Virus record (IMG/VR): IMGVR_UViG_3300029104_000056 | Location: 1 to 6,743 of that record | Reading direction: 5' to 3' (one strand) | Source of the DNA: a virus | Taxonomy: Duplodnaviria; Heunggongvirae; Uroviricota; Caudoviricetes | DNA: 6,743 nt | Part shown: positions 1-6,743 of the stretch, in pieces | How positions within the stretch are numbered: the first letter of the stretch is position 1 | Layout: the number at the start of each line of letters is the position of its first letter | Program-made: the position numbers and the translations under genes | The notes under the pieces: model-generated | What the model saw: only the letters and a program-made list of their open reading frames with translations | Database searches by the model: none | Told to the model about the DNA's origin: nothing

Positions 1-104
1 CGGAACTGACGGCCGGGGCAGAAAAACGCCGTCGCCGGAAGAAAAAACTGCGGACGGAGCGTGCGGAAGATAATCCATGGACAACATCAGGAGGCTGGTT
101 GTGA
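1..104 (+). CDS. Large terminase subunit, C-terminal fragment (5' end lies outside the window)
   Basis: The frame with codons at 3-5, 6-8 and so on is open from the window edge to TGA 102-104 and uses typical enterobacterial codons (ctg, gaa, aaa, cgc, cgt). It encodes a basic tail, ...AEKRRRRKKKLRTERAEDNPWTTSGGWL*. It sits directly upstream of the W-like and portal genes, as the A gene does in lambda. Too short for confident homology. Confidence 0.4.
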   Translation, partial: ELTAGAEKRRRRKKKLRTERAEDNPWTTSGGWL

Positions 105-313
105 GCACTGAAGAAGTCAGAGAAATGATACAGCGGTACCGTGAAGCGGAAAGGGCGGTACTGGAGGGGAAGTCTGTCACCTTCAACGGGCAGCAACTGA
201 CGCTGGAAAGCCTTTCTCAGATCCGCGCCGGACGTCAGGAGTGGGAACGCAGGCTTGCCGCGATGGAGAACCGCAGACGGGGAAAACCGGGATTTAAACT
301 GGCGAGGTTTTAA
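101..313 (+). CDS. gpW-like head completion / head-tail joining protein
   Basis: The C-terminus ...AAMENRRRGKPGF resembles the lambda gpW C-terminus (...QRRRGPAGFYV as I recall it). Preferred start is GTG 101, preceded by AGGAGG at 89-94 with a 6-nt spacer and overlapping the terminase stop as GTGA; this gives about 70 aa, similar to gpW (68 aa). The ORF track's in-frame ATG at 77 is the alternative start. Stop is TAA 311-313. Confidence 0.7.
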   Translation: MSTEEVREMIQRYREAERAVLEGKSVTFNGQQLTLESLSQIRAGRQEWERRLAAMENRRRGKPGFKLARF

Positions 314-1807
314 TGGCAATTATCGATGATGTGATAGGCGTGTTTTCCCCCGGATGGAAAGCAGCCAGACTGCGTTCAAGGGCATTAATCATGGCCTATG
401 AGGCGGTGAAAACGACCCGGACACATAAAGCCCGGCGGGAAAATCGCTCTGCTGATCAGCTCAGTAAATACGGTGCGGTTTCCCTGCGGGAGCAGGCCCG
501 TTTTCTGGATATCAATCATGACCTGGTGATTGGTGTGTTTGACAAGCTTGAAGAGCGGGTGATTGGTGCCAGGGGAATTATTGTGGAGCCTCAGCCATTA
601 CGAAAAAACGGGGAAATGGCGGCAGAGCTGGCTGCGGATATCCGCCGGTTGTGGGCTGAATGGTCGGTCAGTCCGGATGTGACAGGGCAGTATACCCGTC
701 CCGTGCTTGAGCGTTTACTGCTGCGGACCTGGCTGCGGGATGGTGAAGTGTTTGCGCAGATGGTCAGTGGGGCGGGAAATGGTCTGGAACGGACGGCGGG
801 AGTGCCATTCTGGCTTGAAGCGATGGAGCCGGATTTTGTTCCCATGCGCAGTGATGAATCCGCCGGGCTGAATCAGGGGGTTTTTCTTGATGAGTGGGGA
901 AGACCGAAAAAATATCTGGTTTATAAAAATTATCCGGTCAGCGGCCGGCAGAGTGATACGAAAGAAATCGTTGCCGGAAAAATGATCCACCTGAAGTTCA
1001 CTCGTCGTCTGCATCAGACGCGAGGCTCATCCATGTTATCGGGGGTGCTGATGCGGATCAGTGCCCTTAAGGAGTATGAGGATGCGGAACTGACGGCAGC
1101 GCGTNNNNNNNNNNNNNNNNNNNNNNAAAGGGGACGGGCAGGACTATGAAGATCCTGGGATCAAAGAGACCGAGCGGGAAGTCCATATCACCCCGGGTAT
1201 TATTTATGACGATTTGCGCAAGGGCGAGGATATCGGCATGGTCAAATCTGACCGTCCTAACCCCAATCTTGAAACCTTTCGTAACGGTCAGCTGCGTGCA
1301 GTAGCTGCAGGCAGTCGTCTGAGTTTTTCCAGTGCGGCGCGTAACTATAACGGTACCTACAGTGCCCAGCGGCAGGAGCTGGTCGAGTCCACCGACGGGT
1401 ATCTGATCCTGCAGGACTGTTTTATTGGCGCGGTAACCCGCCCTGTGTACCGGACATGGCTGAATATGGTGGTTGCGGCAGGTCTGCTGAAAATTCCGGC
1501 AGATGTGGAGATGAAAACGCTATATAACGCGACGTATTCCGGTCCGGTGATGCCGTGGATCGATCCGGTTAAGGAAGCTGAAGCCTGGAGAATTCAGATC
1601 CGGGGTGGTGCAGCGACAGAATCCGACTGGGTTCGGGCCGGAGGGCGCAATCCGGATGAGGTCAAACGTCGCCGCAAGGCTGAAATTGATGAAAACAGCA
1701 GACTGGGGCTGGTCTTTGATACTGACCCCGTCAACGATAAAGGAGGAAACAGTGCCGGAACTGAACGACAGCATCAGCGCGACACCGAAAGCCAGCATGA
1801 AGAATAA
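313..1807 (+). CDS. Phage portal protein (interrupted by an N-run at 1105-1126)
   Basis: ATG 313 overlaps the W stop (TAATG) with GCGAGG at 302-307 upstream. A 278-aa ORF runs into the N-run, and coding resumes at 1127 in a different frame through to TAA 1805-1807 (...GGRNPDEVKRRRKAEIDENSRLGLVFDTDPVNDKGG...). Size (about 500 aa) and position between the W-like gene and the prohead protease fit a portal. The frame change across the Ns reflects unknown gap length, not necessarily a real frameshift. Confidence 0.8.
1105..1126. other. Run of 22 N (assembly or masking gap) inside the portal gene
   Basis: Directly visible. The coding frame differs on the two sides, so the true gap length is unknown. 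Confidence 0.95.
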
Positions 1808-3768
1808 ATCCTGGTTCAGGATGCAGGCTGGGGGGCCGGGTGACGCAGATATTTATATTTATGATGAGATTGGTTTCTGGGGCGTTACCGCGAAGCAGTT
1901 TGTCAGCGAACTGAATGCACTTGGTGATATCACCCACATTAATCTCCATATCAATTCACCGGGTGGCGATGTCTTTGAAGGCATCGCCATTTTTAATGCC
2001 CTGAAAAATCAGGGGGCGACCATTACCGTGTATGTGGATGGCGTTGCCGCCTCGATGGCATCCGTGATTGCGATGGCCGGTGATACGGTCATTATGCCGG
2101 AAAATGCCTTCATGATGATCCATAAGCCATGGGGATTCAGTGGCGGGGATGCTGAGGATATGCGCAGTTATGCCGATTTGCTGGATAAAGTCGAATCGGT
2201 ACTGTTGCCAGCCTATGCGCAGAAAACCGGAAAAACCACCGATGAAATTGCCGCCATGCTGGCGGATGAAACCTGGATGTCCGGTGCTGAATGTCTGGCA
2301 CACGGATTTGCTGACCAGGTGACACCCGCTGTTAAGGCAATGGCATGTATTCAGTCAAAACGTACAGAGGAATTTAAAAAGATGCCGGAATCCATTCGAA
2401 ATATGATTACTCCGCCACGCAACAGTGCTCCACGCGTACAGGATGATGGACCTGCAGCCTCCCGGACGCCAGTGCAGGCAGCAGCACCCGTGGTGGATGA
2501 AAACAGCATCCGTGCGCAGGTCCTGGCAGAGCAAAAAGCGCGTGTAAACGGTATTAATGATCTGTTTGCCATGTTTGGCGGGCGTTATCAGTCGTTGCAG
2601 GCTCAGTGTCTTGCCGATCCTGAATGTTCGCTGGAGCAGGCCCGCGAAAAGCTGTTGAACGAGATGGGGCGCGAGTCCACGCCATCCAATAAAAATACCC
2701 CGGCTCATATTTATGCCGGTAACGGTAATTTTGTGGGGGACGGGATCCGCCAGGCGCTGATGGCGCGCGCCGGGTTTGAAAAAACTGAACGTGATAATGT
2801 CTACAACGGGATGACCCTGCGTGAATATGCCCGTATGTCACTGACTGAACGTGGTATTGGTGTTTCCAGTTATAACCCGATGCAGATGGTCGGTGCGGCG
2901 TTCATACACAGTACGTCTGACTTCGGTAATATTCTGCTGGATGTTGCGAACAAAGCCATTCTGCAGGGCTGGGAAGATGCCCCTGAAACCTATGAACAGT
3001 GGACGCGGAAAGGTCAGTTGTCTGATTTTAAAATTGCCCATCGTGTGGGTATGGGGGGCTTCAGTGCTCTGCGTCAGGTGCGTGAAGGGGCAGAATATAA
3101 ATACGTCACCNNNNNNNNNNATGGCACTGGCGACCTATGGCGAGCTGTTCAGTATCACCCGTCAGGCCATTATCAATGATGATCTGAATATGCTGACCGA
3201 TGTCCCGATGAAGCTGGGCCGTGCGGCGAAATCCACTATTGCCGATCTGGTTTATGCCATTCTGACGTCTAACCCGAAAATCTCCACAGATAATGTAAGT
3301 CTGTTCGATAAAGCGAAACATGCAAACGTACTGGAGAGCGCGGCAATGGACGTGGCATCGCTGGATAAAGCCCGCCAGTTGATGCGCGTTCAGAAAGAGG
3401 GTGAGCGTCATCTGAATATTCGTCCTGCGTTCGTACTGGTACCGACGGCGATGGAGTCTGTTGCTAACCAGGTCATTCGCTCCTCAAGTGTCAAGGGGGC
3501 TGACATTAACGCCGGTATTATTAACCCGGTGAAAGATTTTGCGACCGTTATTGCAGAGCCTCGTCTTGATGATAACAGCCAGACCACCTTCTACCTGGCT
3601 GCGTCCAAAGGCTCCGATACGATTGAAGTGGCTTATCTCAACGGTGTGGATACGCCATATATTGATCAGATGGAGGGCTTCAGTGTGGATGGCGTGACAA
3701 CGAAAGTGCGTATTGACGCTGGTGTTGCGCCAGTTGATCACCGCGGCCTGGTGAAATGTACGGCGTAA
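1752..3768 (+). CDS. ClpP-like prohead protease fused to a linker/scaffold-like segment and a major capsid protein domain (interrupted by an N-run at 3111-3120)
   Basis: Start is GTG 1752 with AGGAGG at 1741-1746 and a 5-nt spacer, lying inside the 3' end of the portal gene. The N-terminal domain has ClpP-type motifs: VDGVAASMAS (Ser codon 2052-2054) and MMIHKPWGFSGG (His codon 2121-2123). A Pro/Ala-rich and predicted helical segment follows (about 2400-2700), then a capsid-like C-terminal region ending KCTA with TAA 3766-3768. The frame changes across the 10-N run, but coding sequence resumes immediately at 3121. Confidence 0.8.
3111..3120. other. Run of 10 N (assembly or masking gap) inside the capsid domain
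   Basis: Directly visible. The frame differs on the two sides (codons at 3108-3110 before, 3121-3123 after). Confidence 0.95.
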
Positions 3769-3791
3769 ACGTCGCAGACAACAACTCTGAT

Positions 3792-3811
3792 GGCCCGTAA
3801 GGGCTTTTTTT
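3792..3811 (+). terminator. Putative intrinsic terminator after the protease-capsid gene
   Basis: A short GC stem GCCC(GTAA)GGGC at 3793-3804 is followed by a run of seven T at 3805-3811, 25 nt after the capsid stop. Confidence 0.5.
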
Positions 3812-3822
3812 GTACCTGAAAT

Positions 3823-3841
3823 CAGCCCCTGAACGGGGCTG
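3823..3841 (+). promoter_or_regulatory. Perfect 7-bp hairpin just upstream of the next gene's ribosome-binding site
   Basis: CAGCCCC (3823-3829), loop TGAAC, GGGGCTG (3835-3841). There is no T-run after it. GGAG at 3845-3848 and ATG 3855 follow. Confidence 0.4.
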
Positions 3842-3854
3842 TGCGGAGACAGTT

Positions 3855-4178
3855 ATGGCAAAGAATTTTGTAGAAGAAGGAAAAACGGTGGCGATTGTTG
3901 CAAGTGCAGCCATCAGCAGCGGAGATCTGGTGCAGGTGGGTGATGTTTTTGCGGTGGCGCTGACCGATATTCCACAGGGAGAAACAGGCGACGGCATAAC
4001 CGAAGGTGTGTTTATGCTGCCTAAGCTGAAAACGGATGACATGAAAACGGGTAAGAAGGTTTATCTGAAGTCAGGAAAAGTTCAGCTGACTAACAGCGGC
4101 TCTGATCCGCTGGTCGGGGTTGTCTGGGCAGATGCCGGAACCAGTGCAGAAGAAGTGCCGGTAAAACTCAATGTCTGA
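3855..4178 (+). CDS. Small head-associated protein, DUF2190-like (possible decoration or cement protein)
   Basis: ATG 3855 has GGAG at 3845-3848 with a 6-nt spacer. The 107-aa product MAKNFVEEGKTV...GDGITEGVFMLPK... resembles the DUF2190 proteins found next to capsid genes. The ORF track's upstream ATG at 3810 lies inside the terminator and lacks an RBS. Stop is TGA 4176-4178. Confidence 0.55.
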   Translation: MAKNFVEEGKTVAIVASAAISSGDLVQVGDVFAVALTDIPQGETGDGITEGVFMLPKLKTDDMKTGKKVYLKSGKVQLTNSGSDPLVGVVWADAGTSAEEVPVKLNV

Positions 4179-4446
4179 TCCCTTTTCCCGGCTGGCAGCG
4201 CGTATGGATGCGATCACGGTCAGAAAGATGGGAAAGACAGCCTCGATTAATGATGTCGATATGACTGTGATCCCGGGAGAAACACTGGCAGAGCTGAATG
4301 CTCTGTCCGGACCTGCGGTCTCTCTGGTGGTGTTTTCTTCGGGATACCGCCCACGGCGCGGGGATCGCGTTGTTTATGACGGACAACAATGGACGGTCAC
4401 ACGGCATGAACGTTTTAACGGTAAGCCAATGATCTTTATTGAGTAA
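4171..4446 (+). CDS. gpFII-like head-tail joining protein
   Basis: The 91-aa product has an N-terminus (FSRLAARMDAITVRKMGKTASIN) and an RRGD...W.V.R segment (PRRGDRVVYDGQQWTVTRHE) that parallel lambda gpFII as I recall it. It overlaps the upstream gene by 8 nt. Stop is TAA 4444-4446. Confidence 0.7.
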   Translation: MSDPFSRLAARMDAITVRKMGKTASINDVDMTVIPGETLAELNALSGPAVSLVVFSSGYRPRRGDRVVYDGQQWTVTRHERFNGKPMIFIE

Positions 4447-4457
4447 TGAGGTGTGGG

Positions 4458-5036
4458 ATGAAGGGGCTTGAGAATGCCATCCGCAATCTGAACAGCCTTG
4501 ATACCCGTATGGTGCCACAGGCCAGCGCATGGGCGATAAACCGTGTGGCACAGAAAGCGGTCTCGGTTGCCACCCGGCAGGTTGCCGGGAATACCGTTGC
4601 GGGAGATAACCAGGTGAAAGGGATCCCCCTGAAACTGGTACGTCAGCGTGTCCGGGTGTTTAAAGCCAGTCCGTCAGGAAAAATGACGGCCAGGATCCGC
4701 GTTAACCGGGGCAATCTGCCCGCCATTAAGCTGGGGACAGCCCGGGTCAGACTGGCCCGGCGTGGTGGAAAACTGCAGTACCGTGGCAGTGTGCTGAAGG
4801 TGGGTAAATATCTTTTCCGGGATGCGTTTATTCAGCAACTGGCGAATGGTCGCTGGCATGTGATGCGACGTATTGATGGCAAAAATCGTTACCCCATTGA
4901 TGTGGTGAAAATCCCGCTGTCCGGACCGCTGACACAGGCATTTGAAGATGCCCGCGACCACATCATTGCTGCGGAAATGCCGAAACAGCTGGGGTATGCA
5001 CTGAAACAACAACTGAGGTTATGGCTGACCCGATGA
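4458..5036 (+). CDS. gpZ-like tail completion protein
   Basis: Strong resemblance to lambda gpZ: KGLENAIRNL, WAINRVA, IRVNRGNLPAIKLG, AFIQQLANGRWHVMRRIDGKNRYPIDVVKIP, LGYALKQQLR. Start ATG 4458 is preferred, with GAGG at 4448-4451 and a 6-nt spacer, matching the lambda MAIKGLE start. The in-frame ATG at 4446 (TAATG overlap) is the alternative. Stop is TGA 5034-5036. Confidence 0.85.
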   Translation: MKGLENAIRNLNSLDTRMVPQASAWAINRVAQKAVSVATRQVAGNTVAGDNQVKGIPLKLVRQRVRVFKASPSGKMTARIRVNRGNLPAIKLGTARVRLARRGGKLQYRGSVLKVGKYLFRDAFIQQLANGRWHVMRRIDGKNRYPIDVVKIPLSGPLTQAFEDARDHIIAAEMPKQLGYALKQQLRLWLTR

Positions 5037-5434
5037 ACCGACATACACAAATCCGCCAGGTCGTACTGGCACGCCTTCGGGAACAGTGTGGAGACAGCGC
5101 CACGTTTTTTGACGGGCTTCCGGCATTTGTTGATGCGCAGGAACTGCCTGCCGTGGCGGTGTGGCTGAGTGATGCTCAGTACACCGGAAAAATGACGGAT
5201 GAAGATGACTGGCAGGCTGTTCTGCATATTGCTGTCTTCATCCGGGCACAGGCACCGGATTCAGAGCTGGATATGTGGATGGAGAGCACCATTTTCCCGG
5301 CCCTGAATGATGTACCAGCACTTTCCGGACTCATCGACACCCTGATCCCACTCGGTTTTAACTATCAACGTGATAATGAGATGGCCACCTGGGCGATGGC
5401 GGAAATCACGTACCAGATCACGTACACGAATTAA
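5033..5434 (+). CDS. gpU-like tail terminator protein
   Basis: Strong resemblance to lambda gpU: ATFFDG, ELPAVAVWL, DWQA.LHI.VF..AQ.PDSELD.WMES, ITYQITY. ATG 5033 overlaps the Z stop (ATGA) and aligns best with the lambda N-terminus. The in-frame ATG at 5021 given by the ORF track is the alternative. Stop is TAA 5432-5434. Confidence 0.85.
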   Translation: MNRHTQIRQVVLARLREQCGDSATFFDGLPAFVDAQELPAVAVWLSDAQYTGKMTDEDDWQAVLHIAVFIRAQAPDSELDMWMESTIFPALNDVPALSGLIDTLIPLGFNYQRDNEMATWAMAEITYQITYTN

Positions 5435-5444
5435 GGAGGTGGTA

Positions 5445-6188
5445 ATGACCACACCAAATCCACTGGCAAAAACGAAAGGTGCGGGAACGACGTTCTGGAT
5501 GTATACCGGCAAGGGCGATGCGTTTGTGAACCCTTTATCGGACACTGACTGGCTGCGTCTTGCGATGGTGAAGGATCTGCAACCTGGCGAAATGACCGCT
5601 GATGCAGAAGATGACACTTATCTCGATGATGAAGATGCAGACTGGAAAACGACAACCCAGGGGCAGAAATCAGTCGGTGATACTTCGGCGACGCTGGCCT
5701 GGCGTCCGGGGGACAGCGGGCAGAAAAAACTGGTTCAGTTGTTCGACTCCGGTGAAGTCTGCGCGTTTCGTATCAAATATCCCAACGGTACTGTTGATGT
5801 TTTCCGTGGCTGGCTGAGTTCACTGGGTAAAACCATTGCTTCAAAAGACGTGATGACCCGCACAGTGAAAATCAGCGGTGTGGGGCGTCCGTATCTGGCA
5901 GAGGAAGGCACTGAAACCGTGGGCGTTACCGGGCTGACGGTGGCACCGGCATCTGCCAGTGTAAAAGTGGGAGCAACCACCACGCTGACCTTTACAGTAA
6001 AACCTGACGGAGCCAGTGACAAAGCGATCAGTGTGCATTCGACAGATCCACAGACTGCCACGGTGACCCTGAACGGGCTTGTGGCCACGGTGAAAGGCGT
6101 GAAGCAGGGCAGTGTCAGCATTGTGGGCATGACTTCTGACGGCGATTTTGTGGCAGTGGCTACGGTGGCTGTCAGCGCCGCAGGTTAA
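5445..6188 (+). CDS. gpV-like major tail protein with a C-terminal Ig-like domain
   Basis: AAGGAGGTGG at 5433-5442 precedes ATG 5445. The product is close to lambda gpV: KGAGTT.W.Y.G.GD...NPLSD.DW.RLA.VKDL.PGE.TA, the acidic YLDDEDADW block, PNGTVDVFRGW.SS.GK, TRTVK..GVGRP. The C-terminal part (about 5925-6185) is rich in T/V/S/A with alternating beta-like pattern, as in the gpV Ig-like domain. Stop is TAA 6186-6188. Confidence 0.9.
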   Translation: MTTPNPLAKTKGAGTTFWMYTGKGDAFVNPLSDTDWLRLAMVKDLQPGEMTADAEDDTYLDDEDADWKTTTQGQKSVGDTSATLAWRPGDSGQKKLVQLFDSGEVCAFRIKYPNGTVDVFRGWLSSLGKTIASKDVMTRTVKISGVGRPYLAEEGTETVGVTGLTVAPASASVKVGATTTLTFTVKPDGASDKAISVHSTDPQTATVTLNGLVATVKGVKQGSVSIVGMTSDGDFVAVATVAVSAAG

Positions 6189-6208
6189 CAGGACGATACT
6201 CATCATTT

Positions 6209-6232
6209 GCCCCGGTTATCCGGGGCTTTTTT
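6209..6232 (+). terminator. Intrinsic terminator after the major tail gene
   Basis: Perfect 7-bp GC-rich stem GCCCCGG (6209-6215), loop TTAT, CCGGGGC (6220-6226), followed by TTTTTT at 6227-6232. Confidence 0.7.
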
Positions 6233-6248
6233 GCAGGTGGAGAACATG

Positions 6249-6635
6249 ATGTTTCTGAAACAGGGCACGTTTAATTATGAAAAGCAGTCCGTGGTGCTCA
6301 GTGAGCTGTCCGGGCTGCAGAGAATTGAATATCTGGCGTTTGTTCAGCAGCGAACGGCAAAGTTTGATGCCGAAGAGGGAGAACTGCCGGAGGCTGAACG
6401 ACAGATTGCTTTTCTGCGGATGGGGATGGATATCAATGCCTGGCTGGTTTCCCGCTCACTGTGGAATGCGGAACAGTCTCAGGATGTTGAGACGCTTTGC
6501 GCATCCGTTATTACAACATGGTCGTATGATGCCCTGGGAACGGGGGCGGAGATGGTTCTGTCGCTGAGCGGTATGGGAGCCATTGAGAATGCCGGGGATT
6601 TGGAGCATGAGGTGCTGACGCCGGAAAAGTCCTGA
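6249..6635 (+). CDS. gpG-like tail assembly chaperone
   Basis: The N-terminus MFLK...VVLSELSGLQRIEYLAF parallels lambda gpG (MFLK...TLSELSALQRIEHLAL), and LSLSGM matches RLSGM. GGAG at 6239-6242 is 6 nt from ATG 6249; ATG 6246 is an in-frame alternative. Stop is TGA 6633-6635. Confidence 0.85.
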   Translation: MFLKQGTFNYEKQSVVLSELSGLQRIEYLAFVQQRTAKFDAEEGELPEAERQIAFLRMGMDINAWLVSRSLWNAEQSQDVETLCASVITTWSYDALGTGAEMVLSLSGMGAIENAGDLEHEVLTPEKS

Positions 6636-6743
6636 CGCGGGAAATGCAGTTTGTCATGCGGCTTGCCCGGGAGTTCAGGCGGGCAGACTGGCGGCGGATG
6701 CTGTCGGAAATGTCGGCCACTGAGCTTGGTGAGTGGGGCGATT
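6611..6743 (+). CDS. gpT frame: start of the tail assembly protein, likely expressed as a G-T frameshift fusion (3' end lies outside the window)
   Basis: The -1 frame reads GADAGKVLTREMQFVMRLAREFRRADWRRMLSEMSATELGEWGD and is open to the window edge. It overlaps the last 25 nt of G and sits where T sits in lambda. Confidence 0.6.
6623..6629 (+). promoter_or_regulatory. Candidate -1 frameshift slippery site for the gpG-gpT fusion
   Basis: GGAAAAG read as G GAA AAG in the G frame, placed just before the G stop as lambda's G GGA AAG is. The -1 frame is open only from 6611 (a TGA at 6608-6610 closes it upstream) and runs to the window end. Confidence 0.5.

Follow-up and report, generated by a model that had tools for sequence, protein, structure and literature searches.

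The window, meaning the whole 6,743-nt stretch of viral DNA that was analysed, carries virion genes running from the 3′ end of a large terminase (TerL) gene to a T-like reading frame that leaves the window at its right edge (Table 1). Protein functions were assigned from family membership and position and are to that extent predictions. The gene order is common to mEp460, 1720a-02, Gifsy-2, cdtI, Fels-1, CP-1639, HannyBb and two E. coli chromosomes, and it is kept relative to lambda, as a previous sequence-only reading had stated. Of 5426 complete E. coli genomes, 3898 contain a match to the window, and the matching genomes have a median of 2 and a maximum of 9 such regions. Two N runs, of 22 N (1105-1126) and 10 N (3111-3120), each break one long head ORF. 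The first replaces 30 nt present in the draft contig NEMO01000054 (L004) and the second replaces 21 nt present in a JGI metagenome contig (L011); the unequal lengths are as expected for scaffold gaps. Continuity of both broken ORFs was read from these two identical parental sequences.

Table 1 Positions, strand and supporting evidence for features of the window
Feature	Position	Strand	Evidence and remarks
TerL 3′ end (large terminase, lambda gpA family)	3-104	+	Truncated by window edge
W-like head-tail adaptor, 78 aa from ATG at 77	77-313	+	PHROG 118 'head-tail adaptor', E=8.5e-33
Portal protein, lambda family	313-1807	+	PF05136, E=3.2e-74; PHROGs 21, 537; N-broken at 1105-1126
Tripartite protease/linker/capsid gene, 660-aa product	1797-3768	+	PF00574, PF25209, PHROG 133; N-broken at 3111-3120
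Crossover interval, 65 bp identical in both 'parents'	2331-2395		Stx-type prophage left, mEp460-type phage right
Terminator-like hairpin and T run, between capsid and cement genes	3792-3812	+	mEp460 counterpart annotated rho-independent terminator
Head decoration/cement protein, 107 aa	3855-4178	+	PF09956, E=2.8e-20; PHROG 122 'head decoration', E=5.5e-47
Gifsy-2-family small protein, 91 aa, FII analogue	4171-4446	+	PF13856 'Gifsy-2', E=1.8e-17; PDB 2PP6, E=1e-19
Z-like tail completion protein	4458-5036	+	PF06763, E=1.1e-76; 49.7% to lambda Z, full length, E=1e-50
U-like tail terminator	5021-5434	+	PF06141, E=1.4e-60; 52.7% to lambda U, E=6e-49
V-like major tail tube protein, C-terminal Ig-like (Big_2) domain	5445-6188	+	PF16461, E=4.6e-66; PF02368 at 161-241; 54.5% to lambda V, E=6e-99
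Terminator-like hairpin (7 G-C pairs) and T run, 3′ of V	6209-6232	+	mEp460, same place: annotated rho-independent terminator
G-like tail assembly chaperone	6246-6635	+	PF06894, E=2.3e-39; 33.3% to lambda G, E=1e-14
T-like frame, -1 relative to G, open from 6611	6611-6743	+	Similarity to lambda/Gifsy-2 T; exits window

Head genes

The frame-3 translation of the terminase fragment shares 94% identity with the 1720a-02 TerL C-terminus, and the TerL gene in homologous contigs bears PF05876/PF20454 GpA ATPase/nuclease domains. The adaptor lies between TerL and portal, as lambda gpW does, but falls in another PHROG than gpW (PHROG 75) and has a marginal BLASTP match to it (35% over 34 aa, E=0.055); the mEp460 annotation has a shorter 70-aa form, equivalent to a GTG start at 101. 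The portal had been described as showing no obvious lambda gpB-like blocks, and BLASTP similarity to gpB is indeed low (20.6% over 481 aa, E=2e-4); its Pfam family and both of its PHROGs, which gpB shares, nevertheless make it a distant lambda-type portal and not a non-lambda one.

The fusion product comprises a ClpP-like prohead protease (aa 1-179), a linker or scaffold-like middle part (aa 180-355) and a major capsid protein (aa 356-660). Pfam placed the ClpP-type family at residues 31-176 and PF25209 (Phage_capsid_4) at residues 362-656, confirming the earlier suggestion of a ClpP-type protease fused to the capsid protein. The product matches its PHROG at E=2.4e-241 and aligns over its full length with the fusion proteins of Gifsy-2, mEp460 and 1720a-02, and PGAP labels its homologues 'ClpP-like prohead protease/major capsid protein fusion protein'; the start codon follows the 1720a-02 annotation, and mEp460 and PGAP place it elsewhere. 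The protease reached E=0.02 against lambda gpC, and BLASTP of the window head proteins gave no match to lambda gpE, gpD or FI. Along with the adaptor and portal comparisons, these results uphold the view that the head proteins are unlike those of lambda.

The small protein said to be DUF2190-like and to occupy the place of lambda FI does belong to that family (PF09956, formerly DUF2190 and now 'Phage_cement_2', with homologues still named 'DUF2190 family protein' by PGAP), and it is 99% identical to the mEp460 'head decoration' protein and 61% identical to the Gifsy-2 homologue. Neither BLASTP nor PHROG comparison found similarity to lambda gpD (PHROG 49) or FI (PHROG 92). As a member of a decoration/cement family, the protein probably corresponds in function to gpD, not FI, and no FI equivalent is present in the window. 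A trimeric cement protein sits at the 3-fold axes in Gifsy-2, as in lambda (PMC8538268). The 91-aa protein encoded next is assigned, on position and remote homology, as the counterpart of lambda FII, with a predicted function in head closure/head-tail joining, and as part of the head module. BLASTP with a limit as loose as E≤10 did not connect it to lambda FII, and its match to the lambda FII family PF05354 stayed below threshold (E=0.0018, 19.2 bits; cut-off 26); in the reverse comparison, lambda FII matched PHROG 153, to which the window protein belongs, at E=3.9e-7.

Tail genes and the onset of lambda similarity

BLASTP of the Z-, U-, V- and G-like proteins showed them to be lambda-like over their full length (Table 1), in agreement with the earlier view. 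The T-like -1 frame reads AGKVLTREMQFVMRLAREF...; over 36 aa it matches lambda T at 50% identity (E=2e-11), its identity to Gifsy-2 T is 73%, and a putative G-T frameshift site, GGAAAAG, is located at 6623-6629 (lambda counterpart GGGAAAG). The lambda-like block had been proposed to extend from FII to T. This description fits Z, U, V, G and T; as the FII-like protein lacks a BLASTP match to lambda FII, the block begins at Z. At the FII|Z gene junction (4446-4458), protein identity to lambda jumps from undetectable to 49.7% from Z residue 1. Comparison with lambda by blastn gave HSPs in Z, U and the N-domain of V, and none for any segment of 101-4446. The step is old, is common to the whole Gifsy-2/Fels-1/cdtI/mEp460/Stx-type family and is not particular to the window.

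The sequence-only reading had instead placed a recombination joint at about 3770-4170, from the capsid gene to the FII-like gene, where a non-lambda head would meet a lambda-like FII-to-T block. Megablast similarity to Stx-type phages does stop at 3872, nucleotide identity to the Stx-type lineage, about 70% in the C-part of the capsid, is partial or lost across the cement and FII genes, and 3769-3854 is non-coding and contains the terminator-like hairpin. However, Stx-type identity falls off gradually, beginning at 2396 rather than 3770, the cement and FII-like genes are of the Gifsy-2 family and not lambda-like, and mEp460, cdtI, HannyBb and L011 are 95-100% identical on either side, making a joint at this location highly improbable. 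L011 (100%) and mEp460 (98-100%) match the window throughout 2331-6743, and a single reference is therefore equally similar on both sides of 3770-4170, with no joint between. The broader proposal of lambdoid mosaicism holds, in that a non-lambda head is joined to a lambda-type tail, a usual outcome of such mosaicism, and their relationships are incongruent; the position proposed for the joint fails.

From this incongruence between head and tail gene relationships, assessed by pairwise identities among four or five lineages, we infer that lambdoid phages exchanged head and tail modules long ago, producing the contrast between head and tail, and that a very large family has inherited the combination. 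The head proteins of the window, the Stx-type phage 1720a-02 and Gifsy-2 cluster at 61-99% amino acid identity, with lambda far outside (≤24%). For Z, identity is 49.7-54% between the window and lambda, 42% between the window and Gifsy-2 and 36% between 1720a-02 and Gifsy-2; for V, 1720a-02 is 74-75% identical to lambda versus 58% to the window. Vertical descent alone from a common lambdoid ancestor, with head genes diverging much faster than tail genes, is an unlikely account. The portal, protease superfamily, FII analogue and terminase still have detectable remote lambda homologues in unchanged order, which makes a common ancestral layout plausible, but the Z and V relationships are incongruent and not merely rate-scaled, the head proteins are always far nearer to Gifsy-2 (61-86%) than to lambda, and the capsid and decoration families differ from those of gpE and gpD. 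Head genes and tail genes of lambdoid phages are also described as separate co-transfer modules (PMC9836094), which likewise argues for module exchange.

The junction at 2331-2395

The sole recent, sharp joint in the window is located at 2331-2395, between two Gifsy-2-type head modules, and corresponds to codons 179-200 of the tripartite gene, directly past the ClpP domain; the sequence-only reading had not noticed it. Positions 1-2395 have no mismatches to the Stx-type L004, with the first mismatch at 2396. Positions 2331-6743 have no mismatches to L011 save at 3123, beside the N gap, and the last mismatch on the left side is at 2330. Informative sites relative to 1720a-02 (S) and mEp460 (M) change from 70 S : 1 M to 403 M : 1 S. 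The joint can be attributed either to recent homologous recombination between two related prophages or to an assembler path switch over the shared 65 bp. The exact combination seen in the window was in none of the collections searched, so the window can be taken only provisionally as a real molecule.

A non-biological origin, in which the assembler fused two co-occurring Gifsy-2-type prophages over the 65-bp identity in a short-read scaffold, is given slightly less than an even chance. Each half is identical to an independent database sequence up to the shared 65 bp, save base 3123, and the N runs resemble scaffold gaps in their departure from the true lengths. A 90-nt probe across the junction found no match in 185,579 representative genomes or in 241 million metagenome records, and among complete E. 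coli genomes no full-length match to 1830-2830 exceeded 93.3%. Contigs with the exact W-like protein stay Stx-type throughout downstream, the contig with the exact G protein stays mEp460-type throughout upstream, and the multiple such regions in matching E. coli genomes are a classic cause of misassembly. Against this, database absence is weak evidence, since even an L004-type 50-mer was missing from three contig collections. Co-resident lambdoid prophages commonly recombine homologously, for which 65 bp of identity suffices, the reading frame is preserved across the junction, leaving the hybrid protein intact, and related phages display natural domain-level mosaicism at the same site, the mEp460 protease being 91% identical to that of 1720a-02 and its capsid 87% identical to that of Gifsy-2.

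Overall interpretation and known systems

The best explanation, with a probability of about 0.85 for the whole reading, is that the window comes from an E. coli lambdoid phage or prophage of the Gifsy-2/cdtI/mEp460 type and covers part of its late (virion) operon. A head module built unlike that of lambda (C/Nu3, D, E, FI, FII) precedes a lambda-type tail module (Z, U, V, G, and G-T through a putative -1 frameshift). The head module comprises the W-like adaptor, the distant lambda-family portal, the tripartite gene product (ClpP-like protease, scaffold-like linker and a capsid protein predicted to have the HK97 fold), a trimeric-type cement/decoration protein and the Gifsy-2-family FII analogue. 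Such an architecture, a non-lambda head with a lambda-like tail, is an ordinary, well-described and already known kind of lambdoid prophage, and the Gifsy-2 and Fels-1 records already name their tail genes 'Lambda gpZ/U/V/G/T homolog'.

Lambda (NC_001416) and the window are alike in the order of functions, the Pfam/PHROG families of portal, Z, U, V and G, and the G-T frameshift arrangement. They differ in that lambda has separate C/Nu3 (S49 peptidase and scaffold), D, E and FI genes, whereas the window has one ClpP-protease/scaffold/capsid gene and no FI; the cement gene lies 3′ of the capsid gene in the window and before it in lambda; adaptor, capsid and decoration proteins are from different families; and nucleotide similarity is absent left of Z. 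Work on the 'tripartite capsid gene' has had Gifsy-2 (NC_010393) as its prototype (Effantin et al. 2010, Virology 402:355, as cited in PMC12315714 and PMC8538268). The Gifsy-2 layout is that of the window: terminase, adaptor, portal, ClpP-protease/scaffold/capsid fusion, cement, PF13856 protein (structure 2PP6) and homologues of lambda gpZ/U/V/G/T/H. The capsid domain is 86% and the protease 61% identical, while the cement, FII analogue, Z, U, V and G proteins share 42-68% amino acid identity; the Gifsy-2 fusion protein is longer (696 versus 660 aa), and Gifsy-2 is a Salmonella phage, from another host genus than that of the window.

The Stx-type lambdoid group (Escherichia phage 1720a-02 (KF030445), VT1-Sakai, CP-1639 and L004) shares the gene order and the Gifsy-2-type head. 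Identity over 1-2395 is 100% for L004 and 96-99% for 1720a-02, but from 2396 it is only 70-81% in scaffold/capsid and weak or none further on, and the Stx-type V, T and H proteins are nearer to those of lambda (74-75%, 73% and 82% amino acid identity) than those of the window are. Phages mEp460 (NC_019716), cdtI (NC_009514), phi458, Ayreon and HannyBb have the gene order of the window throughout, and mEp460 has terminator-like sites as in the window. The mEp460/cdtI group is only 71-86% identical to the left 2330 bases (TerL end, adaptor, portal and ClpP domain), where the window is Stx-type, but is 96-100% identical at the nucleotide level to 2396-6743 (scaffold, capsid, cement, FII analogue, Z, U, V and G), with proteins from cement to G 94.6-100% identical to those of the window.

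Gene content and head module

The plus strand of the window is a single unbroken run of virion genes from the TerL end to the start of T, and the ORFs opposite them are shadow frames of the kind common where the coding strand is GC-rich. GC skew was above zero in all 400-nt windows along the coding strand. No Rfam families or tRNA were found in the window by Rfam and tRNA scans, and Chi sites were absent from both strands. There were 0 matches to sigma-70-like promoters on either strand, where shuffled sequences are expected to give 4.8 ± 1.9, consistent with a position inside a long late operon. Two terminator-like hairpins with T runs lie within the operon, at 3792-3812 (after the capsid gene) and 6209-6232 (after V). 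Both sites are annotated as rho-independent terminators in phage mEp460, and the hairpins presumably adjust the amounts of the abundant capsid and tube products under Q-type antitermination.

Genes of the window, their assignment, and BLASTP comparison of their products with lambda proteins
Gene	Position	Strand	Basis or family	BLASTP against lambda
Large terminase, last 33 codons	3-104	+	TerL, lambda gpA family	
W-like head-tail adaptor	77-313	+	PHROG 118 'head-tail adaptor'	E=0.055
Portal gene	313-1807	+	PF05136; crossed by N run 1105-1126	gpB, 20.6% over 481 aa, E=2e-4
Protease/scaffold/capsid fusion gene, 660 codons	1797-3768	+	PF00574 and PF25209; crossed by N run 3111-3120	Protease with gpC, E=0.02
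Cement/decoration gene, 107 aa	3855-4178	+	PF09956	
FII-position gene, 91 aa	4171-4446	+	PF13856	
Z	4458-5036	+	PF06763	Z, 49.7% identity, E=1e-50
U	5021-5434	+	PF06141	U, 52.7%, E=6e-49
V, with C-terminal Big_2 domain 5901-6188	5445-6188	+	PF16461	V, 54.5%, E=6e-99
G	6246-6635	+	PF06894	G, 33.3%, E=1e-14
Start of T, -1 frame, open from 6611, cut by window end	6611-6743	+	T homologue in translation	

Pfam profiles placed PF00574 at residues 31-176 and PF25209 at residues 362-656 of the single fusion product, confirming the sequence-only reading that a ClpP-type protease is fused to the capsid protein; the protease is on the N-terminal side. The reading frame is broken solely by the 10-N gap, which corresponds to 21 nt (7 codons) in an identical JGI contig, Ga0169580_068. 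Residues 180-355 are 100% identical to the same segment of mEp460, 78% to that of the Stx-type phage 1720a-02 and 52% to that of Gifsy-2 by alignment; they form the predicted linker or scaffold-like middle of the protein, in keeping with the about 180-200 residues expected of the Gifsy-2 type. The small protein described earlier as DUF2190-like is a member of PF09956 (E=2.8e-20), a family formerly called DUF2190 and now 'Phage cement protein', and of PHROG 122 'head decoration'. The FII-position protein matches PF13856 'Gifsy-2' (E=1.8e-17) and PDB 2PP6 (E=1e-19), and Gifsy-2 itself has a PF09956 gene followed by a PF13856 gene, as in the window. For Gifsy-2, the literature (Effantin et al. 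2010, as cited in PMC12315714 and PMC8538268) has the mature capsid protein freed by autoproteolysis and the decorated capsid with T=7. Because Gifsy-2 has a trimeric cement protein at the 3-fold axes, as in lambda (PMC8538268), the PF09956 gene was read as a gpD analogue and not as an FI analogue. With a protease-capsid fusion gene, a linker segment and downstream PF09956 and PF13856 genes all found, the head module has the Gifsy-2 layout.

Family membership and the literature together suggest a route of virion assembly. The portal would nucleate a procapsid made from the fusion protein, and the N-terminal ClpP-like domain would then cut away both itself and the scaffold-like middle, so that the HK97-fold capsid domain remains. 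Following expansion, the PF09956 protein would bind as cement at the 3-fold positions, and the W-like adaptor and the PF13856 FII analogue would close the filled head and give a docking surface for the tail. The tail would be built separately. V would form its tube and display an Ig-like domain on the surface, U would terminate the tail and Z complete it, and G and the frameshift product G-T would act as tape-measure chaperones.

Similarity of head and tail genes to lambda

Each window protein was compared by BLASTP with the full lambda set from Nu1 through M. Z, U, V and G matched their lambda counterparts at 33.3-54.5% identity, whereas similarity of the head proteins was weak or undetectable, the capsid domain, cement and FII-position proteins giving no match to gpE, gpD/FI and FII, respectively, even at E<=10. 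At the nucleotide level, no segment of 101-4446 gave a blastn HSP with lambda; Z gave one over part of its length (73%), and so did U (67%) and the V N-domain (68%). The contrast between head and tail, which had been noticed previously, is real and far beyond chance, and similarity to lambda starts at Z, that is, at the FII|Z boundary. The tail proteins scored far over the Pfam cut-offs (PF06763, 257 bits; PF06141, 204; PF16461, 221; PF06894, 134), and these homologues of Z, U, V and G, in lambda order and above curated thresholds, argue for a lambda-type tail module. The Ig-like domain of V is without nucleotide similarity to lambda, unlike the V N-domain, and in Escherichia coli RM11911 it is 74% identical to that of the window, against 89% for the N-domain. 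This tail-tube decoration domain appears to have been exchanged or to be diverging separately.

The putative G-T heptamer is GGAAAAG (G GAA AAG; 6620-6635 region), two codons upstream of the G stop, compared with GGGAAAG (G GGA AAG) in lambda. The -1 frame from this heptamer reads AGKVLTREMQFVMRLAREF..., and its residues from 7 onward line up with the start annotated for lambda T (VFDGELSFALKLAREM...). A T homologue truncated by the window end is accordingly predicted in the -1 frame, entered at a putative slippery site, whereas T is annotated in mEp460 as a separate ATG-initiated gene.

Lambda gpC is annotated as an S49 peptidase, in contrast to the capsid-fused, ClpP-type protease of the window (PF00574), and the two cross-hit weakly (PHROGs 53/133). 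Lambda gpE belongs to PHROGs 6020/29 and gpD to PHROG 49, compared with PF25209/PHROG 133 for the window capsid and PF09956/PHROG 122 for its decoration protein, and no counterpart of FI (PHROG 92) was found among the window proteins by BLASTP or PHROG profiles. As judged from these families, the window lacks the lambda head set (separate S49 C/Nu3 and gpE capsid, gpD and FI) and shares with lambda a portal of the same family. The portal matches the lambda-family model PF05136 (E=3.2e-74) and has PHROGs 21/537 in common with gpB, at 20.6% identity only. It had been described as showing no lambda-like blocks, which is correct by eye, but the profiles do not support calling it non-lambda.

The same reading had the FII gene resembling lambda in long conserved blocks, and this did not survive comparison. 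Besides giving no BLASTP match to FII, the FII-position protein scored below the curated threshold of PF05354 Phage_attach (E=0.0018, 19.2 bits, cut-off 26); in the reverse direction, a profile search with lambda FII reached PHROG 153, to which the window protein belongs, at 3.9e-7. The protein may be a remote FII homologue, outside PF05354 by the curated threshold, and its position, its size and the weak profile links that run both ways with lambda FII indicate a head-closure or head-tail joining protein. The names that databases give its family ('ATP-binding sugar transporter from pro-phage' in Pfam, 'DNA breaking-rejoining protein' in PGAP and 'minor tail protein' in PHROG) mislead and should not be trusted at face value. 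A boundary at FII|Z means that the head takes the cement and FII-like genes along with it.

A recombination joint had been placed at about 3770-4170, where the lambda-like block was thought to begin. Megablast against 50,697 phage records showed that mEp460, phi458, cdtI, Ayreon and others match 1183-6743 in one piece at about 95%. Identity to mEp460 is 96-100% in every 150-nt window starting from 2326 through 6376, with no change across this interval, and identity to Ga0169580_068 is likewise continuous across it, so that head and tail genes are comparably similar there to one reference. This is the outcome that the sequence-only reading had named as refuting its proposal, and no joint is present in the interval. 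What stands is head/tail modularity of the lambdoid type; the joint itself was off by one gene, and it is ancient and family-wide.

A junction within the protease-capsid fusion gene

The left 2330 bases of the window are 71-86% identical to the mEp460 group, 96-99% to 1720a-02 and 100% to NEMO01000054, a draft Stx-type contig. At sites telling mEp460 from 1720a-02, the window follows the Stx type at 70/73 up to 2340 and mEp460 at 403/410 from 2341 on, the informative-site switch falling between 2330 and 2334. Exact-protein look-ups recovered NEMO01000054, which has 0 mismatches to window positions 1-2395 and the first at 2396, and the mEp460-type contig Ga0169580_068, which has 0 mismatches to 2331-6743 except at 3123, with its last left mismatch at 2330. 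Joined at the 65 bases that they have in common, 2331-2395, these two parents thus make up the window exactly. This is the sole sharp joint in the window, and it went unnoticed in the sequence-only reading. It corresponds to codons 179-200, a conserved '...PAVKAMACIQSKRTEEFKKMPESI...' island between the ClpP domain and the hypervariable Pro/Ala-rich linker. Both parents have Gifsy-2-type heads, so the exchange is within one head type and is not a head/tail joint.

The two N runs lie on either side of this junction. In the portal gene, 22 N replace 30 nt (ATTGCTGCGGCGCTGGGACTGTATATCCGT in NEMO01000054 and 1720a-02), and in the fusion gene 10 N replace 21 nt (ACCGGAGATAAACAGGCCACT in Ga0169580_068 and mEp460), both shifting the apparent reading frame. 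They look like scaffold gaps and not same-length masks. The idea that they hide a special motif was rejected, as the replaced parental sequences are ordinary coding sequence. An exact-protein look-up with the N-interrupted portal ORF gave no match. Base 3123, the sole difference from Ga0169580_068 over 2331-6743, is G in place of T, which turns ATT (Ile) into ATG (Met). The second N run is three bases away, and errors are common at such contig ends.

The composite can be attributed either to a real exchange in vivo, of very recent date, between two Gifsy-2-type prophages residing together, to which we assign a probability of about 0.45, or to chimeric assembly, the odds of which we put a little short of even. 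The 65 bp of identity in a conserved island are a normal substrate for recombination, and the reading frame is preserved over the junction, but each half keeps perfect identity to its parent as far as the junction, N-run lengths differ from the replaced sequence as scaffold gaps do, and the lone T-to-G change at 3123 adjoins a gap, all of which favor an assembly origin. Database searches lean the same way: a 90-nt probe across the junction (2321-2410) was not found in genome and metagenome collections, complete E. coli genomes reach 93.3% at most across 1830-2830, the sequence stays Stx-type onward in every contig that has the exact W-like protein, and one contig with the exact G protein is mEp460-type upstream. 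A 50-nt probe (2301-2350), also contained in NEMO01000054, was not found in the contig collections, so neither the window nor NEMO01000054-type sequence is present there. Material for misassembly would be at hand, since such regions number 2 (median), and at most 9, in matching E. coli genomes.

Recombination, on the other hand, has precedents in the family. The protease domain of mEp460 is 91% identical to that of 1720a-02 and 63% to that of Gifsy-2, whereas for the capsid domain of mEp460 the values are 71% to 1720a-02 and 87% to Gifsy-2. This discordance, which coincides with the junction, suggests that fusion genes of the family have repeatedly undergone exchange in the stretch that follows the ClpP domain. 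Other local patches are also seen, among them HannyBb Z, at 83% between neighbors at 98-100%, and the V Ig-like domain of RM11911. If the crossover is genuine, the conserved island would be a preferred intragenic exchange point, and in the hybrid polyprotein a ClpP protease domain of Stx type would have to process a heterologous scaffold-capsid of the mEp460/Gifsy-2 type. A two-parent composite with N gaps nevertheless calls for caution over possible chimeric assembly before evolutionary conclusions are drawn. The exact composite is the one new fact here, of minor biological interest if real and a caution flag if an artefact.

Probable module exchange and comparison with known phages

The same gene order, including the cement and PF13856 genes followed by Z-U-V-G-T, is found in mEp460, 1720a-02, Gifsy-2, cdtI, Fels-1, CP-1639, HannyBb and two E. 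coli chromosomes, and the window has a match in 3898 of the 5426 complete E. coli genomes. CP-1639 carries IS629 within its U gene, and HannyBb Z, 83% identical to the window between flanking genes at 98-100%, is a one-gene patch. For adaptor, portal, protease and capsid, the window, Stx-type and Gifsy-2 lineages share 43-100% amino acid identity, with lambda far lower; for portal, protease and capsid the values are 61-100% among the three vs <=24% to lambda. The tail proteins gave a different pattern. In Z, lambda is 54% identical to the window and 57% to 1720a-02, compared with 42% and 36%, respectively, for Gifsy-2; in U, the four lineages are about equidistant (48-54%); and in V, T and H, 1720a-02 is 74-82% identical to lambda vs 24-58% to the window lineage. 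Rate differences alone cannot yield such incongruent identities but reticulation can, and the head/tail contrast with lambda is probably an old module exchange.

The main value of these results is correct annotation, and little beyond. Head genes and tail genes of lambdoid phages are separate co-transfer modules (PMC9836094). A Gifsy-2-type head with a lambda-type tail is already described and counts as one of the most widespread structural modules of E. coli and Salmonella prophages; the Gifsy-2-type architecture is already named by the NCBI annotation pipeline, and the tail genes in the GenBank records of Gifsy-2 and Fels-1 already carry the name 'Lambda gpZ/U/V/G/T homolog'.

Follow-up and report, generated by a model that had tools for sequence, protein, structure and literature searches.

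The gene at positions 1752 to 3768 of the window, by which we mean the whole 6,743-nucleotide stretch of viral DNA analyzed here, encodes a ClpP-like protease, a linker and an HK97-fold capsid domain, in that order. We are highly confident that this is the head-shell gene of a lambdoid prophage of the Gifsy-2, mEp460 and cdtI type, and that its product is a single three-part polypeptide of ~75 kDa. From this standpoint, it is an unexceptional representative of a head gene well known from lambdoid prophages, in an arrangement that has already been described. An earlier sequence-only reading of this DNA had proposed a self-processing fusion of protease, linker and capsid protein and had guessed that the arrangement was a known one. 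The domain identities and their order on one open reading frame are borne out by our analysis, and the guess was sound, since the NCBI pipeline has a model for the arrangement (NF045540) and Gifsy-2 provides a precedent.

The gene is divided in the window by a run of ten Ns. The piece upstream of this run, from the GTG at 1752 to position 3110, comprises 453 stop-free codons and contains the CLP_protease domain, a linker that is first Pro/Ala-rich and then helical, and the first ~75 residues of the Phage_capsid_4 domain. The downstream piece, which starts at 3121 and ends with the TAA at 3766-3768, is likewise stop-free and contains the remainder of Phage_capsid_4. Because the open reading frame to the left of 3111 by itself carries the protease and linker and runs on into the capsid domain, the existence of the fusion is independent of the N run. 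With the 21 nt found in relatives in place of the Ns, the gene has ~675 codons. The N-terminal piece scores 624.2 bits against the NCBIfam model NF045540 over profile positions 2-430, and so exceeds the cutoff of 475 by itself, whilst the C-terminal piece scores 336.6 bits over the adjoining positions 439-651; the two pieces are thus collinear. The homologue from Escherichia coli S88 scores 983.9 bits against the same model. The score against NF045542 (NCBIfam) also lies above its cutoff, and RefSeq names the homologues 'ClpP-like prohead protease/major capsid protein fusion protein'. The features of the gene and its surroundings are collected in Table 1.

Table 1. Coordinates in the window of the fusion gene, its parts and its neighbors.
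Feature	Position	Strand	Residues or basis
Lambda-type portal gene	313..1807	+	PHROG 21 and 537 'portal protein'; Pfam Phage_portal_2 on homologues
Shine-Dalgarno-like AGGAGG	1741..1746	+	Read in the sequence; 5 nt ahead of GTG 1752
ClpP-like prohead protease / scaffold-like linker / major capsid protein fusion gene	1752..3768	+	NF045540; assigned to PHROG 133; RefSeq homologues
ClpP-related head maturation protease domain	1845..2321	+	Residues 32-190
Putative catalytic Ser101 codon (GVAASMAS)	2052..2054	+	Aligns with GMAASMG of S. pneumoniae ClpP 1y7o
Putative catalytic His124 codon (MIHKP)	2121..2123	+	Aligns with MIHQP of ClpP
Asp172-Glu173	2265..2270	+	Alignment to 1y7o: 'laDEtwms' vs 'aeRDnwms'
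Linker / presumed scaffolding region	2325..2876	+	Residues ~192-375
Pro/Ala-rich disordered stretch within linker	2421-2486	+	Residues 224-245; helices follow
Major capsid protein domain, HK97 fold (Phage_capsid_4 / Mu gpT-like)	2877..3765	+	Split by N run
10-N run within capsid domain	3111..3120	.	Equals 21 nt (TGDKQAT) in relatives
Head decoration / cement protein gene, 107 aa	3855..4178	+	PHROG 122 'head decoration', E 5.5e-47

The start of the S88 homologue in RefSeq is the GTG equivalent to that at 1752. This codon is nevertheless a candidate start only, because the E. coli UTAK-6 homologue is annotated from an ATG equivalent to window position 1797.

The N-terminal part of the polypeptide has a ClpP fold and retains the putative catalytic Ser and His residues. 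Pfam CLP_protease is matched over residues 46-191 (E 7.5e-37), and sequence searches of the PDB with the full-length protein or its profile returned ClpP only. The Ser and His codons picked out in the sequence-only reading lie where it placed them, both in the frame of 1752, and His124 is invariant in all 97 of the diverse relatives compared. We rejected a canonical Ser-His-Asp triad. When aligned to 1y7o, the protein has Glu173 where ClpP has its catalytic Asp, and this column varies across the family (of 97 relatives, 45 have E, 30 have L and 5 have D). Since the Asp position is both altered here and variable, the putative protease chemistry is that of a Ser-His dyad or of a non-canonical triad.

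Pfam, NCBIfam and PHROG assign no separate domain to the linker. Its structural character is indicated by an AlphaFold2 (AF2) model of P0004, a protein 93% identical to the window protein (mean pLDDT 89.1; the Gifsy-2 protein was not part of the input alignment), in which two well-folded domains are accompanied by disordered linkers. Confidence falls below a pLDDT of 50 at residues 224-245 and 317-324, and the linker helices are predicted at residues 250-273, 280-288, 294-307, 327-339 and 356-365. The first of these low-confidence stretches coincides with the Pro/Ala-rich segment remarked on earlier. By analogy with Gifsy-2 and with the delta domain of HK97, the linker most likely acts as an internal scaffold.

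The C-terminal part is an HK97-fold capsid domain. Phage_capsid_4 is matched over residues 378-452 of the N-terminal piece and residues 2-212 of the C-terminal piece, so that the Pfam check suggested alongside the sequence-only reading gives CLP_protease at the N-terminus and Phage_capsid_4 at the C-terminus. Solved Mu-GpT-type capsid proteins in the PDB are also matched, and were reached only with a profile of the capsid domain alone. The domain is somewhat shorter than the ~330 residues originally claimed for it, being nearer 300 aa if counted from residue 378 of the Pfam match to the end of the ~675 aa protein. The PHROG annotation of the window contains no other capsid-like open reading frame.

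The claim that a single frame runs from 1752 to 3768 holds insofar as there is no stop in either piece, but in window coordinates the frames of the two pieces differ (1752 mod 3 = 0, 3121 mod 3 = 1), 10 not being a multiple of three. Since the 10-base gap shifts the frame, continuity cannot be read from the window and rests on relatives. In E. coli S88, the flanks of which are 100% and 99.5% identical to those of the gap over 200 nt each, the corresponding sequence is the 21 nt ACCGGAGATAAACAGGCCACT, encoding TGDKQAT. The same 21 nt are present at ten further E. coli loci (11 loci in total), and the identical seven residues stand at the gap position in Gifsy-2. From these relatives we infer that the capsid domain reads through the N run in frame. 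The run falls within the capsid fold: Phage_capsid_4 is matched ahead of it over profile positions 7-63 and beyond it over 74-261, and the flanking positions in NF045540 are 430 and 439. In the AF2 model, pLDDT is lower (71-81) at residues 431-460, which are bounded by strands 429-431 and 459-473, and the N run is probably situated in or near the E-loop.

If the ten Ns were instead true to length, they would record an 11-nt deletion, and the gene would be a frameshifted pseudogene consisting of a protease-scaffold-partial-capsid reading frame and a dead C-terminal fragment. The difference in frame across the gap would agree with this, as would the base adjoining the gap, which makes the codon ATG (Met) in the window vs ATT (Ile) in all relatives and accounts for the only difference from most relatives over the 648 nt that follow. 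Bar that one base, however, the flanks match intact genes at 99.5-100% identity. Moreover, a 22-N run in the portal gene (1105-1126) takes the place of 30 nt present in E. coli UTAK-6, a relative with 100% identity to the window over positions 1-1104, and so the N runs in the window are not true to length. The frame change at 3111-3120 therefore does not point to a frameshift or to a pair of genes. It is unlikely that two independent deletions, both out of frame, would each lie exactly beneath an N run, and we consider decay of the gene very improbable. The same codon is the one feature that speaks for two separate genes, in which the gap would conceal a stop and a start and the ATG at 3121, directly 3' of the run, would open an independent capsid gene. 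A hidden stop and start was one of the outcomes named in the sequence-only reading as refuting a fusion, and our data lend it no support: the gap lies inside the capsid fold, flanked by matched positions of both Phage_capsid_4 and NF045540, and all relatives read through it in frame. In every relative, Gifsy-2 among them, the equivalent codon is Ile (ATT) and belongs to a conserved ...TIALATYGE... strand. A 215-aa C-terminal fragment would, moreover, miss the N-terminal third of the capsid domain. We regard two genes as scarcely credible, even beside a pseudogene.

A different departure from one simple product would arise within the linker, where the in-frame ATG at 2382 (Met211) could give rise to a second, protease-less product made up of scaffold and capsid, akin to lambda Nu3 within C, such that some shell subunits would lack the protease. 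A GAGGAA lies 9 nt 5' of this ATG, and a layout of GAGGAG, 9 nt and ATG is shared by Gifsy-2 and all the close relatives checked; in addition, some depositors have named the homologue 'protease C / scaffolding domain Nu3'. Against this, GAGGA is formed by conserved Glu-Glu codons, and protein conservation therefore accounts for the layout equally well. A conserved internal start at residue 211 does not hold across the family, with Met retained in 7 of 97 diverse relatives, all of them close ones, and we leave the nested start as an idea of low probability. If true, it would represent a nested-gene solution as in lambda C/Nu3, yet within the capsid gene, and the ratio of full-length to protease-less product would set the protease copy number inside each procapsid.

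The single fusion gene that we favor occupies the expected place in a head module, after the portal gene, the end of which it overlaps by 56 nt, and before the decoration gene. Pfam PF09956 (Phage_cement_2) is matched on a protein identical to the 107-aa decoration product. The order of portal gene, fusion gene, 107-aa decoration gene and connector genes is common to Gifsy-2 and to all ten of ten E. coli loci.

The closest characterized counterpart is the tripartite capsid gene of Gifsy-2 (STM1034.3n.Gifsy2, 696 aa), which encodes a ClpP-like protease, a middle region and a capsid protein in the same order. It is 57.8% identical to the window protein over 100% of the N-terminal piece, and its sequence spanning the window's gap, YKYVTTGDKQATIALATYGE, is identical. 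Its neighbors are also the same, with a portal gene 5' and, 3', a 107-aa decoration-type gene, a connector gene and homologues of gpZ, gpU and gpV. The Gifsy-2 protein is ~20 residues longer, with a diverged N-terminus and Pro/Gln-rich linker, and its host is Salmonella whereas that of the window prophage is Escherichia. Processing and capsid structure have been studied in Gifsy-2. Effantin et al. 2010 (Virology 402:355) is reportedly an experimental study of the Gifsy-2 'tripartite capsid gene'. Other papers cite it for the fusion of protease and coat genes (PMC12315714), for a decoration protein that sits as a trimer on the 3-fold axes (PMC8538268) and for T=7 (PMC8814770). Much closer in sequence are the copies in the E. 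coli lambdoid phages mEp460, cdtI, phi458, Ayreon and Tritos (93-94% identity over the N-terminal piece) and in E. coli prophages, where the C-terminal piece is ~99.8% identical at the DNA level.

The contrast drawn in the sequence-only reading with lambda and HK97 stands up, in that the window has one open reading frame with a ClpP-type and not an S78 protease. The HK97 fold of gp5 is common to the window capsid domain, as judged by the fold match. In HK97 the N-terminal assembly region of the capsid protein is removed by a phage protease after procapsid assembly. This protease, gp4, is the product of a separate S78-family gene, and gp5 has no fused part other than the delta (scaffold) domain; the HK97 shell is stabilized by covalent cross-links, whereas the window module has a decoration gene instead. 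Pfam and NCBIfam gave no Peptidase_S78 (PF04586) match in the window protein, and the module is not of the kind with a separate S78 protease gene. Fusions of an HK97-type (Peptidase_S78) protease and a capsid protein do exist and are modeled by NF045541, in which the scaffold-plus-capsid portion is homologous and matches residues 219-453 and the C-terminal piece. The window protein nevertheless falls below the cutoff (137 and 238 bits vs 525), and the protease family differs. Peptidase_S78 is found at the N-terminus in 13 of 72 diverse relatives of the capsid domain. The likeness to lambda is that of a lambdoid siphovirus head module, and lies in the lambda-type portal, the decoration protein and tail genes resembling lambda Z, U, V, G and T. 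In lambda, scaffold Nu3 is fused to protease C or nested within it, and capsid protein E is encoded by a separate gene after D; the window has no such separate capsid gene, but rather combines the three functions in one reading frame with the decoration gene 3' of it.

By analogy with Gifsy-2 and from general knowledge of HK97 and lambda, a likely pathway of head assembly can be proposed for the window prophage. The polypeptide would comprise an N-terminal ClpP-like serine protease of ~21 kDa, a middle part of ~20 kDa and an HK97-fold capsid part of ~32 kDa. Full-length subunits would assemble on the portal encoded upstream to form a T=7 procapsid in which the protease and scaffold parts face inward. 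The protease domains would then cut off both themselves and the linker, with the fragments leaving the shell, which would expand during DNA packaging. The cement/decoration product of the next gene would bind the exterior of the shell and stabilize it.

The gene is widely conserved. Matches are present in 2121 of 5426 complete E. coli genomes (~40%), where every record among the matches listed is annotated as a fusion protein, and extend to 6063 protein clusters at E <= 1e-10. Among isolated phages, those that carry a matching gene include mEp460, cdtI, phi458, Stx2 phages, mEp213, LLS, Fels-1, Gifsy-2 and Pseudomonas F10 and MD8. The best representative-protein matches (P0123, P0124, P0001 and P0122) were not used as evidence because they are chimeric or rearranged, with joins such as terminase-capsid and portal-capsid. 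As the arrangement has a curated NCBIfam model and the Gifsy-2 precedent, the importance of the window gene is small beyond its correct annotation. In practice, the fusion gene should be annotated as one open reading frame, and the N runs of the window should not be taken as true lengths. A search of genome contigs for an exact 42-mer of the window gave no match, viral contigs gave only relatives at 82-85% identity, and no identical copy was found. The window itself is a mosaic, with the protease end of the gene resembling the UTAK-6 type and the capsid end the S88 type.

Our analysis supports the reading of window 1752-3768 as a gene in which a ClpP-like protease, a linker and a capsid protein are fused. 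This arrangement is already known and curated, as the sequence-only reading had correctly guessed, the corresponding NCBIfam model being NF045540 (ClpP-like prohead protease/major capsid protein fusion). The frame starts with GTG at 1752, 5 nt downstream of AGGAGG, and continues without a stop for 453 codons to 3110 (the N piece), where a run of 10 N begins (3111-3120). To the right of this gap, the C piece has 215 open codons from 3121 followed by TAA at 3766-3768. The Pfam search that the sequence-only reading had proposed, run on the translated pieces, placed CLP_protease at the N-terminus (residues 46-191, E 7.5e-37) and Phage_capsid_4 at the C-terminus, the latter beginning on the N piece (residues 378-452; 29 bits, cutoff 27) and continuing on the C piece (residues 2-212, E 8e-40). 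A partial Mu-like_gpT match is also present in the capsid part. Protease, linker and capsid-domain start thus all lie on the stop-free ORF left of the gap, and the fusion is therefore independent of the gap; the interpretation made from sequence alone is supported, and the observation behind it was essentially right, except in its literal statement about the frame.

The protease assignment is reinforced by NCBIfam NF045542 (head maturation protease, ClpP-related), with a score of 225.5 bits (cutoff 120). Alignment to Streptococcus pneumoniae ClpP puts Ser101 (GVAASMAS) and His124 (MIHKP) on the active-site motifs, with their codons at 2052-2054 and 2121-2123, as originally located. The ClpP Asp position is occupied by Glu173, adjoining Asp172. 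His124 is conserved in all of 97 diverse relatives; the Asp position is variable. The structure of P0004, an E. coli protein sharing 93% identity with the N piece, was modelled from an alignment with 71 diverse relatives (mean pLDDT 89.1). Helices occupy the stretch between the protease and capsid domains of the model, which is disordered at residues 1-17, 224-245 (a Pro/Ala-rich stretch) and 317-324.

The earlier claim of a single reading frame across 1752-3768 holds in that both stretches are stop-free, but the pieces are in different frames in window coordinates (1752 mod 3 = 0, 3121 mod 3 = 1), so that continuity is deduced across the gap and is not visible in the window itself. This mismatch is what a frameshifted pseudogene would produce, a reading that we consider very improbable given the relatives. 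E. coli S88, whose sequence is 100% and 99.5% identical to the gap flanks (200 nt each side), has 21 in-frame nt across the gap, ACCGGAGATAAACAGGCCACT (TGDKQAT), and the identical 21 nt occur in 10 further E. coli loci retrieved via an identical decoration protein. Even in Salmonella phage Gifsy-2, where identity over the N piece drops to about 58%, these residues are unchanged: YKYVTTGDKQATIALATYGE. Moreover, the window's other N run (1105-1126, 22 N, in the portal gene) corresponds to 30 nt in E. coli UTAK-6, and N runs of the window therefore do not keep length. The N piece covers positions 2-430 of NF045540 and the C piece 439-651, the roughly eight absent positions being consistent with seven codons. 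From these comparisons we take the fusion gene to be intact across the gap. The N-run lengths make intact portal and capsid fusion genes appear frameshifted in window coordinates. The base at 3123 is G, giving ATG (Met) at 3121 where every relative has ATT (Ile); this sole mismatch over the downstream 648 nt in most loci compared may reflect either a genuine Ile-to-Met substitution or a gap-edge error.

In lambda, Nu3 is nested within C. An analogous internal start at the in-frame ATG 2382 (Met211, KKMPES; window 2366-2384), at the protease-linker boundary, would yield a protease-less scaffold-capsid product besides the fusion. GAGGAA lies 9 nt upstream of this ATG, and the layout of a GAGGA-type motif and ATG is shared by Gifsy-2 and all close relatives. 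However, the motif is produced by conserved Glu-Glu codons and Met211 is retained in only 7 of the 97 diverse relatives, making such a product unlikely.

The fusion is widespread. Of 5426 complete E. coli genomes, 2121 match window 1700-3800, and the homologue is annotated as a fusion protein in every E. coli record listed. A protein search, scoring at most 8000 candidates, gave at least 6063 clusters with E <= 1e-10. Of the 120 listed, most have a length of about 650-690 aa and contain both Pfam domains; they derive from Escherichia, Shigella, Salmonella and Citrobacter. Among 149 listed representatives with lengths tallied, 113 have at least 560 aa and a C-terminal capsid match. Among isolated phages, identity to the N piece is 93-94% for mEp460, cdtI, phi458 and others, 82-87% for several Stx2 phages, 73% for mEp213, mEp043 and LLS, 62% for Fels-1, 58% for Gifsy-2, and about 54% for Pseudomonas phages F10 and MD8. 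In an alignment of 72 diverse full-length relatives (600-720 aa), all carry Phage_capsid_4, 48 CLP_protease and 13 Peptidase_S78. The fusion therefore occurs with two protease families, corresponding to NF045540 and NF045541, and the scaffold-capsid module has been joined to proteases of two unrelated families. Database proteins P0123, P0124, P0001 and P0122 include chimeras whose C-terminus is identical to the capsid domain (terminase-capsid, portal-protease-capsid, internal duplication and internal deletion types); presumably these are remnants of rearranged prophages or products of misassembly.

By analogy with Gifsy-2, from which we infer the assembly pathway, each shell subunit would bring a protease and a scaffold of its own into the procapsid. 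Both parts would then be cut off by the protease, after which the shell would expand and be decorated by the downstream gene's product. Later papers cite Effantin et al. (2010) on Gifsy-2 for the fusion of protease and coat genes (PMC12315714), a T=7 shell (PMC8814770) and a decoration protein that sits as trimers on the 3-fold axes (PMC8538268). With estimated boundaries, the parts would be about 21 kDa (protease), 20 kDa (linker) and 32 kDa (capsid).

The window is a head-to-tail section of a lambdoid prophage late operon, with every gene on the + strand.

Genes of the window, assigned from PHROGs, Pfam on identical or near-identical proteins, and RefSeq annotation of E. coli S88 and UTAK-6
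Feature	Window coordinates	Strand	Basis
Small head-tail adaptor-like gene	77-313	+	PHROGs / Pfam / RefSeq
Lambda-type portal gene	313-1807	+	PHROGs / Pfam / RefSeq
Protease-linker-capsid fusion	1752-3768	+	PHROGs / Pfam / RefSeq
Head decoration / cement gene, 107 aa	3855-4178	+	PHROGs / Pfam / RefSeq
Connector and tail-completion genes	4171-4446, 4446-5036	+	PHROGs / Pfam / RefSeq
gpU-like tail terminator	5021-5434	+	PHROGs / Pfam / RefSeq
Major tail protein with Ig-like domain	5445-6188	+	PHROGs / Pfam / RefSeq
gpG / gpT tail assembly chaperones	from 6246 on	+	PHROGs / Pfam / RefSeq

The window is mosaic: 1-1104 is 100% identical to UTAK-6 and the remainder only 86%, while 1183-6743 is 94.7% identical to S88, with the changeover within or close to the N run of the portal gene. 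Terminator-like GC hairpins followed by T runs lie directly 3' of the capsid fusion gene (3792-3812) and of the major tail protein gene (6209-6232), whose two products are the most abundant proteins in the virion. Inside the late operon these hairpins may act as partial terminators or stabilise the mRNA. Within 6618-6743, gpG ends ...CCG GAA AAG TCC TGA, and from just 5' of this stop the -1 frame stays open into the gpT frame (MQFVMRLAREF...), an arrangement resembling the programmed -1 frameshift of lambda-type G/GT genes.

Follow-up and report, generated by a model that had tools for sequence, protein, structure and literature searches.

In a lambdoid phage, the 86-nt late-operon spacer between the major capsid gene and the capsid cement gene carries two RNA hairpins with a conserved linker between them. 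By every sequence criterion hairpin 1 is a terminator, and the pattern of mutations strongly supports hairpin 2 as an RNA structure that is kept by compensating changes while its sequence is free to vary. We propose that a leaky terminator and a barrier to RNA decay together set the expression of the capsid gene relative to the genes downstream, and we give this account as a whole a probability of about 0.5. The spacer most likely belongs to a familiar class, the intercistronic terminator/stabiliser cassettes, of which the second half (hairpin 2) appears, within a limited literature search, not to have been described before.

The window, i.e. the whole stretch of 6,743 nt that we analysed, comes from the late operon of a group of lambdoid phages, mEp460/cdtI/phi458. 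Megablast aligned this group to positions 1183-6743 with about 95% identity, and phages of the Stx/VT1-Sakai type to positions 1-3872, the head genes, with 87% identity. The window is a mosaic in that the mEp460 group matches it only from 1183 on and the Stx/VT1-Sakai group matches it at 1-3872; the left joint (1183) lies in the portal gene, near a run of masked bases. A match to the window was present in 3898 of 5426 complete E. coli genomes.

According to the RefSeq annotation of mEp460 and to Pfam, a gpW-like adaptor gene is followed by the portal gene, by a fusion of ClpP-like protease, scaffold and major capsid protein, and by the 86-nt spacer. After the spacer come the gene for the 107-aa cement protein, neck and tail genes, the major tail gene and a second terminator. 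The fusion gene is homologous to mEp460 gp05, which RefSeq names 'ClpP-like prohead protease/major capsid protein fusion protein', and the mEp460 counterpart of the cement protein, gp06, is annotated 'head decoration'. A Q-like antiterminator is encoded upstream of the lysis genes in mEp460, which puts the spacer within a late transcript that depends on Q. The portal and capsid genes gave the impression of frameshifted pseudogenes, which we rejected because the breaks in the reading frames are caused by two masked runs of N, at 1105-1126 (22 bases) and 3111-3120 (10 bases); mEp460 has 21 nt opposite the latter. The features on which the analysis rests are the following:

1821-3768, plus strand: fusion gene of ClpP-like prohead protease, scaffold and major capsid protein (Pfam CLP_protease and Phage_capsid_4), stop codon TAA at 3766-3768
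3769-3791, plus strand: variable spacer from the stop codon to hairpin 1, kept in length (20-31 nt) and not in sequence
3792-3805, plus strand: hairpin 1, GCCC (3793-3796) paired with GGGC (3801-3804), GNRA loop GUAA (3797-3800), optional wobble pair G3792-U3805, dG -6.7 kcal/mol
3803-3813, plus strand: GC(U)7RU terminator core, made of G3803 C3804, U3805-U3811 and G3812 U3813
3814-3822, plus strand: conserved linker ACCUGAAAU between the two conserved stems; with the preceding RU and the following C the consensus is AUACCUGAAAUC
3823-3841, plus strand: hairpin 2, CAGCCCC (3823-3829), loop UGAAC (3830-3834), GGGGCUG (3835-3841), perfect 7 bp, dG -13.9 kcal/mol
3845-3848, plus strand: Shine-Dalgarno (SD) sequence GGAG for the cement gene; 3 nt separate it from hairpin 2 and 6 nt from the ATG
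3855-4178, plus strand: capsid cement (head decoration) gene, 107 aa, PF09956 Phage_cement_2 (formerly DUF2190), E = 2.8e-20
6209-6232, plus strand: second terminator, GCCCCGG-UUAU-CCGGGGC-U6, after the major tail gene and given as context; annotated as a terminator in mEp460

The spacer runs from the stop of the capsid fusion (3768) to the cement ATG (3855-3857). The initial annotation had placed hairpins at 3792-3811 and 3823-3841, and both are present there. Both also appear in the minimum free energy and centroid structures of RNAfold, the folding check that it had suggested. It had described the second as a perfect 7-bp stem ending 3 nt before the GGAG, which matches the sequence exactly. 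The stem of hairpin 1 is also present, with the qualification that its core has only four G-C pairs and that a fifth pair, G3792-U3805, takes the first U of the tract. A terminator scan lists 3792-3805 together with its T tail. The run of seven T (3805-3811) and hairpin 2 are separated by 11 nt (3812-3822).

Hairpins of this quality are rare by chance. The window contains three hairpins with a perfect stem of 7 bp or more, of which 6 or more are G-C pairs, against 0.47 ± 0.81 in 200 dinucleotide shuffles, an approximately sixfold excess, and the number expected in an 86-nt spacer is about 0.006. A third perfect G+C-rich hairpin of 7 bp (CCCGGCA-GGU-UGCCGGG, 4573-4589) lies inside the gpZ-like minor tail gene (4446-5036). 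Neither a curated RNA family (Rfam 15 covariance models, E up to 1) nor a tRNA or tmRNA was found anywhere in the window, and the stems, of 4 and 7 bp, are shorter than the approximately 20 bp of double-stranded RNA that mark an RNase III site. A function on the minus strand was rejected, since neither hairpin is followed by a T run on that strand and the bias of G·U pairs, given below, favours the plus strand.

Lists of open reading frames extend the cement gene by 15 codons through hairpin 2, from a TTG at 3810 that is in frame with it; most relatives have TTT at the matching position, so this start is not conserved. In the record of phage Eeyore (L007; 429-998, minus strand) a 570-nt 'hypothetical protein' is annotated across the spacer and the cement gene, and the cement gene itself is unannotated. 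This minus-strand call is probably a mis-call, and a comparable spurious minus-strand reading frame is present in the window at 3680-4042.

We collected relatives of the spacer from three sources: a BLAST search of phage records (Gifsy-2, Fels-1, Klebsiella Kp4865-4, Providencia PSTCR8lys, mEp213, Eeyore, Flotzy, ASU11), a DNA pattern scan of IMG/VR, and a scan of GTDB genomes for the cement protein with an alignment of five sequences as query, which is independent of the spacer sequence. For comparisons between lineages we used 22 lineages with pairwise identities below 85%. Every Enterobacterales locus with a cement gene after the capsid gene had the same layout. Its first half consists of the stop codon, 20-31 variable nt, GCCC-N4-GGGC and U7. 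The second half consists of (A/G)U(A/G)(C/U)CU(G/A)AA(A/U)(U/C)C, a hairpin, 0-3 nt and the SD sequence. The hosts are Escherichia, Salmonella, Klebsiella, Citrobacter, Enterobacter and Kluyvera, and further Pantoea, Sodalis, Edwardsiella, Proteus, Morganella and Providencia. Hairpin 2 is absent in the distant relatives from Microbulbifer, Desulfovibrionaceae and Acidobacteriota; in the Microbulbifer locus the spacer still holds a terminator.

Two loci from Morganella psychrotolerans (L150 and L152) carry a MazE/MazF-like toxin-antitoxin pair (positions 11-570) directly upstream of the cement gene. The pair has its own long terminator and is a moron at the capsid/cement junction. Both loci keep the linker, as ATGCCTGAAAAT, with a degenerate hairpin 2. 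We rejected the presence of the cassette in other gene contexts, because pattern matches outside the capsid/cement junction were unrelated terminators, e.g. beside the integrase gene in L016 and L093. The sRNA-17 of E. coli K1, which lies in an mEp460-like prophage, was rejected as a product of the spacer, since the method behind it took intergenic regions longer than 1 kb.

The initial annotation had called hairpin 1 terminator-like. This description held up well: four related records (mEp460, mEp213, mEp043 and Ayreon) annotate the hairpin as a rho-independent terminator, the match to GC(U)7RU is exact, and the features specific to termination are under strong purifying selection. Termination was mapped on about 10^4 templates in a 2026 preprint, and strong sites carry GC(U)7RU, where the GC at -11/-10 closes the stem and the RU at -2/-1 ends the transcript; mutations in GC or RU nearly abolish termination despite an intact hairpin and U tract (10.64898/2026.05.29.728758). 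In the window a G+C-rich hairpin (GCCC-GUAA-GGGC, only 4 bp) stands immediately upstream of the U tract, and the GC at the edge of the bubble (G3803 C3804) and the RU (G3812 U3813) are both in place. From the exact match the main RNA 3' end is therefore predicted at U3813.

The U tract was exactly seven long in 55 of 55 distinct relatives and the whole GC(U)7RU was perfect in 49 of them, figures to be read with the fact that many relatives were ascertained with a pattern fixing GGGC-U7 and part of the linker. By reading of the loci that were ascertained through the protein, the motif was perfect in 19 of 21. The stem and U7 had a majority fraction of 1.0 over the 22 lineages, and the stem was invariant in 67 distinct relatives, while the upstream spacer and the loop varied, the latter with at least 12 different sequences among the 22 lineages.

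The hairpin is as weak as it is constant. Its dG lies between -5.4 and -6.7 kcal/mol in all 22 lineages and it never exceeds 4-5 pairs, which is consistent with selection for a leaky site. With -6.7 kcal/mol and 4 bp, the copy in the window is weaker than the cut-off of -7 kcal/mol used to select candidate terminators in the mapping study (10.64898/2026.05.29.728758). From the essentially invariant stem, U7 and RU combined with a minimal hairpin we infer selection for a real but leaky terminator. The proposal of the initial annotation, that partial termination may lower expression downstream relative to capsid, fits such a weak 4-bp stem but must be squared with Q-mediated antitermination. As an element, hairpin 1 is of a known and already annotated kind and is an unusually clean example of GC(U)7RU. 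The terminator at 6209-6232 is stronger, with seven G-C pairs and U6, and the next SD sequence follows it directly. It has neither the linker nor a second hairpin, and the linker and hairpin 2 are therefore specific to the capsid/cement junction.

Polymerase modified by Q should pass intrinsic terminators, as with the Q proteins of lambda and phage 21, and hairpin 1 may therefore do little in lytic growth. Its main place of action could instead be the lysogen, or polymerase without Q, where it would insulate the cement-to-tail block from spurious or leak-through transcription; it would be read through when transcription is driven by Q. We consider this possible, with odds well short of even. 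It overlaps with our main explanation as far as hairpin 1 is concerned. The strictly conserved features (GC, exactly U7, RU) act on the polymerase and not on the stability of the RNA, the operon is Q-dependent, and the same alternative was offered for a terminator of phage L (PMC8022706). However, it gives no role to hairpin 2 or to the conserved linker. Nor does it account for the minimal strength of hairpin 1 in all lineages, as a longer stem ought to make a better insulator.

The linker is much more conserved than synonymous codon positions. Over the 12 columns that follow the U tract the majority-base fraction in the 22 lineages was 0.89, compared to 0.59 at third codon positions taken from the flanking genes. 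The first two of these columns are the RU of the terminator; the other approximately ten read (A/G)(C/U)CU(G/A)AA(A/U)(U/C)C. RNase E prefers RN|WUU. The linker resembles such a target only loosely, and the U two nt after the putative cut is missing in the mEp213, ASU11 and Sodalis types.

Hairpin 2 is conserved in a different way. At the same place we found the stem types CAGCCCC/GGGGCUG, CCGGCAC/GUGCCGG, CUGGCUC/GGGCCAG and CCGGUGC/GCAUCGG, as well as CAGGCUCC/GGAGCCUG and GGCCUCUC/GAGAGGCC. In a covariance-model alignment of 67 distinct sequences, six of the seven pairs had changes on both sides and 89.5% of the cells were paired. The covariation score in this alignment was 0.265, compared to 0.107 ± 0.010 in shuffles, a difference that is inflated by the relatedness of the sequences, many of which were also ascertained with the pattern named above. 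When the partner was slid by 1-3 columns as a control, the score was at most 0.077. A plain MAFFT alignment, built without reference to the structure, still gave changes in five of seven pairs and a score of 0.190 vs 0.115, and RNAalifold on its own recovered hairpin 1 as well as the hairpin 2 core. There were 29 G·U or U·G cells and only 7 A·C or C·A cells, which places the structure in the sense RNA rather than in the DNA or the antisense strand.

The mean dG of hairpin 2 is -12.4 kcal/mol and its loops are often UUCG, another UNCG, or GNRA. Neither loop nor stem is conserved in sequence, which argues for a purely structural role. Its 3' end lies 0-3 nt from the SD sequence in 22 of 22 lineages, whatever the length of the stem. 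These results suggest that hairpin 2 with the linker is a well-supported conserved RNA element, for which a limited literature search returned no description.

Taken together, we propose that the 86-nt spacer is an intercistronic cassette for tuning expression within a Q-antiterminated late operon. Hairpin 1 with U7-RU would be a genuine, deliberately minimal intrinsic terminator that stops RNA polymerase around U3813, efficiently when the polymerase lacks Q and only in a fraction of passages when it is Q-modified. The outcome would be more capsid message than downstream message, and a hairpin-capped 3' end on the capsid mRNA. On the read-through RNA, hairpin 2 would be a sequence-independent and very stable stem-loop set against the cement ribosome binding site (RBS). 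There it may act as a decay barrier that blocks 3'-to-5' exonucleases coming from downstream and gives the capsid segment a shield that hairpin 1 is too weak to provide. Once the conserved A/U-rich single-stranded linker had been cut by an endonuclease (probably RNase E), hairpin 2 would also be a protective 5' stem-loop on the cement-to-tail segment. In this way it would uncouple the fate of that segment from the fate of the capsid segment.

Two further points sit uneasily with this account. If lambda gpD is a guide, the cement protein is probably required in amounts similar to those of the capsid protein, and such a demand would fit poorly with lowered expression immediately upstream of the cement gene. 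Furthermore, the tight spacing of 0-3 nt between hairpin 2 and the SD sequence is explained by neither of the proposed stabilising roles. The constant spacing, whatever the stem length, hints at a role in translation. Hairpin 2 could control initiation on the cement gene as a platform or standby element at the mRNA exit side of the ribosome, it could bring the CCU of the linker up to the SD sequence, or it could insulate the SD sequence from long-range pairing. The initial annotation had offered hairpin 2 as a processing or stability element or as a modulator of ribosome access to the RBS. Its standing as a functional RNA element gained strong support from the compensatory covariation; the RBS-access option found no consistent in-silico support in the 22 lineages.

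In the fold of the window, C3816-U3817-G3818 of the linker pair with C3844-G3845-G3846, and the mean probability that a nucleotide of the SD sequence pairs with the linker is 0.47. Across the 22 lineages, however, the mean linker-SD pairing probability is only 0.10, i.e. no consistent pairing was found, and the base preceding the SD sequence does not covary with the G/A position of the linker. Partition-function calculations on the same lineages gave an SD accessibility of 0.36 for the wild type, 0.38 for a mutant of the 5' arm and 0.25 for a mutant of the 3' arm, which is an inconsistent effect. On account of this inconsistency, an anti-SD role of the linker CCU and insulation of the SD sequence by hairpin 2 were both rejected. 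Towards a translational role of hairpin 2 in general, the modelled accessibilities are neither support nor exclusion, and we consider such a role doubtful.

The linker and hairpin 2 could also be a dedicated, hitherto undescribed module that generates an additional mRNA 5' end within the late operon, either by a site-specific endonucleolytic cut or by a regulated start. The block from cement to tail tube would then be expressed, stabilised or regulated apart from the capsid gene, possibly in lysogens. We regard this as unlikely. Its regulated-start version is hinted at by the HilA-responsive STM1034-8 block of Gifsy-2, as far as the published target list could be accessed. An outright promoter or regulated start in the spacer, with hairpin 2 as the 5'-terminal stem-loop of a separate transcript from cement to major tail, is less probable still. 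In Salmonella 14028s, over-expression of HilA led to a list of likely HilA targets that includes STM14_1174-8 of Gifsy-2, and the capsid gene STM14_1173 is not on the accessible part of that list (PMC5013294). These five genes run from cement to major tail, and their homologue in the window is bounded by two terminators; SL1344_0973 and 0974, but not 0972, occur in another list of differentially expressed genes. A HilA listing with the cement-to-tail genes and without the capsid gene would place a transcript boundary in the spacer of Gifsy-2.

Against such a start, a scan of both strands for sigma-70 promoters (-35/-10 hexamers, A required as the second and T as the sixth base of the -10) gave no site in the window, and by reading of the alignment the linker has no conserved TANNNT. 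A promoter in the spacer on either strand was rejected on these grounds. [quoted passage not shown]

Two further readings are very improbable. Hairpin 2 could be an operator through which a phage protein (free cement, or scaffold/capsid) autoregulates cement synthesis, in analogy to the coat-protein operators of RNA phages and to the autoregulation of P22 scaffold; it is a stable hairpin that adjoins the SD sequence and its sequence type follows the phage lineage, but loop and stem are unconstrained even in close relatives, the UUCG and GNRA tetraloops are generic, and neither flanking protein has an RNA-binding domain. Alternatively, the conserved block could be a recombination 'boundary sequence' for swapping head against neck/tail modules, with incidental hairpins, as the end of the Stx/VT1-Sakai similarity at 3872, just past the spacer, and a few discordant pairs of loci (e.g. 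L017/L147, with 0.71 identity upstream and 0.91 downstream) might suggest; however, the identities of the upstream and downstream flanks correlate with r = 0.94 over 92 loci, which makes such a joint unlikely, and recombination would produce neither compensatory changes nor a G·U bias.

With the leaky terminator and decay barrier as the preferred account, the cassette bears on several questions. Hairpin 1 is a natural example of the newly proposed GC(U)7RU rule, which selection has kept unchanged throughout an order of hosts without strengthening the minimal hairpin, and this makes it a candidate for a tuned, leaky terminator. The RNA biology of lambdoid late operons has been little mapped, and hairpin 2 with the linker adds to it a cis-acting element supported by covariation. 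The cassette is present in prophages of most E. coli genomes and also in Gifsy-2 and Fels-1, and the head module that carries it is shared by the window and by Stx1a-, Stx2a- and Stx2d-converting phages. It also makes the role of terminators inside late operons, a question raised with phage L (PMC8022706), testable with simple compensatory mutants.

Known systems resemble the cassette in its parts. Like the mapped GC(U)7RU terminators (10.64898/2026.05.29.728758), hairpin 1 has a G-C stem that ends in GC, followed by seven U and GU (AU in most relatives); unlike them, it has a stem of only four G-C pairs. With -6.7 kcal/mol this stem is among the weakest of known terminators, its operon is Q-antiterminated, and its activity is a predicted one. 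The genome of phage L has a terminator inside the late operon behind the procapsid module of P22/L; what such terminators do was described as unknown, and partial termination or the blocking of spurious non-antiterminated transcription was suggested (PMC8022706). Hairpin 1 shares with the P22/L, T7, phiX174 and f1 terminators its place directly after the most abundantly needed structural gene, and partial termination and/or a stable 3' end have been proposed for them. In T7, phiX174 and f1 these intra-operon terminators are T-phi after gene 10, TF after gene F and the terminator after gene VIII, respectively. The difference here is the conserved linker and the second, covarying hairpin that abuts the next RBS, an arrangement for which the limited literature search returned no description.

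In HK022, the put antitermination RNA consists of two stem-loops with conserved features, one nucleotide apart, just after the early promoters. It resembles the cassette as a pair of adjacent hairpins in a lambdoid phage transcript. Here, in contrast, 17 nt lie between the stems (3805-3822) instead of a single unpaired nucleotide, the first hairpin is a terminator with U7, and there is no Rfam match.

The closest counterparts of hairpin 2 are the protective stem-loops of polycistronic mRNAs, such as the 5' hairpin of ompA, the REP hairpins of malEFG, the intercistronic hairpins of puf and the processing of papBA. Like these, hairpin 2 is stable, independent of sequence and intercistronic, and it stands beside an A/U-rich single strand, which is the anatomy of a decay barrier with an RNase E site. 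It differs in that it lies 0-3 nt from the SD sequence, is not a REP element and would have a processed end that is hypothetical here. The ompA type of 5' stem-loop would be compatible with this anatomy only if a cut or a start falls within 3814-3822.

Follow-up and report, generated by a model that had tools for sequence, protein, structure and literature searches.

The 107-residue product of the gene that follows the major capsid gene in this lambdoid coliphage is very probably a head decoration (cement) protein exposed on the surface of the virion. This assignment, made from sequence and a modelled structure, is supported by the names of its Pfam and PHROG families, by a match of the predicted fold, by the membership of phiCD508 gp48 in the same family, by adjacency to the capsid gene and by a trimer on the three-fold axes of the Gifsy-2 capsid, the latter as it is described in papers citing the structural study. 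The same evidence bears out the capsid-associated decoration or cement role that an initial annotation of this DNA had put forward from genomic context. The window, which is the whole 6,743-nt stretch of viral DNA analysed, is ~99% identical to the lambdoid coliphages mEp460, Ayreon, cdtI, Tritos, and HannyBb. Its genes run in the order adaptor, portal, protease-scaffold-capsid fusion, decoration gene, head-tail joining gene, gpZ, gpU, gpV, and gpG, and the features relevant to the analysis are collected in Table 1.

Table 1. Coordinates of head-module genes and of the signals around the decoration gene (positions in the window).
Feature	Position	Strand	Basis or remark
gpW-like adaptor gene	77-313		
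Lambda-type portal gene	313-1807		
Tripartite ClpP-protease / scaffold / major capsid protein gene	1821-3768	+	Pfam CLP_protease, Phage_capsid_4 / Mu-like_gpT; PHROG 133
Intrinsic-terminator-like hairpin	3792-3811	+	GGCCC-GTAA-GGGCT, then seven T; consensus scan
Second G+C-rich hairpin	3823-3841	+	7-bp stem CAGCCCC/GGGGCTG, 5-nt loop, no T-run; RNA fold of 3766-3860 and sequence
Shine-Dalgarno GGAG	3845-3848	+	Read from sequence; six bases before the decoration-gene ATG
Probable head decoration (cement) protein gene	3855-4178	+	107 aa plus stop; PF09956 / PHROG 122
Head-tail joining gene (Gifsy-2 family, PF13856)	4171-4446	+	Pfam 63.6 bits; PDB 2pp6, E 1e-19

The open reading frame proved to be as the initial annotation had described it, with the same strand and length, the quoted motifs (MAKNFVEEGKTV...GDGITEGVFMLPK...VKLNV), an ATG start, and a TGA stop at 4176-4178. 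A longer alternative frame would begin with a TTG at 3810; judged by comparison of the sequences, the true start is the ATG at 3855, because all homologues begin MAKN. Of its 107 residues, all but 1 are identical in mEp460 gp06; the protein's family comprises 1354 clusters at the 50% identity level (HMMER, E ≤ 0.001, 1.84 billion representatives), and the DNA of the gene is present in 1826 of 5426 complete Escherichia coli genomes. We regard it on these data as a real gene and no chance frame.

The protein scored 73.1 bits against PF09956 (gathering cutoff 24), residues 6-105 covering the whole profile (positions 1-103 of 103), which confirms the DUF2190-like assignment made initially. A match of the full length was also obtained with PHROG 122, "head decoration" (E 5.5e-47; residues 1-107 on positions 1-109 of 109). 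PF09956, formerly DUF2190, is named Phage_cement_2 ("Phage cement protein") in current Pfam, and RefSeq re-annotations of the mEp460 and cdtI genes read "head decoration", so that the earlier remark on an unsettled function of this family no longer holds. Other labels for the same gene are "hypothetical protein" in the original GenBank records and "DUF2190 family protein" from PGAP, and NCBIfam holds no model for the protein. Homologues in Stx2-converting phages, ~52% identical (e.g., LC567820.1, 72525-72845), are labelled "membrane protein", and those of VT1-Sakai (H0018) and CP-1639 are labelled "hypothetical"; these are further annotation errors within the same family. A literature search found no functional study of the DUF2190/PF09956 family and no experiment carried out directly with this protein or with virions of the mEp460 group.

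The gene lies directly behind the capsid gene, in the slot that FI occupies in lambda, as had been claimed. In the window, the portal and capsid genes appear split because two masked runs of N, at 1105-1126 (22 nt) and 3111-3120 (10 nt), neither with a length divisible by three, put the apparent frame out of register; the splits are artefacts. The frame of the capsid gene is broken only by the second run, and both genes are intact in mEp460, where the tripartite protein has 652 aa and its last 212 aa are identical to those encoded here (212/212). This protease-scaffold-capsid protein is the presumed binding partner of the decoration protein. In several records its gene is labelled only "head maturation protease", leaving the phage without an annotated capsid protein.

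Downstream, the neighbouring gene clearly belongs, by its sequence matches, to the Gifsy-2 family of head-tail joining proteins. It had been called "FII-like" initially; the head-tail joining role holds (PF13856, PDB 2pp6), whereas the specific resemblance to FII is weak, with PF05354 below its cutoff (E 0.0018) and no BLASTP similarity to lambda FII. Database names for this gene are misleading, including "ATP-binding sugar transporter from pro-phage" in Pfam, "DNA breaking-rejoining protein" in PGAP, and "minor tail protein" in PHROGs. The stop of the decoration gene and the ATG of the joining gene overlap by 8 nt (4171-4178, ATGTCTGA), and the same overlap occurs in relatives whose decoration proteins have diverged (e.g., L142, L109, L107, L123, and L114). 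Because the overlap is kept in these relatives, it suggests that translation of the two genes may be coupled.

On the upstream side, the terminator-like hairpin lies inside the late operon, between the capsid and decoration genes. A rho-independent terminator is annotated at the equivalent place in mEp460, and a comparable hairpin with a T-run was found in 11 of 41 related lineages; differential expression and stability of the mRNA 3' end are possible purposes. The second hairpin stands immediately upstream of the ribosome-binding site of the decoration gene. The fold of the entire intergenic segment (3766-3860) has a z-score of only -1.66.

The structure model of the monomer is all-beta and includes the predicted beta-tulip core that is common to solved decoration proteins of the gpD / gp87 / gp8.5 structural class. 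Decoration proteins, including ones solved on capsids, top the lists of both fold searches; structure prediction with a structural-similarity search was the check proposed in the initial annotation. Proteins of XM1, FCWL1, E217 (gp24), the mycobacteriophages Adjutor and Patience, Borrelia BB1, the phi29 head-fibre base, and YSD1 are listed with the family comparison. The first ten residues were modelled with a mean pLDDT of 61, compared to at least 93 for the other 10-residue blocks, yet M1, A2, K3, and N4 are conserved. In this the predicted N-terminus is reminiscent of the "Dec-arm", a segment of gpD-class proteins that becomes ordered only on the capsid (PMC7602432).

Searches of PDB sequences with the single protein or with two narrow profiles (A2 and A3) gave no significant match. 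A diverse family profile of 102 sequences matched phiCD508 gp48 (E 6.2e-8), and the aligned gp48 segment in turn scores 59.9 bits on PF09956. The family thus has at least one member experimentally shown to be a capsid decoration protein, gp48, whose 420 copies decorate a T=7 head as trimers that each contact nine capsid subunits and possess an N-terminal arm (cryo-EM; PMC11948020). The likeness has its limits. gp48 (PDB 9gay/9gb0) is only about 18-23% identical to the protein studied here, its arm is longer (profile position 5 aligns to gp48 residue 19), its gene precedes the capsid gene instead of following it, and phiCD508 is a myovirus whose host, Clostridioides difficile, is Gram-positive, unlike this lambda-like phage of E. 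coli. The cement proteins Pam3 gp6 and E217 gp24 (PF22758, Phage_cement) are larger, with 166 and 211 aa, and on PF22758 our protein reached 21.2 bits, under the cutoff of 27. The beta-tulip decoration trimers of lambda (gpD) and phage 21 (SHP) differ from it in their second subdomain; no sequence homology to gpD was detected (hhalign probability 0.1%; no Pfam match to the gpD family), and lambda D stands before E, whereas the decoration gene of the window stands after the capsid gene.

To place the family gene in other viruses, viral contigs were searched with three distant family members (34-36% identity) as seeds; a narrower alignment used as query recovered only loci of 98-100% identity, and a search seeded with P0239 returned no loci. 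The family gene was placed by HMM in 201 loci, which gave 41 lineages after dereplication at 70% identity. The immediate upstream neighbour is Phage_capsid_4 / Mu-like gpT by Pfam in 30 of the 41 lineages. An HMM built from these Pfam-identified neighbours detected, in each of the 41 lineages (181 of 201 loci), a capsid-like frame of the same orientation that ends 8-371 nt before the family gene. The downstream neighbour is of the lambda-FII type in 10/41 lineages and of the Gifsy-2 type in 5/41. Since the sample rests on three seeds, this shows a tight coupling to the capsid gene, as read from gene neighbourhoods, in the sampled branches rather than in the whole family. In ~10 environmental lineages (among them L167, L163, L171, L161, L175, L160, L162, L265, and L187), crude gene calling placed an extra ORF of 71-88 aa, on either strand, between the capsid and DUF2190 genes, ~220-370 nt before the latter.

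The Salmonella phage Gifsy-2 offers the nearest biological counterpart of the whole module. Its head genes show the order and the protein families found here, with STM1034.Gifsy2 adjoining the tripartite capsid gene; its DUF2190 homologue is 62% identical to the window protein, and its protease-scaffold-capsid protein shares 70% identity with mEp460 gp05, the capsid domain being nearly identical. The host is different, however, and the sequence similarity only moderate. According to papers citing Effantin et al. 2010, the protease and coat genes of Gifsy-2 are fused (PMC12315714), the capsid is T=7 (PMC8814770), and a trimeric protein is reported at each three-fold axis. As far as these secondary accounts go, we infer that this trimer is the DUF2190 product, because it is the only small gene of the head module left unassigned.

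The position between a capsid gene and an FII-type gene, together with the overlap between the stop of the decoration gene and the beginning of the head-tail joining gene, would also suit a counterpart of lambda gpFI, that is, a chaperone of DNA packaging or head completion that is absent from the virion. We consider this very improbable and rejected it, since comparison of the family profile with lambda gpFI gave an hhalign probability of 0.1%, no Pfam match to the FI family appeared at E ≤ 0.01, and FI-like matches are absent from both fold searches, which the decoration proteins lead. Less credible still is a recombinase of the RecA/RadA type. Such names ("recombinase RecA", "predicted RecA/RadA family phage recombinase") do stand on five homologues (P0087, P0106, P0116, P0118, and P0141), as the initial annotation had warned when it called them misannotations, and the G-K-T tripeptide of residues 9-11 could be what gave rise to them. 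The protein has no Walker A motif, its model is all-beta over a mere 107 aa, and neither Pfam nor the structural searches returned a RecA match; motif, size, fold, and genomic context all speak against the label, which we rejected.

The alternative closest to our assignment accepts that the protein is bound to the capsid and casts it mainly as an adaptor on the surface or the base of a fibre, serving adhesion or display, comparable to the base domain of phi29 gp8.5 or to T4 Hoc, with little stabilisation of the head. Against this, which we think improbable, the window protein consists of the 107-aa core alone, free of any fibre or additional domain and lacking the fibre part that follows the N-terminal base in phi29 gp8.5, and its closest relatives by structure and sequence (phiCD508 gp48, Pam3 gp6, and the proteins of HFTV1 and TW1) have been described as proteins that stabilise or cement at three-fold sites.

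As a head decoration protein, it would act late in head formation. The tripartite protease-scaffold-capsid protein would build proheads, which its own protease would process, and the packaging of DNA would expand the shell. The small all-beta protein would then most likely attach in trimers to the outside of a T=7 shell, occupying its icosahedral and quasi three-fold positions with ~420 copies per head. Its short conserved N-terminal arm (MAKN...) may provide part of the anchorage, and each trimer would clamp three neighbouring capsomers against the internal pressure of the DNA, stabilising the filled head. The data themselves show the family membership, the predicted fold, the homology to a decoration protein solved on its capsid, and the linkage to the capsid gene; that the protein is trimeric, where, when, and in how many copies it binds, and that it stabilises the head are inferred by analogy. 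Phage Mu, with a related type of capsid protein, needs no cement protein (PMC11915804). For this reason the decoration protein may be dispensable, and our confidence that it is essential is lower than our confidence in its decoration role.

Variation within the family bears on the oligomeric state. Collagen helices are obligate trimers, and collagen-like C-terminal tails of Gly-X-Y repeats occur in two separate lineages of the family (P0017 and P0159). P0017 (L005:5001-5471), with 44 member sequences, carries 15 uninterrupted Gly-X-Y triplets behind a core that is 90% identical to the window protein, in a head-tail module that is otherwise identical. The tails of P0017 and P0159 imply that collagen-like fibres would decorate the heads of some E. 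coli prophages; in BLAST searches, the collagen-tailed variant was not found among records of isolated phages, where the low-complexity filter may hide such tails. Other members contain tandem DUF2190 domains in one chain (three in P0249 and two in P0209) or C-terminal extensions of 50-170 residues or extra C-terminal domains (besides these two, P0195 and P0216 are among the multi-domain or extended members; loci L148:3501-4178, L276:1713-2378, and L268:3501-3986). The collagen-like tails, the tandem domains, and the extra C-terminal domains would fit a trimer with an outward-facing C-terminus. The natural three-domain protein P0249, folded without an alignment, gave a pLDDT of 31.7 and is uninformative on trimer geometry. 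A broader proposal, which we regard as speculative and rather unlikely, is that DUF2190 proteins co-evolve with protease-fused Mu-gpT-like capsid proteins as their obligatory partners and are as essential for filled heads as lambda gpD; the bare 107-aa form would then represent the ancestral state, a base on which certain prophage lineages of E. coli mount ~140 collagen-like head fibres per virion.

The decoration role is already known, being recorded in Pfam, in PHROGs, and in the phage entries of RefSeq, and one member of the family is solved on its capsid. The window thus holds an ordinary, already named head decoration gene that matters little as a discovery. Its consequence is for annotation: roughly one complete E. 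coli genome in three still bears the NCBI pipeline's label "DUF2190 family protein" for this gene, and this label, like the RecA, "membrane protein", and "hypothetical" labels, could be replaced by "head decoration protein". Small, abundant, exposed on the surface, and tolerant at its C-terminus, the protein may also offer a display platform on heads of the Gifsy-2/mEp460 type, comparable to gpD on lambda.

What the first reader, a model, noticed from the sequence alone, without database searches (positions are those of the whole stretch)
6611..6646. G-T programmed -1 frameshift with a non-canonical slippery heptamer
Lambda-like phages make the gpGT fusion by -1 slippage at G GGA AAG near the end of G. 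Here the homologous position reads G GAA AAG (6623-6629). The A-site Lys codon can still slip from AAG to AAA, but the P-site codon is GAA, which would re-pair poorly on GGA. That predicts A-site-dominated slippage, possibly with lower efficiency. The -1 frame also contains an in-frame ATG at 6644-6646 just after the G stop, so T could in principle start on its own.
Basis: partly seen in the sequence, partly recalled or inferred. Interest (0 to 1): 0.5.

Follow-up and report, generated by a model that had tools for sequence, protein, structure and literature searches.

The report
Known-type phage G-T tail frameshift site
This is the ordinary lambda-style ribosomal frameshift that fuses two phage tail-assembly chaperone genes; its slightly off-consensus slip sequence GGAAAAG is shared by a large group of relatives and is already annotated as the slip site in phage N15, so it is real but not new.

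Summary
G (6249-6635, PF06894) ends CCG GAA AAG TCC TGA, and the heptamer G_GAA_AAG lies at 6623-6629. The -1 frame is open from 6611, carries an ATG at 6644-6646 and encodes a gpT homologue.

The heptamer sits at exactly the codon where lambda has G_GGA_AAG. A conceptual G-T fusion aligns with lambda gpGT across the junction in one collinear alignment.

The window is a cdtI/mEp460/phi458-type lambdoid prophage, found in about a third of complete E. coli genomes.

GGAAAAG is conserved in every relative I retrieved that carries GAA_AAG at the junction. This holds down to roughly 30-40% G identity and includes phi80, N15 and Gifsy-2, although the G C-terminus around it is hypervariable.

The N15 GenBank record already labels GGAAAAG "slippery sequence for -1 translational frameshift". 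Gifsy-2 is annotated as a G+G' frameshift hybrid. The finding is therefore an unannotated member of a known kind.

The first G of the heptamer never varies, although it is the third base of Pro, Ala, Val or Leu codons. That argues the P-site tRNA-Glu re-pairs on GGA through a central G-U, so slippage is not purely A-site. The ATG at 6644 has no Shine-Dalgarno sequence and is not conserved.

An SD-like GAGG lies 10 nt upstream and is specific to this clade. It may be a stimulator, but this is unproven.

The parts
5445..6188 (+). Major tail protein gene (gpV homologue with a C-terminal Ig-like domain). It is the upstream neighbour expected for a G/GT pair.
   Evidence: Pfam Phage_TTP_12 E 6e-66 and Big_2. 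The 744-nt CDS is annotated in mEp460, Ayreon, phi458 and E. coli strain 190.
6209..6232 (+). Terminator-like GC hairpin followed by a T run, between V and G.
   Evidence: Consensus scan: 7 GC pairs, 4-nt loop, TTTTTT. The same element is annotated as a terminator in mEp460, Ayreon and N15.
6249..6635 (+). Gene G, the tail assembly chaperone (128 aa; an alternative ATG lies at 6246). It is the 0 frame of the frameshift.
   Evidence: PF06894 Phage_TAC_2 E 2e-39. PGAP names it 'phage tail assembly chaperone G'. An SD-like AGGTGG lies 8 nt upstream of the ATG.
6608..6610 (+). Last stop codon (TGA) in the -1 frame. It sets the 5' limit of the region in which a -1 shift can be productive.
   Evidence: Translation of the -1 frame.
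6609..6614 (+). SD-like GAGGTG whose GAGG core ends 10 nt 5' of the heptamer. Candidate dnaX-like upstream stimulator, unproven.
   Evidence: In the window's clade, anti-SD complementarity peaks at -5.4 to -6.7 kcal/mol at 6-10 nt spacing. The peak is absent in the phi80/N15 and lambda groups. The synonymous-codon resampling test is only suggestive.
6623..6629 (+). Slip site G_GAA_AAG. tRNA-Lys re-pairs AAG->AAA and tRNA-Glu re-pairs GAA->GGA.
   Evidence: the only in-frame Z_ZZN in the overlap. Homologous to lambda G_GGA_AAG. Conserved in 348 loci. The same heptamer is annotated as the slippery sequence in N15.
6633..6635 (+). G stop codon (TGA), one codon after the heptamer.
   Evidence: The short-tail layout 'AAG YCC TGA' is shared by the clade.
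6629..6743 (+). T-domain coding sequence in the -1 frame (VLTREMQFVMRLAREFRRADWRRML...). It runs off the window end. The full T part is 114 aa in identical prophages, giving a 241-aa GT fusion.
   Evidence: PF06223 Phage_tail_T E 4.5e-15 on the complete homologue. The fusion aligns collinearly with lambda gpGT, E 1e-41.
6644..6646 (+). In-frame ATG in the T frame, used as the T start by PGAP and the mEp460 annotation. Probably an internal Met codon of GT.
   Evidence: No SD at 4-10 nt spacing. Not conserved in relatives.

Best explanation
Ribosomes translating G mostly terminate at TGA 6633-6635 and make the 128-aa chaperone gpG. A small fraction slip back one base on G_GAA_AAG (6623-6629), with tRNA-Glu in the P site and tRNA-Lys in the A site. 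tRNA-Lys (single E. coli isoacceptor, mnm5s2UUU) re-pairs from AAG to AAA. tRNA-Glu re-pairs from GAA to GGA with G:C, a central G-U, and A:U. Translation then continues in the -1 frame (next codon GUC 6629-6631) through the T domain, giving a 241-aa gpGT fusion. By analogy with lambda, gpGT links the tape-measure protein to the major tail protein during tail assembly.

Shown here: the gene order, the frame relation, homology across the junction, and conservation of the heptamer including its first G. Inferred: that slippage occurs, its efficiency (probably at or below lambda's ~3-4%), and the roles of both tRNAs. The SD-like GAGG 10 nt upstream may raise efficiency as the SD-like element does in dnaX; that step is speculative.
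For: - G is PF06894 and the T frame is PF06223, lying between a gpV homologue and a tape-measure gene.
- The conceptual fusion aligns with lambda gpGT in one collinear alignment, with the slip-site Lys aligned...TPEK|VLTREMQF against ...SAGK|VFDGELSF, E 1e-41.
- The G C-terminus is hypervariable except (T/S)PEK(S/P).
- At the DNA level GGAAAAG is kept in relatives down to about 30-40% G identity: L094, L433, L418, phi80, N15 and Gifsy-2.
- At the homologous codon other relatives carry the accepted heptamers G_GGA_AAG (lambda, Stx phages, Serratia) or A_AAA_AAG (CP-1639).
- Heptamer base 1 is G in all 348 loci across CCG, GCG, GTG and CTG codons, while neighbouring third positions vary at 0.96-1.31 bits.
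- The -1-frame residues V-L-x-x-E-x-x-F directly after the heptamer are kept through synonymous changes (GTC CTG against GTA TTA), in a stretch that is non-coding in the 0 frame.
- N15 annotates GGAAAAG as the slip site, and Gifsy-2 is annotated as a G+G' hybrid.
- A G-U for A:U replacement in the P site costs only about 5 kJ/mol in the dnaX system (PMC6787027).
- GAA->GGA re-pairing by G:U has been proposed for the mycobacteriophage GGGGGAA sites (PMC10885494).
Against: - No protein data exist for this phage.
- In a purified E. coli system G_GAA_AAG without stimulators gave mainly 0-frame product (PMC6924986).
- The A_AAG tetramer alone is near background in vivo (PMC4066793).
- I found no conserved downstream structure, and the upstream SD-like element is not statistically secure. 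How a useful level of GT is reached is therefore unexplained.
- The invariance of base 1 rests on few independent lineages and on a query-biased sample.
Confidence: 0.62

Rival explanations
1. A -1 frameshift does make GT here, but only tRNA-Lys slips (A_AAG tetranucleotide or NNA_AAG hexanucleotide mode, as in IS1222 G_CGA_AAG). tRNA-Glu does not re-pair usefully.
For: - A_AAG is the most shift-prone tetramer in E. coli, and NNA_AAG sites are used naturally (PMC4066793; PMC5009743).
- The GAA->GGA shift creates a second-position non-Watson-Crick pair, described as unfavourable (PMC6924986).
- Some relatives appear to use one-tRNA sites next to a stop: GCA_AAA_TAG in L110/L111, and G_GAA_AAG_TAG in L418.
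Against: - Base 1 of the heptamer is invariant G across four different codon families while nearby third positions vary. A pure one-tRNA model predicts no constraint at that base.
- Tetramer sites need a strong downstream stimulator to rise above background, and none is conserved here.
Confidence: 0.22
2. T is made only as a separate protein from ATG 6644 (or 6656), for example by re-initiation after G terminates 8 nt upstream. No functional frameshift occurs. This is how PGAP, mEp460, Ayreon and phi458 annotate the locus.
For: - The ATG is in frame, 8 nt after the G stop.
- Database records annotate T with its own start.
Against: - No SD at usable spacing: +0.7 kcal/mol at 4-10 nt, against -6.5 for G and -10.2 for V.
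- The homologous codon is ATT, CTT, CGT, CGA, CAT or CTG in relatives, and Gifsy-2/L109 have no ATG in the first ~17 codons.
- Amino-acid conservation in the -1 frame starts at the heptamer, upstream of the ATG.
- From established knowledge (Levin, Hendrix & Casjens 1993, cited from memory), T sequences in lambda are expressed only as gpGT.
Confidence: 0.06
3. The site is a relic. The prophage is decaying, and the heptamer persists only through recent common descent.
For: Most copies are prophages that are 96-100% identical. The window has broken portal and capsid ORFs.
Against: - The ORF breaks are caused by runs of N in the window, not by mutations. The same genes are intact in strain 190 and in mEp460.
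- Viable isolated phages (mEp460, Ayreon, phi458, cdtI, phi80, N15) carry the same heptamer.
- The heptamer is kept across lineages with only about 30-55% G identity.
Confidence: 0.03

Closest known systems
Phage N15 genes 14/15 (G/GT homologues), GenBank NC_001901
   Same: Identical heptamer GGAAAAG (GCG_GAA_AAG) at the homologous codon, explicitly annotated 'slippery sequence for -1 translational frameshift'. Same V-terminator-G-T-H gene order.
   Different: N15 G is only about a third identical to the window's G. The 0 frame continues for 5 more codons after the heptamer (CCC TCG CCA GTG AGC TGA) instead of 1. N15 has no SD-like element 10 nt upstream (phi80/N15 group).
Salmonella prophage Gifsy-2 STM1039 / STM1041.1n
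   Same: 55% identical G. Same CCG_GAA_AAG TCC TGA junction and the same GAGG 10 nt upstream. Annotated as 'part of G+G' frameshift hybrid protein; lambda gpT homolog'.
   Different: The T frame has no ATG near the junction (KVLNNELHFVRQLAREF), whereas the window has ATG 6644.
Phage lambda G/GT (Levin, Hendrix & Casjens 1993; Xu, Hendrix & Duda 2004, 2013, 2014)
   Same: Same Pfam families, same gene order, same -1 relation, and the slip codon at the same aligned position. The function of G and GT is summarised in PMC5009743.
   Different: Lambda has the canonical G_GGA_AAG, whose P-site tRNA-Gly re-pairs with only a wobble change. The window has GAA (Glu) with a central G-U after the shift. 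Lambda's G continues 5 codons past the site. G identity is 35%.
Phage phi80 gp13/gp14
   Same: GCG_GAA_AAG at the homologous codon. All 80 IMG/VR relatives keep it, with GCG or GTG as the preceding codon.
   Different: Long-tail layout as in lambda and N15. No SD-like element at -10. The frameshift is not annotated in the record.
E. coli dnaX -1 frameshift
   Same: A_AAG A-site slippage by the single tRNA-Lys. An SD-like sequence 10 nt 5' of the heptamer (AGGGAG-N10-A_AAA_AAG against GAGG-N10-G_GAA_AAG) (PMC6924986).
   Different: dnaX has a fully canonical heptamer and a strong 3' stem-loop and shifts at about 50-80%. No conserved 3' structure is found here.
NNA_AAG hexanucleotide sites (IS1222 G_CGA_AAG, B. 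subtilis cdd A_CGA_AAG; Licznar et al. 2003)
   Same: An NNA codon followed by AAG, with tRNA-Lys taking the last A of the preceding codon (PMC5009743).
   Different: Those sites have no P-site re-pairing potential and rely on stimulators. Here base 1 is conserved so that G-GA can pair with tRNA-Glu. I could not read the original paper, so I do not know which shiftiness class it assigns to GAA.

Membership tests
Lambda-type tail assembly chaperone G/GT programmed -1 frameshift | Two overlapping ORFs between the major tail protein gene and the tape-measure gene | tested here: met
   gpV homologue at 5445-6188, G at 6249-6635, T frame from 6611. The tape-measure gene follows T in identical prophages and in mEp460.
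Lambda-type tail assembly chaperone G/GT programmed -1 frameshift | Upstream ORF homologous to gpG and downstream ORF homologous to gpT | tested here: met
   PF06894 E 2e-39 and PF06223 E 4.5e-15. The fusion against lambda gpGT gives E 1e-41 and is collinear across the junction.
Lambda-type tail assembly chaperone G/GT programmed -1 frameshift | Downstream ORF in the -1 frame, open across the end of G, without a conserved start codon of its own | tested here: met
   The -1 frame is open from 6611. ATG 6644 lacks an SD and is replaced by non-start codons in relatives.
Lambda-type tail assembly chaperone G/GT programmed -1 frameshift | Strictly canonical X_XXY_YYZ heptamer in the overlap | tested here: not met
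   The heptamer is G_GAA_AAG, so XXY = GAA and is not of the XXY form. No canonical heptamer exists in 6611-6635. This lowers 'textbook heptamer', not 'G/GT frameshift': see the N15-type row.
Lambda-type tail assembly chaperone G/GT programmed -1 frameshift | N15-type variant heptamer GGAAAAG at the lambda-homologous codon | tested here: met
   Identical to the heptamer annotated as slippery in N15. Also present in phi80 and Gifsy-2.
Lambda-type tail assembly chaperone G/GT programmed -1 frameshift | A G-T fusion protein is made at a low fixed ratio and is required for tail assembly | not testable with these tools
   Needs western blotting, mass spectrometry or a reporter assay, plus genetics.
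One-tRNA A_AAG / NNA_AAG slippage (IS1222 type) | In-frame A_AAG with tRNA-Lys able to re-pair on AAA | tested here: met
   A_AAG at 6626-6629, in frame.
One-tRNA A_AAG / NNA_AAG slippage (IS1222 type) | No requirement for P-site re-pairing (base 1 of the heptamer free to vary) | tested here: not met
   Base 1 is G in 348 of 348 loci, across CCG, GCG, GTG and CTG codons. The sample is query-biased and contains few independent lineages.
One-tRNA A_AAG / NNA_AAG slippage (IS1222 type) | Strong downstream stimulator (hairpin or pseudoknot 5-9 nt 3' of the site) | tested here: not met
   MFE z-scores -1.87 and +0.79. Alifold consensus -8.4 kcal/mol with covariation term -0.26.
dnaX-type stimulation by an internal Shine-Dalgarno-like sequence | SD-like sequence about 10-14 nt 5' of the heptamer | tested here: met
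   GAGG(TG) at 6609-6614, with 10 nt to the heptamer. Clade-wide anti-SD peak at 6-10 nt spacing.
dnaX-type stimulation by an internal Shine-Dalgarno-like sequence | The SD-like sequence is selected beyond what the encoded amino acids require | tested here: inconclusive
   Synonymous resampling gives P 0.03-0.33 in most lineages and 0.65-0.76 in three. My Fisher combination of one representative per lineage, taken from the values, gives about 0.03 ignoring shared ancestry. The Glu codon is also conserved as GAA-C, which is not SD-like, in phi80/N15.

The most novel reading that the evidence does not exclude
The G_GAA_AAG phages form a natural, evolutionarily maintained set of -1 sites in which the P-site tRNA re-pairs with a second-position G-U, on the very heptamer used as a 'non-slippery' control in vitro. 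In the cdtI/Gifsy-2/window clade the weakness would be compensated by a dnaX-like internal Shine-Dalgarno sequence exactly 10 nt upstream. phi80 and N15 would compensate in another, still unknown, way. If true, the family would offer matched natural variants (G_GGA_AAG, G_GAA_AAG, A_AAA_AAG, A_AAA_stop at one homologous codon) for dissecting how the P-site pairing energy and upstream rRNA pairing set a low fixed frameshift ratio.
Probability: 0.3. Interest if true: 0.4.

Novelty: new member of a known kind. Interest (0 to 1): 0.2.

Why it matters
Practically, the T gene of this very common E. coli prophage family (about a third of complete genomes) is annotated everywhere as a stand-alone gene with an arbitrary ATG. 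The real product is almost certainly a 241-aa G-T fusion, so the annotation should be a joined CDS with ribosomal slippage.

Conceptually the gain is small, because the G-T frameshift and this heptamer are already on record (N15, Gifsy-2). The comparison does add two points. The first G of G_GAA_AAG appears to be under selection. One clade carries a positioned SD-like element. Both give cheap, testable predictions about near-cognate P-site re-pairing in bacterial -1 frameshifting.

Tried and rejected
- **Downstream stimulatory structure.** Single-sequence folds of 6630-6743 and 6595-6700 gave z -1.87 and +0.79. RNAalifold on 9 divergent junctions gave -8.4 kcal/mol with essentially no covariation. 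Rejected as unsupported.
- **Transcriptional slippage.** The A run is only 4 nt long, so I rejected this from established knowledge that such slippage needs much longer homopolymer runs.
- **Other slip sites in the overlap.** There are none. A_AAG at 6626 is the only in-frame Z_ZZN in 6611-6635.
- **Decaying prophage.** The split portal and capsid ORFs suggested this, but they are caused by N runs at 1105-1126 and 3111-3120.
- **Literature.** Licznar et al. 2003 could not be retrieved. I did not attempt Xu et al. 2004, Levin et al. 1993 or Ravin et al. 2000, which I assumed were not in the held library, so what I say about them beyond citing reviews rests on memory. Full-text searches for GGAAAAG found only the Peng et al. 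2019 control construct. The PRFect supplement held nothing relevant.
- **Genome scan.** The genome-contig scan gave only 11 loci. A viral scan with the Symbiopectobacterium G found nothing. The lambda-G scan returned only near-identical lambda copies.
- **SD-like element.** It looks striking by eye, but given the encoded amino acids it is only weakly improbable. I kept it as a hypothesis, not a finding.

Full report
**Observation**

The sequence is as described. The 0 frame of the ORF ending at 6635 reads ...GAG GTG CTG ACG CCG GAA AAG TCC TGA, so GGAAAAG occupies 6623-6629 in X_XXY_YYZ register. The -1 frame has its last stop at TGA 6608-6610. It is open from 6611 to the end of the window and contains ATG 6644-6646.

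GGAAAAG as a string is unremarkable: 4 copies on both strands against 1.0 +/- 0.96 expected. The copy at 6623 is different. It holds the only in-frame Z_ZZN motif in the 25-nt overlap where a -1 shift could be productive.

**What the locus is**

The window is the head-tail region of a lambdoid phage of the cdtI/mEp460/Ayreon/phi458 group.
- It is 99.6% identical to phi458 over V-G-T.
- The G-T stretch is found in 1,845 of 5,426 complete E. coli genomes.
- The ORFs are portal, ClpP-protease/capsid fusion, cement protein, Z, U, V (tail tube with an Ig-like domain), then G.
- G (6249-6635, 128 aa) matches PF06894, the lambda gpG family, at E 2e-39.
- The complete -1-frame product from an identical prophage matches PF06223, gpT, at E 4.5e-15.
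- The tape-measure gene follows.

No database record annotates ribosomal slippage here. T is given its own start at ATG 6644 (PGAP, mEp460) or at a later ATG (Ayreon, phi458).

**Homology of the site**

Lambda reads GCG GGA AAG TGT..., with G_GGA_AAG followed in the -1 frame by V-F-D-G-E-L-S-F-A-L-K-L-A-R-E-M. The window reads CCG GAA AAG, followed by V-L-T-R-E-M-Q-F-V-M-R-L-A-R-E-F. A conceptual fusion made by re-reading G6629 is 241 aa long. It aligns with lambda gpGT in a single alignment that crosses the junction collinearly, with the slip-site lysines aligned (E 1e-41).

**Comparative evidence**

G proteins 54-93% identical to the window's have a hypervariable last ~20 residues but keep (T/S)PEK(S/P)-stop.

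I collected 445 sequences (the window plus loci) by protein homology, from IMG/VR, GTDB genomes, metagenomes and named phages. The heptamer at the end of G was:

| Heptamer | Loci |
|---|---|
| GGAAAAG | 348 |
| GGGAAAG | 85 |
| G_GCA_AAA + TAG | 7 |
| AAAAAAG | 1 |

Two further loci were anomalous. The sample is biased by my queries, so these counts are not frequencies.

GGAAAAG is present in:
- the window's clade;
- a 66%-identical E. coli clade (L116);
- Salmonella prophages (L098-L109, and Gifsy-2 at 55% identity);
- Symbiopectobacterium L094 (GCG GAA AAG TAT TAA);
- metagenomic L433 and L418 (CTG GAA AAG);
- the whole phi80 group (GCG or GTG GAA AAG);
- N15.

At the same codon, Serratia/Symbiopectobacterium prophages have CCG_GGA_AAG TCT TAG, lambda and Stx phages have GCG_GGA_AAG, and CP-1639 has TCA_AAA_AAG. 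The site is therefore a homologous recoding position at which several heptamers interchange. Their common element is A_AAG, or A_AAA next to a stop.

**Already on record**

The N15 GenBank entry carries a misc_feature 'slippery sequence for -1 translational frameshift' at 10027-10033. I read that stretch as GGAAAAG. Gifsy-2's T homologue is annotated 'part of G+G' frameshift hybrid protein' and cites cdtI and N15 as relatives. The non-canonical heptamer is thus a known variant, and this window is an unannotated member.

**Mechanism: one tRNA or two**

*For a weak site:*
- In a reconstituted E. coli system AUG_GAA_AAG was chosen as the unfavourable control against G_GGA_AAG and gave mainly 0-frame product (PMC6924986).
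- A_AAG alone is near background in vivo unless a pseudoknot is added (PMC4066793).

*Against a purely one-tRNA event:*
- Base 1 of the heptamer is G in every locus with GAA_AAG, although it is the third base of Pro (CCG), Ala (GCG), Val (GTG) or Leu (CTG) codons.
- The third positions of the four preceding codons vary at 0.96-1.31 bits.
- With G at base 1 the shifted P-site codon is GGA. It pairs with the tRNA-Glu anticodon as G:C, G-U, A:U.

*Supporting literature:*
- Thermodynamic work on dnaX variants gives a modest penalty (about 5 kJ/mol) for A:U->G-U in the P site (PMC6787027).
- G:U-mediated GAA->GGA re-pairing has been suggested for the mycobacteriophage GGGGGAA sites (PMC10885494).

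I therefore favour tandem slippage with a near-cognate P-site pairing. The independent lineages are few, so this remains an inference.

**Stimulators**

I found no convincing downstream structure. MFE z-scores were -1.87 and +0.79. The alifold consensus was -8.4 kcal/mol with no covariation.

Upstream, GAGG(TG) at 6609-6614 ends exactly 10 nt before the heptamer, the spacing of the dnaX SD-like stimulator.
- Across the 23 distinct upstream sequences of the window's 'short-tail' clade, anti-SD complementarity peaks at -5.4 to -6.7 kcal/mol for 8-mers ending 6-10 nt upstream.
- At that spacing it is about 0 in phi80/N15, about -1.4 in lambda, and positive in the canonical Serratia group.
- The Glu at that position is conserved as an amino acid in phi80/N15 too, there as GAA-C.
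- Resampling synonymous codons gives only P 0.03-0.33 per lineage, with three lineages at 0.65-0.76. A Fisher combination of one representative per lineage, worked by hand from those values, gives about 0.03 ignoring shared ancestry.

I keep this as a hypothesis.

**Can T start on its own?**

- ATG 6644 is 8 nt after the G stop, but it has no SD at 4-10 nt (+0.7 kcal/mol, against -6.5 for G and -10.2 for V).
- The homologous codon is ATT (L100, L098), CTT (Gifsy-2, L109), CGT (L094), CGA (L433), CAT (L418) or CTG (lambda, phi80, N15). Gifsy-2 and L109 have no ATG in the first ~17 codons.
- The -1-frame residues between the heptamer and this ATG are conserved as V/A-L-x-x-E through synonymous changes (GTC CTG in the window, GTA TTA in L094), in a stretch that is non-coding in the 0 frame.

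T is therefore translated from the heptamer onwards, as a fusion. Some re-initiation at ATG 6644 in this particular phage cannot be excluded.

**Verdict**

This is a real, functional-looking recoding site of a textbook kind, using a heptamer variant already annotated in N15. The 'A-site-dominated' and 'own start' ideas are not supported. Interest is low. The residual value lies in correcting the annotation of a very common prophage and in the testable predictions about base 1 and the SD-like element.

Noticed in passing
window 1105-1126 and 3111-3120: Two runs of N (22 and 10 bases). The second replaces 21 nt of the intact homologue. Together they split the portal gene (313-1149 / 1214-1807) and the ClpP-protease/major-capsid fusion gene (1605-3179 / 2851-3768) into out-of-frame pieces. 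Both genes are intact in E. coli strain 190 and in mEp460. This is a masking or assembly artefact, not pseudogenisation.
   Followed up: yes
window 6209-6232: A strong terminator-like hairpin (7 GC pairs, then TTTTTT) lies between the major tail gene V and G. The same element is annotated as a terminator in mEp460, Ayreon and N15. It may lower G/GT/H expression relative to V.
   Followed up: partly
window 1605-3768: The head protease (ClpP-like), the scaffold region and the major capsid protein are encoded as one fusion ORF in this phage group. PGAP names it 'ClpP-like prohead protease/major capsid protein fusion protein', 2,028 nt in strain 190.
   Followed up: partly
window ~1183: Mosaic boundary. 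Left of ~1183 the window is not matched by the mEp460/cdtI group at megablast level. It is 100% identical to prophages in E. coli UTAK-6 and SCPM-O-B-9504.
   Followed up: partly
L418 (metagenome RWZF01000055.1) and L110/L111 (IMG/VR): In some relatives the slip codon is directly followed by the G stop: CTG_GAA_AAG_TAG in L418 and GCA_AAA_TAG in L110/L111. This suggests P-site slippage of tRNA-Lys at a 'shifty stop' as another solution at the same homologous position.
   Followed up: no
proteins P0032 and P0049 (single-member clusters): Two database proteins are in-frame G-T fusions created by internal deletions that join G to the T frame (for example ...SYDA|GKVLTREMQF...). They are either rare mutants or assembly errors.
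   Followed up: no
L095-L097 (Serratia marcescens, Symbiopectobacterium): These loci have the same short-tail junction layout as the window but with the canonical heptamer (CCG_GGA_AAG TCT TAG), and they lack an SD-like element at -10. The window type could derive from, or give rise to, this form by a single G<->A transition.
   Followed up: partly
window 4074-4080 (+), 4182-4188 (-), 4812-4818 (-): Three further GGAAAAG copies. The + strand copy lies in the cement-protein ORF in GGA_AAA_G register, which is not a slip register. I take them as chance occurrences.
   Followed up: partly
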